A stretch of DNA of 64,000 bases from the NCBI GenBank assembly GCA_964291495.2, contig OZ219871.1, forward strand, positions 640,001-704,000. The letters are read 5' to 3'. The notes beneath the pieces were generated by a model that worked only from the letters and a program-made list of their open reading frames with translations, did no database searches and was not told the DNA's origin. Shown here in pieces: positions 1-64,000 of this stretch. The stretch comes from Dehalococcoidia bacterium (GTDB taxonomy: Bacteria > Chloroflexota > Dehalococcoidia > UBA2979). Position numbers and translations under genes: made by a program. Every line of letters starts with the position of its first letter. Position 1 is the first letter of the stretch.

Positions 1-651
1 GGGCGCGATCCCCGGCAGCGACAGCCCGGGCGCCGAGGCGAGGGGGCGGACGTAGCCCTGGATGCCCCCGCCTGTCAGCGCCGCGCCGAGGCGCTCGCGG
101 ATCTCGCCATCGAGGTCCATGCGCTGCGCGTTGACCGCGGCGACGCCCAGCGCCCAGCCGAGCGCGAAGCTCAGCTTGAACGCCCCGCCCTGGTACACCC
201 AGTCACGGTAGAGGTCGTCCACCGTGATCATTGGAATCGCACAGCGCAGGGATGGTGGCCGCTCGCGCGCGGCGAGCAGTGTGGTGACGCCGAGGTAGGA
301 CGGTCCGTAAACCCCCACGTTGCCGTCGCACCACGGCTGCGCGGCGGTCCACTCGATGGTGTCGTAGCCGTCGGGGCCCTCGTCCTGGAACGGGGTGAAC
401 GTCCCCTCGGATCCGAACCGGCCCCGGACGTCCGTACTGACGACGGCGTAGCCGCGCTCCGCGAGCTTCCCGGGGGAGGGCAGCGTCCCCACCGCCCGCA
501 GCTCGACTTCCTTGTCGTACGGGTTGCGCGTGACCAGCGCCGGGACCGCGCTCCCGTCCGCGGGCCGGTAGAGGTCGCCGACGGTGCGCGTGCCGTCACG
601 CAGCGGGATCGGCACATCCTTCTCGATCAGGATCCGCGAGACGCGACTCAC
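1..651 (-). CDS. CocE/NonD family hydrolase (peptidase S15-like), runs off the left edge of the window
   Basis: Manual translation from GTG at 651: MSRVSRILIEKDVPIPLRDGTRTVGDLYRP...RNPYDK...GYAVVSTDVRGRFGSEG...DGYDTIEWTAAQPWCDGNVGFYGPSYLG. This carries the GxSYxG nucleophile motif. The frame is missing from the ORF track because it has no stop in the window. Confidence 0.85.
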   Translation of the reverse strand, partial: MSRVSRILIEKDVPIPLRDGTRTVGDLYRPADGSAVPALVTRNPYDKEVELRAVGTLPSPGKLAERGYAVVSTDVRGRFGSEGTFTPFQDEGPDGYDTIEWTAAQPWCDGNVGVYGPSYLGVTTLLAARERPPSLRCAIPMITVDDLYRDWVYQGGAFKLSFALGWALGVAAVNAQRMDLDGEIRERLGAALTGGGIQGYVRPLASAPGLSLPGIAP

Positions 652-728
652 CACAGCGCCCTCGCCGTCAGCTCATGATCGCGTCGGTGCTGGCGGCCGC
701 GCCGCGACGCCGCCGCCGCGACCTCCCC

Positions 729-2036
729 TTACGCCGTCGCCTGCAGCGCTTCGACGGGCTGCCGCCAGCCGGGGTCGACCTCGAACGGGTTGGCGATCCC
801 GATCTCCTTCGCGTAGTCCTTGAGGGCGGGGATGACCTCCTCGCCCATCAGGCGGATGCTGCGCATGCTCTCCTTGTGGGTCATGGCGCCCTCGCCGTCC
901 CAGAAGAAGATCGAGCCGATCCGCAGGAAGTCCATGACCTCCTTCACCCGCGCGATCACGGTCTCCGGCGAACCGACGACGATCGCGTTCGCGGCGACGA
1001 GTTCGTCGTAGCTCCTGCTCGCGCGCTTGGCGCGGCGGGCCGCCGCGGTGTCGTTCTCCGGCGTCACGACCTGGCGGCCCGAGGAGACGCCGCCGGGGCC
1101 GCTGCGGGTGTCCGCTCCCACGGTGGGCAGCAGCCGCGCGCGGTCGATCATCCCGGGCAGGTTCTGCATGAAGCCCCGGACCTGGCCCTCGTTCCCCTCG
1201 TTGAAGGGGTTGTTCGCGCCGAGGACGAAGTTCTTCCCCACGTCGTAGGCAAGCTCGTCGGTCTCGTCGACGTGGACCTTGATCAGGTAGCCGAAGTGCT
1301 GCGAGTCGGCCTCGTAGCCCTCCTCGCGCGCGACTTCGCTGTAGTACTCGAACGCCGCCTTCGTGGCGTTGATCTCGGTGGCGAGCATGATGTACGGGTA
1401 GCGCCGCCGAGCCGCCCACTCCATGGAGTTCTTGCTGATCAGGCCGCAGGCCATCTGCGCGGGCATCGGCTTCTGATACGGGAGCACCCAGGGATTCACC
1501 GCGCGGTAGTGGAAATGCTGCCCCTCCCAGCGGAACGGCCCGGGGGTGGTCCAGGCCTTCTCGATCAGCGCGTGCGCCTCCTCGAGCCGCTCGAAGTTGT
1601 AGGGCGGCTGCGCGGTGTGGGCCACGCTCTCGCGTCCGGTGCCGCGGACCCAGCCGTTGACGAGGCGGCCGCGCGAGATCAGGTCGATCTCGGCGAGCTG
1701 CTCGGCGAGCAGCAGCGGGTCGTCCCAGAGCGGGAGGATGTTGCCGAGCATCACGATCTTCACGCGCTCCGTGATGCGCGCGAGGATGCCCGCCTCGATA
1801 TTCGGCTGCGCGCCCATGCAGAACGGCCCGTTGTGGTGCTCGTTCAGCATGATCGCGTCGAAGCCCACCTCCTCGGCATAGCAGTGCTCGTCGAAGTAGC
1901 GATGGTAGAGGCCGGAGGCGACGTCGCTGTCGAACAGCGAGTTGCTGAGGTCCATGTCCGTCGTATTGCGTCGGCGCGACCTCAGATCCTCAACCGGATC
2001 CTGGTAGGCGCGTTCCACGAACTTGCCGATGAACAT
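729..2036 (-). CDS. LLM class flavin-dependent oxidoreductase (luciferase-like monooxygenase)
   Basis: Motifs AEEVGFDAIMLNEHH, LAEQLAEIDLISRGRL, PWVLPYQKP, IVVGSPETV. Confidence 0.9.
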   Translation of the reverse strand: MFIGKFVERAYQDPVEDLRSRRRNTTDMDLSNSLFDSDVASGLYHRYFDEHCYAEEVGFDAIMLNEHHNGPFCMGAQPNIEAGILARITERVKIVMLGNILPLWDDPLLLAEQLAEIDLISRGRLVNGWVRGTGRESVAHTAQPPYNFERLEEAHALIEKAWTTPGPFRWEGQHFHYRAVNPWVLPYQKPMPAQMACGLISKNSMEWAARRRYPYIMLATEINATKAAFEYYSEVAREEGYEADSQHFGYLIKVHVDETDELAYDVGKNFVLGANNPFNEGNEGQVRGFMQNLPGMIDRARLLPTVGADTRSGPGGVSSGRQVVTPENDTAAARRAKRASRSYDELVAANAIVVGSPETVIARVKEVMDFLRIGSIFFWDGEGAMTHKESMRSIRLMGEEVIPALKDYAKEIGIANPFEVDPGWRQPVEALQATA

Positions 2037-2077
2037 CCCGAACTCCGTTCCTCAGGGCAGGCTCGGCAGGTGGTCGC

Positions 2078-3283
2078 TCAGGCGACCGCTCCAGCCTCGC
2101 GCAACGCCGAGACTTCCTCTCCGCTGTAACCGAGCTCCGTCAGCACCTCGTCCGTGTGCTCGCCGAAGAGCGGCGCGGGGTCCATGCGCCCGTGGTCACC
2201 GTCGACTTCCAGCATGCCCCGCAGCTGCCAGAGCCGGCCCTTCGTCGGGTGCTCGATCGCCTTGTACATCTCGTTCCCGACGACCTGGGGATCGTCGAAG
2301 AGCTCCTCGACGCTCATGCGCATCGGTGACGCAGGCACCTTGTTGTGAGCGAGCAACTCCACGAGGTCGTCGAGTTGCATCGTGGAGATCCAGTGGCCGA
2401 GCAGCTCGTTGACCTCGGCGCCGTGGATCGAGCGCTGCAGCCTCGTGGCGTACTCGGGGCTCTCGCCCAGGTACGCGAGGTTCGCGAGCTCGCAGAGCTT
2501 CTTGAACTGCTTGTCGTTCCAGGCGCTGAGGTAGATCCAGCCACCGTCGGCGGTCTTGAATACGCCCAGCCCGCCCAGCCCGGCGAGGCCGTCGCCTCGC
2601 GGGGCCGCCGGCGGCGTGTCGTCGTCCTCGGCGATGACACGGAACGCGCCCACGAGGTGCATCGCCGCGTGGAAGATCGACGTGGTCACCAGGGAGCCTT
2701 CACCGGTGAGCTCGCGCTTCCGCAGACCCGACATCGCGCAGATGGTCGCGAGCAGCGCCGCGGTGGGATCGGGACCACCGCCTTTCAGCTCCGGGGGTTC
2801 GTCCTCACGTTGCGGCGGGCGGACGATGCCGCTGTAGGCCGCGGCGAGCACGGCGTAGCCGGGCTCGTTGGCCAGCGGGCCCTGTGTGCCCCAGCCGCTG
2901 ACCGTGACCTGCACCAACCGCGGATTGACCTTCTTCAGTTCCTCGTAGCCCAGCCCGAGCGCCTCGAGCGAGCCCGGGACGGTCGCCTCGATGAAGATGT
3001 CGGTGTCCTGCAGCAACCGCTTCAGCACGGCCTGACCGCCAGCGGTCTTCACGTCGATGACGACGCCCCGCTTGCTGCGGTTGCAGGTCGAGTAGAGCGT
3101 GCCTTCGCGGCCGAGGAAGGGCGTGGTGGAATTGCGCCCGTCATCGCCCCATGGGGGCTCGATGTGGACCACGTCCGCGCCCATCTCTGCCAGCATGCGC
3201 GCGGCCAGCGGTCCGGCGATATTCGTCGTCAGGTCAACGACCTTGACGCCGCTCATGGGGCCTATCGGGGGTGCTGCGGTCAT
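2078..3283 (-). CDS. Family III (CaiB/BaiF) CoA-transferase
   Basis: GVKVVDLTTNIAGP, LAEMGADVVHIEPPWGD, NRSKR and C-terminal APLFGEHTDEVL. Start moved to ATG 3283, which follows a GGGAGG RBS. Confidence 0.9.
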   Translation of the reverse strand: MTAAPPIGPMSGVKVVDLTTNIAGPLAARMLAEMGADVVHIEPPWGDDGRNSTTPFLGREGTLYSTCNRSKRGVVIDVKTAGGQAVLKRLLQDTDIFIEATVPGSLEALGLGYEELKKVNPRLVQVTVSGWGTQGPLANEPGYAVLAAAYSGIVRPPQREDEPPELKGGGPDPTAALLATICAMSGLRKRELTGEGSLVTTSIFHAAMHLVGAFRVIAEDDDTPPAAPRGDGLAGLGGLGVFKTADGGWIYLSAWNDKQFKKLCELANLAYLGESPEYATRLQRSIHGAEVNELLGHWISTMQLDDLVELLAHNKVPASPMRMSVEELFDDPQVVGNEMYKAIEHPTKGRLWQLRGMLEVDGDHGRMDPAPLFGEHTDEVLTELGYSGEEVSALREAGAVA

Positions 3284-3431
3284 CTTCGAATCCTCCCGCC
3301 TCGTCACCCTGCGGGGACTTCCTGCCGGTGCGGTGCGCCTGCCCCTCGTTCGCGTCACCCGAGGTGGTCCCGAGCTGTCTGCCCGGACCGGGCGCTCCGC
3401 GTACACAAACCCCTCGCCTCGCCCGGCGGGC

Positions 3432-3451
3432 GAGCGAGCGAGCACTCGCTT
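3432..3451. promoter_or_regulatory. Putative TetR operator, motif A (core TGAGCG-N2-CGCTCA)
   Basis: GAGCGAGCGAGCACTCGCTT matches the 6097-6116 site at 16/20 positions. It lies downstream of a minus-strand TTGACA (3485-3490) in a divergent intergenic region. Confidence 0.5.
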
Positions 3452-3667
3452 ACCCTCGTGTTCGTACACGGCGTGAGGCCGGCCTGTCAAGCACGGCGGA
3501 CGCGGCAGCGGGCCGGTCGGCGGAGGCTCCTCGAGCGCCCGCGGGCGCCCTCGGGTGCGTGTCCGTCGTTGCCGCCCGGCGATCGATCGTGATAGAACGC
3601 TCCTGCGCTGAGCGTGCGCCCGCACAGGTCTGACGCCGCCCGCCCCGCCTGCACGAAGGACGAATCA

Positions 3668-4855
3668 GTGAGCCCCTCATCAGCCGATGCCACGTACACC
3701 GTCAAGGACCAGGTCGCCATCGTCGGCATCGGCGAGACCACCTACTACAAGCGAGGCACCTCGCCGGTCCCGGAGTTCGTGCTCGCCTGCGAGGCGATCC
3801 TCAAGGCGGCCGACGACGCCGGCATCGACGTCCACGAGATCGATGGCTTCGCGTCCTACAGCAACGACCGTAACGACCCGGTACGGATCGGCAACGCGCT
3901 CGGCATCCGCGACATGGCCTTCACCAACATGTTCTGGGGCGGGGGCGGGGGCGGCGTCTGCGGCGCGGTCGGCAACGCGGCCGCGGCGCTCGTCGCGGGC
4001 TACGCGAAGTACGTCGTGGCGTACCGGGCGCTGGCGCAGGGGCAGTTCGGCCGCTTCGGGCAGTCGCACGCCACGGGCGCCGTCACCGGCGCGGCGGCCT
4101 ACGTCAATCCGTACGGCCTGATGACGCCCGCGCAGCAGATCGCGCTGCGCACGCAGCGCTTCATGCACGAGCACGACGTCACCCAGGACGCGCTCGCCGC
4201 GATCTCGCTCGCCTCGTACACCCACGCGCAGCGCAATCCGCGGGCCGTGATGTACGGGCGGCCGCTCACGCGCGAGGACTACGACCAGTCACGCTGGATC
4301 GTCGAGCCCTTCCACCTCTTCGACTGCTGCCAGGAGAACGACGGCGCCGCCGCGGTCATCCTGACCACGGCGGAGCGTGCGCAGGACTTGCAGCAGAAGC
4401 CGGCCTGGGTGATGGGTGCGGCGCAGGGCTCGGACGCCCGCTTCTCGCTGCCGACGCACAATGCGCCCGACTACCCGAGCGCGAACTTCAAGCCCGTCGC
4501 GCGACGGCTCTTCGAGATGGCGGGGATCGGCCCTCAGGACGTGGATGTGGCGCAGGTCTACGAGAACTTCACCGGCGGGACGATGCTGAGCATGGTCGAG
4601 CACGGTCTCTGCGAGCCCGACGAGGTGCAGGAGTTCTGCACCGAGGCCAACCTCACCTGGCCGGACGGCGGCCTCCCGCTCAACACCAGCGGCGGGAACC
4701 TCGCCGAGTGCTACATGCACGGCCTCGAGCTCGTGAATGAGGCGGTCCGGCAGGTGCGGGGAACTTCGACCTGCCAGGTGGAGGGCGCCGAGATCGCGCT
4801 GGTCGCCGGGGGGCCCGTCACGGCGCCAGTCAGCGATCTGATCCTGCACGGCTGA
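3668..4855 (+). CDS. Thiolase-fold protein, SCP2/Ltp2 (lipid-transfer protein/aldolase)-like
   Basis: VAIVGIGET, NPRAVM, PFHLFDCCQENDGAAA, VYENFT, NTSGGNLAECYMHG, EAVRQVRG. Followed by a DUF35 gene. Confidence 0.88.
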   Translation: MSPSSADATYTVKDQVAIVGIGETTYYKRGTSPVPEFVLACEAILKAADDAGIDVHEIDGFASYSNDRNDPVRIGNALGIRDMAFTNMFWGGGGGGVCGAVGNAAAALVAGYAKYVVAYRALAQGQFGRFGQSHATGAVTGAAAYVNPYGLMTPAQQIALRTQRFMHEHDVTQDALAAISLASYTHAQRNPRAVMYGRPLTREDYDQSRWIVEPFHLFDCCQENDGAAAVILTTAERAQDLQQKPAWVMGAAQGSDARFSLPTHNAPDYPSANFKPVARRLFEMAGIGPQDVDVAQVYENFTGGTMLSMVEHGLCEPDEVQEFCTEANLTWPDGGLPLNTSGGNLAECYMHGLELVNEAVRQVRGTSTCQVEGAEIALVAGGPVTAPVSDLILHG

Positions 4856-4878
4856 TCGTTGGAAGCGGGGAGGCACCC

Positions 4879-5337
4879 ATGACCGAGCAGCGGCACGGCG
4901 CCTACTACCTTCCGGACGGGGTTCCGCAGCCGGCGCCCGCTCCCGACGGGATGGACGCCCCCTACTGGGAGGCAACGCGCCGGCACGAGCTGGTGGTCCA
5001 GCACTGCGAGGCCTGCGAGCGGTTCCAGTGGGAGCCCGAGTGGATCTGCGGGGCCTGCCAGTCCTTCGACCTGGCCTGGCGCCCGGTTCCCGCCAGAGGC
5101 ACGATCTTCGCCTGGGAGCGCGTCTGGCACCCCGTCCACCCCGCACTCGCCGAGGGCGTCCCCTACCTCGTCGTGCTCGTCGAGCTGCCCGAGGCCGGCA
5201 ACGTCCGGATGGTGGGCAACCTCCTCGGGGATCCGCACCAACAGGTGCGGACCGGCGCGGAGGTCAACGCAGTCTTCGAGGACCACGAGGACGACGGCTA
5301 CACACTCGTCCAGTGGGAGCTTGCTTCCGCGAGCTGA
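4879..5337 (+). CDS. DUF35 family Zn-ribbon/OB-fold protein (thiolase partner)
   Basis: PYWEATRRHELVVQHCEAC...ICGAC, GTIFAW, PYLVVLVEL. Confidence 0.9.
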   Translation: MTEQRHGAYYLPDGVPQPAPAPDGMDAPYWEATRRHELVVQHCEACERFQWEPEWICGACQSFDLAWRPVPARGTIFAWERVWHPVHPALAEGVPYLVVLVELPEAGNVRMVGNLLGDPHQQVRTGAEVNAVFEDHEDDGYTLVQWELASAS

Positions 5338-5344
5338 CAAGAGT

Positions 5345-5368
5345 TGAGGCCGGCGATAGCCGGCCTCA
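5345..5368. terminator. Hairpin between convergent genes, possible bidirectional terminator
   Basis: TGAGGCCGGC-GATA-GCCGGCCTCA forms a perfect 10-bp stem. No strong U-tract. Confidence 0.5.
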
Positions 5369-5395
5369 GCGCATGATCCGCGGGCCGGCCGCCTG

Positions 5396-6025
5396 CTAGG
5401 ACACGCCCGACTTCTCGCGGCGCTCGGGAAGCACGTCGGCGAGGATCAGGTCGAACTGCGCGTCGAAGTACGAGGACACGTCGAAGTCGTCCTTGAGCGC
5501 CCAGCCCTTCAGCGCCCACATGTGCGCGAGCATGATGATGTTGTGGGCGACCAGTTCCGGGTTCACCGGGCGGAACTGCCCCGCGTCCATGCCCTGCCGG
5601 ATGATTTCCGCCAGGAAGTCGCGCTCGCGCAGCTCGCTCTGCTTCAAGACCTCGAGGTGCTCGGGCAGCATCGAAGCCGACTCGCGGTAGAGGAGTGCGA
5701 CCTCGCGCCGCAGGCCCGCCACGGCGTTGAAGAAGTGCTCGGCCGCGGCGTGCAGCGTCTCGAGCGGCGTCTCACGCGGCTCGACCGCGCGCAGGCCGTC
5801 CGAGAGGTCCTCCATGATCGCGGAGGCGATCAGGTAGAGCACGTCCTCCTTGCGGGAGATGTAGAGGTAGAGGGTGCCCATCGTGATGTCGGCGGCCGCG
5901 GCAATGTCGCGGATCGACGTGCGGTGGAACCCTTTTTCGAGCATGACGCCGGTCGCGGTCGAGACGATCTGTTGCCGCCGACCGGCCAGAAGAGCCTCAT
6001 CCGCCACCTTCGCGGGTACAACCAT
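5396..6025 (-). CDS. TetR/AcrR family transcriptional regulator
   Basis: HTH: RRQQIVSTA...KGFHRTSIRDIAAAADITMGTLYLYISRKEDVL. C-terminal AHNIIMLAHMWALKGW. Confidence 0.92.
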   Translation of the reverse strand: MVVPAKVADEALLAGRRQQIVSTATGVMLEKGFHRTSIRDIAAAADITMGTLYLYISRKEDVLYLIASAIMEDLSDGLRAVEPRETPLETLHAAAEHFFNAVAGLRREVALLYRESASMLPEHLEVLKQSELRERDFLAEIIRQGMDAGQFRPVNPELVAHNIIMLAHMWALKGWALKDDFDVSSYFDAQFDLILADVLPERREKSGVS

Positions 6026-6091
6026 TGCCCGTTCTCCTCACCGCGGGGAAACCTCTGAGATTGACGGGATCATACGGTCGTTGCTAGGTTA

Positions 6092-6121
6092 GCGACAAGT
6101 GAGCGATCGCTCGCTTGTCGC
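6092..6121. promoter_or_regulatory. Near-perfect 30-bp palindrome, probable TetR autoregulatory operator (motif A)
   Basis: GCGACAAGTGAGCGATCGCTCGCTTGTCGC sits between the divergent TetR and LLM genes, directly after TTGACG(6061)-N18-TAGGTT(6085). Confidence 0.7.
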
Positions 6122-6255
6122 ACAAACTCGCACCCGTGGGCGGCCCTCGCTCCACCCCTCGGGGACTGCATTCGAGCCGCCATCCGCCGGGTTCTGATTC
6201 GATAGTCTGGCGTTGTGAGCGCTGCGACACTCGGTTCGAGAAAGGAGGGGTCACG

Positions 6256-7377
6256 ATGAAGATCGGCCTCGCCATCCCGCAGTACGCGCGCTGGTTCCGG
6301 GGGGAGCCGGCGTTCCGCGTGCTGGAGAAGGCCAAGGAAACGAACCTCGAGTCCCTCTGGCTCGTCGACCACATCATCCTCACACCCACGCAGGCCGTCG
6401 GCTACGGCACGGGGACGATGGACGTCTGGACGGCGTGCGCATACTTCGCGGGCGCCTGCGACGCGATCGACTACCACCCCTACTTCAGCCAGGCCGTCGC
6501 GGTCATCCCCTGGCGCCCGCCGATCCAGCAGGCGCAGGTGCTCGCGACCATCGACCACCTCACCCACGGCCGGCTGATGATCGGCGCCGGCAGCGGCCAC
6601 ATCGTCGAGGCGTCCGAGGCCATGCGACAGCCGTTCGACGAGCGCACGGCGATGACCGACGAGTACCTCAAGTGCATGATCGCGCTCTGGAAGAACCGCG
6701 TCGCGAGCTTCCACGGCAAGTACGCCAGCTTCGACGAGATGACCATCATGGTCCGGCCCACGCAGGAGCCCCACCCGCCCATCATCTACGGAGGGCGCGG
6801 GCCACGGCCGTTCCGGCGCATCGGCGAGTACTGCCAGGGCTATCTGCCCGGCGTCGGCGCTCTCAACACCCCCTCGACCCGTGCCGGGCCGATCGGCGAG
6901 CAGCCCTCGTACTTCGCCGGCAAGCCGATCTTTCCCTGGGACGCCGAGGAGCTGACCGGCACCCAGCGGCTGGCGCGGGATCTCGAGGAGCTGCAGATGT
7001 ACTGGGACCGCTACGGCCGCACGGGCAAGCCCTACGTCGCGATCACGATCCAGTGCCAGATCACCGACCGCCGGGACGACGAGGAAGAGAGCGAGGTGGC
7101 TCGCGGGTTGGTCAAGGAGGGCGAGCTCAGCTTCAGGTCGACCTATCCGGTCGTCCACGTCGACGATCTCGTGCAGACGATCCGCGACTGCGCCGAAGTC
7201 GGCGTCGACCACATCGGGATCCGCCCGGGCGCCTACCGCTACCGCGACCTCGACCAGGTCGGGAACCTGCTGCACCAGATGGAGCTGATGGCCGAGCATG
7301 TGCTTCCGAAGGTCACGCTGACCCCCGGCCCGATCGGCCCGTTCTCCTACGCCGACTCGATCGAGGGCGTGGACTAG
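6256..7377 (+). CDS. LLM class flavin/F420-dependent oxidoreductase
   Basis: MKIGLAIP after an AGGAGG RBS; LWLVDHI, LATIDHLTHGRLMIGAGSG, PTQEPHPPIIYGG. Confidence 0.9.
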   Translation: MKIGLAIPQYARWFRGEPAFRVLEKAKETNLESLWLVDHIILTPTQAVGYGTGTMDVWTACAYFAGACDAIDYHPYFSQAVAVIPWRPPIQQAQVLATIDHLTHGRLMIGAGSGHIVEASEAMRQPFDERTAMTDEYLKCMIALWKNRVASFHGKYASFDEMTIMVRPTQEPHPPIIYGGRGPRPFRRIGEYCQGYLPGVGALNTPSTRAGPIGEQPSYFAGKPIFPWDAEELTGTQRLARDLEELQMYWDRYGRTGKPYVAITIQCQITDRRDDEEESEVARGLVKEGELSFRSTYPVVHVDDLVQTIRDCAEVGVDHIGIRPGAYRYRDLDQVGNLLHQMELMAEHVLPKVTLTPGPIGPFSYADSIEGVD

Positions 7378-7393
7378 GAGCGGCGGCGGACCG

Positions 7394-8728
7394 CTAGGCG
7401 ACGGCGCCCGCAGCCCGCAGCTCGGCGATCTCGTCCGCGGAGAGCCCCGCGCTCCGCAGAATCTCGTCGGTGTGCTTCCCGAGGACCGGGGCCGGGCCGG
7501 CGGGCTGGACAGTGGACTTCGACATCTCGAACACCCCGCCGAGTTGCCGCTGCGGGCCGGTCAACTCGTCCTCGATCTCCGCCATCAGGTGTGACGCCTG
7601 CGGGTCGTCGGCGACCTCGCCGGGCAGGTGCACCGGCGCGACGGGCACGCCGGCGTCGAGCAGCTCGCGCACGACCTCGGCGACGGTACGGCTGCGCACC
7701 GCCTCGACGACGGCCAGCCGGGTCTGCTCGACGCGCGCCTTCACCTCCGGGTCGAACGGATCGACGCCCGGCTCGTCGCTCCCGTCGTCGGGAATGTTGA
7801 GCGCGCCGCGCGCGAGCGTGCGCATCGCCGGGGTGTACGCGCCCATGAACACCGGCCCGTCCTTGGCCATGTAGCCGGCGAGGAACGGCCCGCGGATCGA
7901 GGAGTGCGCGACCACCACGCGGTTGTCCGTCGGCCCGCGGCCGGGTTCCCGCGCGCTCCCGAGGCTTGGGGGTCCGCTCGCCTTGTAGTCCCGCAACACC
8001 GAGGCGTAGTCGTCGCCCGCCTCGAAGCGCTCATGCGCCTTCTCGACGCGAGGGCCGTAGAGCGTCGGGTCGCGGCCGGGATCCTGGCTGACCAGGCCGC
8101 CGATCAGGATCATGGCGGAGCGCAGCAGGGCGACGTCGACGAACTGCCCCTCGCCGGTCCGGTCGCGGTGGTAGAGCGCCGAGGTGACCCCGACGACGGT
8201 CGAGAGTCCGGTGACGGCGTCGATCGTCCCTCCGTGCGTGCCCATCGGCCCGCCGAACTCGTCGATCACGCCGACCTCCGCCATGTAGCCGGAGTAGGCC
8301 TGCGCGACCATGTCGATGAGCGGCTCATCGACACGCGGCCCGTGGCTCCCGAAGCCCGATATCTGGGCATAGACCAGGTCCGGGCGGTATTGCGCGAGGG
8401 TCTCGTAGTCGAGTTCCAACCGGCGGATCACGTTCGGCCGGAAGTTGATGACGACGACGTCGAAGGACGGGATGATGCGGTGGATCAGCGAGCGGCCGCG
8501 CGGGTCGGCGAGGTTCACCACGAGGCTGCGCTTGCCCCGGTTGAGGAACTGGAATCCCTTGCTCGTGCCCTGGACCACGGCCGCGGCGCCGCGCATCCCC
8601 TCGCCGCCCGGAGGCTCGATCTTGACCACCTCCGCGCCGAGGTCGCCCAGCACGACTCCGGCCAGCGGTCCGGCGATGATCTGCGAGAACTCGAGCACCC
8701 GCACGCCATGCAGCGGACCCGGCGCCAT
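7394..8728 (-). CDS. Family III (CaiB/BaiF) CoA-transferase
   Basis: GPLHGVRVLEFSQIIAGP, NRGKRS, catalytic-Asp region GTIDAVTG, APVLGKHTDEIL. Confidence 0.9.
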   Translation of the reverse strand: MAPGPLHGVRVLEFSQIIAGPLAGVVLGDLGAEVVKIEPPGGEGMRGAAAVVQGTSKGFQFLNRGKRSLVVNLADPRGRSLIHRIIPSFDVVVINFRPNVIRRLELDYETLAQYRPDLVYAQISGFGSHGPRVDEPLIDMVAQAYSGYMAEVGVIDEFGGPMGTHGGTIDAVTGLSTVVGVTSALYHRDRTGEGQFVDVALLRSAMILIGGLVSQDPGRDPTLYGPRVEKAHERFEAGDDYASVLRDYKASGPPSLGSAREPGRGPTDNRVVVAHSSIRGPFLAGYMAKDGPVFMGAYTPAMRTLARGALNIPDDGSDEPGVDPFDPEVKARVEQTRLAVVEAVRSRTVAEVVRELLDAGVPVAPVHLPGEVADDPQASHLMAEIEDELTGPQRQLGGVFEMSKSTVQPAGPAPVLGKHTDEILRSAGLSADEIAELRAAGAVA

Positions 8729-8840
8729 GGTTGGGCTCCCTTCGTCGTCTGTCATCCGCGCGCCCCGTAGGCGACCGTGCTGAAGGCGTCCGTGAACGCG
8801 AGAGCCCGGTGCTGAGCCCTCGAGTGGCCGCGAGCGCTCA

Positions 8841-9257
8841 TCAGCTCGCTGGACGGAAATAGGGTAGCGTGACGCCTTCCGCGAGGTCCCTGAAGACGAC
8901 CTCCACGGGCAGCCCGATGCGCACGTCGGCCGGCTCGCAATCCACGACGTTGCTCATCATGACTGGCCCCTCGTCCAGCCTGATCATCGCGATCACGTAG
9001 GGGGCGTCGTCAACCCAGGCCTCGCTGACCGGGCGGTGCACGACGGTGTAGGTGTAGACCTCGCCCCTGCCGCTCACCTCGGCCCAGTCGTAGTCCAGGC
9101 CCATGCAGTCCGGCGCGTGGCACATGGGGCTGGGGTAGAAGCGGAACGTCCCGCAGGCGTCGCAGCGCTGCAGGCGCAACTCGTGATTGTTCAGGGCATC
9201 CCAGTACGGCTCGGAGCCGGGCGTGAACTGGGGAAGCGGCTTTGCGAGGTCGGCCAC
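8841..9257 (-). CDS. DUF35 family Zn-ribbon/OB-fold protein
   Basis: PYWDALNNHELRLQRCDAC...CHAPDC, GEVYTYTVV, LDEGPVMMSNVV. Confidence 0.9.
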   Translation of the reverse strand: MADLAKPLPQFTPGSEPYWDALNNHELRLQRCDACGTFRFYPSPMCHAPDCMGLDYDWAEVSGRGEVYTYTVVHRPVSEAWVDDAPYVIAMIRLDEGPVMMSNVVDCEPADVRIGLPVEVVFRDLAEGVTLPYFRPAS

Positions 9258-9259
9258 CG

Positions 9260-10480
9260 TTAGTTCCTCCCAAGCAACGCGACGCTGTAGCTGGACAGGC
9301 TCTCGGAGACGCCGCTCACCATCGCGACCTCGGCGCCCTCGACCTGGCGCTCGCCGGCGTCGCCGCGGAGTTGCGTGACCGCCTCGATGAGGGCGGGAAT
9401 CGAGTTCCCGAGGCCGTTGTCGCCCTCGGAGAGCAGGCCGCCGTGGGTGTTGAGGGGGAGCGCGCCGCCGAGTTCGAGTCGGCCGTCCGCCACGAAGTCG
9501 CCGGCCTCGCCCTTCGCGCAGAAGCCGTAGTCCTCGAGCTGCAGGAGCACGGTGGTCGTGAAGGAGTCGTTCAGCTCGGCGACGTCCACATCCTCCGGGC
9601 CGAGTCCGGCCTGCGTGAAGGCCTGCTCGGCGGCGATCTTCCCCACCGTGCGCACGAGATCGAACTCGCTGTCGGACCCGCGGCAGAGGTGACCCATGTG
9701 CTGGAAGGACTGCGCCTGGCCGGAACCGAGGACCCAGACCGGCTTCTGGACGGCATCTCGCGCGCGCTCCGCCGACGTGACGATGAAGGCGGAGGCGCCG
9801 TCCGCGATGTAGGAGCAGTCGAGCAGGCGGAGCGGCTCGGCGATCATCTTCGAGCTCAGCACGTCATCGACGCTGATCGGCGTGCGCAGCAGGGCCCGCT
9901 CGTTGAGCGCGGCGTGCTTGCGGGCCGCCACGGCGATGGCCGCCAGTTGCTCGCTGGTGGTGCCGAATTCCTGCATGTGCCGCTGCGTCACCATCGCGGC
10001 CAGCGCCGGCAGGTGCAGGCCGTAGGGGAACTCGTACTCCATCGAGATCGGCTCGCGGCTGTGGTAGATGGACTCGGAGAGGTCGACTCCCGAGAGGCCG
10101 ATCGGTGTGCGGTGCGAGGACGAGCGCCAGGTCCCGCCGCCGACCACGATGACGTTCTTGCACTGATCGTGGTACACGGCCGAGCGGGCCTTGTTGACGG
10201 CCAGGCCCACCATCAGGCCGCCGACCAGCGGGAAGTCGCAGAGGCTCTTCCCGAAGTTGGCGCTCCCCAGCTGCTCGGTCAGCTCGGTGTGGAAGCGCAT
10301 GCTGCCGTTGGGCGGATAGACCAGGAAGCCGTCTATGTCGCTCTTCGTGAGCTCGGCTTCCTCCATCGCATTCTTGATTGCCTCCATGTAGAGGCTCATC
10401 CCGGAGCGCCCGTCGGGGTTGCGCATCTCGGTGCTGCCGATGCCGATGATGGCGGCCTCTCGCGAAAGGGTCTCGATCAT
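9260..10480 (-). CDS. Thiolase-fold protein (SCP2-type)
   Basis: AAIIGIG, EFGTTSEQLAAIAV, PLRLLDCSYIADG, LNDSFT, NTHGGLLS, EAVTQLRG. Confidence 0.9.
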   Translation of the reverse strand: MIETLSREAAIIGIGSTEMRNPDGRSGMSLYMEAIKNAMEEAELTKSDIDGFLVYPPNGSMRFHTELTEQLGSANFGKSLCDFPLVGGLMVGLAVNKARSAVYHDQCKNVIVVGGGTWRSSSHRTPIGLSGVDLSESIYHSREPISMEYEFPYGLHLPALAAMVTQRHMQEFGTTSEQLAAIAVAARKHAALNERALLRTPISVDDVLSSKMIAEPLRLLDCSYIADGASAFIVTSAERARDAVQKPVWVLGSGQAQSFQHMGHLCRGSDSEFDLVRTVGKIAAEQAFTQAGLGPEDVDVAELNDSFTTTVLLQLEDYGFCAKGEAGDFVADGRLELGGALPLNTHGGLLSEGDNGLGNSIPALIEAVTQLRGDAGERQVEGAEVAMVSGVSESLSSYSVALLGRN

Positions 10481-10496
10481 GCCGCGCTCCTCACGA

Positions 10497-10925
10497 TCAG
10501 GCCTCCGGTTCCGTGATGGGCCGGAAGAATGGCAATGTGACCTCGTCGGTCAGATCCTCGAAGACGACCTCCATCCGCATCCCGATCTTCACGTCGAACG
10601 CGGGGATGTCGACGGCCCGGCTGAACATCACGGGCCCCTCGTCCAGCTCGATCAGGACGAGGGCGTAGGGTGCGAGGTCCGCCCACATCTCGTTGGGCGC
10701 CCGCACGACGACCGTCAGCGTGTAGACCGTTCCCTTGCCGCTGGACTGCACCCAGTCGAAGTCCATCGAGAGGCAATCGAAGGCCTGGCAGATCGGGCCG
10801 GGATAGAAGCGATGGTACCCGCAGTCGCGGCAGCGCTGGATCAGCAACTCGTGCCGGCGGCAGCCCTCCCAGTACTCCTTCGAGTCGGGGGTGACGCCGG
10901 GAACCGGTCTGTTGTACTCGGCCAC
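10497..10925 (-). CDS. DUF35 family Zn-ribbon/OB-fold protein
   Basis: EYWEGCRRHELLIQRCRDC...CQAFDC, GTVYTLTVV, ELDEGP. Confidence 0.9.
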   Translation of the reverse strand: MAEYNRPVPGVTPDSKEYWEGCRRHELLIQRCRDCGYHRFYPGPICQAFDCLSMDFDWVQSSGKGTVYTLTVVVRAPNEMWADLAPYALVLIELDEGPVMFSRAVDIPAFDVKIGMRMEVVFEDLTDEVTLPFFRPITEPEA

Positions 10926-10926
10926 G

Positions 10927-12150
10927 TCACTCCCCCTGCAGGATGGTGCACCCGAAGTTGGAGGCCACGCCCGAGGCGCCTCCGATGCAGACCATCGGCT
11001 TCTCCGCGGCCTGCCGCTCGCCCGCTTCGCCGCGCGCCTGGGAGATCCCCTCGTACATGACGAACAGCGTTCCGTTGCCGGGCTGGCCCTCCGAGAGCAG
11101 GCCGCCGTGCGTGTTGAGGGGCAGCTCGCCGCCGAGCTCGAGGCGGCCGCCCTCGGCGAACGGGCCGCCCTCGCCCTTCTCGCAGAAGCCGAAGTCCTCG
11201 ATCGCGAGCAGGGCCGTGGTCGTGAAGCTGTCGTAGACCTGGAGGCAATCGATATCGCTGCGCGAGACGCCGGCCTCGCCGAAGGCCTGGTCCCCCGCCA
11301 TCTTGCCCACGGTGCGCACGATGTCGAAGCCCTCGGGGGACGGGGTGCAGAGGTTGCCGACGTGGTAGTAGGACATGCCGTGGCCGGCCCCGAGGATCCA
11401 GACCGGCGGCTTCGGGCTGTCGTACGCCCGGTCCGCCGAGGTCACGATGTAGGCGGTGGCGGTGCCCGGGGCGATGTACGCGCAGTCGAGCAGGTGGTGC
11501 GGCCAGCTGATCCAGCGTGAGTTCATGACGTCGTCGATCGTAATCGGGTCTCGCAGGCAAGCCCGCTCGTTCATCGTGGCGTGCTTCCGGCAGGCCACGG
11601 CGATGGCGGCCAGTTGCTCGCTCGTGGTCCCGAACTCGTACATATGCCGGGCGCCGACCGGCGCGTAGATCGAGTAGGCGCCGCCGGTCCCGTAGGGCAT
11701 CTCCCAGTCGAAGGGGTGAGGGCTGCGCATCGACTCGCGGTAGGGCCGGACGGCCGCGCCCATGTCCCTGCCGCGGCCGATGTACTGCTCGCGCCAGTTG
11801 CCGCCGTCCAGCACCATCACGTAGTTGGCGAGGCCCTGCTGCAGGTACCAGCGGGCCTGGTTGTTGGCGTAGCCGCTGCTCATCCCGCCCGTGTGGGGCA
11901 GGTCGATCACCTTCGCGTAGGTTCCGAAGCCCAGGTACTCCGCGAAGCGGTACTGGAGCCTTGGGTCGGACCCGAAGCCGGCCACCTGGGTGGTGATGAT
12001 GCCGTCGATGTCGCTCTTCTGGAGGCCGGCGTCCTCGATCGCCATCTTGGCGGCCTGGGCAAGGAGTTCGGCGACGGTGTGCTCTTCCACGTTGAAGCCG
12101 GTGGTCCGGCCGGCCCCGACGATCGCGGTCTGTCTTGACATCTTTGACAT
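10927..12150 (-). CDS. Thiolase-fold protein (SCP2-type), close paralog of 21102-22325
   Basis: TAIVGAG, EFGTTSEQLAAIAV, HLLDC, VYDSFT, NTHGGLLSEG. Start moved to MSKMSRQ. Confidence 0.9.
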   Translation of the reverse strand: MSKMSRQTAIVGAGRTTGFNVEEHTVAELLAQAAKMAIEDAGLQKSDIDGIITTQVAGFGSDPRLQYRFAEYLGFGTYAKVIDLPHTGGMSSGYANNQARWYLQQGLANYVMVLDGGNWREQYIGRGRDMGAAVRPYRESMRSPHPFDWEMPYGTGGAYSIYAPVGARHMYEFGTTSEQLAAIAVACRKHATMNERACLRDPITIDDVMNSRWISWPHHLLDCAYIAPGTATAYIVTSADRAYDSPKPPVWILGAGHGMSYYHVGNLCTPSPEGFDIVRTVGKMAGDQAFGEAGVSRSDIDCLQVYDSFTTTALLAIEDFGFCEKGEGGPFAEGGRLELGGELPLNTHGGLLSEGQPGNGTLFVMYEGISQARGEAGERQAAEKPMVCIGGASGVASNFGCTILQGE

Positions 12151-12214
12151 AGTCACATCCCGTAGGGAGGCCGTGCCGGGAGTCTCACAGGCTACTCCCA
12201 CCAACGACGGTGAT

Positions 12215-12234
12215 GACTGGGCAAGCGCTCACTT
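12215..12234. promoter_or_regulatory. Putative operator, motif A
   Basis: GACTGGGCAAGCGCTCACTT has an intact CGCTCACTT half-site and overlaps the -10 region of a minus-strand TTGACG (12254-12259) promoter for the thiolase operon. Confidence 0.5.
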
Positions 12235-12372
12235 ACCATACGCTTCGCCGGGTCGTCAAGTCGCGGTGAAGCGCGGCGCAGCGCCCGCTATCGGTGCGCA
12301 CGACCCGCTCCGGCGGATTGATCAACGCCCGGTGAGCCGTGAGCCCGGAGCCCAGGGAACGGATGCAGGCAC

Positions 12373-13176
12373 ATGACGACCGACACTCCCGCTCAACTCG
12401 CACAGCCGCCCGCCGCATCGATCGAGGTCTGCGGCGGGAACGTCTCGTACCTGCGCAAAGGCGCGGGCGCGCCGCTGGTGGTTCTGCACCACTCGATCAG
12501 CAGCCACGGCTGGCTCCCGCTGCACGAGCGCCTGGCCGAGCGTTTCGCCGTCCACGTCCCGGACCTGCCCGGCTGGGGCGACTCCGACCGTCCGGACTGG
12601 GCGCGCAGCGTGCGCGACATCGCGATCCTCGTGGAGTTGTGGATGGACGCGCTGGACCTCGGCCGCGTGACGCTCGTCGGCTGCGGTCTTGGCGGCTGGG
12701 TGGCGGCCGAGCTCGCGACGATGAACCAGCGCCGCCTCGCCGGGTTGGTGCTGGTGGGCGCGGCCGGCATCCGCCCTCGCGAGGGCGCGATCGTCGATCA
12801 ACTGGTGGTCGACTACGTGGAGTACGTCAATAGCGGGTTCCACGACGAGGCGGAGTTCGACCGCTACTTCGGGCAGGACCCGCCGCGCGAGACCCGCATG
12901 CTGCTGTACGGCGGTCGCGAGATGACGATGCGCATCACCTGGAAGCCCTGGATGTTCAACGACGCGCTGCCCGTGCTGTTGGCCGGCGTGCAGACCCCGG
13001 TGCTGGTCGCGTGGGGCGCGAACGACGCGATCGTCCCGCTCGACTGCGGGGAGCAGTTCGCCGAGGCGGCGCCGAACGCGACGCTCCGCGTCATCGAGGA
13101 CGGCGGCCACTTCCTGGACTTCGAACGCCCGGACGCCCTCGCCGCGCTGATCGAGGACTTCGCCGGGGGAGCGTAG
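12373..13176 (+). CDS. Alpha/beta hydrolase fold protein lacking the nucleophile Ser
   Basis: PLVVLHH, VPDLPGWGDS, elbow VGCGLGG, LVAWGAND, GGHF. Confidence 0.85.
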   Translation: MTTDTPAQLAQPPAASIEVCGGNVSYLRKGAGAPLVVLHHSISSHGWLPLHERLAERFAVHVPDLPGWGDSDRPDWARSVRDIAILVELWMDALDLGRVTLVGCGLGGWVAAELATMNQRRLAGLVLVGAAGIRPREGAIVDQLVVDYVEYVNSGFHDEAEFDRYFGQDPPRETRMLLYGGREMTMRITWKPWMFNDALPVLLAGVQTPVLVAWGANDAIVPLDCGEQFAEAAPNATLRVIEDGGHFLDFERPDALAALIEDFAGGA

Positions 13177-13212
13177 CCGTTCAGGGCGCGAGACGCTCGA
13201 TCCGCGATCGCC

Positions 13213-14112
13213 TTACTCGCCGCGGAGGCGCGGGTCCAGGATGTCGCGCAGCGCGTCGCCGGCGAGGTTCCAGCTCAGTACGGTGAGGCTGATGAACACG
13301 CCCGGCCAGATCGCGAACCAGGGAGCGGACAGGAAGTAGACCCGCGCGGTCCCGCTCAACATGCTGCCCCAGGCCGGCGCCGGCGGCGGGACGCCGACGC
13401 CGAGGAAGCTCAACGTGGCCTCCGCCAGTACTGCCGCGGCCATGCTGATGCTGGTCAGGATGATCACAATCGGCATCAGGTTGGGGAGGATGTGCCGGAA
13501 GGCGATCCGCAGGTTTCCCGCTCCGATGGTGCGGGCCGCCTCCACGTAGTCGCGCTCCTTGAGGGAGAGGACCGCCGCCCGCACGATCCGGCTCGTGGCC
13601 GGAATGAAGCCGATGCCGATCGCGATGATCGTTTGCCTGAGTCCCGGACCGAGTGCCGCGATGATGGTGAGCACGAAGATGAGGCCCGGGAAGGCGAGCC
13701 AGGCGTCCATGATCCGCTGGACGACGAGATCGAACGTCCGGCCTGCGTAGCCGCTTGCGAGCCCGACACACATCCCCAGGAAGGTTCCGATCGTGACGGC
13801 GCCGATTCCAACAGCGAGCGAGATTCTGGAGCCATGGATGATTCGGCTCCAGAGGTCCCGCCCGAGGTTGTCGGTGCCCATCAAGTGGCTTTGCGTCGGC
13901 GCCGCGAGGATCGCGCTCGTGTCCTGCTCGAGGGGACCGTAGGGCGACACGACATCGGCGAAGAGCGCCATGAAGACGAGCGCCAGCAGGAGCAGCGCGG
14001 CGACTGCGCCCAGCGGCTTCCGCCGCGCAAGTCGCCCCACCTTCCGCACGGAGGAGTCTGTACGAGATAGCATGCCTTCCGAGGCGCGGAGCCCTCGCGG
14101 TGCTGTGGCCAT
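13213..14112 (-). CDS. Peptide/nickel ABC transporter permease (DppC/OppC-like)
   Basis: HLMGTDNLGRDLWSRIIHGSRISL, EAA motif DYVEAARTIGA, RHILPN. Confidence 0.92.
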   Translation of the reverse strand: MATAPRGLRASEGMLSRTDSSVRKVGRLARRKPLGAVAALLLLALVFMALFADVVSPYGPLEQDTSAILAAPTQSHLMGTDNLGRDLWSRIIHGSRISLAVGIGAVTIGTFLGMCVGLASGYAGRTFDLVVQRIMDAWLAFPGLIFVLTIIAALGPGLRQTIIAIGIGFIPATSRIVRAAVLSLKERDYVEAARTIGAGNLRIAFRHILPNLMPIVIILTSISMAAAVLAEATLSFLGVGVPPPAPAWGSMLSGTARVYFLSAPWFAIWPGVFISLTVLSWNLAGDALRDILDPRLRGE

Positions 14113-14140
14113 CACCCTTCCCCTCGCGCGGTCGCCGGAC

Positions 14141-15109
14141 CTACTCGTAGCGGATCCGCGGATCCAGGAACCCGTAGCTGAGATCCACAACCAGGTTGGT
14201 GAACAGGAATCCGAGCGCGGCGAACAGCACCGCGGACTGGACCACCGGGTAGTCGCGCTGATTGATCGCCGTGAGGATGAACTGGCCGACGCCCGGAAGC
14301 CCGAACACGTTCTCGATCACGACTGACCCGCCGATCAGGCCGCCGATCTGCAGACCGATCACCGTCACTACGGGGATCAGGCTGTTGCGGAGCACGTGCC
14401 GGTAGATCACCACGCGCTCGGTCAGGCCCTTGGAGCGGGCCGTGCGGACGTAGTCCTGGCGCAGCACCTCCAGCACCTCCGACCTCGACATTCGCATGAT
14501 CGACGCGGAGAGCGACCAGCCGAGGGTGAGGCTGGGTAACGCGAATTTCTCGAGGTTCTCGGCGGGGTTGTCGAGGAACGAGGTGTAGCCGGGTGGCGCC
14601 AGATAGTTCCACCACAGCGCGGGTAACAGGATCACGAGCAGGGCGATCCAGAAGTTCGGCAGCGACAGCCCGAGGATCCCGATCAGCCTGCCGACGTAGT
14701 CGACCGGCGAGTCCTGGTACACCGCGGAAACCACGCCCACCACGAGTCCGGTGGCAATCGCCACGCTGATACTCATCACGAGCAACTCGATCGTGACGGG
14801 GAGGCGCCGGCGCATCTCGCTGATCACCGTCTTGCGCGTCCAGTAGGAGGTTCCGAAGTCCAGCCTCGCCATCTCCGCCACCCAGACTGCGTACTGGACG
14901 AAGATCGGCTCGTGGATGCCCAGTTCGCGGCGCAGCTCGTCGATGACCTCGGGGTCGGTCTCCCCCTCCAGTATCAGGTCGTCGCCGGTGTAGGCCTGCA
15001 GCAGCGCGGCGTCGCCGGGCATGAGCCGGACGAGCAGGAAGAGGATCACCGACAGGCCGACGAGGGTGGGGATCATCGCGACGAGCCTGCGCACAATGTA
15101 CTGCGTCAC
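14141..15109 (-). CDS. Peptide/nickel ABC transporter permease (DppB/OppB-like)
   Basis: YIVRRL, MPGD, DFGTS, DYVRTARSKGL, RDYPVVQ, DPRIRY. Confidence 0.92.
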   Translation of the reverse strand: MTQYIVRRLVAMIPTLVGLSVILFLLVRLMPGDAALLQAYTGDDLILEGETDPEVIDELRRELGIHEPIFVQYAVWVAEMARLDFGTSYWTRKTVISEMRRRLPVTIELLVMSISVAIATGLVVGVVSAVYQDSPVDYVGRLIGILGLSLPNFWIALLVILLPALWWNYLAPPGYTSFLDNPAENLEKFALPSLTLGWSLSASIMRMSRSEVLEVLRQDYVRTARSKGLTERVVIYRHVLRNSLIPVVTVIGLQIGGLIGGSVVIENVFGLPGVGQFILTAINQRDYPVVQSAVLFAALGFLFTNLVVDLSYGFLDPRIRYE

Positions 15110-15254
15110 TCGCGCACCGCCCGCTCTCTACCGAGTATGCGGCATGTCGCACGCGCCGACGGCTCGCGCGACGCTGCCGGCACGGCTCCGGGACGAACCG
15201 GCCGTGGCTCCCCTCGAACCCGTCTCGGTCATCCTTCCCGAGTGGACTTGATGT

Positions 15255-15294
15255 CACAGCGGGGCGAGCAGGCTCAGGTGCTCGCCCCGCTGTG
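15255..15294. terminator. Long intercistronic hairpin between the SBP and permease genes
   Basis: CACAGCGGGGCGAGCA-8 nt-TGCTCGCCCCGCTGTG forms a perfect 16-bp stem. Confidence 0.6.
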
Positions 15295-15314
15295 TCGATG
15301 GCCTGACCCGTTGG

Positions 15315-17183
15315 TCAGGACAGCCTGTTCTCCGGCGCCTCCTTGACGTCCATCCAGATCCAGCTCGGGTTCATGATCGACTGCCGCTGCGCGCGGTTGT
15401 CACGCCAGTCGTACACCCAGGGCTGCCACATCCTGATCAGCGACGGCGCCGAGATGGAAGCCCAGAGCACTCCGTCGATCATCGCTTGCTCGAGCTGCTG
15501 GAAGATCGCACCGCGCGCCTCCATGTCGAACTCCACCTTCGCAGCGTCGATCAGGGAGTCGATCTTGGGGTCGTTGTACCCACGGGACTTGGCGCCGGCG
15601 CCGCTGGAGTGGTACTGCGCAACCGCGGTGCTGGGCCGCGCGACGCCACCGGCAAGGTGGACGTACATGCCGTCGATCTCGGCGGGCTGCGCGCCTATCG
15701 CCTTACCGTACGAGGCCGTGTCCATCGGCACCAGGGTAAGGTCCATCCCCAGCACTTCCTTCAGCTGCGGCTGCACGGCTTCCCCGTAGACAGGCGCAAC
15801 CGCGAGCCGGGTGTTGAACACGAGGTCCGCACTCAGACCGTCCGCGAAGCCGGCAGCGGCCATCAGCTTCACTGCCTCGGCCCGGTCTTCGTCTTTCTCC
15901 GCGCGATATCCGGGCTGCTGGAGCAGCTCCGCGTTCGTGAGCGTGTACCCCACCCGCTCGATCGTCATCGGCCCGGAGATCACGCCGTCGCCGAAGTTTG
16001 CGGCGGCGTCCACGTCCTGGCGGCTGATCGCCAGATGCACGGCCTGCCGGACCCGGAGATCGCCGAACGGCGGCCGGTGCTGGTTGAAGCCAATGCCGTA
16101 GATGTAGTCCGAAGGGAAGCCGCTCGTGTTCGCCTCCGGTACGGCGTCCAGGATCGGCTTCGCCTGGATGCGGTCGTTGCGGCTCAGGATGTCGAGCTCG
16201 CCCGCGATGAACGAGGCCGACTGCGTCGCGTCGTCGCCCGGAGAGATGCGCAGCCCGTCGAGGTAGGGCCTGCCCACCTCGCCGCCGGGATGCCCACCGC
16301 CCCAGTAGTCCTCGAAGCGGGTGACCGTCGTGACCGAGTCCGCCTGCCAGTCCTTGACGCGGAACGGTCCGGTGCCGGCGGACTCGCTCGAGAAGTCGAG
16401 GCCCGCGGCCTCGGCGCTCCTCGGCATGATCGCGACCTGCGAGATGTACGAGTTCACCGCCTCGAGGAACTCGGCGTTCGGACCCGGCGAAACCAGCCTG
16501 ATCGACTGCGCGTCAACGACTTCGAACCCCGCGATGAATCGCTTCCAGTTGTTCCGGATCGCGTCTTCCGCGGTCGCCCGCTCGTACGTGAACCCCACGT
16601 CGTCGGCGCTCAGCGTCGCTCCGTTGTGGAACTTCACGCCCTGGCGGATCGACAGGGTGTACGTGACGTCGTCCTGCTGTTCCCAGCTCTCCGCGAGCCA
16701 GGGGACGATGCTGTAGGGGCTGCGCCACTCCTCGTTGGTGAAGTCCGTGTTGAGGAGCGACTCGTAGAACATCTTGCCCATGATCGTGTTGATGCCGACC
16801 GAGGTGTCGGTGTAGTAGGGGTCGATGTTCGTGCCCTGGTAGCCGGCGGGCTGAATGAACTGCAGGAAGCCGCCGTGCTTCGTGGCCACCTCCGGCGCGG
16901 CAGTCGCCGTCGGCGTGGCGGCCTGCAATGCAGGCGTTGGGGTGGGGGTGGCAGCGGGGGCCTCGGTAGCGGCCGGGGCCTCAGTGGCGGCGGCCGGAGC
17001 CTCGGTAGCAGCCGGTGCGGCCGTGGCGGCGGGGGCCGCCGGGGCGTCGTCATCGTCGTCGTCGCCGCAGCCGATGATCGCCGCAAGGCCGAGCCCGAAA
17101 CCGCCGATGGCGGTCGATTTGAGCAGGCGGCGTCGCGAGAGTAGACCGAGATAGCCCGCGGAACTCGTGGTCTCGTTCTTCAT
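15315..17183 (-). CDS. ABC transporter substrate-binding protein, family 5 (Tat-exported lipoprotein)
   Basis: SRRRLLK Tat motif, lipobox-like IIGC, poly-D tract then PAATEA repeats, PWLAESWE, IRQGVKFHNG, GTGPF, PFGDLRVRQA. Confidence 0.9.
   Translation of the reverse strand: MKNETTSSAGYLGLLSRRRLLKSTAIGGFGLGLAAIIGCGDDDDDDAPAAPAATAAPAATEAPAAATEAPAATEAPAATPTPTPALQAATPTATAAPEVATKHGGFLQFIQPAGYQGTNIDPYYTDTSVGINTIMGKMFYESLLNTDFTNEEWRSPYSIVPWLAESWEQQDDVTYTLSIRQGVKFHNGATLSADDVGFTYERATAEDAIRNNWKRFIAGFEVVDAQSIRLVSPGPNAEFLEAVNSYISQVAIMPRSAEAAGLDFSSESAGTGPFRVKDWQADSVTTVTRFEDYWGGGHPGGEVGRPYLDGLRISPGDDATQSASFIAGELDILSRNDRIQAKPILDAVPEANTSGFPSDYIYGIGFNQHRPPFGDLRVRQAVHLAISRQDVDAAANFGDGVISGPMTIERVGYTLTNAELLQQPGYRAEKDEDRAEAVKLMAAAGFADGLSADLVFNTRLAVAPVYGEAVQPQLKEVLGMDLTLVPMDTASYGKAIGAQPAEIDGMYVHLAGGVARPSTAVAQYHSSGAGAKSRGYNDPKIDSLIDAAKVEFDMEARGAIFQQLEQAMIDGVLWASISAPSLIRMWQPWVYDWRDNRAQRQSIMNPSWIWMDVKEAPENRLS
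16890..17065 (-). repeat. Low-complexity coding repeat (poly-Asp plus PAATEA/PT linker)
   Basis: Encodes DDDDDDAPAAPAATAAPAATEAPAAATEAPAATEAPAATPTPTP. A similar linker occurs at about 41420-41620 in the second SBP. Confidence 0.75.
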
Positions 17184-17478
17184 GTGTGTGCACCCCTCTC
17201 CGAGCGACCCGCTGAGTCACTTCACGATGCGCGCGTGCGCGCGGTGACTCGGGCTCGGCAGCTTGCTGGACTCTCTAGATGTAGTCGCCTCCCTCGTGAT
17301 GCGGTTAGCGAGCGCCCGCTATATGCGCGCGCGTGGTATGCCTACCACCCACGCGGTAAGGGTGTCAAGACTCGCGCGGCCTGCAGAGCGCCCGGCGGCG
17401 GGGCCCGGACGGAGGCGAGAGCGGCGCCTGCGCTACTCTGAATGGAGCATCGCTCCGAGCAGCCGAGGGATCAGTTCC

Positions 17479-19110
17479 ATGCCCAGGCGCCTGCTCGCAG
17501 TCGCCCGTCCCGCCCTCGCCGCCGTCGCGCTGCTGGCCGCCGCGTGCGGCGGGGCCGGCGAGCTGGAGGAAGCCGCTCCGCCGCCCGCTACCGCTGCGCC
17601 CGAGACCCCGGCGGAGCCCCGCCAGACCCCCGAGGCGACGCCGGCCGCCGTCGGCGAGACGCCGGCAGCGGCCACGTCTGAGCCCGAGGCTCCGGCAGCA
17701 GCCGGGGAGGCGGCCGATGCCTCGCCGATCGGCGACGGCGAGGCGCTGGACCTGATGGGCAGCCTCGCCGGCGAGCAGGCTTCACCCTCCGCCCGGGACG
17801 CCCTCGATCGCGTCCTCGCGGCCGCCGACGAGCGCTTCGTCGCGGTGCTGATCGAGGTGATGTGGGCGCGCGGGGTCGGGCTCGTCGCCGAGGGGCCCGC
17901 TCCCGAGGAGTACGCGGCGGCCCTGACGCAACTCACCGGCGAGGAGTTCGGCCCGAGTTATCGGCGCTGGTCCGTGTGGTACGGCGCGACCTCGATCGTG
18001 CCGCCGCCCGGCTACACGAGCTGGAAGGGCAGGCTGCTCTCCGGGATCGACGAGGGCTTCGCCGCCTTCCTCCAGGACGGCCACCCCGCGACCATCCGCA
18101 CGGAGGAGATCGTCTGGGGCGGCGTGCCCATCGACGGCATCCCGCCGCTGGACAGCCCCGCGACGGTCGCGCCGGACGGGGCCCACATCGAGCTCGCCGA
18201 TGCCGTGTTCGGCATCGTCGTCAACGGCGAGGCGCGAGCCTATCCGCTGCGGATCATGGACTGGCACGAGTTGGTGAACGACGTGGTCGGCGGCGTCCCG
18301 GTCTCCCTCGCCTACTGCCCGCTCTGCGGCTCCGGCATCGCCTATGACGGCCGGGCTCCCAACGGCCAGACCTACACCTTCGGCACGTCCGGCCTGCTCT
18401 ACCGCAGCAACAAGCTGATGTACGACCGGGTGACCCGCACGCTCTGGAACCAGTTCACCGGCGAGCCCGTCCTCGGGGCTCTCGCGGCCGAGCGCGACCG
18501 CGAGGGCGGACCGCTGCGGCTCTCGCTGCTCTCCCTCGTCGTGACCACCTGGGGGGACTGGCTCGCGCAGCACCCGGAGACGACAGTCCTCGATATCAAC
18601 ACCGGCTTCTCGCGGCCCTACGAGCCGGGCTTGCCCTACGGCAACTATTTCCAGAGCCGGGGCACGATGTTCCCGATCTGGAGCCGCAGCGACCTGGTGA
18701 GCGCCAAGGACTTTGTCTACGGACTGCGCATCGGCGCGGACCGCAAGGCCTACCCGTTCCTCGCACTCACCGAGGAGGTCGTCGTGAACGACACGGTCGG
18801 CGAGCGGCCGGTGCTGCTCGTCGCGGCCCGTGGCGAGGTGATCACCGAGGGCGTGCACCGCGAGCCGCCCAGCCCCAACGCCTACTACTCGGGCGCGGAG
18901 GTTCGCGCCTTCGAGCGCGGCGACCGCACGTTCACCGCCGGCGCCGATCCCGACACCCTGCGCGACGCCGCCGGCGGCGTGTGGCGGGTCACGGAGGAGG
19001 CCGTGCTCGGACCGAACGGCGAGCGCCTCGAGCGGATCGCGGGGCACCTCGCGTACTGGTTCGGCTGGTACAGCTTCTACCCGGAGACGGAGGTGTACGG
19101 GCTCGATTAG
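17479..19110 (+). CDS. DUF3179 domain-containing lipoprotein
   Basis: Lipobox LAAAC; [60 protein letters not shown]. Confidence 0.85.
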
Positions 19111-19170
19111 TGGCGGTTCCGGCGAGAGCGGGCCGTGCGCCCTCGGCGCAGGGGCCGGCGTGCGCTGTGA

Positions 19171-19226
19171 TTGACATCGCCGGGCCGCCCATAGTAAACG
19201 TGGTCAACCTGAACGCCCGCTCAGTT
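19171..19226 (+). promoter_or_regulatory. Sigma70-like promoter (TTGACA at 19171) with a degenerate motif A operator (19207-19226)
   Basis: TTGACA followed by ACCTGAACGCCCGCTCAGTT, upstream of the thiolase at 19333. Confidence 0.45.
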
Positions 19227-19332
19227 GTGCCCCGATGCGGCCTCGATCGCGCGGGAGCACGGGCGCGGATCGCCCACCGGCGGGCGGCAGGAACCGAACC
19301 TGGCAGGTACGCAGCAGAGTCCGGAGGGTGCA

Positions 19333-20559
19333 ATGGCGGATCAGCGACTCGCAGTTGTCGGCATCGGCGGCACTCCCTACGGCAACGCCGAGGGCTACCC
19401 GGTGACCAGCCTGCACGTGGAGGCGGCGAAGCGGGCGATGGACGACGCCGGCCTCAGCAAGCGCGACATCGACGGCCTCATCGTGTGCGACCACAGCCCG
19501 GACGTGAAGACGGCCTACCGCACCGCCGAGCACATGGGCATGGCCACCTGGCCGAAGCAGTTCCTGACGGCGGTGACCAACGGCGGCGTCGCCGCCGCGA
19601 TGGCCAACGATCTGGCGGCCCACGCCCTCAGGAGCGGCGAGGCCACCAACGTGCTCATCGTGGGCGGCGGGTCCGGGCGCGTGCGCCGCCAGGCGCAGGC
19701 GTCCCTAGCTCCCACGACCCCGGCCCAGTCCTATGTCGAGCGGGTCGCGGGACGCGGCCAGGAGACGATGTCCCTCGAGTTCGACGTGCCCTATGGCCCG
19801 TTCGGCGTCATCTCCTTCTACGCGCTGGCGGCCCAGCGCCACATGTACGAGTACGGCACGACCTCCGAGCAGATGGCGGCCGTCTCGGTGGCCTGTCGCA
19901 AGCACGCCTACATGAACCCCCGGGCCATGAAGCGAGAGCCGATCACGATCGATGACGTGATCAACTCGCCCTACATCTGCGAGCCGTTCCACCTGCTCGA
20001 CTGCTGCCTGCCCGCGGGCGGATCGGACGCCTACATCGTCACGACCGAGGACCGCGCGAGGGATCTGCGGCACCCGCCGATCTGGATGGACGGCATCGGG
20101 CACGCCCACTCGGCCTACCACACCGGGCTGCTCTGCACCCGCTCCGACTACGGGTTCGACATGATCCGGCAGGTGGGCAAGGTGGCGGGCGAACGCGCCT
20201 TCGCCCAGGCCGGGATCGAGCCCAAGGACGTCGACCTCGTGCAGCTGTACGACAGCTTCACCATGACCGTGCTGATGCAGCTCGAGGACTTCGGCTTCGC
20301 GCCCAAGGGCGAGGGCGGCCCCTTCGCCGAGGGCGGCCGCCTCGAGCTTGGAGGCGAGCTCCCGCTCAACACCAACGGCGGCATGCTCTCCATGGGTCAG
20401 TCCGGCGTGGGCTCCACGGTGATGTTCATGAACGAGGCCGTGGCGCAGCTGCGAGGAGACTGCGGCGAGCTGCAGGTCGCCGACGCCAAACACGCGCTGG
20501 TGGGCAGCGTCTCGGGCACCATGAGCAACTACGGCGCCACGATCTTCGCCGCCGACTGA
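19333..20559 (+). CDS. Thiolase-fold protein (SCP2-type)
   Basis: LAVVGIG, EYGTTSEQMAAV, PFHLLDCC, LYDSFT, NTNGGMLS, EAVAQLRG. RBS GGAGG. Confidence 0.9.
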   Translation: MADQRLAVVGIGGTPYGNAEGYPVTSLHVEAAKRAMDDAGLSKRDIDGLIVCDHSPDVKTAYRTAEHMGMATWPKQFLTAVTNGGVAAAMANDLAAHALRSGEATNVLIVGGGSGRVRRQAQASLAPTTPAQSYVERVAGRGQETMSLEFDVPYGPFGVISFYALAAQRHMYEYGTTSEQMAAVSVACRKHAYMNPRAMKREPITIDDVINSPYICEPFHLLDCCLPAGGSDAYIVTTEDRARDLRHPPIWMDGIGHAHSAYHTGLLCTRSDYGFDMIRQVGKVAGERAFAQAGIEPKDVDLVQLYDSFTMTVLMQLEDFGFAPKGEGGPFAEGGRLELGGELPLNTNGGMLSMGQSGVGSTVMFMNEAVAQLRGDCGELQVADAKHALVGSVSGTMSNYGATIFAAD

Positions 20560-20614
20560 GGCGGTCGGCGGAAACACCAGCCACGGCCCGCGCGAGTAGC
20601 GAAACGGAAGAACG

Positions 20615-21061
20615 ATGGCGACCGACAGCGACGCAGGATCCGCCGAGTACCGCAGAGAGATCCCGATCCCCAGCCCCGTCTCGCAGCCCTACTGGGATGC
20701 CTGCCGGCGGCATGAACTGAGAGGGCAGCGCTGCCGCACGTGCAACTGGCTCTGGATGTATCCGAGCCGCATGTGCCACAACCCGGACTGCAACACCCTG
20801 GACGACTACGACTGGGAGCAACTGGCCGGGACCGGCACGGTCTGGACCTTCACCGTCAACCATCGCGCCCCCAACGCCGAGTGGGAGGACGACCTGCCCT
20901 ACGTCTTCGGAGTGATCGAGCTGGACGAGGGCGTCATGATCACCAGCAACGTGATCGGCTGCGACCCGAGCGAGGTGCACATCGGCATGCCCGTGGAGGT
21001 GGTCTTCGAGGACGTCTCCGACGAGATCTCCCTGCCGAAGTTCAGGCCGCGCTCGACCTGA
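20615..21061 (+). CDS. DUF35 family Zn-ribbon/OB-fold protein
   Basis: PYWDACRRHELRGQRCRTC...CHNPDC, GTVWTFTV, ELDEG. Confidence 0.9.
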   Translation: MATDSDAGSAEYRREIPIPSPVSQPYWDACRRHELRGQRCRTCNWLWMYPSRMCHNPDCNTLDDYDWEQLAGTGTVWTFTVNHRAPNAEWEDDLPYVFGVIELDEGVMITSNVIGCDPSEVHIGMPVEVVFEDVSDEISLPKFRPRST

Positions 21062-21101
21062 CGCCGCGCGGACGGGACTGGGTAGGCCGGGCTGGGCGGC
21101 G

Positions 21102-22325
21102 CTAGTCGCGCTGCAGAATCGTGCACCCGAAGTTGGAGGCCACGCCCGAGGCGCCTCCGATGCAGACCATCGGCTTCTCCGCGGCCTGCCGCTCGCCCGC
21201 CTCGCCGCGCGCCTGCGAGATACCCTCGTACATTACCGCGAGGGTCCCGTTGCCCGACTGACCTTCCGAGAGCAGGCCGCCGTGCGTGTTGAGCGGCAAC
21301 TCGCCCCCGAGCTCGATGCGCCCGCCCTCGACGAAGGGACCGCCCTCGCCCTTCCCGCAGAAGCCGAAGTCCTCGATCGCCAGCAGGGCCGTGGTCGTGA
21401 AGCTGTCGTAGACCTGCAGACAGTCGATGTCGCTGCGCGAGACGCCGGCCTCGCCGAAGGCCTGGTCCCCGGCCATCTTGCCGACCGTCCGCACGATGTC
21501 GAAGCCCTCCGGAGACGGCGTACAGAGGTTGCCGACGTGGTAGTAGGACATGCCGTGCCCGGCCCCGAGGATCCAGACCGGAGGCTTTGGGCTGTCGTGC
21601 GCTCGCTCCTCCGAAGTCACGATGTAGGCGGTGGCAAAGCCGGGGGCGATGTAGGCGCAGTCGAGCAGGTGGTGCGGCCAGCTGATCCAGCGCGAGGTCA
21701 TGACATCCTCGATTGTGATCGGGTCGCGCAGGCAGGCGCGCTCGTTCATCGTCGCGTGCTTGCGGCAGGCCACGGCGATGGCCGCCAGTTGCTCGCTCGT
21801 GGTCCCGAACTCGTACATGTGCCTGGCCGCCACCGGGGCGTATATCGAATAGGCCCCACCCGTCCCGTAGGGCATCTCCCAGTCGTACGGGTGGGGGCTG
21901 CGCATCGACTCCCGGTAGGGCCGGACGGCGGCGCCGAAGGTGCGGCCGCGTCCGATGTAGTTTTCGCGGCCCCTGCCGCCGTCGAGCACCATCACGTAGT
22001 TGGCGAGGCCCTGCTCCAGATACCAGCGGGCCTGGTTGTTGGCGTAGCCGCTGCTCATCCCGCCGGTGTGCGGCAGGTCGATGACCTTCGCGTAGTTCCC
22101 GAAGCCCAGGTACTCGGCGAAGCGGTACTGCAACCTGGGGTCGGACCCGAATCCGGCCACCTGCGTGGTGATGATGCCGTCGATGTCGCTCTTCCGGAGG
22201 CCGGCGTCCTCGATAGCCGTCCTGGCTGCCCGGGCCAGCAGTTCGGGGACGGTGTGTCCTTCGACGTTGAAGCCGGTGGTCCGGGCCGCACCGACGATCG
22301 CCGCCTGTCTCGACAAGTTCGCCAT
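21102..22325 (-). CDS. Thiolase-fold protein (SCP2-type), close paralog of 10927-12150
   Basis: Long stretches identical to the 10927 protein, e.g. DGIITTQVAGFGSDPRLQYRFAEYLGFG and PMVCIGGASGVASNFGCTILQ. Confidence 0.9.
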   Translation of the reverse strand: MANLSRQAAIVGAARTTGFNVEGHTVPELLARAARTAIEDAGLRKSDIDGIITTQVAGFGSDPRLQYRFAEYLGFGNYAKVIDLPHTGGMSSGYANNQARWYLEQGLANYVMVLDGGRGRENYIGRGRTFGAAVRPYRESMRSPHPYDWEMPYGTGGAYSIYAPVAARHMYEFGTTSEQLAAIAVACRKHATMNERACLRDPITIEDVMTSRWISWPHHLLDCAYIAPGFATAYIVTSEERAHDSPKPPVWILGAGHGMSYYHVGNLCTPSPEGFDIVRTVGKMAGDQAFGEAGVSRSDIDCLQVYDSFTTTALLAIEDFGFCGKGEGGPFVEGGRIELGGELPLNTHGGLLSEGQSGNGTLAVMYEGISQARGEAGERQAAEKPMVCIGGASGVASNFGCTILQRD

Positions 22326-22373
22326 TGGTCTCCTCCGGTGGTGTGGGTCGCCGGTACGCGTGGCCGGGACAGG

Positions 22374-23648
22374 CTAGGCCACGGCGCCCGCTTCCCTGAG
22401 CGCCCCGATCTCGTCGTCGGAGAGACCCGCTTCGCGCAGGATCTCCTCGGTGTGCCGCCCCAGGACCGGAGCCGGGCCGGCGGGCCCCACGGCGGCCGCT
22501 GACATCTCGAAGATCCCGCTGAGCTGGCGCTGCGGGCCGGTCAGTTCGTCCTCGACCTCCACCATCAACTCGGCGGCCTGCGGGTCGTCGGCGACCTCCG
22601 CGGGCAGGAGCACGCGCGAGACCGGTACGCCGGCATCGAGCAGCTCGCTCAGGATCTCGTTCACGGTGCGGCGGCCGACCGCCTCGGCGATCGCCTGCCG
22701 GATTCCGAGGGAGCGCGCATGCACGGTCGGGTCGAGCGGATTGAAACCGGCGGCGTCGCCCCCGTCGTCCGGGATGCTCAGTACCTGGCGTGTCGCCGCG
22801 CGCATCCCCGGCGTGTACGCGCCGATGAAGACCGGTCCGTCCTTCGCCATGTATCCGCCCAGGAAGGGCCCGAAGATCGCCGCGAGGCTGGCCCGGGTCG
22901 CCTTGTAGCCGCGCAGCACGGAGCTGTAGTCGTCGCCCGCGGCGAAGCGCTCGTGCGCCTCCTCCAGGCTGTGGCCTTGCAGCACCGAATCGCTGACGGG
23001 CTCCTGCATGACCAGGCCGCCGATCATCACGATCGCGGACCGCAGCGAGGCCACGTCGACGAGCTGGCCCTCGCCGGACCGGGCGCGGTGGTAGAGCGCC
23101 GAGTTGACCCCGATGACCGCGGAGAGCCCGGTCGCGGCATCGATCGTCCCGCCGTGCGTGCCCATTGGCGCGCCGAACTCGTCGACGACGCCGAGCTCGG
23201 CCATGTAGCCGGAGTACGCCTGGGCGGCCAGGTCGGGCAGGGGCTCGTCCGCGCGCGGCCCGTGCCTCCCGAAGCCCGAGATCTGGACGTAGATCAGGTC
23301 CGGCCGCAGTCGCGAGAGGGTCTCGTAGTCGAGCTCCCGCTCGCGGACCGCAACCGGCCCAAGGTTGATGACGACGACGTCGAACGACGGGACGATGCGG
23401 TGGATCAGGGCGCGCCCCCGCGGGTCGTCGAGGTTCACGACCAGGCTGTGCTTGCCCCGGTTCAGGAACTGGAAGTCCTTGCTCGACCCGGCGGCCCCGT
23501 TCTCGCCACGTCGCATCGCGTCGCCGCCCGGAGGCTCGACCTTGACCACCTCCGCGCCGAGGTCCGCGAGCGTGCTGCCCGCCAGCGGTCCGGCGACGAC
23601 CTCGGAAAACTCGAGCACGCGCACGCCGTGGAGGGGACCTGGCGCCAT
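22374..23648 (-). CDS. Family III (CaiB/BaiF) CoA-transferase, paralog of 7394-8728
   Basis: MAPGPLHGVRVLEFS, PMGTHGGTIDA, EDELTGPQRQL, PAGPAPVLG. Confidence 0.9.
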   Translation of the reverse strand: MAPGPLHGVRVLEFSEVVAGPLAGSTLADLGAEVVKVEPPGGDAMRRGENGAAGSSKDFQFLNRGKHSLVVNLDDPRGRALIHRIVPSFDVVVINLGPVAVRERELDYETLSRLRPDLIYVQISGFGRHGPRADEPLPDLAAQAYSGYMAELGVVDEFGAPMGTHGGTIDAATGLSAVIGVNSALYHRARSGEGQLVDVASLRSAIVMIGGLVMQEPVSDSVLQGHSLEEAHERFAAGDDYSSVLRGYKATRASLAAIFGPFLGGYMAKDGPVFIGAYTPGMRAATRQVLSIPDDGGDAAGFNPLDPTVHARSLGIRQAIAEAVGRRTVNEILSELLDAGVPVSRVLLPAEVADDPQAAELMVEVEDELTGPQRQLSGIFEMSAAAVGPAGPAPVLGRHTEEILREAGLSDDEIGALREAGAVA

Positions 23649-23843
23649 GGTCGGCTCCCCCTTGCTAGCGGCGCCGTCCGCCGGGCGGCGGCGAATTCCA
23701 CGCTCGAGTCGCCACCAGGAATCTATCGAGGCAGCGCTCGCTCGCCAACCCAACCCGCGTCACCGGAGGTCAGGCCGGTTCCGCCGACGAGGCCGCGGGC
23801 CCAGCCTGCGTCGGCAGCACGGTGGATGCCCGGACCGAAGTGA

Positions 23844-25514
23844 CTAGAACGCGACCGTCTGCTGGTACTCGCCGAAGGCGCGCCGCATCACGCCCATGAT
23901 CTCGCCGAGCGTGGCGTAGGCGTTCACCGCGTCGAGGAGGCTCGGCATCACGTTGGTGTGCGGGTCGGCGCAGGCCTGCTCGAGCGCCCGCAGCGTGTCC
24001 GCGACCTGCTGCTGGTCGCGCTCGGCTCGCACGCGGTTGAGCCGCGTCATGTGGCGCTCGAAGCTCTCCTCGTTGATGCGGATCGTGGGCACCCCCGTGT
24101 CGTCGTCCATCAGGTACTCGTTCACGCCCACGATGACGCGCTCGCGCGCCTCGATCTCCTGCTGGTAGCGCCAGGCCGCCTCGGCGATCTCGCGGTGGAA
24201 GAACCCGGTTTCGAGGGCGCTGACGACGCCGCCGAGGTCGTCGATCTTGTCGAAGTAGCGGAGGCACTCGCGCTCCATCTCGTCGGTCAGCGCCTCGACG
24301 AAGTAGCTGCCGCCGAGCGGATCGACGGTGTTGGTGGCGCCGGACTCGTGGAGGAGCACCTGCTGGGTGCGGAGGGCGAGGCGGGCTGCCTCGTCGGAGG
24401 GCAGCGCGAGCGCCTCGTCCAGGGAGTTCGTGTGCAGGCTCTGCGTCCCGCCGAGCGCGGCCGCGAGCGACTGCACGGTCGAGCGCACGATGTTCACCTC
24501 GGGCTGCTGCTTGGTAAGCGAGCAGCCGGCGGTCTGCGCGTGGAAGCGCATCCAGAGGCTGCGCTCGTTCTTCGCGCCGAAGCGCTCCTTCATCACCCGC
24601 GACCAGATCCGGCGGGCCGCGCGCAGCTTCGCAATCTCCTCGAAGAAGTCGTTGTGGATGTTGAAGAAGAACGAGATGCGAGGCGCGATCGCGTCCACAT
24701 CGAGGCCGCGGTCGACGCACCACTGGACGTACTCGATCCCGTCCCGCAGCGTGAACGCCAGCTCCTGCGCCGCCGTCGAACCCGCTTCGCGGATGTGGTA
24801 GCCGGAGACGGAGATGCTGTTCCACTTCGGCATCTGCTCGCTGGCGAACTCGATGGTGTCGACCACCAGGCGCATCGAGGGTTCCGGCGGGAAGACGAAC
24901 TCGTTCTGGGCGATGTACTCCTTGAGGATGTCGTTCTGCAGCGTGCCGCCGAGCTCGCTGCGCGGTACGCCCGCCTTCTCCGCCGTCGCGATGTACATCG
25001 CCCAGATCACGGGCGCTGGCGAGTTGATCGTCATTGAGGTGGTGATCTGGTCGAGGGCGATCCCGTCGAACAGCACCTCCATGTCGGCGAGCGAGGACAC
25101 GCCGACGCCGCAGTGGCCGAACTCTCCCGCCGCCCACTCGTCGTCCGCGTCGTAGCCCATCAGCGTCGGCATGTCGAAGGCGACGGAGAGCCCCGTCTCG
25201 CCATGATCGAGCAGGTAGCGGTAACGCTCGTTGGTCTCCTCGGCGGAGCCGAACCCGGCGAACATGCGGATCGTCCAGGGCTTGCCGCGGTAGCCGGTGG
25301 GGTGGATGCCGCGTGTGAACGGATACTCGCCGGGGTTGCCGAGATCCTCGCTGTAGCTCAAGTCCGGGATGTCGACGGGGCTGTAGAGGCGCTCGACCGG
25401 GTGACTCGATGTCGTCATGAACGGGCCGGGAAGCTCGCGCCCGCTCGTGCGGACGCGCTCCTCGTACTCCGCCCGGCGTGACGCGAGCTCCTCCGGCGAG
25501 TCGACATCAGGCAC
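23844..25514 (-). CDS. B12-dependent acyl-CoA mutase, substrate-binding large subunit (isobutyryl-CoA mutase-like)
   Basis: [69 protein letters not shown]. No C-terminal DxHxxG B12-binding domain. Confidence 0.92.
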
Positions 25515-25572
25515 TGCTCAGCTCCATTCGATGCTGCGTGATGTTGCCCCGGCGGACGGCTGCCGGGCCGCC

Positions 25573-25621
25573 GAGTGAGCGTCCGCTCGTGATTCTCGGC
25601 GGGCCCGTTGGAGTGTGTCAA
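25573..25621 (-). promoter_or_regulatory. Promoter of the mutase gene with a motif A operator (25573-25592)
   Basis: Minus-strand TTGACA (25616-25621)-N18-GAGAAT, then the site that reads GAGTGAGCGTCCGCTCGTGA on the + strand (core TGAGCG-N2-CGCTCG). Confidence 0.5.
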
Positions 25622-25740
25622 GCAGCGCTCTTCGGCGGCGACACGACCGGCGGGAATGCTGCGGCATGAGCGAGTTGGCGGCAACCTTGGCGGCAGGCAT
25701 CCAGCGTTGTTGGCGCGGTCCGAAGTCCGGGCGGACCAGG

Positions 25741-25853
25741 GCTCTCGCCGACCGGCGGCAGCCCCTCGGCGAGCCGCACCTCGAGGGCGCCCCGGGCGCG
25801 ATGTCCATGCAGTGGACCTCGTGCCCGTGCTCGACGAGCTTGCGCATCACGCG
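25741..25853 (-). pseudogene. Possible remnant of an NAD-dependent epimerase/dehydratase
   Basis: Reads RVMRKLVEHGHEVHCMDIAP (Rossmann alphaA-betaB-like), then in another frame EVRLAEGLPPVG. No GxxGxxG and no body. Confidence 0.4.
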
Positions 25854-25993
25854 CGACGTCTGCGGCCGCCGTGAAGACGTACTCCCGCGTCGCCCAGGCC
25901 GCGCGAAGATGGACCTCGACGCAGCCGCTACGTATTGTCACTGCGGGCGCAAGCGCGAGGCCGCCGCGTTCGAGCATCGAAGGAGATGCAGTC

Positions 25994-27226
25994 ATGAAGT
26001 CCTTCCAGTTCCATCTCATGCCCTACCCGTATCTGCCTGGCACCGACCGCGAGTTCACGGACACGTACTCCAGCACCTGGGTGGACCTCCCGAACGAGCT
26101 CTTCGACAGCGAGCGCGGGCCGGGGGTCTACCGGTCCTACCTCCAGGACCTGGTCTGGGCGGAGCAGGTGGGGTTGGACGGCGTCGTGGTGAACGAGCAC
26201 CACCAGAACGCCTACGGCATCATGCCGTCGCCCAACCTGATCGCCGCCGCGCTCTCGCAGATCACGTCGCGCGTCAAGGTCGCCGTCCTCGGTAACGCGG
26301 TGCCGCTGCTGGAGGAGCCGCAGAAGATCGCGGAAGAGTTCGCGATGCTCGATCAACTGCTCGACGGGCGCTTCATCGGCGGGCTCGTGATTGGCACGGG
26401 GATGGAGTACTACTCCTACGGCACCAACCCCACGTTCGCGCGCGAGAAGTACCGCGAGGGCCTGGCGCTGATCCTGCAAGCGTGGACCCAGCCCGGGCCG
26501 ACGCAGTTCCACGGCGAGCACTTCCAGAACGCCTACCTCAATCCCTGGCCACGCCCGAAACAGCAGCCGCACCCGCCGATCTGGGTGCCCGGCGGGACCA
26601 GCCTCGAGACGATGGAGCTTTGCGTCGACAACGACTTCACGTACTGCATTACCGTGAACCCGGCGAAGGACGGATTGCGGGCTGCGGCGGAGACCTACCA
26701 GAAGGTGTTCGAGGACCGCGGCAAGCCCTACAACCCGGACAAGCTCGCCTGGCTGGTGCCGACCTACGTCACCACCTCGAGCGAGGCCGCCGAGGAAGAG
26801 GCGCACGACTCGTATCGCTACTTCACACGCCGCCTGCTGCTCGGGTTCGGCGGCGACGGGCGCGTCTGGACGGCTCCCGGCTACACCTCCGAGCGGTCTC
26901 GCGCCTCGTCGGGCGAGCGGATGAGGCAGATCATGGCGGGCCGCGGCGAGGGCCGCCCGGTCTGGGACGACCTCGACAACGGTGGGGTGATCCTGACCGG
27001 AAGCCCGGAGAAGGTGACGAACGAGTTCGTCGAACTCTGCACCGACTACGGGGTCGGCCACATCCTGCACCTCTTCCGCTTCGGGAACCTGCCCGAGGAC
27101 CTGGGCAGGCGAAGCGTGAAGATGTACGCAGAGGAGTGCCTGCCGACGATCCGCGAGCAGGTCGACAAGAATCTCAAGCAGAAGTGGCCCGCCTACACCG
27201 GCGAGGGCGCGGAGTGGAACTTCTAG
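25994..27226 (+). CDS. LLM class flavin-dependent oxidoreductase
   Basis: RBS AAGGAG; FHLMPY, GLDGVVVNEHHQNAYG, AEEFAMLD, PWPRPKQQPHPPIWVPG, LTGSPEKV. Confidence 0.92.
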   Translation: MKSFQFHLMPYPYLPGTDREFTDTYSSTWVDLPNELFDSERGPGVYRSYLQDLVWAEQVGLDGVVVNEHHQNAYGIMPSPNLIAAALSQITSRVKVAVLGNAVPLLEEPQKIAEEFAMLDQLLDGRFIGGLVIGTGMEYYSYGTNPTFAREKYREGLALILQAWTQPGPTQFHGEHFQNAYLNPWPRPKQQPHPPIWVPGGTSLETMELCVDNDFTYCITVNPAKDGLRAAAETYQKVFEDRGKPYNPDKLAWLVPTYVTTSSEAAEEEAHDSYRYFTRRLLLGFGGDGRVWTAPGYTSERSRASSGERMRQIMAGRGEGRPVWDDLDNGGVILTGSPEKVTNEFVELCTDYGVGHILHLFRFGNLPEDLGRRSVKMYAEECLPTIREQVDKNLKQKWPAYTGEGAEWNF

Positions 27227-27258
27227 GCGCCCTCGCGGCGCGCTGAGCGGGGGATGCG

Positions 27259-28095
27259 GTGGCACTCACACAGGAGACGATCCAGGTCGCGGACATTGAG
27301 ATCGGCGCGGCGAGGGCCGGGAACGGCGACACCGTGGTCTATCTGCACGACATCCTCGGAGACATCCACGGTCAACCGGAGGGTACTGAGGACAGCCTCC
27401 GCTTCCTCGAGAAGCTGTCCGAGCGCTTCGACGTGATCGCACCGGCGATCCCCGGCTACCGCGCCTCGCTTGAGGCTCAGGAAGCCGTCTACGACCTCGA
27501 GGACATGGCGCTGATCTTCGACGACCTTCTGGCGTCGCTCGGCAGCGGGAAGGCTTCGGTCGTCGGGCTCGGCCTCGGTGGCTGGGTGGCCGCCGAAGTG
27601 GCCACACGCAACCCGGAGCGCATCGGGAAGCTCGTGTTGATCTCACCCGCCGGCATCTCGCTTCCGGAGACCCCGATCAACCGCCTGATCTTCCCCGCCT
27701 TCAGCCCTCGCGCACGGTCGGGGTTCGGCGAGATGCGCACGCTGCTGTTCGGCGACCCGGAATCGGAGTTCGCCAAGCGGCTGATTCCGGACCCGCCCGG
27801 CCTCAGCCCCGAGTGGCAGCAGACGATGCGTTACTGCGCCAAGGGATCGGCACGCATCGGCTGGAAGCCCCAGTTCCTGTACAACCGCCGGCTCCCGCAG
27901 CGGCTGCGGCGCGTGACCGCCGACACGATGATCATCGCCTCGCGCACGGACGAGCTTGTACCGTTCGAGAACTTCCAGACGTACGTTGACGGCATCGCGG
28001 GCGCCGAGCTGGTCGAGATGGAGGGCAGCCATATGCTCCCGTTCGACCATCCCGACGAGGTAGCTGCGAACGTCGCGGAGTTCGTCAGTGGCTAG
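27259..28095 (+). CDS. Alpha/beta hydrolase fold protein lacking the nucleophile Ser
   Basis: VVYLHD, IAPAIPGY, elbow VGLGLGG, DELVP, GSHM. Directly downstream of the LLM gene. Confidence 0.85.
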   Translation: MALTQETIQVADIEIGAARAGNGDTVVYLHDILGDIHGQPEGTEDSLRFLEKLSERFDVIAPAIPGYRASLEAQEAVYDLEDMALIFDDLLASLGSGKASVVGLGLGGWVAAEVATRNPERIGKLVLISPAGISLPETPINRLIFPAFSPRARSGFGEMRTLLFGDPESEFAKRLIPDPPGLSPEWQQTMRYCAKGSARIGWKPQFLYNRRLPQRLRRVTADTMIIASRTDELVPFENFQTYVDGIAGAELVEMEGSHMLPFDHPDEVAANVAEFVSG

Positions 28096-28137
28096 CCGCC
28101 CGCGTCACCCGCGCCGGAGCTCCGGAGCCGGGGTGCG

Positions 28138-28323
28138 ATGAGCGACGAGGGAGCCACCACGGTCGAGCGCTGCGAGGAGTGCGGCGATCCACTGGAGTCC
28201 CCCGAGGACCGCGGCACCAACGCGGACGGGTCGCGCTCAGCCCGGTTCTGCCGGCTCTGCTACCGGGACGGTCAGTTCGTCGAGAGCCTGCCGGGACGCG
28301 GGGACGCCCTCTCCCCGCGCTGA
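28138..28323 (+). CDS. Small zinc-ribbon protein (Zn_ribbon_2-like)
   Basis: CEECGDPL...RGTNADGSRSARFCRLCYRDGQF matches the CxxCGxPL..GTxxDGS....CxxCYxxGxF pattern. Confidence 0.7.
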   Translation: MSDEGATTVERCEECGDPLESPEDRGTNADGSRSARFCRLCYRDGQFVESLPGRGDALSPR

Positions 28324-28475
28324 GTCCAGAGGCGGCGCACGCCTCGCTCGTTCGCCGGCGCCGTCCGATTCGCGCCCTGGAAGGGAACAGCTCCGCCACG
28401 GGCCCAACCTGCGTGTGTGTACGCACGTGGCCTGGCAGGCGTTGACCGCGTGGACAGGGCGAGCAACAGCAGGCG

Positions 28476-28619
28476 ATGGAGTACCTCGACGCCGTCGGGG
28501 AGCTGTTGAGCCGCTCCGGGGACAAGCTCTACCTCGACCGCGCGCTGTCGAAGAAGCAGATCCTGAGGGCCTGGCAAGCACTGGCGGGCCGCCACCAGGG
28601 CGTAGAATCCGGAAGGTAG
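28476..28619 (+). pseudogene. Possible C-terminal remnant of a large ATPase/TPR-type protein
   Basis: MEYLDAVGELLSRSGDKLYLDRALSKKQILRA(W...). Coding-like codon usage, and it resembles helical C-termini of Chloroflexota AAA/TPR proteins as I recall them. Confidence 0.3.
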
Positions 28620-28655
28620 AGCCATCGCGGACTCGATGGCGCGAGGAGCAATGAG

Positions 28656-29912
28656 ATGGACTGGAGGGACAGCGCGGACCAGGCGGCGTTTCGCGCCGGT
28701 GTGCGGACGTTCATGCAGGAGAGACTGCCGCCGCGCTATAAGGCGAGTTCCGCCTCGTACAGCCGGCAGGAGATCCCGAGCCCGGTGGAGACGCTCATCA
28801 TGCCCGGCGCGTCGTGGGAGACGGACCGCATGTCGGGCGACCCCGAGGTCCGCAGGCAGTGCCAGGACTGGGTTGAGGCGCTCAACGAGCAGGGCTGGGT
28901 CGCCGCGCACTGGCCCCGCGAACTCGGCGGCGCCGGGCTCTCGACGATCGAGCAGTACATCCTGAACGAAGAGCGCACGATAGCCGATGCGCCACGGGTG
29001 GGAGGCACCGGCGCGATGTTCCTCGGCAGCCTGCTGATGGTGCACGGCACGCCCGAGCAGCGGGCCCGCCACATGCCGGCGATCGCCGCCGGCGAGATCA
29101 ACTGGGCGCAGGGCTACTCCGAGCCCGGCGCCGGCTCCGACCTCGGCTCGCTGTCGCTGCGCGCCGTCCGCGATGGCGACGAGTACGTGCTGAACGGGCA
29201 GAAGATCTGGTCGACCCCGCAGACCGCCGACGCCATGTACGCGCTCGTGCGGACGGACCCGGACGCGCCCAAGCACCGCGGCATCTCGTTCCTGATGATC
29301 GAGGACTTCCGCATCCCCGGCATCTCGTGGCGGCCGCTCATGAACGCCTGCTTTGACCACTCCAGCTTCGGTGAGACGTTCTTCGAGGACGCCCGCGTGC
29401 CGGCGACGAACCTGATTGGCGAGGAGAATCGCGGCTGGTACGTCGCCATGACGCTCATGGACTTCGATCGCGCCAGCATCTCCAACACGGCCGAGCAGCG
29501 CCTCGACATGCAGGAGCTGATCGGCTTCGCGACCGGTGAGGGCAGGGACCTCGTGCGGATCGGGGAGCGGCCGGTGCTGCGCGGCGAGATCGCCGACCGC
29601 ATGATCGAGGTCGAGGTGGGCTACAACCTGTCGCTGCGGCTCGCGTGGATGCAGTCATCCGGCCTGATCCCCAACTACGAGGCGTCGATGGGCAAGATGT
29701 TCTCGACGGAGCTGCTGCAGCGCGTCGCGCGAAGCGGCGCGAAGACGTTCGGCCTCTACGCCAACCTCTGGCCGGGGGATGAACACGCTCCGCTGGCCGG
29801 CAAGCACACCTATCAGTACCTGCGGACCATTCCCAGAACCATCTCCGGCGGCAGTTCCGAGATCCAGCGCAACGTCATCGCCACGCGCGGTCTGGGTCTG
29901 CCGCGCGGGTAG
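28656..29912 (+). CDS. Acyl-CoA dehydrogenase family protein (FadE/IpdE/ChsE-like)
   Basis: WPRELGG, WAQGYSEPGAGSDL, NGQKIWS, RTDPDAPKHRGIS, IGEENRGW, GGSSEIQRNVIA. Confidence 0.93.
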   Translation: MDWRDSADQAAFRAGVRTFMQERLPPRYKASSASYSRQEIPSPVETLIMPGASWETDRMSGDPEVRRQCQDWVEALNEQGWVAAHWPRELGGAGLSTIEQYILNEERTIADAPRVGGTGAMFLGSLLMVHGTPEQRARHMPAIAAGEINWAQGYSEPGAGSDLGSLSLRAVRDGDEYVLNGQKIWSTPQTADAMYALVRTDPDAPKHRGISFLMIEDFRIPGISWRPLMNACFDHSSFGETFFEDARVPATNLIGEENRGWYVAMTLMDFDRASISNTAEQRLDMQELIGFATGEGRDLVRIGERPVLRGEIADRMIEVEVGYNLSLRLAWMQSSGLIPNYEASMGKMFSTELLQRVARSGAKTFGLYANLWPGDEHAPLAGKHTYQYLRTIPRTISGGSSEIQRNVIATRGLGLPRG

Positions 29913-29949
29913 CGAGCGCAGTCCGTCCGCGATCGCGCGGGCGTTGCGG

Positions 29950-30735
29950 CTAGCGACCTCGGAACACTGGCTTGCGCTTCTCGACGAACGCCTGCGCCGC
30001 CTCGCGCGTGTCGTCGAGGGTTCGGAGATAGGCCATCGCGCCCGGCATTCCGATCTCGGTCTGGTACGTGCTCGTGCGGGGGCGCGCCATCCGCAGCTGC
30101 TCCTTCGTCGTCTGCACGTGCACGGGCGGCAGACCTGCGATTTCCTCGGCGAGCTCGAGCGCACGTGGCAGCACCTCGTCGGGCGGCACCAGGTGGTTCG
30201 CAAGCCCCAGCTCGTACGCTCGCTGAGCGCTGATGGTGTGCCCGCGCAACACGATCTCCACGCCGGGCAGCCACGGCAGATTGCACAGGATCGGCACGAA
30301 CGCCGGGCCGATGATCCCGGTCGGCAGCTCCGACATCGCGAACCGCGCGTCGTCGGCGCACACGGCAATGTCCGACCCGATCACCATGTACCAGCCGAAG
30401 CCCCAGGCGCCGCCGTTGACGGCGGCGATGATCGGCTTGTCCGTGTCGGGAACCCCCAGGTACTCCATCCGTGCGACGGGCGCGTCCGCCGCATCGAGCG
30501 GCGGCGGGCCCCCGGCCGCCTGGTCCTGGATGTCCCTCCCCGCGCAGAAGACACGGCCGGCGCCGGTCAGCACCCCGACACGCGCGTCGTCGTCGTTGAC
30601 GAACTCGTACCAGGCCCGGGCGAGGTCGTGCCCCATCTGCGCGCCACGCGCATTCAGTCGCTCGGGGCGGTTCATGGTCACCGTGGCGACGTGCCCGCTC
30701 TTCTCGTACTCGACGAACCCGTGCGTTGCCATCAC
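29950..30735 (-). CDS. Enoyl-CoA hydratase/isomerase family protein
   Basis: TMNRPERLNA, LTGAGRVFCAGRD, KPIIAAVNG, AFVEKRKPVFRG. Confidence 0.9.
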   Translation of the reverse strand: MMATHGFVEYEKSGHVATVTMNRPERLNARGAQMGHDLARAWYEFVNDDDARVGVLTGAGRVFCAGRDIQDQAAGGPPPLDAADAPVARMEYLGVPDTDKPIIAAVNGGAWGFGWYMVIGSDIAVCADDARFAMSELPTGIIGPAFVPILCNLPWLPGVEIVLRGHTISAQRAYELGLANHLVPPDEVLPRALELAEEIAGLPPVHVQTTKEQLRMARPRTSTYQTEIGMPGAMAYLRTLDDTREAAQAFVEKRKPVFRGR

Positions 30736-30958
30736 CCGGTCCCTCCGCGCATCCGCGATCCTCGGGCGATCCTAGCAGCAGGGCATCCGGGCGATGGGCG
30801 CGGGCTGTACGAGAATCGAGGCCATGACGGGCACCCATCGCGCATCGGGGCGCCACGGCATTCCCTGCGCCTCGGCCAAGTGAGTCCGGCTGGTCACGAG
30901 ACGGGCGGGCTAGAATCGGCCACGAGAAACACGCGACGACCGTAAGGGAGTGGTTCCG

Positions 30959-31735
30959 ATGTCTGTCCTGCTGTACGAGAAGCGAGATTCCTACGCCATC
31001 TTCACGCTGAACCGCCCGGAACGGCTCAACGCCAGCGGCCTCCAGATGCGCGCGGCAATCGAGGAGGCGGTCGCGGACTTCGACGCCGACCCCGCCATGC
31101 GAGCCGGCATCGTGACCGGCGCGGGCAGGGCGTTCAGCGCCGGGATGGACCTGAAGGAGGCCGCCGAGCGGGCTGCGAGCGGTGAGCCGGTCGGAGGAAA
31201 CAGGCCGGACGGCTCGACGCCGCGTTCGCCCCTCTCCAGCAGCCCGAAGCCGTTCATCGCCGCGGTCAACGGGCTGGCGCTCGGCGGCGGCCTCGAGCGC
31301 GCGCTCGACTGCGACATCCGGATCTGCTCGACCGAGGCGTACTTCGGGCTGTTCGAGGTGAAGCGGGGCATCATGGCCGGCTACGCCGTCCATCATCTCC
31401 CGCGACTCGTCGGCTCGGCCGCGGCGAGCTACGTGCTGCTCACGGGCGACCGCATCGAGCCCGAGCAGGCGCTGCAGTGGGGCATCGTCTCCGAGGTCGT
31501 GCCGCCGGAGCGGCTCCTGCCGCGAGCGATCGAGATCGCCGAGCTGATCGCCTCCAACGCACCCCTCTCGGTCAAGGGCACGAAGTCGATGCTGCACTTC
31601 TGGCGCAACACGGGCATGGCGGAGAGCCACCGCGCGTACCAGTGGATCGCCGGAGCCGTCTTCGAGTCCGAGGATGCGAAGGAGGGCCCGACGGCGTTCG
31701 CCGAGAAGCGCGAGCCGAACTGGCAGGGACGCTAG
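30959..31735 (+). CDS. Enoyl-CoA hydratase/isomerase family protein
   Basis: TLNRPERLNA, AFSAGMDL, KPFIAAVNGLALGGGLE, FGLFEVKRG (both catalytic Glu present), AFAEKREPNW. Confidence 0.92.
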   Translation: MSVLLYEKRDSYAIFTLNRPERLNASGLQMRAAIEEAVADFDADPAMRAGIVTGAGRAFSAGMDLKEAAERAASGEPVGGNRPDGSTPRSPLSSSPKPFIAAVNGLALGGGLERALDCDIRICSTEAYFGLFEVKRGIMAGYAVHHLPRLVGSAAASYVLLTGDRIEPEQALQWGIVSEVVPPERLLPRAIEIAELIASNAPLSVKGTKSMLHFWRNTGMAESHRAYQWIAGAVFESEDAKEGPTAFAEKREPNWQGR

Positions 31736-31797
31736 CGGTAGCTCCCACGTCCGCCGCGGCCCGCCGGCTCGCCTGCAAGGGTCACCCGCACGCCCCG

Positions 31798-32973
31798 TCA
31801 GTAGTCGCGCGGTAGCCGGAGCCCCTGGAAGGCGATGATGTTGCGCTGGATCTCGTTGCTGCCACCCGCGATGGTGATCCCGACGTTGGATTCCAGGGTG
31901 GTGTTGATCCAGCCCCCGAGGGGAGCGCGCTCCGACTCCCAGGTGATGGTTGCCGCCGGCCCCGCGATCTCCATCCCGAACTCCGCGATCCGCCGCTCGA
32001 GCTCGGTGAGATAGATCTTCTGGATTGAAGACTCGACGCGCAGCTTGAGCCCCGACGTGAGCTTCGAAGCCGTTATCGCCTGGAAGACCTCGCCCGCTTC
32101 CATCTCGATGAAGAACTGCGCGAGCCGGTCCCGCACCCATGGGTCCTGTGCCAGCGGCCTGCCGTTCAGCGATGCGCTCCGGACGAACGCCAGCAGCTCG
32201 TCGAGCAGCAGCGGGAGGTGGCCGTAGGGGATCCCGCTGGTGCGGTCGAGGTCGAGCGCCTCGCGGACGTAGTCCCAGCCCTTGTTCTCCTCACCGAGGA
32301 GGTGATCCGCGGGGACCCGGACGTCGTCGTAGAAGCTGGCCGCCACGCCGCGCTCTCCCGGGCCGCCGGTCCCGGTAAACCCCGGGCGGTCGTGCTCGAC
32401 GAAGAGCAGCGAGATGCCCTCGCGCAGGGGCGCGTCCGGGTCGGTGCGTACGGCGAGGTAGATGATGTTGCCCTCCTGGGGGCGGCTGAACACCTTCTGG
32501 CCGTTGATCACGTACTCGTCGCCGTCTCGCACCGCCCGCGTCTGCAGGTTCGCCAGGTCGGAGCCCGTCTCGGGCTCGGTGAACCCGAGCGAGAAATCGA
32601 TCTCGCCGGCGCGGATCAGGGGGAGCACCTCCTCCTTCATCCAGGGCGACCCGTACTTGATGATGAGCGGGCCCATGATGTTCACGGCGTACAGCGAGAG
32701 CGGCGCCTCGATCCGCGAGCACTCGTCGCTGAGGATGAAGCGTTCCATGGGCGTGAACTTCGCGGTGCCTCCGTACTCGGCTGGCCAGCCGAGTGCGTAC
32801 CAGCCGCGTTCGGCGACCTTCTGCCGGAAGCGCCTGACCGCCGCGCGCCGGGCCGGGGTCAACACTCGCCCCTGGCGCCTCGCCACGCGCACCTCGGGCG
32901 GCCACGCCTCCTCGAGGAACTCGCGGATCTCTCGCCGGAATCGCTGCTCGTCCGCGCTGAAACCGAAGTCCAC
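31798..32973 (-). CDS. Acyl-CoA dehydrogenase (alpha-type subunit)
   Basis: WPAEYGG, FTEPETGSDL, NGQKVF, LGEENKGW, GGSNEIQRNIIA. Confidence 0.92.
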   Translation of the reverse strand: MDFGFSADEQRFRREIREFLEEAWPPEVRVARRQGRVLTPARRAAVRRFRQKVAERGWYALGWPAEYGGTAKFTPMERFILSDECSRIEAPLSLYAVNIMGPLIIKYGSPWMKEEVLPLIRAGEIDFSLGFTEPETGSDLANLQTRAVRDGDEYVINGQKVFSRPQEGNIIYLAVRTDPDAPLREGISLLFVEHDRPGFTGTGGPGERGVAASFYDDVRVPADHLLGEENKGWDYVREALDLDRTSGIPYGHLPLLLDELLAFVRSASLNGRPLAQDPWVRDRLAQFFIEMEAGEVFQAITASKLTSGLKLRVESSIQKIYLTELERRIAEFGMEIAGPAATITWESERAPLGGWINTTLESNVGITIAGGSNEIQRNIIAFQGLRLPRDY

Positions 32974-32983
32974 GCCGCTCCCC

Positions 32984-34048
32984 CTAGGGCCCGAGGATGG
33001 CGTCGGCGATCGCCCGGCGGTGCTCGTGCGCCGTCCCGTAGGCCGTCGTCAATCCGATCCCGATGCGGTACGAGAGCTGGGCCGGGTGGTCATCGCTGTG
33101 CCCGACACCGCCGTGCACCTGGATCGCGTCGCGGGTGACGCGCGCGGCCGCGTCGCCCATATACGCCTTCGCGTAGCGGGCGGCGCGCTCGAACGGCTCC
33201 CCGGTCGCCTGCAGCCAGGCAGCCTTGTAGACGAGGTATCGCCCGACCTCGATGTCGACCACCATGTTCGCGCACTTGTGTGAGATCGCCTGGAAGGCGC
33301 CGATCAGCTTGCCGAAGGCCCGGCGCTGCTTCGCGTAATCGGAGGCGAGCTCCAGCGACCGCTCGCAGAGCCCGAGCAGGAGAAGCGCGCTGGCAACCGC
33401 GCCGTGCGCGACGACGTCCGCCTGCAGACCGTCTGCGCTGACGGCCTCGCCCATGGCCCCGTCGAGCCGCACCTCGAACAGCGGGTCGCCGCCGGAGGTC
33501 GGCAGTCGCTCGAACGTGACGCCCTCGCCCGTCACCGGCACGACCGCCATCCGCTCCTCCTCGTCGAGCGGCAGCAGGAGATGCGTGGCGAGGTTCGCCC
33601 AGGGGACGGCGCCGGAGACGCCGGACAGCGCGACCGTGCCGTTGGAGGATCCAACGGCCCTCGGGCTCTCGCCCTCGCCGTCGCTATAGAGCGCGGGGAT
33701 GACGACGGCCTCGCCGTCCGCGATCGCGGCTGCCAGGTCGGGTGCGGCCCGCACGAGCGGTAGCCCGCTCGCGATGGTCGAGTGGTGATACGGGCTCACG
33801 GCGCAGGCTCTGCCCATCTCCTCAAGGAGCAGCACGATGTCGAGGAGGCCACCGCCGGTACCGCCCAACTGCTCCGGGAACGGGGCCGAGGTCCAGCCCA
33901 GATCGAGCATGCCGCTCCAGATCCCGAGGTCGAAACCCTCATCGCTCTGGTAGATGTCGCGCATCCGGTCGATCGGGTACTCGCGCGCGAAGAAGTCGCG
34001 GCTGGCCTGCCCGAGCAGTTCCTGGATTTCGCTGAACTGGTGGTCCAT
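32984..34048 (-). CDS. Acyl-CoA dehydrogenase, short divergent partner subunit
   Basis: PEQLGGTGG, LLEEMGR, YAKQRRAFGKLIGAFQAISHKCA, QVHGGVG. Lacks the TEPxxGSD motif. Confidence 0.88.
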   Translation of the reverse strand: MDHQFSEIQELLGQASRDFFAREYPIDRMRDIYQSDEGFDLGIWSGMLDLGWTSAPFPEQLGGTGGGLLDIVLLLEEMGRACAVSPYHHSTIASGLPLVRAAPDLAAAIADGEAVVIPALYSDGEGESPRAVGSSNGTVALSGVSGAVPWANLATHLLLPLDEEERMAVVPVTGEGVTFERLPTSGGDPLFEVRLDGAMGEAVSADGLQADVVAHGAVASALLLLGLCERSLELASDYAKQRRAFGKLIGAFQAISHKCANMVVDIEVGRYLVYKAAWLQATGEPFERAARYAKAYMGDAAARVTRDAIQVHGGVGHSDDHPAQLSYRIGIGLTTAYGTAHEHRRAIADAILGP

Positions 34049-34255
34049 CAGGGCCCCTTCGAGCCTGCGCGCCGCCGCTGTGGTCTTCTCCGAGCCCGCG
34101 CACTGTGGACTATCACGTTGACTATACAGCCAGCGCGGCTCCCGGGATGCGGAGCACCGAGCCCAGTTCGCGCTGGGATCCGAACCGCAGTCGGCCCGTC
34201 CACGTGCGCACCTGCCCGAAGACGCTGACCTGTCGCGCGACCTCTCGCGCCTCGA

Positions 34256-34284
34256 TTGACGTGCATCTTTCGGGCGATAGAATG
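34256..34284 (+). promoter_or_regulatory. Promoter TTGACG-N16-TAGAAT overlapping operator motif B (GCATCTTTCGGGCGATAGAATG)
   Basis: The 22 bp at 34263-34284 are identical to 50384-50405. The core palindrome is CTWTCG-N2-CGAWAG. Confidence 0.75.
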
Positions 34285-34472
34285 CGTTCGATCTGCCGTG
34301 AGCATGACCGTGGTGGCGGTGCCCTATCACCAGCTCGAGTGGCTCGGCCGTGGTTCGGTCTGCGGCCTCCGCTCGCTCCCGCTGCGAGTGACCCCGCGGA
34401 GCTGATCACCCGCCCGCGCGACGATCCGGGGCGAGGCGCGCGGGCTTCGCCGGCGACCCGAAGGGGGCTGCC

Positions 34473-35687
34473 TTGGCTCAGCTGCTCGAGGGCATGCGGG
34501 TGCTCGATCTGGGCCGGAACGTGGCGGCGCCATTCGCCGCCAAACTCCTCGCGGACTACGGCGCGGAGGTGCTCAAGGTCGAACCCCCTGCCGGCGACCC
34601 GGCGCGCCGCGTGGGCCCGTTCCTCCGCGACGAGCCCAACCCGGAGACCTCCGCGCTCTTCCTGCACCTCAACACCAACAAGCGAGGCATCACCCTGGAC
34701 CTCGCGACGCCCGAGGGGCAGCGCATCCTGCGGCGGCTCGCCGCCGACGCCGACGCGATCGTCGAGGACTTCGCACCCGGCCAGCTGGAGGCGTGGGGCA
34801 TCGGTTACGAGGCGCTCGCGGCCGATCATCCGGAGCTGGTCCTCGCCTCGATCACGCCGTTCGGGCAGAGCGGCCCGTACCGCGACTACCGCGGCTCGGA
34901 GATCACGCTGCAGGCGCTGGGCGGTTCGCTACACAGCAACGGATCGGCCGAGCGCTACCCGGTGAAGCTGGGCGGACACGCCGCGCACTACTACGCGGGC
35001 ACTGCAGCGGCGCTGGCGGTGATGCTCGCCTGCTACCGCGTCGATGGGGGTGAGCGTGGCGACTGGATCGACCTCGCGGTGTACGAGACGCAGGCGGGCT
35101 CGATGGACCGGCGGAGGTACTTCCTGACCGTCGCCGCCTACACCGGCTACCCGGCGCGCCGCCAATCGCCGGGCTCGCACGTGATCTCGGGCGTACGGCC
35201 GACGCCTGATGGCTACGTCAACGTCGCCGGCATGCACCGCCCGGATGCGCTGCTCCGCCTGATCGGGCGCGACGACCTGCTGGGCCCCGAGGGGATCGAA
35301 CGGTCGGCGTTCACGGAGCCGGGCGCCTTCCTCGAGGAGGTCGAGACCTCCTTCCTCGGCTGGCTGCTTCAGCGCGGCAAGCGGGAGGTCGTGGACGAGA
35401 TGCAGGAGCGGCGCATCCTCGCGGGGCTGTTGCAGACGACCGAGGACCTGCTGGAGGACGAGCACTACCGCAGCCGCGGCGTGTGGGAGACGGTGGACCA
35501 TCCCGAGACCGGGCCGATCGAGTACCCCGGCCGGCAGCTCGTCCTCAGCGAGACGCCGAAGGCGCCGGCCGTGCGCGCCCCGCTGCTCTCCGAGCACACC
35601 GCCGAGGTGCTCGTCGGCGAACTCGGCGCGGACCTCGGGCTGACGCACGCCGACCTGCCGCGACTTCGCGCCGAGGGGGTAGTCTGA
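34473..35687 (+). CDS. Family III CoA-transferase, subunit lacking the catalytic Asp (BbsE-like)
   Basis: LEGMRVLDL, LADYGAEVLKVEPPAGDPARR, LNTNKRGITLDL. GGHAAHYYAG occupies the position of the catalytic Asp. Confidence 0.88.
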   Translation: MAQLLEGMRVLDLGRNVAAPFAAKLLADYGAEVLKVEPPAGDPARRVGPFLRDEPNPETSALFLHLNTNKRGITLDLATPEGQRILRRLAADADAIVEDFAPGQLEAWGIGYEALAADHPELVLASITPFGQSGPYRDYRGSEITLQALGGSLHSNGSAERYPVKLGGHAAHYYAGTAAALAVMLACYRVDGGERGDWIDLAVYETQAGSMDRRRYFLTVAAYTGYPARRQSPGSHVISGVRPTPDGYVNVAGMHRPDALLRLIGRDDLLGPEGIERSAFTEPGAFLEEVETSFLGWLLQRGKREVVDEMQERRILAGLLQTTEDLLEDEHYRSRGVWETVDHPETGPIEYPGRQLVLSETPKAPAVRAPLLSEHTAEVLVGELGADLGLTHADLPRLRAEGVV

Positions 35688-35700
35688 TGGCCGCACCGCC
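35645..35700 (+). repeat. Imperfect direct repeat copy 1 (gene-junction duplication)
   Basis: 35651-35700 matches 36520-36569 at 40/50 nt, including TGATGGCCGC. Confidence 0.7.
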
Positions 35701-35745
35701 AAGGACTGGAGGCACGTCCGGTGCGGCGAGCGAGAGGAGCCGACG

Positions 35746-36492
35746 ATGAGCGAACGACTCAGAATCGGAGTCATGCTCCCGGCGGGGGACGGTACAGCCG
35801 AGCCGGATTTTCAGAGGCTCTTCGCGCCCTTTGGGGTCACCGTGCACAGCCACCGGCTCTGGCATGAGAGCGAACTCGAACCTCTGACCCGCTTCGACCG
35901 CATGAACTCCCAGATCGCCGAGGCGACCAGATACCTTTCGAGAGTGGACCTCGCCGCGATCGCATATTGCTGCACGGGAGGGAGCTTCTATCGAGGGTCG
36001 GGCTGGGACACCGAGATATTGCAGTTGATCGAGTCCGCCTCCGGAGGAACACCGGCGTTCGCCACCAGTCCCTCCGTCATCAAGGCGCTTCGCTCAGTGG
36101 GCGCGAAGAAGGTGTCGGCGATCACCCCGTACCCGGACTGGTTCAACGAGAGGCTACGGCTGTACCTGGAGGCGAAGGGCCTCGAAGTGCTCAATGTGGA
36201 TGCGCATCCAACGCCGGCTTCCCGCGTGATCCCCATCTACGATCATGACCCCGAGGAGATAGTCGAATTCGCACGCGAGAAATGCAGCCCGGACGCCGAC
36301 GTCCTGCTGTGTTCGTGCACCGACTGGCGTTCGCTGGAGGTCGTGAGCCGGTTGGAGGAGCAGCTTGGGATACCGGTCATCACCTCGAATCAGGCCACGA
36401 TCTGGGACATTGCGCAGAGACTCGATCTACCCGGACCCATCGATGGATACGGCAGCTTGTTCAAGGGGCTTGGTGCGGCGGTGGCCGGCTAG
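35746..36492 (+). CDS. Maleate cis-trans isomerase / Asp-Glu racemase family protein
   Basis: RIGVMLP, two Cys motifs YCCTGGS and CSCTDWR, ITPYP, PVITSNQATIW. Confidence 0.88.
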   Translation: MSERLRIGVMLPAGDGTAEPDFQRLFAPFGVTVHSHRLWHESELEPLTRFDRMNSQIAEATRYLSRVDLAAIAYCCTGGSFYRGSGWDTEILQLIESASGGTPAFATSPSVIKALRSVGAKKVSAITPYPDWFNERLRLYLEAKGLEVLNVDAHPTPASRVIPIYDHDPEEIVEFAREKCSPDADVLLCSCTDWRSLEVVSRLEEQLGIPVITSNQATIWDIAQRLDLPGPIDGYGSLFKGLGAAVAG

Positions 36493-36513
36493 TGCTTGAC
36501 CAGGTCGCAGCAA

Positions 36514-36569
36514 GCGCGCCGACCTGTCGCGGCTCCGCGAGCACGGGGTAAGCTGATGGCCGCGCCGCC
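36514..36569 (+). repeat. Imperfect direct repeat copy 2 (gene-junction duplication)
   Basis: CGACCTGTCGCGGCTCCGCGAGCACGGGGTAAGCTGATGGCCGCGCCGCC versus copy 1 CGACCTGCCGCGACTTCGCGCCGAGGGGGTAGTCTGATGGCCGCACCGCC. Confidence 0.7.
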
Positions 36570-37911
36570 GCCCCCTGGGAACACGCCGCGACGCCTCCCC
36601 CTCGAGGGCGTTCGCGTGGCCACGATCACGGTCTTCTGGGCGGGACCGCACGTCACGCAGTTGTTGGCGGAGTGGGGCGCCGACGTCGTCCGCGTCGAGC
36701 CGATCAACGTCGTGCAGCCGGGCACGCGGTTCGCCGAGCACGTCGCCACGCCCGAGCAGGCCCGGGAGCTGGCGGAGCAGGGGCAGATCTTCGTCTACTA
36801 CCCCGACTTCGATCCGGGCGACGAGCCCTGGAACCGCAACTCCGAGTTCAACGCGCACTCCCGCAATCAACGGTCGATGGCCGCCGACATCATGCAACCC
36901 GAGGGCCGCGAGGCGTTGCTCCGCCTGATCGAGCAGAGCGACGTGTTCATCGAGAACAACGTCCCCGAGACAATCGAGCGGGCGAACCTCACCTACGAGG
37001 CGCTGCGCGAGGTCAACCCCCGGATCATCGTGCTGCGGATGCCAGCGTACGGCCTCGACGGCCCGTACAAGAACTACCGCGCGTGGGGCACCCACGTGGA
37101 GGGGATGATCGGCCACCACCTGATCCGCTCCTACCCGGACGAGACGCCGGACCGCATGAGCCCCGCGTTCACGGCCGACGCGCTCTCCGGCGTGACCGGC
37201 GCGTTCGCCGTGGTCGCGGCGCTTCGCCATCGCGACCGCACCGGCGAGGGCCAGCAGATCGAGATGCCGCTCGCCGAGGCGTACCTGCCGGCGCTCGGTG
37301 AGTACATCCTCGACTACACGATGAACGGCCGGATCACGCCCCAGCTCGGCAACCGGCACCACGCCCACGCGCCCCACGGCGTCTACCCGACGGCCGGCGA
37401 GGACCACTGGATCGCCATCGACGTCGGTTCCGACGAGGAGTTCGCCGCGCTCTGCGACATCCTCGAGGCCCCCGCGCTTGCCGCGGACGAGCGCTTCCAG
37501 ACGAGCCAGGGCCGCTGGATGGAGTCGGAAGCGCTCGATGCGGAGCTGGGCGCCTACACCCGTGCGCACGATCGCCACGAGCTGTTCCACGCGCTGCAGC
37601 GCGCCGGGGTCACGGCGGCGCCGGTGCACGACGAGCTGGACGCGTTGGCCTCGGAGCAGCTGGCCGCGCGCGAGTGGTTCGAGGAGACCGAGTATCCCGG
37701 CGTCGGGACGCACCGCTACCCGGGACTGCTCTTCAGGATGGCGAACACGCCGAATCGCGTGCCCACGCCACCGCCGCGGCTGGGCGAGCACAGTCGCGAC
37801 ATCTACCTCGAGTTGCTCGGCTACAGCGCCGAGGAGTACGAGGCGCTCGAGGCTCGCGGGCTGGTCGGCGAGGGCTATGCGCCCGGTGTCGTGCAGTGGC
37901 CCTCGGACTGA
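36556..37911 (+). CDS. Family III CoA-transferase, catalytic subunit (BbsF-like)
   Basis: PLEGVRVATITVFWAGP, EPWNR, Asp in AFTADALSG, HRDRTGEGQQIE, PPRLGEHS. Confidence 0.9.
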   Translation: MAAPPPPGNTPRRLPLEGVRVATITVFWAGPHVTQLLAEWGADVVRVEPINVVQPGTRFAEHVATPEQARELAEQGQIFVYYPDFDPGDEPWNRNSEFNAHSRNQRSMAADIMQPEGREALLRLIEQSDVFIENNVPETIERANLTYEALREVNPRIIVLRMPAYGLDGPYKNYRAWGTHVEGMIGHHLIRSYPDETPDRMSPAFTADALSGVTGAFAVVAALRHRDRTGEGQQIEMPLAEAYLPALGEYILDYTMNGRITPQLGNRHHAHAPHGVYPTAGEDHWIAIDVGSDEEFAALCDILEAPALAADERFQTSQGRWMESEALDAELGAYTRAHDRHELFHALQRAGVTAAPVHDELDALASEQLAAREWFEETEYPGVGTHRYPGLLFRMANTPNRVPTPPPRLGEHSRDIYLELLGYSAEEYEALEARGLVGEGYAPGVVQWPSD

Positions 37912-37921
37912 TGGCGCCTGG

Positions 37922-38827
37922 CTAGCGGTTGCGCACGTAGGGGCTCGTCGCCTCGACGATCGCGTCGGCCAGGAAGTTCAGCGCGACGAGCAGGAGCGCG
38001 AGCGCCGCGGTAGGCGCCAGCACATACCACCAGATGCCGCGCGTCAGGAACTGCCTGGACGAGTCCAGCAGCAGCCCGAGCGTCGGCGTCGGGGGTGACG
38101 CGCCCAGCCCGAGGAAGCTCAGCGCCGCCTCCCCGACGATCGAGAACGCGACGACGAGCGCCGCCTGGACCAGGAGCGGCGGCAAGGTGTTGATCGCGAT
38201 GTGGCGCATGATGATCCGGATCGGTCCGGCGCCCAGCGTGCGCGCCGCCAGCACGTAGTCGCGCTCCTTCTCCTGCAGCACCTGCCCGCGCGCGAGTCGC
38301 GCGAAGTTGGGGATCGCCCCGATGCCGAGCGTGATCGCGACCTCGCGCGTGCCGGTCCCGAGGACGGTCAGGACGACGAGCGCCATGATGATCCCGGGGA
38401 ACGCCAGCATCGTGTCGATGAGCCGCATCAGGATCGCGTCGGCCCAGCGGCCGGCGTACCCGGCGCAATAGCCCACGGGGACGCCGATCGACATCCCGAT
38501 GGCGAGTGCGCCCGCGCCGACGAAGAGCGAGATCCGGATGCCGTAGAGCACGCGGCTGAACAGGTCGCGGCTCAGGTCATCGGTGCCGAAGAGGTGATCC
38601 CAGGAGGGCGCCAGGAGGCGAGTGCCCCGGATCTGATCCGCGAAGTGGTGCGGGGCGATCCACGGCGCCAGCAGGGCGGACAGCCCGAACACGCCGAGGA
38701 TCACCAGCGCGATCTGACCCCGGCGCTCGCGGGCCACGCGATACAGGGCGTCGAACCACTGTGACTGCTGACGCCACGTCTGCACGCGCCCCCGGACGAG
38801 GAACTCCCGCTGCTGCCCGACGGCCAT
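37922..38827 (-). CDS. Peptide/nickel ABC transporter permease (DppC-like)
   Basis: HLFGTDDLSRDLFSRVLYGIRISL, DYVLAARTLGA, EAALSFLGLG. Confidence 0.92.
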   Translation of the reverse strand: MAVGQQREFLVRGRVQTWRQQSQWFDALYRVARERRGQIALVILGVFGLSALLAPWIAPHHFADQIRGTRLLAPSWDHLFGTDDLSRDLFSRVLYGIRISLFVGAGALAIGMSIGVPVGYCAGYAGRWADAILMRLIDTMLAFPGIIMALVVLTVLGTGTREVAITLGIGAIPNFARLARGQVLQEKERDYVLAARTLGAGPIRIIMRHIAINTLPPLLVQAALVVAFSIVGEAALSFLGLGASPPTPTLGLLLDSSRQFLTRGIWWYVLAPTAALALLLVALNFLADAIVEATSPYVRNR

Positions 38828-39771
38828 CAGGACACGCGGATTCGAGGATCAACGAAGCCGTAGGCGATGTCGGCCACGACGTTCGCCGTCACGAAGACCG
38901 TGACCAGCACCACGAGCATGCCCTGGATGAGCTGGTAGTCCCGGAACTGGACACCGCTGATGATCAGGGTCCCGAAGCCGGGTCGCACGAACACGATCTC
39001 GACGATCACCGCGCCGGAGATCAGCCAGCCGACCTCCAGGGCGATGACGGTGATCACCGGGATCAACGCGTTGCGCATCGCATGGCGCAGCACGACCGTC
39101 CGCTCTCGCAACCCCTTCGCGCGCGCCGTCCGCACGTAGTCCTGGTTCAACGCTTCCATGAGTGAGCTGCGCACGAAGCGGGCAAGGATGGCCGCAGGGC
39201 CGACGCCGATCGCGATCGTCGGCATGATCAGGAACTTGAGCGCCTCGATCGGATTCTCGTTGATGGGCACCCGTCCGGTGATTGGAAGCAGGTCGAAGTG
39301 GACCGCGAGCACCCAGATCAGGAGGAGCCCGAAGACGAAGTTCGGGATGCCAAGCGTGAGCATGGTGAATCCGGTCGCGACGTAGTCGGGGAACCCGCCG
39401 GGTTTGAGGCCGGCGAAGATCCCCAGCGGGACGCCAACGACCACCATGAACAGGAAGCCGGCCGTCGCAAGCTCGGCGCTCGGGAGGAGGGCGGCCCTCA
39501 GCAGGGCGCCCACCTCGACGGTACGGCTAAACGACCGCCCGAAGTCGCCCCGCACCGCGCCGGTCAACCAGGTGACGTACTGCTCCCACGCCGGGCGGTC
39601 CAGCCCGATCTGACGTCGTACCTTCTCGACCTGCTCGGGTGTCGCGTCCCTTCCCGCCAGCACTTGAGCCGGGTCGCCCGGGATCAGGCGCAGAACCGAG
39701 AAGATCAGGAGGGACGCCAGCAGCATCACGATCAGGCCCTGACCGATGCGGCTGACCAAGAACGGCAACAT
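38827..39771 (-). CDS. Peptide/nickel ABC transporter permease (DppB-like)
   Basis: IPGDPA, GDFGRS, DYVRTARAKGL, RDYQLIQG, DPRIR. Confidence 0.92.
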   Translation of the reverse strand: MLPFLVSRIGQGLIVMLLASLLIFSVLRLIPGDPAQVLAGRDATPEQVEKVRRQIGLDRPAWEQYVTWLTGAVRGDFGRSFSRTVEVGALLRAALLPSAELATAGFLFMVVVGVPLGIFAGLKPGGFPDYVATGFTMLTLGIPNFVFGLLLIWVLAVHFDLLPITGRVPINENPIEALKFLIMPTIAIGVGPAAILARFVRSSLMEALNQDYVRTARAKGLRERTVVLRHAMRNALIPVITVIALEVGWLISGAVIVEIVFVRPGFGTLIISGVQFRDYQLIQGMLVVLVTVFVTANVVADIAYGFVDPRIRVS

Positions 39772-39842
39772 GTGCGGCGCTCCCCCTGGCGAACGATAGC
39801 AGCGCGCCCAGCCGGACGGCGGATCGACCGTCCGCACGGGCG

Positions 39843-39898
39843 CATACGACGACCGCTCGCCTCACATCATCGGATGTGAGACGAGCGGCCGTCGTGTG
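39843..39898. terminator. Long intercistronic hairpin between the SBP and permease genes
   Basis: ACGACGACCGCTCGCCTCACATC-ATCG-GATGTGAGACGAGCGGCCGTCGT forms a stem of about 23 bp with two imperfect positions. Confidence 0.6.
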
Positions 39899-39926
39899 TT
39901 CCGGGAAGCGGAAGTCCGATCCTCGG

Positions 39927-41732
39927 TTACGCGTCGCTGATGTAGACCTCGTTCCAGAAGTACTGGTTGCGCACGCTCGCCGGGGAGCCGTTGATGCGGT
40001 TGTTGATCGCCCAGGTGTCCTCACCGCCCACGACCGGGATCAGGTGCGGGCGCTCCGCGAAGCGGTCGGTGTACTGCTTGATCAGCGCCGCGCGCTCGTC
40101 GGGCGTCGGTTGGTTCTTGAAGGCCTCGAGGAGGTCGATGTAGTCCTGCGAGATCTCCGCCACCGGGTTACGCAGCTCTCCTTCGGCGGTCTTCGAGATC
40201 CGGACCTGGTAGTTGGTGTTCAGGAACGTCTCGATGTTCATCCAGTGGAAGCCGAAGCCCGTGGTGTACCAACCCTCGAAGTTGCCGGCGAGGAACCCGC
40301 CCCAGAACGTTCCGCCATCGACGATCTCGATCGTGACGTTGATTCCAATCTCCCGCATGTCCGCCTGGATGGCCTCCGGGAAGGAGTCGGGGAACTCGCC
40401 CGGCAGGACGAAGAGGGTGATCTCCGTGCCGACGAGGCCGGCCTCCTCCAGCAGCGCCCTGGCGCCGTCCGGGTCGTACTGGACGTTGTTCGCCGGGTCG
40501 TAGGCGGGCGAGTTCTCGAGGAAGAACTGGCTCCTGACGGAGACGATGCCTTCGAAGACCTCGTCCCGGATGCTCTCCCGGTCGAGCCCCATGCTGACCG
40601 CGCGCAGGAAGCGCGGGTCGTCGTTCGCCGGGTGGCCGCCGCCGAGCAGCGTCCGCACCGGACCGATGACGAACATGCCGGTGGTGGCGCCCGTCTCGAT
40701 CCTGAGGTGGTCCTGCTCCTGCAGGCGGAAGTACTGAGCGGGCTCGATGTTCGCCAGGTCGATCTCACCGCTCTCGAGGGCCAGCGCCCGGACGTCCGCA
40801 TCCGCGATGACGCGGTACTCGATCGCGTCGAGATAGACCGGCATCGGGTAGTTGTCGTGCCGCACGACCGTGTAGCCCTCGCCCGGCCTCCAGCTGTCGA
40901 GGTCGAGCTTCATGGGGCCGCTGCCGTTGACCTCCTTCATCTCGTAGAAGTCCGGCAGGTTGTCGGCGTCATGGATCGGCGCGAGGGTCAGCAGGTCGTA
41001 GATGATCGGCCCAGGCCACTTCGAGTGGTTGAAGCGCACGGTGCGCTTGTCGACAACCTCGATCGAATCGAGGTACGTGGTTGCAAGCGTTCCGGTCTGG
41101 TTGGCCGCCGTCCCCTCCGCGCTCATCGACTCGTAGCTCGCCTTGACGGCCGCAGCGTCGAGTGGCTTGCCGTTGTGGAACGTGAGGTCGGGATGCAGCG
41201 TGACCGCCGTGACGGTGCCGGGGCCATTCTGCGCCCACGACGCCGCGAGCCGCGGCTCGGGATCCAGCGTGTGCCTGCGCGCCATCAGGAAGTCCCAGAT
41301 GCCGGAGTGCTCCGCGGAGGTCGGCTGGCCGGCGAACAGGGCGAACGGCCCTCCCTGCGCAGCGCCGTACGCCTCGATGGTGTACGGATCGGAGGCGACC
41401 ACCGTGCCGCCCGGCGTCGGGCCGGACGGCGCTTCGGTCGGCGTGGGGGTCGGCTCAGGCGTGGCCGTCACGGTCGGAAGCGCGCGCACCGCGGTCGGTG
41501 TCGGCGTCGGAGTCGCAGCCGGCGCCTCGGTTGGCGTGGCGGTTGGCGCCTCGGTCGGTGCTGCGGTCGGCGCGGCAGTTGGCGCCGCGGTCGGCGCAGG
41601 AGCCTCGTCGTCGTCATCGTCGCCCGTGCATCCGATAAGTGCCGCGGCGGCGAGGCCGGCTCCGGCAATGCCCGCTCCCCGGAGCATCGATCGGCGCGAC
41701 AGCCTGCTGTTCCAGTCCCAACGGTCGCTCAT
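39927..41732 (-). CDS. ABC transporter substrate-binding protein, family 5 (Tat lipoprotein)
   Basis: SRRSMLR Tat motif, LIGC, poly-D plus PTAA repeats, PRLAASW, TFHNGKPL, NGSGP, YDPDGARALLEEAG. Confidence 0.9.
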   Translation of the reverse strand: MSDRWDWNSRLSRRSMLRGAGIAGAGLAAAALIGCTGDDDDDEAPAPTAAPTAAPTAAPTEAPTATPTEAPAATPTPTPTAVRALPTVTATPEPTPTPTEAPSGPTPGGTVVASDPYTIEAYGAAQGGPFALFAGQPTSAEHSGIWDFLMARRHTLDPEPRLAASWAQNGPGTVTAVTLHPDLTFHNGKPLDAAAVKASYESMSAEGTAANQTGTLATTYLDSIEVVDKRTVRFNHSKWPGPIIYDLLTLAPIHDADNLPDFYEMKEVNGSGPMKLDLDSWRPGEGYTVVRHDNYPMPVYLDAIEYRVIADADVRALALESGEIDLANIEPAQYFRLQEQDHLRIETGATTGMFVIGPVRTLLGGGHPANDDPRFLRAVSMGLDRESIRDEVFEGIVSVRSQFFLENSPAYDPANNVQYDPDGARALLEEAGLVGTEITLFVLPGEFPDSFPEAIQADMREIGINVTIEIVDGGTFWGGFLAGNFEGWYTTGFGFHWMNIETFLNTNYQVRISKTAEGELRNPVAEISQDYIDLLEAFKNQPTPDERAALIKQYTDRFAERPHLIPVVGGEDTWAINNRINGSPASVRNQYFWNEVYISDA

Positions 41733-41772
41733 GGGGAATCCTCCTGCCTGAACCGCCTTCCGGGTGGTTCTT

Positions 41773-41812
41773 TTCTATCGCTCGATTTAACCTGTCCCGA
41801 ACACGCTGTCAA
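41773..41812 (-). promoter_or_regulatory. Promoter of the SBP gene (TTGACA-N17-TAAATC) with a degenerate motif B site
   Basis: The minus strand reads TCGAGCGATAGAA at 41773-41785, a 12/13 match to TCGGGCGATAGAA of motif B. Confidence 0.5.
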
Positions 41813-41930
41813 GCCCGAACACGTCCCGGCGCGCGGCTCCCGTCTTCCCTCGAGGGCTGCCGGCTGAGACGGGGGCTATGCTGCGACAGTTCGCGCGACA
41901 ACCAGGACAGGCTCGGGAAGGAGCGCACGC

Positions 41931-42344
41931 TTGGCCGAGTACAACAAGCCCATCCCCGACCCGGATCCAACCAACCAGGTCTTCTTCGACGGCGCGCGGG
42001 AGGGCAAGCTGATGCTCCCGCGCTGCACGACGTGCAACAAGGCGCACTTCTACCCCCGGATCATCTGCCCCTACTGCCACTCCAGCCAGATCGAGTGGTT
42101 CGAGGCCTCCGGCACCGGCTTCATCCACACCTACGCCGTCCAGCACATCGCCTTCGGCGGCTGGGCGGACGAGGCGCCCTACGTCACCGCCTACATCGAC
42201 CTCACCGAGGGCGACCGCATCTTCACGGTGCTCCGTGGCGTCGACCCGGAGAAGCCCGAGGAGATCGAGATCGGCGCCAGGGTCCAGGTGGAGTTCGACC
42301 AGGCGAGCGACGAGATCGCGATCCCGTTCTGGCGGGTCCTCTAG
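41931..42344 (+). CDS. DUF35 family Zn-ribbon/OB-fold protein
   Basis: FFDGAREGKLMLPRCTTC...YPRIICPYC, GFIHTY, DLTEG. TTG start after an AAGGAG RBS. Confidence 0.9.
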   Translation: MAEYNKPIPDPDPTNQVFFDGAREGKLMLPRCTTCNKAHFYPRIICPYCHSSQIEWFEASGTGFIHTYAVQHIAFGGWADEAPYVTAYIDLTEGDRIFTVLRGVDPEKPEEIEIGARVQVEFDQASDEIAIPFWRVL

Positions 42345-42374
42345 CCCCGGGCAACGACCACACAGGAGAGACGA

Positions 42375-43586
42375 ATGCCTTTCGACCCATCCATGGAGGC
42401 TGCGATCGTCGGCGCGGCCGAGTCCGACGAGATCGGGTACATCGAACGCCCGGTCACGGCGATGCAGCTGCACATCGAAGCGATCCGCAACGTCTGCGCC
42501 CAGGCCGGCGTCAAGCCCTCGGAGATCGAGGGCGTCGCGGCCCCGTTCGTCGCCGACGGGGTCGCGGAGTACCTCGGCATCCACCCAAAGTGGATCGACA
42601 CGACGGCGGTCGGTGGCTGCTCGTACGAGATGCACGTGCACCACATGCTGTGCGCCATCGCGGCGGGCGTGATCGACCTCGGAGTGATCTCGCACGGACA
42701 GATCGGCTGGTCGCAGCGCAAGACCGGCGGCAAGGGGATCGGGCGGCGGCGGACCGACGACCCGTGGTCGCCGGAGTCACAGTTCGTGGAGCCGTACGGC
42801 AGCTGGGGCGCCCCCTTCGAGTACGCGCACGCGATGCGGCGGCACATGCACGAGTGGGGGACGACCAAGGAGGACTTCGCGCAGATCGCCGTCACCACGC
42901 GCGAGTGGGCCACGCTCAACCCGCGCGCCATCATGCACTCGAAGGAGACGAATCCGTTCGGCGGTCCGATCACGATCGACGACGTGCTCAACTCGCGCTG
43001 GATCACGTGGCCGCTCAATCTGCTCGACGTCTGCCTGGTGACGGACCACGGCGGCGCGGTGCTGCTCGCCTCGCGGGAGCGGGCGGAGAGCATGCCCACG
43101 ACGCCGGTCTGGATCGCCGGCGCCGGCGAGAACATGAGCCACCAGTTGATGCTGGAGATGGGCGACTTCACCGCCACCTCCGCGCTCGCCTCGGGCCAGG
43201 CCGCCTACCGCATGGCCGGCATGGGCGCGGACGAGATGGAGCTGGCGATGCTCTACGACTCGTTCACGATCACCGCCGCGATCACCGCCGAGATGCTCGC
43301 GCTCGCCCCTCGCGGGCAGGGGCCGAGCCTCTGGGAGGGCGGTAAGGCAGGCCCCGGCGGTTCCGGCATCCCGGTCAACACCAACGGCGGCGGCCTCTCC
43401 TTCAATCACAGCGGGATGTACGGCATGCAGCTCCTGATCGAGGCCTACCGCCAGCTCTCCGGCACGGCCGAGGACGGCGTGCACGGGCTCCCGGGCAAGC
43501 AGACCGGCGCCCGGACCTGCGTCGTCAACGGCACGGGCGGCGACCTCTCGGTCACCGGTACCCTCGTGCTGGTGGCCGACGAGTAG
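42375..43586 (+). CDS. Thiolase-fold protein (SCP2-type) retaining the N-terminal Cys
   Basis: DTTAVGGCSY, NPRA, LLDVCLVTDHGGA, LYDSFT, NTNGGGLS, CVVNGTGG. Confidence 0.9.
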   Translation: MPFDPSMEAAIVGAAESDEIGYIERPVTAMQLHIEAIRNVCAQAGVKPSEIEGVAAPFVADGVAEYLGIHPKWIDTTAVGGCSYEMHVHHMLCAIAAGVIDLGVISHGQIGWSQRKTGGKGIGRRRTDDPWSPESQFVEPYGSWGAPFEYAHAMRRHMHEWGTTKEDFAQIAVTTREWATLNPRAIMHSKETNPFGGPITIDDVLNSRWITWPLNLLDVCLVTDHGGAVLLASRERAESMPTTPVWIAGAGENMSHQLMLEMGDFTATSALASGQAAYRMAGMGADEMELAMLYDSFTITAAITAEMLALAPRGQGPSLWEGGKAGPGGSGIPVNTNGGGLSFNHSGMYGMQLLIEAYRQLSGTAEDGVHGLPGKQTGARTCVVNGTGGDLSVTGTLVLVADE

Positions 43587-43612
43587 CCTCGGGAGGGGAG
43601 ACGAGCACCGCT

Positions 43613-45262
43613 ATGTTGGACCTGCTGCTTCGCGGGGGTCTGGTGATCGACGGGACCGGGTCCGCCGGCTTCAAGGCCGACATCGGTATCAGCGGCGAGC
43701 GCGTCTCCATCCACCGAGGCGACACGACTCACCTCGAGGCCGGTCGCGTCATCGATGTCTCCGGGCTGGTCGTGTGTCCGGGCTTTATCGACCTGCACTC
43801 CCACGGCGGCCTGACGATCTTCGGGAGTCCGAAGCACGAGCCGAGCGTGCGCCAGGGCGTCACCACCGAGCTGATCGGGATCGACGGAATCTCGCACGCC
43901 CCGTTCAAGACCGTCGAGGAGCTCCAGCGCTTCATCTGGCTGGACTCGGGCCTGAACGGCTACCCGCCCGAACCCGCGGACTGGCTGACCGTGGCCGACC
44001 TGCTGGGTCGCTACGACGGGGCCGTCTCGGTGAACATCGCCTACATCCTCGGCAACGCTCCGGTACGCATCTGGTCGGTCGGGTGGCGCGACGAACCGGC
44101 CTCGAGCGCACAGATCGCCGACATGCGCGCGGTCGTGCGCGAAGCGATGGAGGAGGGCGCGTACGGACTGTCGACGGGGCTCGACTATCCCCCCGGCTCG
44201 TTCGCGTCGACCGACGAGCTGATTGCGCTCTCCGAGGCGGCGCAGCGGCTCGGCGGGATGTACCACACCCACGCCCGTCACAAGCTGTCCCTCGCCGGTC
44301 ACCCGCTCGCGCCATTCGAAGAGGCAGTCGAGATCGGCGAGCGCAGCGGAGCGCCGATCCATCTCACGCACTACGCCAGCGTTGCCTGGCCCGACCTCGG
44401 AGCCGAGCCATACCTCAGGCTGATCGAGGACGCGAGGTCGCGAGGCCTCGACGTGACGTTTGATTGCTATCCGTACGCGAACGCGTCGAGCACGTCGGCG
44501 ACGTTCTTTCTTCCGTCCTGGGCGAAGGAGGACGGGCCCGAGGGACTGATCGCGGCGCTGCGGAACCCCGACGACCGCGCGCGGATCCGTGCGCAGTTCG
44601 AGGACGAGAGCCCGGCTCCCGATCTTGAGCGCGAGATCGAGCGCAGGCGTCTCCGCAGGCTGTTCGCGGACGATCGTCCAGGCCCCGACTCCCACCTCAC
44701 CAACTTCACGCAGGACGGGAACCTGGCGTACGAGGGCAAGACGATCCACGAGATTGCAGCGTTGCGCCAGGAAGACGCGCTTGACGTGTACCTGGACCTC
44801 CTCGTCGAGGAGTCAATCGGGCTCTCCATCGTGGGAGAAGGCGCTTCGGAGGAGATGCTCCCGGCGTTCGTCGCCCATCCGCTCGGGATGTTCGGGTCCG
44901 ACGCCTTGCACCTCGGCGAGTTCCCGAGTCCCCGGACCTACGGGACCATGCCGCGGGTGCTGGGTCACTTCTCTCGCCTGGGCGGCTACGCGTCCCTCGA
45001 GGAGATGATCCGGAAGCTGACGTCGTTCACGGCGCAGCGGCTCGGTCTCCCCGATCGAGGAATCCTGCGGGACGGGTTCAAGGCCGACGTGGTGGCCTTC
45101 GATCCCGAGACCGTTGGGAGCGCCGCAACGCTCAGGAATCCTCGCGTCTTCCCCACCGGAATCGAGCAGGTCCTCGTGAACGGGCAACTCGTGATCGAGG
45201 ATGGCGAGCACACCGGCGCGCTGCCGGGACGTGCGCTGCGACGCGGTCGAGCCGAAACGTAG
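43613..45262 (+). CDS. N-acyl-D-amino-acid deacylase family amidohydrolase
   Basis: LVIDGTG, PGFIDLHSH, QGVTTELIG, GLSTGLDYPPG, FGSD, PRTYG, GFKADVVAFD. Confidence 0.9.
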   Translation: MLDLLLRGGLVIDGTGSAGFKADIGISGERVSIHRGDTTHLEAGRVIDVSGLVVCPGFIDLHSHGGLTIFGSPKHEPSVRQGVTTELIGIDGISHAPFKTVEELQRFIWLDSGLNGYPPEPADWLTVADLLGRYDGAVSVNIAYILGNAPVRIWSVGWRDEPASSAQIADMRAVVREAMEEGAYGLSTGLDYPPGSFASTDELIALSEAAQRLGGMYHTHARHKLSLAGHPLAPFEEAVEIGERSGAPIHLTHYASVAWPDLGAEPYLRLIEDARSRGLDVTFDCYPYANASSTSATFFLPSWAKEDGPEGLIAALRNPDDRARIRAQFEDESPAPDLEREIERRRLRRLFADDRPGPDSHLTNFTQDGNLAYEGKTIHEIAALRQEDALDVYLDLLVEESIGLSIVGEGASEEMLPAFVAHPLGMFGSDALHLGEFPSPRTYGTMPRVLGHFSRLGGYASLEEMIRKLTSFTAQRLGLPDRGILRDGFKADVVAFDPETVGSAATLRNPRVFPTGIEQVLVNGQLVIEDGEHTGALPGRALRRGRAET

Positions 45263-45325
45263 CCGGGGAACAGGCAGAGTCGTCGGCCGAACCGCGGGCG
45301 GCGACCTCGGGGGAGAGGTGTTTTC

Positions 45326-46168
45326 GTGATCATCGATTTTCGCGTGACGCTTCCCACATCGGGCCGGTACCAGGAGGGTGGCGACGAGGAGCGGAGCTAC
45401 CTGACCAACTACGGCCGGATCTACGCGAGCGAGCTCGGCGGTGGCTCCGACCCGGCGGCCCTGATCGCCGCGATGGAGGCGGCCGGTGTCGACCATGCCG
45501 TGCTGCAGGCGGAGTGGGACGCCGGCGACTACCGGGCGATGAATGACGACGTCGTCCGCATCGTCCAGGAGTATCCCGAGCGGCTCACCGGCTACTGCAC
45601 CGTGAACCCCGGAGTGGACGACGACATGGCCGCCGTCGTCGAGCGCGAGGTCTGCGAACGAGGCATGCGCGGGGTGAACCTGCAGCCCTTCGCCTACCGG
45701 GTGATGGCCAACGACAAGCGCTTCTACCCGCTGTACCAGAAGTGCCAGGAGCTGGGCGTGCCGGTCACGATCCACGCCTCGATCAACTTCTCGAACAACA
45801 GGCCGATCGGGTTCGGGCGCCCGCTGGCGCTCTGCGAGATCGCCTGCGACTTCCCGGAGCTGACCATCGTCGCGAACCACGGCGGTTGGCCCTGGGTGGC
45901 CGAGCTCGTCGCGATCGCGTGGAAGCACAGCAACGTCTACATCGAGATCGGAGCGGTGGCGCCGAAGTACCTCGCGACTCCCGGCTCGGGCTGGGAGACG
46001 CTGCTGCAGTTCGGCAACTCGCTGCTGCAGAACCAGGTGCTGTTCGCCACCGACAGCATGATCCCGTTCGAGCGGGCCGTCAGGGAGCTGCGCGAGCTGC
46101 CGCTCAAGCCCGAGGTCACCGAGAAGTGGCTCGGAGGGAACGCTGCGGAACTGCTGCGGCTCGCCTGA
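45326..46168 (+). CDS. Amidohydrolase 2 family protein
   Basis: RFYPLYQKCQELGVPVTIH, DFPELTIVANHGGWPW, NVYIE, VLFATD, LGGNAAELL. Confidence 0.88.
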   Translation: MIIDFRVTLPTSGRYQEGGDEERSYLTNYGRIYASELGGGSDPAALIAAMEAAGVDHAVLQAEWDAGDYRAMNDDVVRIVQEYPERLTGYCTVNPGVDDDMAAVVEREVCERGMRGVNLQPFAYRVMANDKRFYPLYQKCQELGVPVTIHASINFSNNRPIGFGRPLALCEIACDFPELTIVANHGGWPWVAELVAIAWKHSNVYIEIGAVAPKYLATPGSGWETLLQFGNSLLQNQVLFATDSMIPFERAVRELRELPLKPEVTEKWLGGNAAELLRLA

Positions 46169-46205
46169 GCGCGCGCGAGCGCAGCGAACGCGGGCCTCGA
46201 GGAGC

Positions 46206-47090
46206 CTAGCCCTGAGCCTCGGGGCCGAAGTCGTTGGTCAGCAGCGCGCCCAGCGTCCGCGGGAAGATCTCGAACATCTCGTCGATGGTCCAGCTCTCGC
46301 CTCGCGCGAAGGCCCGGGCCTCCACCTCCGGAATCGTGTAGAGCCCGACCTCGTTCCGCTCGATCTCGAAGTCCCGGCCGTTCACGTTCTGGGCCTCATC
46401 CGACGCCAGGTAGACCACCAGCGGACCGATCGCGCCGGGGTCGCCTCGCGCGACCTCCGGCTCCGCCCCGGGCTCGGCGTCGGGAGGCATCGTGAGGCGC
46501 GTGTCGGCGGAGGGGCGCAGCGCGTTGCAGGTCACGCCGTAGCGACCGAGGTCCATCGCCACGGTCCGCGTCAGTCCCACGATCCCTTCCTTGGCGGCGG
46601 CGTAGTTCGTCTGCCCGACGAAGCCGAGCCCGGAGATGGAACTGGTGTTGATGATCCGGCCGGAGCGCTGCTGGCGCATGACCACCGCGGCATGCCTGAT
46701 CGTGTTGAACGTGCCCGTGAGATGGACCGCGATGACCTGGTCCCACTCCTCGCGGGTCATGTTGAACACCATCCGGTCCCGCAGGATGCCGGCGTTGTTG
46801 ACCAGAATGTCCAGACGGCCGAACTCGTCCAGCGCTTGCTGGACCATCGCGCCGGCGGCCTCGAAGTCCGCGACGTTGCCGAAGTTCGCGACCGCGCGGC
46901 CGCCGGCCGCCGTGATCTCGTCCGCGACCTGCTGCGCCGGCGCGGAGTCCGACCCCTCGCCGGCGGTGCTCCCGCCGAGGTCGTTGACCACCACGGCTGC
47001 GCCTTCGCTTGCCAGCGCGAGCGCCTCCCCGCGGCCGATGCCCCGGCCGGCCCCGGTGACGATCGCAACCTTGCCGTCCAGCCGCCCCAC
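46206..47090 (-). CDS. SDR family oxidoreductase (peroxisomal MFE-2/hydroxyacyl-CoA dehydrogenase-like)
   Basis: LDGKVAIVTGAGRGIG, VVVNDLGG, LVNNAGILRDR, catalytic YAAAK. Confidence 0.92.
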   Translation of the reverse strand: MGRLDGKVAIVTGAGRGIGRGEALALASEGAAVVVNDLGGSTAGEGSDSAPAQQVADEITAAGGRAVANFGNVADFEAAGAMVQQALDEFGRLDILVNNAGILRDRMVFNMTREEWDQVIAVHLTGTFNTIRHAAVVMRQQRSGRIINTSSISGLGFVGQTNYAAAKEGIVGLTRTVAMDLGRYGVTCNALRPSADTRLTMPPDAEPGAEPEVARGDPGAIGPLVVYLASDEAQNVNGRDFEIERNEVGLYTIPEVEARAFARGESWTIDEMFEIFPRTLGALLTNDFGPEAQG

Positions 47091-47273
47091 AGCGCCTCGA
47101 TCCTCGCGCTGCGCCGCCCGAGGCGGGGACCCGCCTCTTCCCCCGGCGCGCAGCGGGCAGGATGGTAGCGGCGCGTTTGGCGCGCTGGCAATCGCTCGAA
47201 CCTCGCTGTTGACAGGCCGCGTACCGTCTCGCGTGAGCACGCGGCGCCGGGGGCGCACGGGAGGCTACGGACC

Positions 47274-48419
47274 ATGAGCTTGCGAGGACGGACCGCGATC
47301 GTCGGGTTCCATGAGCTGCCCACGAGGCGAGCGTATCCCGGTCGCAACACCTTCAGCGTGCTGGCGGAGGCCGCACGCGGCGCCATCAGCGACGCAGGCC
47401 TCAGGAAGGACGACATCGACGGGCTGATCTGCTCGGAGATCATGCCGATGACGCTCGCCGAGCACCTCAAGCTCAAGCTGCGCTTCACGGAATCGATGAC
47501 CGTGCAGGGCGCGAGCGGGGCGAACTCGATCGCAACCGCGGCGGCCGCGGTCCACGCGGGGCTGGCGAACTACGTGCTCTGCGTCTTCGGCGAGTCGATG
47601 CAGGGCGCGTTCCCCGCCTCCGTGCGTCCGACGGTCGTCGAGTGGGAGGACCCGTACGGGCCCGTGGTCGCGGCCAACGGGCCCTACGGGCTGATCAAAC
47701 AGCGCTACATGTTCGAGTTCGGCACGACGCAGGAACAGTTCGCGAAGTGCTCCGTGGACGAGCGGTTCAACGCCGCGGCGAACGAGAACGCGGTCTGGGC
47801 CGGGCAGCCGATCACCATCGAGGACGTGCTCAACTCGCGCTTCACGAACGACCCCCTGCACCTGCTGGAGAGCGTGATGCCCTGCTCCGGCGCGAACGCG
47901 GTGATCGTCACGTCGGCGGAGCGGGCGAAGGCGCTCCCGAACCCGCCCGTCTACATCCTCGGCGCGGGCGGCCCGGCCACCTCGCACTACGAGATCTGGC
48001 AAGAGGACCACATGACGACCAGCCCGGCGACGGTGTCCGCCCCGACGGCGCTGGACATGGCGCAGTGCAGCATCCGTGACGTCGAGTTCGCGCAGTTCTA
48101 CGACTGCTACACGATCCTGGTGATGATGACCCTCGAGGACGCCGGGATCTGCCCGAAGGGCGAGATCGGCGACTTCTACCAGGGGACGGACACCACGTTC
48201 AAGGGTGAGTTCCCGATCAACACGGACGGCGGTCAGATCGGAGCGGGGCAGCCCGGCGACGCCGGCGGCTTCCGCCACATCGTCGAGGCGACCCGCCAGA
48301 TCATGGGCCGCGCCGGCGAGCGCCAGGTGGAGCGCAGCGACCTCTGCCTGGTCAACGGCTGAGGGGGCTACGCAAGCGTCATGACGACGCTGGTGTTCGG
48401 TTCGAGCGCCACCCTCTAG
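47274..48419 (+). CDS. Thiolase-fold protein with an in-frame TGA at 48360-48362, candidate selenoprotein (ends at 48362 if TGA is a stop)
   Basis: TAIVG, EFGTTQEQFA, PLHLLE, FYDCYT, NTDGGQIG, EATRQIMG, then LCLVNG-TGA-GGYASVMTTLVFGSSATL-TAG. The read-through part aligns with paralog ends such as CVVNG-T-GGDLSVTGTLVL. Confidence 0.8.
48370..48396 (+). promoter_or_regulatory. Candidate bacterial SECIS-like hairpin
   Basis: AGCGTC(48375)-ATGAC-GACGCT(48391) is a perfect 6-bp stem separated from the TGA by 12 nt. It is extended by ACGC/GTGT across an A-G mismatch. Confidence 0.5.
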
Positions 48420-48487
48420 CTCCCACAAGCCAACTCCCGCCCGGGAACAACAAGCATCGAGGACGAGGATGAATGGGCGCCCGCCAC

Positions 48488-48614
48488 TCCCCTCTGGTCC
48501 CCCCGCCCCGAGGGTGAAGGAGGGCCCGACCCCCGAAGTTCCGTTGCGCCATCGGAGCGTTCGGAGGTGGGCGGAAGTCCTCTCCTCACCCCCGCCCTCT
48601 CCCCAGGGAGAGGG
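48488..48614 (-). repeat. REP/REPIN-like dispersed element, copy 1
   Basis: The reverse complement aligns along its length with 63504-63645. It contains the palindrome CCCTCTCCC-CA-GGGAGAGGG. Confidence 0.75.
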
Positions 48615-48635
48615 TGCCGGACAGGGAGGGCACCT

Positions 48636-49346
48636 GTGCATGTGATCGTGACGGGAGCGGCGCAGGGGATTGGCGAGGGCGTCGCGCGACACCTCGCCGC
48701 GGAAGGCCATCGCCTCGTGCTCGCCGACATCCAGGCCGCTGCCGTGGCTGCGGTGGCGCGTGACCTCGGGGCATCGAGCGTCGAGGTCGACATCGCAAGC
48801 CCCGAGAGCGCGCGCGAGATGGCGCGCCGCGCGATCGACACGCTCGGTCACGTGGACGCCATCGTCAACGTCGCAGGGCTCGACGCCCCGCCGGGCACCG
48901 CGCTGACAACCGACGATGAGCTGTGGCGGCAGGTGGTGGACGTCGACCTCTCGGGACCGTGGTGGTGCACGAAGGCGCTGCTCGAACACTTCGTCGAGCG
49001 AGGAGGCGGCCGCGTCGTGATCATCAGCTCCGTCGCCGCCTGGCGCGGGCACGACCGGATCACTCCCGCCTACCACGCCGCCAAGGCGGGGCTCCACGGC
49101 CTCGTGCTGGCCCTCGCGCACCAGCTGGAGCGCTCCGGCATCCTGGTCAACGCGATCGCTCCGGGCGCCACGGGCACCGGGGCGTTTACCGACTGGCCCG
49201 AAGCCGAGCTCGAGCGAAACGCACCGCTCGGGCTGGGCGGCGCCGAGCCGATCGCGCGCATGGTGGCGCACCTGCTGGGCCCCGGCGGCGATTGGATCAG
49301 CGGAGCGGTCCTGAACGTCAGCGGCGGCAACGTCAAGGGTCACTAG
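48636..49346 (+). CDS. SDR family oxidoreductase
   Basis: GTG start after a GGGAGG RBS; VIVTGAAQGIG, NVAG, YHAAK, VNAIAPG, ISGAVLNVSGG. Confidence 0.88.
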   Translation: MHVIVTGAAQGIGEGVARHLAAEGHRLVLADIQAAAVAAVARDLGASSVEVDIASPESAREMARRAIDTLGHVDAIVNVAGLDAPPGTALTTDDELWRQVVDVDLSGPWWCTKALLEHFVERGGGRVVIISSVAAWRGHDRITPAYHAAKAGLHGLVLALAHQLERSGILVNAIAPGATGTGAFTDWPEAELERNAPLGLGGAEPIARMVAHLLGPGGDWISGAVLNVSGGNVKGH

Positions 49347-49399
49347 CGAGGGCCGCGCTGGCGAGCGCCTCTCACCCTCGCGAGTTCGGCAACCTCAGT

Positions 49400-50128
49400 T
49401 CAGGATGCGACGGGTGCGGCCGGCTGGACGACGGCGGGCGCCAGCTCCGGCACCTGCGCCGCGAGTTCCATGCCTTCCTCGATGATCTCGGTGAGGCGCT
49501 GCAGGTCGATCAGCCCGCAGAGCAGCACGGAGCGAGCGGTGACCCTCGCCACGATCAGCCGATCGTGTTTTCTTGCATCGAACCAGGCGACCGGGCTTCC
49601 GACGACCCCGAACACGAACTCCGTCATGAGTTCGAGGTTATCGACCCTCACGGTTCCTTCCTCGCTGGCGAGGTTGAGGTAGCGCCCGTACCAGCCCTGA
49701 AGCTCGCGGCGCTTCTCCCAGAACCCCTTGAAGCGTGGGCGCTGGGCGTCAGGGAGGCGGGCGAGCAGCGCGAGGTTGTACGGCCCCGAGCAGTAGTTGC
49801 GGACATCGAGGTAGGTCAGCGCCCAGAGTCGGGCCGCCCCACTCGCACCAGCGACGTCGAGCAAGCGCGCTACTTGCAATGGAGCGTCGACGGTGCGATC
49901 GAGCAGCTCCGCGAGGATGTCGTCCTTGCGCGCGAAGTAGTGATAGAGCGAGCCCTGGCGCAACCCCGCCGCCTCGGCGATCTCGCGGGTGGTGGTCCCA
50001 CGGAAGCCGTGCTCGGTGAACAGTCGCCCTGCCTCGAGCAGGATGTGCTCCGCCGGCTCGATGTCGAGTGTGCTCTCGACGGCTCGAGGGCGCCCGATAC
50101 GTCGACCGCTCGGCTCGCTGCCGCTCAT
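49400..50128 (-). CDS. TetR/AcrR family transcriptional regulator
   Basis: GRPR, LFTEHGFRGTTTREIAEAAGLRQGSLYHYFARKDDIL. Confidence 0.92.
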   Translation of the reverse strand: MSGSEPSGRRIGRPRAVESTLDIEPAEHILLEAGRLFTEHGFRGTTTREIAEAAGLRQGSLYHYFARKDDILAELLDRTVDAPLQVARLLDVAGASGAARLWALTYLDVRNYCSGPYNLALLARLPDAQRPRFKGFWEKRRELQGWYGRYLNLASEEGTVRVDNLELMTEFVFGVVGSPVAWFDARKHDRLIVARVTARSVLLCGLIDLQRLTEIIEEGMELAAQVPELAPAVVQPAAPVAS

Positions 50129-50376
50129 CGCCCCTCAACCACTACGGCAGGCGCGTCCGATCGCCGCCGGGGGGGCGTGCATGCGCCGTAGGCTTCGAGT
50201 TCGTTCATCTGCGTCTCGATGCGCCGAGGAGGCCAAGTCCCACATCCATTCCGTGGGCCATCGTCACCTCGCGCGCTCGTCATCGTATCAGAGCCTCGCG
50301 AAGGTGCGGATTCTCGTCCACTGCGGCCGGACCGCGATTGCGCGCGTGATCCGATGCTCATCGAGCGCGGGCCGAT

Positions 50377-50405
50377 TTGACAGGCATCTTTCGGGCGATA
50401 GAATG
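50377..50405 (+). promoter_or_regulatory. Promoter TTGACA-N16-TAGAAT overlapping operator motif B
   Basis: GCATCTTTCGGGCGATAGAATG at 50384-50405, between the divergent TetR and DUF1800 genes. Confidence 0.75.
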
Positions 50406-50465
50406 AGCACCACGCGCATCGCCGAGGCGCTGTCGAGTGAGGTTCGAATAGGGGGAGGGGACGGC

Positions 50466-51869
50466 ATGGCCACGCAGACCGAGGTGCGCACCGACGCCGC
50501 GCTGCTTGCCCATCTCTACCGGCGGGCGGGGTTCGGGGCGACGCGCGATCAGATCGACCGCCTCGCCACGCGTGACTATTCCGAGGCAGTCGAGTTCCTG
50601 CTCAATCCCACGCCCGAGACGGGCGTGGCGGACGACCTGGTCGCGCGCTATCTCGGAGGCGAGACGCCACAGGCCTACCTGGCCGCGTGGTTGTTCCGGA
50701 TGATCAACTCGGAGAACCAGCTGCAGGAGAAGATGGCGCTGTTCTGGCACCACGTCTTCGCCACGGGCCTCACCAAGAACGAGCACGCGCTGGCCGCGTC
50801 GACCCAGATCGAGCTGTTCCGGCGCAACGGACTGTCCGACATGCGGACGATCCTGCTCGACCTCTCGCGCGACCCGGCGATGATCTTCTGGCTGGACAAC
50901 AACGAAAACCACCTCGGCGAACCGAACGAGAACTACGGGCGCGAGCTGCTGGAGCTGTTCTCGCTCGGCGTGGGCAACTACAGCGAGATCGACATCAAGC
51001 ACGCCTCTCGCGCGTTCACCGGGTGGACCTTCGAGCAGCCGCTCCCGCTCTACCCGTACGGCTTCTACGACGCCGAGTTCCGCTTCAACCCGGACGACCA
51101 CGACAACGACGAGAAGACGTTCCTCGGCCACACGGGCAACCTCGACGGTGGCGATGTGATCGACATCATCGTCGAGCAGCCCGCCTGCGCCCGGTTCATC
51201 TCGCGGCACCTGTACAACTTCTTCGTCGCCGACGAGGTGCAGGTGCCGAGCTGGAACGACGTTCCGCCGCGCGATCCCGAGCTGATCGAGGCGATGGAGG
51301 CCGCGTTCACGGAGTCGGGCGGCGAGATCAAGCCCGTGCTGCGCGTGATGTTCAACTCCGACTCGTTCAAGAACGCTCGCTTCCAGAAGGTGAAGAGCCC
51401 GATCGAGCTGGTCGCCGGCATGCTCAAGCTGGCCGGGAACGACCAGGACTTCCGGCCCGACCTCTCCGTGTACGTCGCCGTACCGATGGGCGGAGCGGCA
51501 ATGACGACCGTCGCGATGGGCCAGAAGCTCCTCGATCCCCCCACCGTCGAGGGCTGGCACACCGGCAAGGAGTGGATCGACGGCGGGATGCTGGTCGAGC
51601 GCGTGAACTTCGCGGTGGAGGAGATCGGCGACGGCTCCGATCCCGGCATCGCTCGCCTCATCGAGCGGCTCATCGAGAGCGGCGCGCTCGCCACGCCGGA
51701 GGGGCTCGTCGACGGCGCCCTCGATGCGCTGGGCCCGATCGCGGTCGACGAGACCACGCGCGAGGGGCTCCTCAGCTTCGCCGCGGACTCGGCGAGCGAC
51801 GACGACCGCACGCGCGTCCTGCGCATGCTGCGGCTGATCGCCTCCACGCCCGACTTCCAGTTCGCCTAG
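50466..51869 (+). CDS. DUF1800 family protein
   Basis: AHLYRRAGFG, LQEKMALFWH, PAMIFWLDN, PNENYGRELLELFSLG, RAFTGW, PPTVEGW, PDFQFA. Confidence 0.92.
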   Translation: MATQTEVRTDAALLAHLYRRAGFGATRDQIDRLATRDYSEAVEFLLNPTPETGVADDLVARYLGGETPQAYLAAWLFRMINSENQLQEKMALFWHHVFATGLTKNEHALAASTQIELFRRNGLSDMRTILLDLSRDPAMIFWLDNNENHLGEPNENYGRELLELFSLGVGNYSEIDIKHASRAFTGWTFEQPLPLYPYGFYDAEFRFNPDDHDNDEKTFLGHTGNLDGGDVIDIIVEQPACARFISRHLYNFFVADEVQVPSWNDVPPRDPELIEAMEAAFTESGGEIKPVLRVMFNSDSFKNARFQKVKSPIELVAGMLKLAGNDQDFRPDLSVYVAVPMGGAAMTTVAMGQKLLDPPTVEGWHTGKEWIDGGMLVERVNFAVEEIGDGSDPGIARLIERLIESGALATPEGLVDGALDALGPIAVDETTREGLLSFAADSASDDDRTRVLRMLRLIASTPDFQFA

Positions 51870-51896
51870 GCTCCCTGCGACGAAAGGAGCGGCTCA

Positions 51897-53051
51897 GTGA
51901 CGAGCAACGGAAACGGCATCAACGGCAAGGACCCGGTGCTGGTCGTCGTGCAGCTCACGGGCGGCAACGACTTCATGAACACGCTCGTGCCCTACTCCTG
52001 GGGGAGGTACTACGACTACCGCGAGGCCGTACGCATCGAAGAGAACCAGGTCCTGAAGTTCAGCGACGAGCTGGGGTTCCACCCGGCGGCGGCGCCCCTG
52101 AAGGAGCTCTTCGACGCCGGCGACGTGGCGATCGTGCAGGGCATCGGGTACGAGAACTCCAACCGCTCGCACTTCCGCGCGATGGACATCATGCACACGG
52201 CCGAGCCGCACAAGATCTCCACGGAGGGCTGGCTCGCGAAGGCGATCCGCGAACTCGACCCGGAGGGCGAGAACGTGCTGACGGGCGTCAGCTTCGGCCG
52301 CGGGCTGCCCCGCGCGATGGCCGCCCCGGGCGTGCGCGTGACCTCCGTCGGCGACCTCGACAGCTACGGCCTCATGACCTCGGTCGAGATCGAGCAGCAG
52401 CGCGCCCAGGAGCTCGACATCTTCCAGCGCGTCTACACGCCGGCGATCGGCACCGGCGCGACGATGAGCTACATCAGGCAGACCGGCATCGACGTCCTCG
52501 CCGGCATCGACAAGCTGCAATCGATCGCGGGCCAGTACGAATCGTCGGTTGAGTACGCGAGCAACCCGATCGCGCAGAGCCTGCGCGACGTGGCGCGGAC
52601 GCACATCGCGGGCCTCGGCACCCGCGTCTTCTACGTGCGGCACGCCGGCTACGACCACCACGCCGTCGAGCTGCCGCTGCACGAGCGGCTGCTGACCGAA
52701 CTGAGCGGCGCGCTGCGCGACTTCTTCGCCGACCTGCGCGATCACGACGCCTCGGAGGAGGTCGTGGTCTACGTCTTCACCGAGTTCGGCCGGCGCGTGC
52801 CGGACAACGGCAGCGGCACCGACCACGGCTCCGGCGGCGGCGCCTTCATCCTCGGCGACCGCGTCAAGGGTGGGCTGTACGCCGAATACCCGTCGCTCGA
52901 CCCGTCGACCTTTGCGAACGGCGAGGACCTCGCGCACACGTTCGATTTCCGCGGCGTCTACGCCACGCTGCTTGAGCAGTGGCTGAGCGTGGACTCGCAG
53001 GACATCGTGGGCGGCCAGTACGAGCAGCTGCGGCCATTCGTGGCCGCCTAG
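51897..53051 (+). CDS. DUF1501 family protein
   Basis: LVVVQLTGGNDFMNTLVP, NRSHFRAMDI, GYDHH, FTEFGRR, GTDHG, DFRGVYATLL. Confidence 0.92.
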   Translation: MTSNGNGINGKDPVLVVVQLTGGNDFMNTLVPYSWGRYYDYREAVRIEENQVLKFSDELGFHPAAAPLKELFDAGDVAIVQGIGYENSNRSHFRAMDIMHTAEPHKISTEGWLAKAIRELDPEGENVLTGVSFGRGLPRAMAAPGVRVTSVGDLDSYGLMTSVEIEQQRAQELDIFQRVYTPAIGTGATMSYIRQTGIDVLAGIDKLQSIAGQYESSVEYASNPIAQSLRDVARTHIAGLGTRVFYVRHAGYDHHAVELPLHERLLTELSGALRDFFADLRDHDASEEVVVYVFTEFGRRVPDNGSGTDHGSGGGAFILGDRVKGGLYAEYPSLDPSTFANGEDLAHTFDFRGVYATLLEQWLSVDSQDIVGGQYEQLRPFVAA

Positions 53052-53083
53052 CACGGCCGCGCAGGAGCATGGGAGAACGAGCA

Positions 53084-54112
53084 ATGGGTCGGCCCTACGG
53101 ACTGCTGCGAGCAGGCTTCCCTTACGTCAAGTCGCTCGGGATGTACCGGATCACCAACTTCCCGGTCAGTCTCGCGAACAGCAACGGGCGGCTCTACATC
53201 CTGTGCCGGCAGGACAAGGCGTTCGCCGGCGTGCTGGACGCCGTGCGCGTCTACTCGGTGGGCGACGAGGAGCCCGGTATCTCCTTCGGCCCCCTCGGCG
53301 AGGACGAAGGTTCGTTCCGCTGGCCGGTCTCGATCGCGGTGGACCAGGACGAGCGGATCTACATCAGCGACGAGGCGCTCGACCGCATCTCCGTCTTCGA
53401 CCGCGAGGGCGAGTTCCTGCACTGCTGGGGCACGCCCGGCTCGGGCGCGGGCGAGATCCGGCGGCCGGCCGGGCTGGCGTTCGACGCCGAGGACCGGCTC
53501 TACGTGGTCGACTCGATGAACCATCGCGTCCAGAGGTTCACGAAGGACGGGCAGCTCATCGACGGCTGGGGCAGCCACGGCGACGGCGAGGGCCAGTTCG
53601 ACATGCCCTGGGGGATCACGGTGGACGAGCTGGGTGACGTCTACGTGGCCGACTGGCGCAACGATCGCGTGCAGAAGTTCACGAGCGACGGCGAGTTCGT
53701 CCTCGCCTTCGGCCGCTCCGGATGCGGCGACGGCGAGTTCAACCGCCCGACCGACGTGGCGGTCGACCGCGACGGCGACATCTACGTCTGCGACCGCGGC
53801 AACAACCGCGTGCAGCAGTTCAACGAGGAGACTCGCTACATCGACAAGATGCTCGGCGCCGGCACGCTCTCAAAGGCGGCGCGCGAGTACATGCTGTCGC
53901 AAGCCGGCCCGAATCGCATCCGCGACGGGGCGCGCATCGAGACGGAACGCCTGCTGCGACAGCCTCAGGGCATCCTCGTCGACGACGAAGACCGGCTCTG
54001 CATCGCGGACACCGACTCCTATCGCATCCAGGTCTACCAGAAGGAGGTCATCCGGCTGGAGCCGCATCAGATCCTCCCACCGATGCGGTCGGTGACCCTC
54101 CTCTCGGAGTAG
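53084..54112 (+). CDS. NHL-repeat beta-propeller protein
   Basis: Repeated GxGxGEF/QF..P..(I/V)AVD...(I/V)YV.D..N.RVQ.F units. Confidence 0.9.
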   Translation: MGRPYGLLRAGFPYVKSLGMYRITNFPVSLANSNGRLYILCRQDKAFAGVLDAVRVYSVGDEEPGISFGPLGEDEGSFRWPVSIAVDQDERIYISDEALDRISVFDREGEFLHCWGTPGSGAGEIRRPAGLAFDAEDRLYVVDSMNHRVQRFTKDGQLIDGWGSHGDGEGQFDMPWGITVDELGDVYVADWRNDRVQKFTSDGEFVLAFGRSGCGDGEFNRPTDVAVDRDGDIYVCDRGNNRVQQFNEETRYIDKMLGAGTLSKAAREYMLSQAGPNRIRDGARIETERLLRQPQGILVDDEDRLCIADTDSYRIQVYQKEVIRLEPHQILPPMRSVTLLSE

Positions 54113-54134
54113 CGGCAGCACTCCCGGAGGCCTG

Positions 54135-54473
54135 ATGCCGATCATCATCGGTTTCGCCCAGCAGCGACGGCAGTTGCTCGAGTCCGAGATCGCGCGGATC
54201 GCGGGCGAGCTGCCCAGGCTCGGCGTGCTGCGCGCCTGGGTCACCGGAGAGTTCGGGCGAGGGCAGGTTCGCCCCGATACGCCGCTCGAGCTGGTCGTCG
54301 TGCACGACAACCCACAGCCTCCGCGTCGGCGCTCGGACTTCTTCGTCGATCACCTGCGCCCCCGGCTCGCCACCCACTTCACCGTCTACACCCCCGAGGA
54401 AGCCGAGTCGCTCGAGGAACGTGACCGTGTGCTCGTCGAGGCGATCCGGCTCGCCGAGCCGATCGTCGGATGA
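54135..54473 (+). CDS. Minimal nucleotidyltransferase (MNT)-like protein with a degenerate active site
   Basis: RAWVTGEFGRG...DTPLELVVV...VYTPEE aligns with the MNT pattern hFGSxARG...SDhDhhVV...VYTPEE. Directly upstream of a HEPN gene. Confidence 0.65.
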   Translation: MPIIIGFAQQRRQLLESEIARIAGELPRLGVLRAWVTGEFGRGQVRPDTPLELVVVHDNPQPPRRRSDFFVDHLRPRLATHFTVYTPEEAESLEERDRVLVEAIRLAEPIVG

Positions 54474-54476
54474 GGG

Positions 54477-54902
54477 GTGGGTACGATGCCTGACAGCGAC
54501 GCGGCCGCGCACGAGACGGCGCGCTGGCTCGCGCAGGCGCGCATCGACCTCGGCGACGCTCGTGGCTCCGCCGAGGCGAACCGCCACGCGCTCGCCTGCT
54601 TCCTCTGCCACCAGGCGGCCGAGAAGGCCGTGACGGCCTTCCTCTACTCGCGCGGTGTCGAGCTGATCTGGGGGCACGCGCTCGCCGATCTCTGCGAGGA
54701 CGCGATGGCGCTCGACCCCTCGTTCGACCTGCTCAAGTCGAGCGCGGCGCTGCTCGACAAGCACTACCTCGGCGCGCGCTACCCCTCGACACTGCCGGGC
54801 GGCGTCCCGGGCGAGGTCTACGACGCCGAGGACTCCCGGCGCGCGCTCGAGATCGCGGCCGATGCGCTCGAGTTCGTGACGATGCGCCTCGACGAGGGCT
54901 AG
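54477..54902 (+). CDS. HEPN domain-containing protein
   Basis: WLAQARIDL, ACFLCHQAAEKAV.AFL, GHAL..L, LDKHYLGARYP. The start may be ATG 54486. Confidence 0.85.
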   Translation: MGTMPDSDAAAHETARWLAQARIDLGDARGSAEANRHALACFLCHQAAEKAVTAFLYSRGVELIWGHALADLCEDAMALDPSFDLLKSSAALLDKHYLGARYPSTLPGGVPGEVYDAEDSRRALEIAADALEFVTMRLDEG

Positions 54903-56104
54903 CTAAGCTCCTCGTCCGCCTGCGCCAGCGCCGCATCGACGACGCGCCGGGCGGCGCGCGCGTAGCGAGCGACCGCCTCCGCGTCGACGGCAATGTCGAA
55001 GGTGTCGTCGGGCGTGTGGAAGTAGCGGTGATAGCCGAGGAAGGAGGCGTAGCGTCCGCCGGCCTCGTGGATGTTTCGCGCCTCGCCACCCGGCTCCCCT
55101 GGTGTCATCGGCGTTACTGCTGCCAGGTCGATGCCCTCCGCGTCGATCGCGTCGCGCATCACGTCCTGCCAGGCGGCGTTGCTGGCCCCGTACTCCGGCT
55201 CCGGGTAGCGCGCCCCGATCGAGGCGCCGAGGTGCAGCGTCAGCACGGCCCGGCGCACGAGCGCCGTGCGCGAGCGCAACCAGTGCTCGAGTCCCTGGTG
55301 ATGCAGCTCGTGGCCGGAGCTGGCCAGCAGTTGCACCTCGCGGCGTGGCACAACGCGCGCGAAGTGCTCGGCGAGGGCGAGCCAGACCGCGATCCCGCCG
55401 CCGCGCTCGGCAGCGCAGGTGAACCAGCCGGACTTCGGGGTGATCACCAGCAGCGGCGCCGCCCCGGGGTCCGTACCCGCGATGCTGGCGACGACGTTGG
55501 TCGCGGTCGACTGCCGTCGCTCGCCGTCGATCTCGAGTACGCCCGCGACGCCGGCGGCGATCGAAGCCGCGAGGTCGCGGATATCGTCGGGCGCCACCTG
55601 GAGGACCGGCAGCGAGAAGGGCCGGTCGATGTACTCAGCGTTCCGCAGGCGGATCGAGGAGCCCTCGCCGGTGGGGACCACGGCGCCCACGGCCCCCGCG
55701 CCGGCCAGCTCGCCGAACGTCTCGCGCGCACCCGTGGGCGGATTGCCCGCCGGGCCGCGAGCCGCCGCCGAGACGAGCACCACGATCTTGCCGCGGGGGT
55801 CGCGGTCCTCGTCGCTCACGAGCTCGCCCTCGATGCCACCGGCGGGGGTGAAGCCGCCGTCGTACATCGGCACGCCGTCGGCATGGTCCCGAGGGCCGGC
55901 GCCCCAGCTGAGGCGTGCGCGACGGGTCTCGACGCGGGGGAAGGTGAAGCGCTCGGTGTCGGCCGCGACGCCGAGGCGGCCCAGCTCCTCGACGAGCCAC
56001 TCGCTCGTCGCGGCATCGCCCGGCCAGCCGCTGCGGTGAATCCCGAAGCGCTCGTAGGCGCGGATTCGCGCCTCGATCGCCGCCGGGTCGAAGCCGTCCG
56101 TCAC
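54899..56104 (-). CDS. Hypothetical protein, PA-domain/M28 peptidase-like fold
   Basis: GIHRSGWPGD, TATNVVASI, SGWFTCAAERGGGIAVWL, SGHELHHQG, YFHTPDD. Confidence 0.65.
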   Translation of the reverse strand: MTDGFDPAAIEARIRAYERFGIHRSGWPGDAATSEWLVEELGRLGVAADTERFTFPRVETRRARLSWGAGPRDHADGVPMYDGGFTPAGGIEGELVSDEDRDPRGKIVVLVSAAARGPAGNPPTGARETFGELAGAGAVGAVVPTGEGSSIRLRNAEYIDRPFSLPVLQVAPDDIRDLAASIAAGVAGVLEIDGERRQSTATNVVASIAGTDPGAAPLLVITPKSGWFTCAAERGGGIAVWLALAEHFARVVPRREVQLLASSGHELHHQGLEHWLRSRTALVRRAVLTLHLGASIGARYPEPEYGASNAAWQDVMRDAIDAEGIDLAAVTPMTPGEPGGEARNIHEAGGRYASFLGYHRYFHTPDDTFDIAVDAEAVARYARAARRVVDAALAQADEELS

Positions 56105-56126
56105 GATGCCCCCTCGGCAGGCGCAG

Positions 56127-57710
56127 TCAGGTCGATGTGCGGCCGCGACGCAGCGCGCGTCCCGGCAACGCTCCCGTGTTCGCGCCCTGGTCGATCACGA
56201 TCGCGCCGTTGACGATCACGTAGTCGATGCCGGTCGGGTACTGCTTCGGTTCGGCCCTCGTCGCCGGCGCCTTCACCTCGTTGGCGTCGAAGACGACGAT
56301 GTCGGCCTTGAGCCCGTCGCGCAGCAGTCCGCGGTCCGGGAGGCCGAGCCGCTGCGCGGGGAACGAGGTCATCTTGCGGATCGCCTCGGGCAGCTGCAGG
56401 TGCCTCTCGGCGCGGACGAACTCGGCGAGGACGACGGGGAAGCAGCCGTAGGTGCGGGGGCTGGGGAACTCGCCGAGGAGGATCGCGTCGCTCGCGATCA
56501 TGCCGTACGGGTGCGAGACGAAGGCGTACAGCGTCGCCTCGTTGGTCCCGAGGCCGACGTAGGAGACGCCCAGCTCCTCGTCGAGGAGCAGGTCGAGCAG
56601 CGCGTCGACGGGATCCTGGTTCCGCAGCTCCGCGATCTGGGCGACCGAGCGCCCCTCGTACTGCGCGTTCGCCGGCTTGCGGAACCAGGTGAGCCAGGTG
56701 CTCTCCCAGGGACCGAAGGGCGGGGCCTCCACCTCGCGCTTGATGCGGGCGCGATCCTCGGGGTCGCGGAGCGCCTGCATCAGGCGCTCGGGGCCGCCGC
56801 TCATCGCCCACTTCGGGAGGATGATCGTGGCCGTCGTCCCGGAGTAGGGGTACGTGTAGCAATCGAACGTGACGTCGAGGCCCTCGGCGCGCCCATCCTC
56901 GACGAGCCCGATGTAGTCGTGATGGCTCCCCACGCCCTGCGCCGTCTGGCGATAGTGCGTGAGGTGGACGGCCGCGCCGCTCTTGCGGCCGATCTCCAGC
57001 GCCTCCTCCCACGGCGCCAGCAGCCCGAGCGAGCGCAGCGAGGCGCGCGTGTGCGTGTGGTAGAACCCGCCGTACTCGGCGGAGGCGCCGGTGATCGCGA
57101 TCAGCTCCTCCGTCGAGGCGTACGAGCCCGGCGGATAGTCGAGGCCTGTCGAGAGCCCCCACGCCCCCTCCTGCATCGCCTCCCGCGTGACGGCGCGCAT
57201 GTCCTCGATCTCCGCCGGGGTCGCCGGGCGATCCTCCCAACCGGCGCTCCAGATGCGCACCGGCGAGTTGCCGAGGATGAACGCGACGTTGATCGCCACC
57301 CGGTTGTCGTACTGCGAGAGCTGCTCGGCGACCGTCAGCCAGTCCGCCTCCTGCGGCGGGTAGCCGTTGAGCCCGGAGTCGAGCCAGATGTAGCGGCGCC
57401 GCTCGTCGTGTGTTTTGAAGGGCGCATGGGAGATCCCGTCGACGCCCACCAGCTCGGTCGTGACGCCCTGGCGCACCTTTGGGTCGTGGTGCGGCTCGCC
57501 GAGGATCGTGAGCCCGGCGTGCGAGTGCAGATCGATGAACCCGGGGCAGACGACCTTGCCCGTGGCGTCGATCTCGCGCCGCGCCGTGAGCGCCGAGTCG
57601 TCGCCGCGGTGGATCGTGACCCGCTCGTTCTCGACGGCCACGGTGGCGTAGAAGCCCGCGCTCCCGCTGCCGTCGATCACGAGCCCGTGTCGTATGAGCA
57701 GATCAGCCAT
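56127..57710 (-). CDS. N-acyl-D-amino-acid deacylase family amidohydrolase, paralog of 43613-45262
   Basis: PGFIDLHSH, VRQGVTTELVGVDGISHAPFK, IWLDSGLNGYPP, GLSTGLDYPPG, PRTYG. Confidence 0.9.
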   Translation of the reverse strand: MADLLIRHGLVIDGSGSAGFYATVAVENERVTIHRGDDSALTARREIDATGKVVCPGFIDLHSHAGLTILGEPHHDPKVRQGVTTELVGVDGISHAPFKTHDERRRYIWLDSGLNGYPPQEADWLTVAEQLSQYDNRVAINVAFILGNSPVRIWSAGWEDRPATPAEIEDMRAVTREAMQEGAWGLSTGLDYPPGSYASTEELIAITGASAEYGGFYHTHTRASLRSLGLLAPWEEALEIGRKSGAAVHLTHYRQTAQGVGSHHDYIGLVEDGRAEGLDVTFDCYTYPYSGTTATIILPKWAMSGGPERLMQALRDPEDRARIKREVEAPPFGPWESTWLTWFRKPANAQYEGRSVAQIAELRNQDPVDALLDLLLDEELGVSYVGLGTNEATLYAFVSHPYGMIASDAILLGEFPSPRTYGCFPVVLAEFVRAERHLQLPEAIRKMTSFPAQRLGLPDRGLLRDGLKADIVVFDANEVKAPATRAEPKQYPTGIDYVIVNGAIVIDQGANTGALPGRALRRGRTST

Positions 57711-57758
57711 GCGCCCGGCCACGCTTACGCATCAGTCGTTCCTCGCGCCGACGCAACG

Positions 57759-58985
57759 CTAGAACGCGCCCGCCCTGTCCAGTCGCTCGATCTCGGGCCA
57801 GTCGTATCCGAGTTCGAGGAGCAGCTCCTCCCGGTGCTGCCCGAGTTCCGGAGAGCCATCGAGCACCAGCGGCACGCCCCGCAGCTGGAATGGCGGCGCG
57901 ACCACGTCGATCTCGCGACCGCTGCGGTGCGTTCGCCTGACGATGAACCCGTTGGCGCGGGCCTGCTCATCGATCGCGAGGTCGTCGATCGTGCTGATCG
58001 GCGCCCACGGGATGTCGGCCTCGTCGAGCAGGGGGGCGACCTCCTCGAGGGTATAGCCGGACAGCGTCTCCGCGATCTCGCGTCGTGCGTCTTCGGCGTG
58101 CTCGAGGATGCTCTCCAGGTCCCGGAAGCGCGGATCCCCGGCGAGGTCGCCGCGACCGATAGCCTCGCAGAGCTGCGCCCAGTAGCGAGGAGCCTGGAAC
58201 ATCGCGAACTGCAGCCAGCGACCGTCGCCGCAGCGGTAGCTGTTGTTCAGCGGGTTGCGCCGCTGCCCCAGCCCGGGCCGCAACTCCTCGGTCTGACCGA
58301 GCAGCGAGAGCTGCAGCTCCCAGCCGTTCGTCCACATCCCCGCTCCGAGCAACGAGGCGTCGACGATCACGCCTCCCTGGCCGCGCTCCCGTGCGAACAG
58401 CGCCATCATGATTCCCGCCACGAGCGTCATTCCCGATGGGAGGTCGCCCATCGCACCCGTCTGCTGAACCGGCGCTTCGTCGCCGGGGGCCAGCGCCTTG
58501 CCGATCCCGCTGCGTGACCAGTACGCAAGCGAGTCGAATGCGGCGCGATCGACCTCGGCGCCCTCACGGCCGTAGCCCGTCGCGCTGGCGATGACGAGGC
58601 TCGGGTAGCGCTCGTGCAGCGTCTCCGGCAGCAGTCCGGTGCGTTCAAGAGACGCCGGTCGCAGGTTCGTCAGGAACACATCGGCGCCGGCGATGAAGCG
58701 TTCGAGCACCTCGCGTCCGGCGTCGTTCGCGAGGTCCAGCGTGATTCCCCGCTTCCCGGAGTTCGAGAGCTCGAAGGTGGGCTCAATCGTCGTGCCATCG
58801 ACCTCGACGGTGTACGCGCGGATGGGATCCGAGCCTCCGCTCGGCTCGACCTTCACGACGTCCGCGCCGTACGACGCGAGGATGGCGCCGGCCGACGGGG
58901 CCATCACCCAGCTCGAGATCTCGACCACACGGATCCCGGTCAGCGGAAGCCGGTCTCCCGGCTCCGGGTTCCCACCGTCGACCAT
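57759..58985 (-). CDS. Family III (CaiB/BaiF) CoA-transferase
   Basis: PLTGIRVVEISSWVMAP, GADVVKVEP, AYWSRSG, GAMGDLP, PELGQH. Confidence 0.9.
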   Translation of the reverse strand: MVDGGNPEPGDRLPLTGIRVVEISSWVMAPSAGAILASYGADVVKVEPSGGSDPIRAYTVEVDGTTIEPTFELSNSGKRGITLDLANDAGREVLERFIAGADVFLTNLRPASLERTGLLPETLHERYPSLVIASATGYGREGAEVDRAAFDSLAYWSRSGIGKALAPGDEAPVQQTGAMGDLPSGMTLVAGIMMALFARERGQGGVIVDASLLGAGMWTNGWELQLSLLGQTEELRPGLGQRRNPLNNSYRCGDGRWLQFAMFQAPRYWAQLCEAIGRGDLAGDPRFRDLESILEHAEDARREIAETLSGYTLEEVAPLLDEADIPWAPISTIDDLAIDEQARANGFIVRRTHRSGREIDVVAPPFQLRGVPLVLDGSPELGQHREELLLELGYDWPEIERLDRAGAF

Positions 58986-59168
58986 CGCGACCTCGTTTCC
59001 TGCCGACCGCGGTCATCGCCGTTGACGCCACTGCCTTGCGCTAGTGTAGAGCGAGCTTGCTCGCGAGCGCCGCCTGAGCGCAGCATCCGCCGATTCAGGT
59101 TCGAACAGGGGAAGCGCCGGCAGGCGCCGCCGCGCGAGCGTCCAACCGCCGGAGAGGGGGAGCGAATC

Positions 59169-60308
59169 GTGGGACCCTTGAAGGGCATCCGGATCATCGA
59201 ACTGGGAGGCATCGGCCCCGTACCGTTCTGCGCCACACTGCTCGCCGACCTCGGGGCCGACGTCGTTCGCATCGACCGCCTCGAGCGCGCGGGCGCGGGC
59301 ACGCGGTTCGATGTCCTGACGCGCTCTCGCCCCACGATCTGCGTGGACCTCAAGACCCCCGAGGGCGGCGAGGCTGTGCTCCGGCTGGTCGAGCAGGCGG
59401 ACGCGCTGATGGAAGGGTTCCGCCCGGGGGTTGCCGAGCGGCTCGGGCTCGGACCGGACGCCTGCCTCGCCCGCAACCCGAGGCTCGTGTACGCGAGGAT
59501 GACGGGCTGGGGTCAGTCCGGTCCGCTCGCGGAGACCGCCGGACACGACATCAACTACATCGCGCTCACGGGGGCGCTCCACTCGATCCGCCGGGCCGGG
59601 CAGCGGCCGGTGCCCCCGCTCGCCCTCGTGGGAGACTACGGCGGCGGCGCGCTCTACCTCGCGGTGGGCATGCTGTCCGCCATCCTCGAGGCGCGGGACT
59701 CGGACATGGGGCAGGTCGTCGACAGCGCCATGGTCGAGGGCGCCGCGAACCTGATGAGCGACTACTACGGCCTGTACGCCGAGGGCTCGTGGACGGCGGA
59801 GCCCGGGACCAACACGGAGGACTCCGGCGCTCCCTCCTACGACGTCTACGAGACCTCGGACGGCGAGTACATCTCGGTCGGAGCGATCGAGCCGCAGTTC
59901 TACGCCGAGCTGATCGAGCGGATGGGTCTCGCCGGGGAGGAGTTGCCCGAGCAGAACGACCGGACGCAGTGGCCGCTGCTGAAGCAGCGCTTCGAGGATG
60001 TCTTCCGCAGCAAGACGCGGCAGCAGTGGTGCGAGATCATGGAGGGGAGCGACGTCTGTTTCGCGCCGGTGCTGAGCATGGAGGAGGCTCCGCACCACCC
60101 CCAGAACGTCGCGCGGAAGACCTTCATCGAACTCGACGGGGTCGTCCAGCCGGCGCCCGCACCGCGCTTCAGCCGGACCGTCCCGGAGCTGCCGCAGCCG
60201 CCAGCAAGGGCGGGCGCCGGCAGCGAGGGAGCGCTCCGCTCCTGGGGCTTCTCCGGCGAGGAGATCGACCGTCTGATCGAGGCGAACGCCATCGGTTCGA
60301 CTCGCTAG
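59169..60308 (+). CDS. Alpha-methylacyl-CoA racemase-like CaiB/BaiF protein
   Basis: GPLKGIRIIELGGIGP, EGFRPGVAERLGLGP, AGHDINY (catalytic His), GDYGGG (catalytic Asp), QPAPAPRFSRT. Confidence 0.9.
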   Translation: MGPLKGIRIIELGGIGPVPFCATLLADLGADVVRIDRLERAGAGTRFDVLTRSRPTICVDLKTPEGGEAVLRLVEQADALMEGFRPGVAERLGLGPDACLARNPRLVYARMTGWGQSGPLAETAGHDINYIALTGALHSIRRAGQRPVPPLALVGDYGGGALYLAVGMLSAILEARDSDMGQVVDSAMVEGAANLMSDYYGLYAEGSWTAEPGTNTEDSGAPSYDVYETSDGEYISVGAIEPQFYAELIERMGLAGEELPEQNDRTQWPLLKQRFEDVFRSKTRQQWCEIMEGSDVCFAPVLSMEEAPHHPQNVARKTFIELDGVVQPAPAPRFSRTVPELPQPPARAGAGSEGALRSWGFSGEEIDRLIEANAIGSTR

Positions 60309-60329
60309 GCCCTCGATCGCTGCGTCTTG

Positions 60330-60394
60330 TTGACGCCGCCCATGCCCGGACCTAGGATCCGGCCCGGCAACCTCATTCTATCGCCCGAAAGATG
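60330..60394 (+). promoter_or_regulatory. Promoter TTGACG-N17-TAGGAT followed by an inverted copy of operator motif B (60374-60394)
   Basis: CATTCTATCGCCCGAAAGATG is the exact reverse complement of 21 bp of motif B. Confidence 0.75.
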
Positions 60395-60469
60395 GGATCA
60401 CCTCAGAGGTCCGGGAGGCGACCGCACGGAGCGGTATCCTCGCAACACGAGCGCTGAGGGAACACGAAC

Positions 60470-61675
60470 ATGAGCGAACCAGGTCCGCTTGCGGGAGTCA
60501 CCGTCGTCGAGCTGGCGAGCTGGATGATGACGCCCGCGAGCGGCAGCATCCTGGCCAGCTTCGGCGCGGACGTGATCAAGATCGAGCCGGCCGGCTCCGC
60601 CGACCCGATGCGGCGGCTCAACGAGGTCGGCGCCAGCGTCGGCGCGCTCGAGGCGGGCTTCGAGCTGGTGAACAACGGCAAGCGCAGCATGCAGCTCGAT
60701 ATCAAGTCCGCAGCCGGGCGGGACGTGATGCAGCGGCTGCTCGAGCGCGCCGACATCTTCCTGACCAACGTCCGCGCGCCGTCACTCGAGCGCGCCGGGC
60801 TGGACCCGGAGACGCTGCATCAGCGCCACCCGCAGCTGATCGTCGCGCACGGCACCGGCCACGGGAGGTTCGGCAGCGATGCCGACCGCCCCACCTTCGA
60901 TGAGCTCGCGTACTGGTCGCGAGGCGGGATGGCCACCGCGCTTCGCGTCGAGGGCGCCCCGCCGGTGTCGCTGAACGGCGCGATGGGCGACCTGCCGACG
61001 GCGGTCACCCTCGTAGCGGGCATGCTCATGGCTCTCTATCGCCGGGAGCGGGAGGGGCAGGGGGCGATCGTCGACGTCTCGCTGTACCAGTGCGGGATGT
61101 GGGCCAACGGGCTGGTCATCGCGGCGGCACTGGCGGGGCAGCCGAGGCACCCCCGGCTGGGCCGGCAGCACGCATTCAGTCCCCTCGACACCTCGTACCA
61201 GTGCGCGGACGGCGCCTGGGTGCAGTTCGCGATGCTCCAGGTGATGCGTTACTGGCGGCCGCTCTGCGAGGTGGTGGAGCGCCCCGAGCTGGCCGACGAC
61301 CCCCGCTTCGACACCCTCGAGCGGCTCCTGGAGAACAGCGCCGAGGCGATCGCGGAGCTCGAGCAGGCGATCGGGCTCCTCACGCGCAACGAGCTCGGGC
61401 GCCGCCTCAATAGCCACGGCCTGCCCTGGTCCCCGATCTTCGAGGTCGAGGAGGTCATCGAGGACGAGCAGGCGCGCGTGAACAACTACATCGTGAAGAA
61501 GCAGCACCGCTCCGGCGCGGAGATGGAGACGCTTGCGCCCCCGTTCGCCCTGCGTGACGAGGAGCTGCGGCTTGAGCCCTCGCCGGAGGCCGGTCAGCAC
61601 ACCGAGCAGGTGCTGCTGGAACTGGGCTACAGCTGGGACGAGATCGGAGCGCTTCGCGAGCAAGGGGCGTTCTGA
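60470..61675 (+). CDS. Family III (CaiB/BaiF) CoA-transferase, paralog of 57759-58985
   Basis: GPLAGVTVVELASWMMTP, AYWSRGG, GAMGDLP, PEAGQHTEQVLLELGY. Confidence 0.9.
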   Translation: MSEPGPLAGVTVVELASWMMTPASGSILASFGADVIKIEPAGSADPMRRLNEVGASVGALEAGFELVNNGKRSMQLDIKSAAGRDVMQRLLERADIFLTNVRAPSLERAGLDPETLHQRHPQLIVAHGTGHGRFGSDADRPTFDELAYWSRGGMATALRVEGAPPVSLNGAMGDLPTAVTLVAGMLMALYRREREGQGAIVDVSLYQCGMWANGLVIAAALAGQPRHPRLGRQHAFSPLDTSYQCADGAWVQFAMLQVMRYWRPLCEVVERPELADDPRFDTLERLLENSAEAIAELEQAIGLLTRNELGRRLNSHGLPWSPIFEVEEVIEDEQARVNNYIVKKQHRSGAEMETLAPPFALRDEELRLEPSPEAGQHTEQVLLELGYSWDEIGALREQGAF

Positions 61676-61787
61676 CCGGCGGTGCGTCGGCCGCGAGCGT
61701 CCTCGGAAGGCCCGCTGGCGCGCCACGGAGCGTTGAGCGAGGCCCGGTGTCTGCGAGTTGCGTAGTCCCTCAAGGGAGGAGCCAGTC

Positions 61788-63440
61788 ATGGCAAAGGTGA
61801 CGGGGAACAGGATTCTGGCGCAGGCCCTCAAGAACGAAGGGGTATCCGCCCTGTTCTTCCTCTCGGGCGGCCCGATGGACGACTTCTACGACGAGGCCGA
61901 CCAGATCGGGATCCGGCTCATCGACGCCCGCCACGAGCAGGGCGCGGCGATGATGGCGCACGGCTGGAGCAGGGTCACGGGCGAGGTCGGTGTCTGCGCC
62001 GCCTGCTCGGGCCCGGGCACGACCAACCTCGTCACGGGCATCGTCACGGCCATGGCCGACGCCTGCCCAATCATCGCGCTCGGCGGTTCCAGCGCCTCGG
62101 ACCTCACGCACTGGGATGACTTCCAGGAGGTCGACCAGGTGAGCCTCATGCGGCCGATCACGAAATGGTCCGCCCAGGTCAACTACGCCACGAGGATCCC
62201 GGAACTGGTCAGCATGGCCTTCCGCAAGTGCTGGGGCAGCCGGCCGGGTCCCGTCTACCTCGATCTGCCGGGCGACGTCCTCTATCAGGAAGCGGAAGAG
62301 GACGAGGTCCAGTACCCCGCCAACTCCCGCACCGACGCCCGGTCGATGGGCGACCCGGAGCTGGTGAAGCGGGCGATCGAGATGCTGGCCGAGGCCGAGC
62401 GCCCGCTGGTGCTGACCGGCACCGGCGTGTTCTGGTCCCGGGCGTGGAACGAGCTGCGGGAGTTCGTCGAGGCCACCGGCGTCCCCTTCTACACCACGCC
62501 CCAGGGCAGAGGGGTGATCCCGGAGGACCACGAGCTCTCGTTCCCGGCCGCCCGATCGATGGCCTTCCGCGAGGCTGATCTGGCCGTGTCCATCGGCACA
62601 CGGAACAACTGGATCTGGCAGTTCATGCAGGCCCCCCGCTTCTCGCCCGATCTGAAGTTCATCCAGGTCAACACGGACCGCGAGGAGATCGGTCACAACA
62701 GACCCGCGGACCTCGGGATCGTCGGCGATGCGAGGATGGTGCTCGAGCAGCTGACCGAGGAGGCGAAGGAGCAGGGGTTCGCGAACAAGCAGGGCTCGGC
62801 CTGGGTGGGGCAACTCCGAGCCCGGGAGGCGACGAACGCCGAACGCAACGAGCCGCTCCTCAACTCGGACGCGGTGCCGATCCACCCGCTGAGGATGATG
62901 AAAGAGATCAGGGACTTCCTGCCCGAGGACGCGATCGTGGCGGTGGACGGTCACGACACGCTGAACTTCGCGCGCCAGTCCATCCCCGTGTACCAGCCCG
63001 GACACAGGCTCAACTCCGGCGGGTCCGGCTGCATGGGAGTCGGGCTGCCCTTCGGCATCGGCGCGCAGGCCGCGATGCCGGACAAGAAGGTGATCGTCGT
63101 GCACGGCGACGGTTCCTTCGGGATCAACGCCATCAACCTCGACACGGCCGTGAGGCACAACCTGCCCGTGGTCACCGTGATCAACGTCAACGGAGGTTGG
63201 ACGGCCACGCCCGAGGCACGACGCCTCACGCCGGGGATCGCCATCGGCACGGAGCAGCGCTACGACAAGCTCGGCGAGGCGCTGGGCGCTCACGGCGAAT
63301 ACGTCGACAGGCCAGAGCAGCTCCGCCCGGCCCTGGAGCGAGCCTTCGCGTCCGGGAAGCCGGCCGTGATCAACGTCGTCACCGATCCGGAGGCCAACTC
63401 GACCACGCAATCCTTCGGCGTGTACGCGGACCGGGGGTGA
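61788..63440 (+). CDS. ThDP-dependent enzyme, 2-hydroxyacyl-CoA lyase / oxalyl-CoA decarboxylase-like
   Basis: DARHEQGAAMMAH, GPGTTN, FQEVDQ, PGPVYLDLPGD, GCMGVGLPF, ThDP motif GDGSFG...N. Confidence 0.88.
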   Translation: MAKVTGNRILAQALKNEGVSALFFLSGGPMDDFYDEADQIGIRLIDARHEQGAAMMAHGWSRVTGEVGVCAACSGPGTTNLVTGIVTAMADACPIIALGGSSASDLTHWDDFQEVDQVSLMRPITKWSAQVNYATRIPELVSMAFRKCWGSRPGPVYLDLPGDVLYQEAEEDEVQYPANSRTDARSMGDPELVKRAIEMLAEAERPLVLTGTGVFWSRAWNELREFVEATGVPFYTTPQGRGVIPEDHELSFPAARSMAFREADLAVSIGTRNNWIWQFMQAPRFSPDLKFIQVNTDREEIGHNRPADLGIVGDARMVLEQLTEEAKEQGFANKQGSAWVGQLRAREATNAERNEPLLNSDAVPIHPLRMMKEIRDFLPEDAIVAVDGHDTLNFARQSIPVYQPGHRLNSGGSGCMGVGLPFGIGAQAAMPDKKVIVVHGDGSFGINAINLDTAVRHNLPVVTVINVNGGWTATPEARRLTPGIAIGTEQRYDKLGEALGAHGEYVDRPEQLRPALERAFASGKPAVINVVTDPEANSTTQSFGVYADRG

Positions 63441-63503
63441 TCGGCACTCCGGCCCCCTCTCCCCCTGGAGGCCCTTGCGAACTCCCACAAGCCCGATCCG
63501 GCT

Positions 63504-63645
63504 CCCTCTCCCTGGGGAGAGGGCGGGGTGAGGGGGGGGAAGACCCCCGCGCGCCTCCGAACGCCCCGATGGCGCGCCGCGATTCCGGAGGGTGGACCCT
63601 CCCTCACCCTAACCCTCTCCCTCGGAGCGAGGGGACCGGAAGGGA
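63504..63645 (+). repeat. REP/REPIN-like dispersed element, copy 2
   Basis: CCCTCTCCCTGGGGAGAGGGCGGGGTGAGG...spacer...CCCTCACCCTAACCCTCTCCC, i.e. two inverted REP-like units. Homologous to 48488-48614. Confidence 0.75.
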
Positions 63646-63674
63646 TGCCCTCGAAGGGCCGGGCTTCCGTGATG

Positions 63675-63784
63675 TGCTATAACCTCATTCTGTTGGCCGA
63701 AAGGCCACAGGGCACCCGGCAGGACGGGCCCGTCTGGCTACGAGGACGGTCCCGGGGCGTGGCACTCCAGGAGAGTCTCCGAGC
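63675..63784 (+). promoter_or_regulatory. Extended -10 promoter (TGnTATAAC) and structured 5' leader, possible riboswitch
   Basis: GAAA-tetraloop hairpin at 63690-63710, CGGGCCCGT/ACGGTCCCG pairing at 63725-63754, and the RBS embedded in GGAG-AGT-CTCC. Confidence 0.35.
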
Positions 63785-64000
63785 ATGACCGACGCGACCC
63801 GCACCACGCTCAACTACCTCGGCGAGTCCGACGCCCGCACGTTCATGGGCGTGCCCGCGCTCGCCAATGTCGCCGACCTGGCCGCCGACATCGCCGTGTT
63901 CGGCGCCCCCTGCTGCTCGCCCTACCTGATCGCGGACGAGTATGCGAACGCGAACCTCGGCGGCCCGACCGCGATCCGCCAGGCCCTCGCCACGTGGGCC
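63785..64000 (+). CDS. Arginase/agmatinase (ureohydrolase) family protein, truncated by the window end
   Basis: MTDATRTTLNYLGESDARTFMGVP...ADIAVFGAP...GGPTAIRQA matches the TF.G.P / D.A..G.P / GP.AIR N-terminal pattern. Confidence 0.7.
   Translation, partial: MTDATRTTLNYLGESDARTFMGVPALANVADLAADIAVFGAPCCSPYLIADEYANANLGGPTAIRQALATWA

Follow-up and report, generated by a model that had tools for sequence, protein, structure and literature searches.

We found that the window, the whole stretch of 64,000 nucleotides analysed here, contains a gene that very probably encodes a selenoprotein: a 381-residue thiolase-fold protein resembling Sal and Ltp2, in which UGA363 would be decoded as selenocysteine (Sec) and supply a catalytic selenolate. 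The frame is opened by ATG 47274, reaches an in-frame TGA (48360-48362) after ...DLCLVNG and resumes as GGYASVMTTLVFGSSATL up to the TAG at 48417-48419. Re-reading and translating the sequence thus confirmed the continued frame, ending at 48419, on which the original prediction was built. GC3 is 0.95 across the entire read-through frame. The elements of the gene are the following.

47260..47264, + strand: GGAGG ribosome-binding site, 9 nt 5' of the ATG (read from the sequence)
47274..48419, + strand: full coding sequence of the candidate thiolase-fold selenoprotein (381 residues, Sec as residue 363; read-through translation)
48360..48362, + strand: in-frame UGA, predicted Sec (U363), aligned with Thr389 of the aldolase CtSal, whose oxyanion-hole Gly391 lies two residues on
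48363..48416, + strand: 18 post-Sec codons (GGYASVMTTLVFGSSATL), which encode the CxG-type loop and the final beta-strand

The TGA at 48360, for which a look at the reads had been suggested, was recovered in Logan contigs of two public runs, each belonging to a different study. The gene stretch was identical in both (X1 covers 47200-48562 and X2 covers 47935-48600), and X1 may itself be the sample behind the assembly of the window. The RNA run X19 yielded short contigs only, one 153-nt piece of which ends at 48344, 5' of the TGA. Among 41 related genomes, 16 carry TGA at the same column (VNG-U-GG), in a total of 38 distinct gene copies that span paralog groups, range from 43% to 97% identity and include three copies in this genome. 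A scan of public genomes revealed TGA at the column in 57 of 86 copies (79 loci), while the remaining 29 have Asn codons; of 131 distinct proteins, 85 have the TGA. Since it recurs in dozens of diverged homologs, the TGA column is far beyond chance. The expectation that homologs would share the TGA, and a conserved frame beyond it, was therefore borne out in related and public genomes alike. A sequencing error or a pseudogene was rejected on the grounds that the TGA recurs in these genomes and in the Logan contigs.

Gene callers treat this TGA as a genuine stop, which would leave a 362-residue product (or, equally, a pseudogene or an error of sequencing). Consistent with such calls, ...NG is the exact C-terminus in 109 of the best 120 database proteins, which we take to mean that the gene callers truncated them there. 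We consider a genuine stop hardly credible: besides the presence of the TGA in independent assemblies and in those 85 distinct proteins, the 18 codons that follow appear to be conserved as protein. The tail motif GGxxSxMxxLVLG is retained in all TGA forms, down to 43% identity. Its pN/pS is 0.47 (first 14 of the 18 codons), and seven residues in this part are near-invariant (Gly+1, Gly+2, Ser+5, Met+7, Leu+10, Leu+12 and Gly+13), each being written with several codons, which points to constraint at the protein level. In the AF2 model, residues 357-364 and 369-376 make up the last two beta-strands, so that a stop at codon 363 would take away the final one; the loss of a core strand had been foreseen in the original prediction. 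In addition, the Pfam Thiolase_C_1 match covers residues 234-376 (E 1.7e-45), and this domain thus spans the TGA.

Relatives without the TGA mostly have Asn at the Sec column, and next Thr or Ser. Cys forms do exist but are rare: they make up 2 of the best 120 database matches (P0071 and P0077) and 1 of 150 distant representatives (P0140). The usual hallmark of selenoproteins, many Cys homologs at the Sec position, thus appears weak for this family. A nonsense mutation or error had been expected to combine two signs, non-Cys residues in the homologs and a TGA unique to this genome. The first sign was observed, Asn, Thr or Ser being the residue in most sense-codon homologs; the second was not, since other genomes carry the TGA too. 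Among the distant representatives the residue at the column varies (N, T, S, V, Q, L, H and others), and the column is therefore not a universally catalytic position.

Downstream of the UGA lie a spacer and a hairpin.

48363..48374, + strand: 12-nt spacer between UGA and hairpin (read from the sequence; equal to that of the FdhA Sec codon in the same genome)
48375..48391, + strand: SECIS-like hairpin, 6-bp stem AGCGUC/GACGCU with the 5-nt loop AUGAC

The hairpin originally noted at this distance is indeed there, its parts in DNA being AGCGTC (48375-48380), ATGAC (48381-48385) and GACGCT (48386-48391). The Sec UGA of FdhA in this genome is likewise followed by 12 nt, a 6-bp stem and a 5-nt loop. 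The loop of the E. coli SECIS carries G-U, which the loop of the window hairpin lacks. Mean local dG was -11.1 in 58 distinct TGA forms versus -5.7 in 39 non-TGA forms, and shuffling of synonymous codons gave z = -1.77 for TGA forms versus +0.25 for non-TGA forms. The hairpin of the TGA forms is thus more stable than the amino acids require, while that of the Asn forms is not. For instance, an Asn paralog with 84% identity has the same SVMTTL peptide in codons that break the stem. Compensatory changes, sought as a further sign of a functional hairpin, were found at pairs 20-28 (UA 21, AU 18) and 21-27 (GC 26, CG 11). In a fixed register 75.9% of cells pair versus 69.1% after shuffling, a level reached by 0 of 500 shuffles, although these hairpin statistics overstate independence because the sequences are related. 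RNAalifold returned no consensus structure for the 58 distinct TGA-downstream sequences, since the hairpins of subgroups stand in registers shifted by 1-2 nt; the case for a hairpin specific to the TGA forms consequently relies on per-sequence folding, synonymous shuffles and the fixed-register pair count.

The genome also has the means to read such a codon. It carries selA, selB, selD (with a Sec TGA of its own) and a single tRNA-Sec, all components that the original prediction had named. TGA terminates 557 of 1359 long ORFs and is therefore otherwise a normal stop, by which a reassigned genetic code was ruled out. ARAGORN identified one tRNA with anticodon UCA, the tRNA-Sec, which likewise ruled out another suppressor tRNA. 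Across the genomes with TGA forms, tRNA-Sec was detected in 16 of 16 and selA in 15 of 16, while the near-complete relatives G020 and G039, which lack both selA and tRNA-Sec, have Ser or Asn forms. Together with the conservation of the TGA, the tail and the hairpin, this argues for decoding of the UGA as Sec, as was originally proposed: tRNA-Sec and SelB would decode UGA363 by the usual bacterial route, guided by the 17-nt hairpin that begins 12 nt after it.

What the genome comparisons demonstrate is translation of the tail, whichever residue is inserted, and a near-cognate standard tRNA (e.g. that for Trp, Cys or Arg) might read the UGA with help from the hairpin and without selenium. Trp is absent from the column in the non-TGA homologs of the close family and occurs in one distant representative. 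We regard near-cognate reading as very improbable, because tRNA-Sec accompanies the TGA in this genome and in all 16 TGA-form genomes, genomes without Sec machinery have sense codons at the column, and no further tRNA with a UCA anticodon is present. Moreover, the geometry of the hairpin equals that at the FdhA Sec codon, and a second TGA in the family stands in for a Cys of proven catalytic function.

To place the Sec codon in the protein, the read-through product was compared with known structures and with thiolases of the same genome. The AF2 model (pLDDT 88.8, pTM 0.91) has its best structural match in chain 9myr_A, the aldolase CtSal (TM 0.90, Foldseek), which is also the best sequence match (E 2.2e-78, phmmer). 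CtSal is a bile-acid side-chain retro-aldolase from Comamonas testosteroni (PDB 9MYR) described as having the catalytic residues Tyr302 and Cys304 (PMC12329534). Two further sites of the window gene could be assigned.

47508..47510, + strand: codon of Gly79, which takes the place of the nucleophilic Cys of thiolases (CtSal Gly89; phmmer alignment to 9myr, and hhalign)
48099..48110, + strand: Y276-D277-C278-Y279, equivalent to the catalytic YDCY of CtSal (Tyr302/Cys304; alignment to 9myr)

Against classical thiolases, hhalign placed Gly79 opposite their nucleophile Cys, while BLASTP against the neighbouring thiolase at 42375 placed Ala80 opposite its Cys; on either alignment the nucleophile Cys is absent, as the original prediction had stated. 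Gly79 is near-invariant in family alignment A1. The GQPG of the window protein aligns with GHPVG of the classical thiolases (hhalign), the His of GHP being absent. The thiolase fold that had been predicted from sequence thus stands, but the closest characterised relatives are the retro-aldolases Sal and Ltp2 and not thiolases. The window protein is closest to Sal-type, DUF35-associated retro-aldolases and lacks the thiolase nucleophile.

In the AF2 model, U-G-G is placed at the end of C-beta4, the penultimate strand. A position in the CxG loop, as the original prediction had it, fits this topology and also the structure-based alignment in PMC3406046, in which CXG of the Z. ramigera thiolase corresponds to NGG in a thiolase-like protein; in our own hhalign comparison, the family profile matched three classical thiolases from this genome over residues 24-350 only. 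Because that alignment ends at 350, the equation of U363 with Cys378 is based on topology, on the correspondence to CtSal Gly391 and on the published alignment.

The YDCY site carries a TGA of its own in part of the family. Of 134 related gene copies, 31 have TGA at its Cys codon and 97 have TGC or TGT, and in all 30 of the TGA copies for which both sites could be scored, the VNG-U-GG column is TGA as well. Both Cys forms, P0071 and P0077, combine YDGY with NG-C-GG, which suggests a shift of the thiol into the CxG loop. The natural series of states, given as YDC position and VNG-U-GG position, comprises C,N; C,U; U,U; G,C; and P/A,N. Folding energy after the YDU TGA was -11.4 (31 forms) versus -8.3 in 81 Cys forms, but this hairpin showed no excess over the synonymous-codon expectation (z +0.75) and is therefore not independent evidence.

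These positions suggest a role for the selenium. The window protein retains the Tyr/Cys dyad of YDCY, whose equivalent CtSal uses for retro-aldol cleavage of beta-hydroxyacyl-CoA. U363 would end the penultimate strand, followed by Gly-Gly, where classical thiolases have the acid/base Cys of CxG. The selenolate may thus be an active-site catalytic group for proton transfer at the alpha-carbon of an acyl-CoA enolate, acting alongside Cys278 or instead of it.

Sec might instead be inserted as a redox switch or protector: U363 and Cys278 would be joined in a reversible selenenylsulfide, or in a diselenide where both positions are Sec, and this bond would gate or shield the active site when conditions are oxidising. 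As the superfamily's two alternative positions for the acid/base Cys, these sites would be expected close together, and the joint loss of both residues in the P,N and A,N paralogs fits a coupled pair. We nevertheless consider a redox role unlikely, since the G,C forms (YDGY with NG-C-GG) lack the partner thiol in the YDC loop and yet keep Cys at the VNG-x-GG site, where Cys otherwise rarely replaces Sec. A diselenide is, in addition, very hard to reduce. What speaks for redox is precedent: known selenoproteins, as treated in PMC9312934 and PMC13188914, are nearly all redox proteins that pair Sec with a nearby Cys, as in UxxC and CxxU motifs.

The gene neighbourhood consists of the following genes.

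46206..47258, - strand: short-chain dehydrogenase/reductase, divergent upstream (Pfam adh_short, 1.7e-45)
48567..49346, + strand: short-chain dehydrogenase/reductase, downstream (Pfam adh_short_C2, 7.5e-47)
49400..50128, - strand: TetR-family regulator (Pfam TetR_N, 5.9e-16)

A DUF35 ORF (zinc ribbon plus OB fold) follows the gene directly in 7 of 7 related loci examined and adjoins both other predicted Sec paralogs of this genome. No DUF35 gene adjoins the window gene, the nearest being at window positions 42096-42299.

The original prediction knew of no characterised Sec-containing thiolase or aldolase, and the main texts of selenoproteome reviews up to 2026 describe no thiolase-fold selenoprotein either. 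The family tables in the main texts of the 2022 and 2026 reviews contain neither a thiolase-fold enzyme nor a CoA-thioester C-C bond enzyme. Confirmation of Sec would give the thiolase superfamily its first genetically encoded selenoenzyme and would add to selenium biology a member beyond the usual redox proteins. Copies of the family are abundant: this genome has three and some relatives have more, and most of the closest database matches belong to it. The family is also systematically mis-annotated, in that Dehalococcoidia/SAR202-type and some other metagenome-assembled genomes show its proteins cut off at ...VNG or ...FYD. A wider reading, which we put forward tentatively and with some doubt, is that of a large unrecognised family of thiolase-fold C-C bond enzymes with one or two catalytic selenolates at the superfamily's alternative acid/base Cys positions, one in the CxG loop (UGG) and the other in the HDCF-type loop (YDU). 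The Sec of VNG-U-GG would then have arisen on an Asn background, not from Cys, and would hardly be replaceable by Cys. In its boldest form, Sec would be the acyl-accepting nucleophile and would restore thiolytic ('selenolytic') cleavage where the canonical Cys nucleophile was lost. If true, this would be the first selenium-dependent non-redox CoA-thioester enzyme. The natural two-site variants provide a ready set for comparing selenolate with thiolate, in acid/base or nucleophilic catalysis on CoA thioesters, and the family bears on the breakdown of complex organic acids and the selenium demand of these bacteria (sponge and reef metagenomes).

Of the known systems, CtSal shares with the window protein the thiolase fold, Gly at the nucleophile position and the Tyr/Cys dyad of YDCY. 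Its Gln347 and Gln352 correspond to Q321 and Q326, and both proteins have G-G after the Sec position (Gly391 forming the oxyanion hole in CtSal). In contrast, CtSal has Thr389 where Sec363 is predicted, and its Gln161 (a proposed oxyanion hole) stands opposite Ala134, which is followed by Asn135. The partner bound by CtSal is the DUF35 domain of Shy, whereas no DUF35 gene lies next to the window gene. The host of CtSal is a steroid-degrading proteobacterium, whereas the window derives from a Dehalococcoidia metagenome-assembled genome. Classical thiolases of the Z. ramigera type (CxS nucleophile, NEAF, GHP and the acid/base Cys378 of CxG) have the same fold and, as predicted for the window protein, a chalcogen residue ending C-beta4 and then x-G. 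Their CxG-loop main-chain N is described as serving the oxyanion hole (PMC6790690, PMC3406046). The window protein differs from them in having Gly79 instead of Cys, GQP instead of GHP, YDCY instead of NEAF and, at the probable acid/base position, predicted Sec instead of Cys. SCP2-thiolases and TbSLP, which are structural neighbours (Foldseek), take their acid/base Cys from an HDCF/YDCF-type loop, as in the window protein, but unlike it have no chalcogen in the CxG loop; SCP2-thiolases retain the nucleophilic Cys. The thiolase of Clostridium kluyveri reportedly contains selenium, as selenomethionine incorporated non-specifically and not as UGA-encoded Sec. The selenoprotein families tabulated in the 2022 and 2026 reviews are redox or chalcogen-handling almost throughout. 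The sense-codon counterpart in the window family is mainly Asn and not Cys. FdhA and SelD of the same genome are like the window gene in their in-frame UGA, their short intragenic hairpin at 10-12 nt and the Sec machinery that they have in common with it.

The thiolase-like gene of the window (47274-48419) and its internal stop codon are defined by the following features:

47274, + strand: ATG start codon of the ORF, with GGAGG nine bases upstream
48360-48362, + strand: in-frame TGA, preceded by ...DLCLVNG
48375-48391, + strand: hairpin AGCGTC-ATGAC-GACGCT, 12 bases 3' of the TGA

Sequence and translation confirmed the TGA and the open frame behind it, which reads GGYASVMTTLVFGSSATL and ends at a TAG (48417-48419). 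GC3 over the read-through frame was 0.95, like that of real genes of this 71% G+C genome, and the Pfam domain Thiolase_C_1 spans the TGA (match at residues 234-376). An AlphaFold2 model of the protein, computed from a 31-sequence alignment (pLDDT 88.8, pTM 0.91), has its final two strands at residues 357-364 and 369-376, so that a chain ending at codon 363 would lose a core strand, as the original prediction had claimed. Public sequencing runs (X1, X2, X4 and X19) were compared at the level of their assembled Logan contigs. Contigs of X1 (covering 47200-48562) and X2 (47935-48600), two runs from different studies, showed zero differences to the window, including at 48360; X1 may be the source sample of the assembly. 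The sponge-metagenome run X4 contains related contigs, and the runs with the window stretch or its relatives are mostly labelled as sponge, coral or marine metagenomes.

When the read-through protein was used as query against 41 related genomes, many matches contained one internal TGA. In 16 of these genomes, a total of 38 distinct copies have this codon in the identical VNG-U-GG column, here called site 2, which contradicts the alternative of a TGA unique to the window genome. These copies form paralog groups at 91-97%, 65-71%, 47-60% and 43-44% identity to the window protein, three of them lying in the window's own genome (the window gene, C5:1035229 and C5:178843), and they continue into a tail of the form GGxxSxMxxLVLG... 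terminated by TAA or TAG. A scan of public genomes, with one genome per species, yielded 86 copies at 79 loci, the site-2 codon being TGA in 57 and Asn in 29. Homologs thus keep both the TGA and the downstream frame. Of 1638 strong matches in a collection of 5.8 billion proteins, the top 120 were inspected: 109 terminate exactly at ...NG and 3 end elsewhere. The remaining 8 are full-length, and here the original prediction's counter-case of a non-Cys residue in homologs was partly realized: site 2 is mostly non-Cys (Asn in 5, Ser in 1), but Cys in 2. Across the 14 codons 3' of the TGA pN/pS was 0.47, and 7 near-invariant positions each use two to seven codons; this conservation pattern therefore indicates that the tail is translated. 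The source names and record titles of relatives read Dehalococcoidia, Chloroflexota or SAR202, but two MAGs with other labels, Actinomycetota (L066) and Entotheonellaceae (L103), have TGA forms as well. One ortholog (L033, G017:C4:339432-340235) has an in-frame TAG besides the TGA, with its N-terminal part matching as a separate piece, and is probably a decayed copy.

The machinery for Sec insertion is present in the window genome, where selA, selB and selD exceed curated cut-offs and tRNA-Sec scores 77 bits. Both selD (C5:1608812-1609747) and an fdhA-like gene (C6:618830-620725) have in-frame TGA codons within classical Sec motifs (CGG-U-AGK and CNRT-U-HAPS, respectively), so the organism has further selenoproteins. 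ARAGORN detected 56 tRNAs in this genome, one with anticodon UCA (SeC), and no other suppressor tRNA. A reassigned TGA was ruled out, since this codon is the stop of 557 of 1359 long high-GC3 ORFs and the code is therefore standard. Among the 41 relatives, selA was matched in 35 (34 above the curated cut-off) and tRNA-Sec in 34. tRNA-Sec is encoded in each of the 16 genomes that carry TGA forms, and selA in 15 of them, the one without it being 71% complete; in two near-complete genomes without selA and tRNA-Sec (G020, G039) the family is represented by Ser and Asn forms. As Sec use is common in the class, this co-occurrence is only weakly discriminating. Two same-genus genomes have two equal-scoring tRNA-Sec genes ∼1.1 kb apart (G004, C1:1964265 and 1965444; G017, C3:762282 and 763377), and in G014 two matches lie far apart (C4:1032060 and 1139851; 73.1 vs 55.8 bits).

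A hairpin of at least 6 bp, in the register of the window or shifted by 1-2 nt, follows the TGA in nearly all TGA forms and was not seen in Asn, Thr or Ser forms. Local folding energies averaged -11.1 kcal/mol in the 58 distinct TGA forms and -5.7 kcal/mol in the 39 distinct forms lacking TGA. When each sequence was compared with 200 synonymous-codon shuffles of its own, TGA forms gave a mean z of -1.77 (p ≤ 0.05 in 41%) and non-TGA forms +0.25 (p ≤ 0.05 in none); being related, the sequences do not count as independent trials. In an 84%-identical Asn paralog the SVMTTL peptide is kept, with codons that disrupt the stem. With regard to covariation, two inner pairs of the stem covary (UA 21/AU 18; GC 26/CG 11) and the fixed 6-bp structure has 75.9% of cells paired versus 69.1 ± 1.4% after shuffling (0 of 500 shuffles as high; 17-49% when the partner was slid), but RNAalifold returned no consensus structure. 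The geometry equals that of the FdhA element of the same genome (12-nt spacer, 6-bp stem GUCGCC/GGCGAU, 5-nt loop) and differs from that of selD (10-nt spacer, 6-bp stem, 4-nt loop). Codon +7 after the TGA (48381-48383), an AUG in the hairpin loop, encodes Met in 56 of 58 TGA forms; in basal Asn forms the residue is mostly Gln or Glu, and most forms with recent Sec loss retain Met. We consider it very probable that Sec is inserted at codon 363.

A second TGA was found at the catalytic Cys of the YDCY motif (site 1), which reads YDUYT in 31 of 134 gene copies from the fetched loci (for example L044:2344-2346 and L074:1746-1748 and 3003-3005; 28 other copies), with TGC or TGT in 97 and other codons in 6. 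The 130 copies scorable at both sites, some of which are one gene fetched by two routes, comprised (site 1,site 2) C,U 61, U,U 30, C,N 33, A/P,N 3 and S,S/T 3; site-1 TGA never occurred without site-2 TGA. The U,U proteins are thus predicted to carry two Sec residues. Several database representatives terminate at ...FYD and so are truncated at the first TGA, and a hairpin (UCGAGGC-CGUGA-GCCUCGA) lies ∼12 nt 3' of the site-1 TGA. Both groups are lost in the Asn paralogs of the window gene (82-84% identical, YDPYT) and in the Asn partners of tandem U,U genes (YDAYT). In a quick tree of 131 distinct proteins (IQ-TREE, LG+G4, SH-aLRT only), rooted on Ser/Thr forms and uncertain in its rooting and long-branch placement, the base consists of C,N forms with MAG labels Binatia, Deltaproteobacteria, Syntrophomonadaceae and others. 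A single clade of 103 rows (support 90) contains all 85 Sec-containing proteins, together with nested Asn, Ser and Cys forms; the tree requires a minimum of 8 to 10 changes between the C,U and U,U states. The window gene forms a group with three orthologs, which in turn joins the P,N paralogs (support 100). If the root holds, Asn would be the state from which site-2 Sec arose and also the one to which it usually returned on loss, rather than Cys.

Genes for two short-chain dehydrogenases and a TetR regulator surround the window gene. A gene for DUF35, the zinc ribbon and OB-fold partner of Sal-type aldolases, lies immediately 3' of the thiolase-like gene at all 7 related loci that were tested and adjoins both other Sec paralogs and the Asn paralog of the window genome; none adjoins the window gene, the nearest (42096-42299) preceding the thiolase at 42375. 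The window holds five of the genome's 29 DUF35 OB-fold matches (5077-5280, 8889-9086, 10557-10754, 20813-21010 and 42096-42299), which adjoin several thiolase-like genes in a dense cluster of such pairs. About 8 kb past the window end, an 82%-identical paralog with Asn for Sec and Pro for the catalytic Cys (C5:712051-713187, YDPYT), directly preceded by DUF35 (C5:711771-711971), may be a non-catalytic partner subunit. Two Sec-containing genes stand in tandem at L047-L052 (same-genus genomes); at L047, the one such locus examined, a separate DUF35 gene of ∼140 aa follows each of the two. At L044 and L101 the pair consists of one U,U and one A,N gene.

Full-text literature searches, including selenoprotein families, SECIS and Dehalococcoidia/SAR202, found no paper on a Sec thiolase among those listed. 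The main texts of a 2026 review (PMC13188914, with its section 7 family table), a 2022 review (PMC9312934), BSepDB (PMC13326102, apart from its supplementary family list), deep-Sep (PMC12013277) and a 2022 preprint on eight new families contain no relevant mention of a thiolase, aldolase or acetyltransferase, nor does the 2026 main text mention lipid-transfer, SCP2 or sterol in a relevant way. In the GOS study (PMC2398784) the terms thiolase, acetyltransferase, acetyl-CoA, lipid-transfer, acyl-CoA and crotonase are absent.

The acid/base Cys of classical thiolases is that of the CxG motif in the C-beta4/C-beta5 loop, the main-chain N of this loop serving an oxyanion hole (PMC6790690), and a published alignment based on structure sets CXG 378-380 of the Z. 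ramigera thiolase against NGG of a mycobacterial thiolase-like protein (PMC3406046). Where the penultimate strand ends in the AlphaFold2 model, Asn forms of the family have N-G-G and Sec forms U-G-G; U363 is therefore placed, by motif and topology rather than by superposition, at the Cys378-equivalent position, and likely lies in the active site. A catalytic role is favoured because natural variants put the sole thiol at either site: in the two Cys forms (YDGYA with NG-C-GG) it belongs to the CxG loop, the arrangement of classical thiolases. In this role a selenolate at the CxG position would transfer the alpha-proton of an acyl-CoA enolate, with or instead of Cys/Sec278. The reaction may be a retro-aldol cleavage like that of Sal or a thiolysis in which Sec is the nucleophile. 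The main alternative, a redox switch through an Se-S bond between U363 and Cys278, is compatible with catalysis.

The best solved relative of the window protein is the retro-aldolase CtSal of Comamonas testosteroni with bound DUF35 domain (9MYR; E 2.2e-78, TM 0.90), followed by 4U4E and the Ltp2 aldolase 6OK1. CtSal is reported to cleave bile-acid side chains, with Tyr302 and Cys304 of YDCY essential, Gly at the thiolase nucleophile position, Gln347 and Gln352 possibly activating Cys304, and an oxyanion hole of Gly391 backbone N and Gln161 (PMC12329534). In hhalign comparisons with three classical thiolases of the window genome, which end at residue 350, Gly79 faces the nucleophilic Cys, in line with the predicted absence of that residue, and GQPG faces GHPVG. 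By sequence alignment, the window protein shares with CtSal Gly79, Y276-D-C278-Y, Q321 and Q326, with G365 matching Gly391, whereas it has Ala134 for Gln161 and U363 opposite Thr389.
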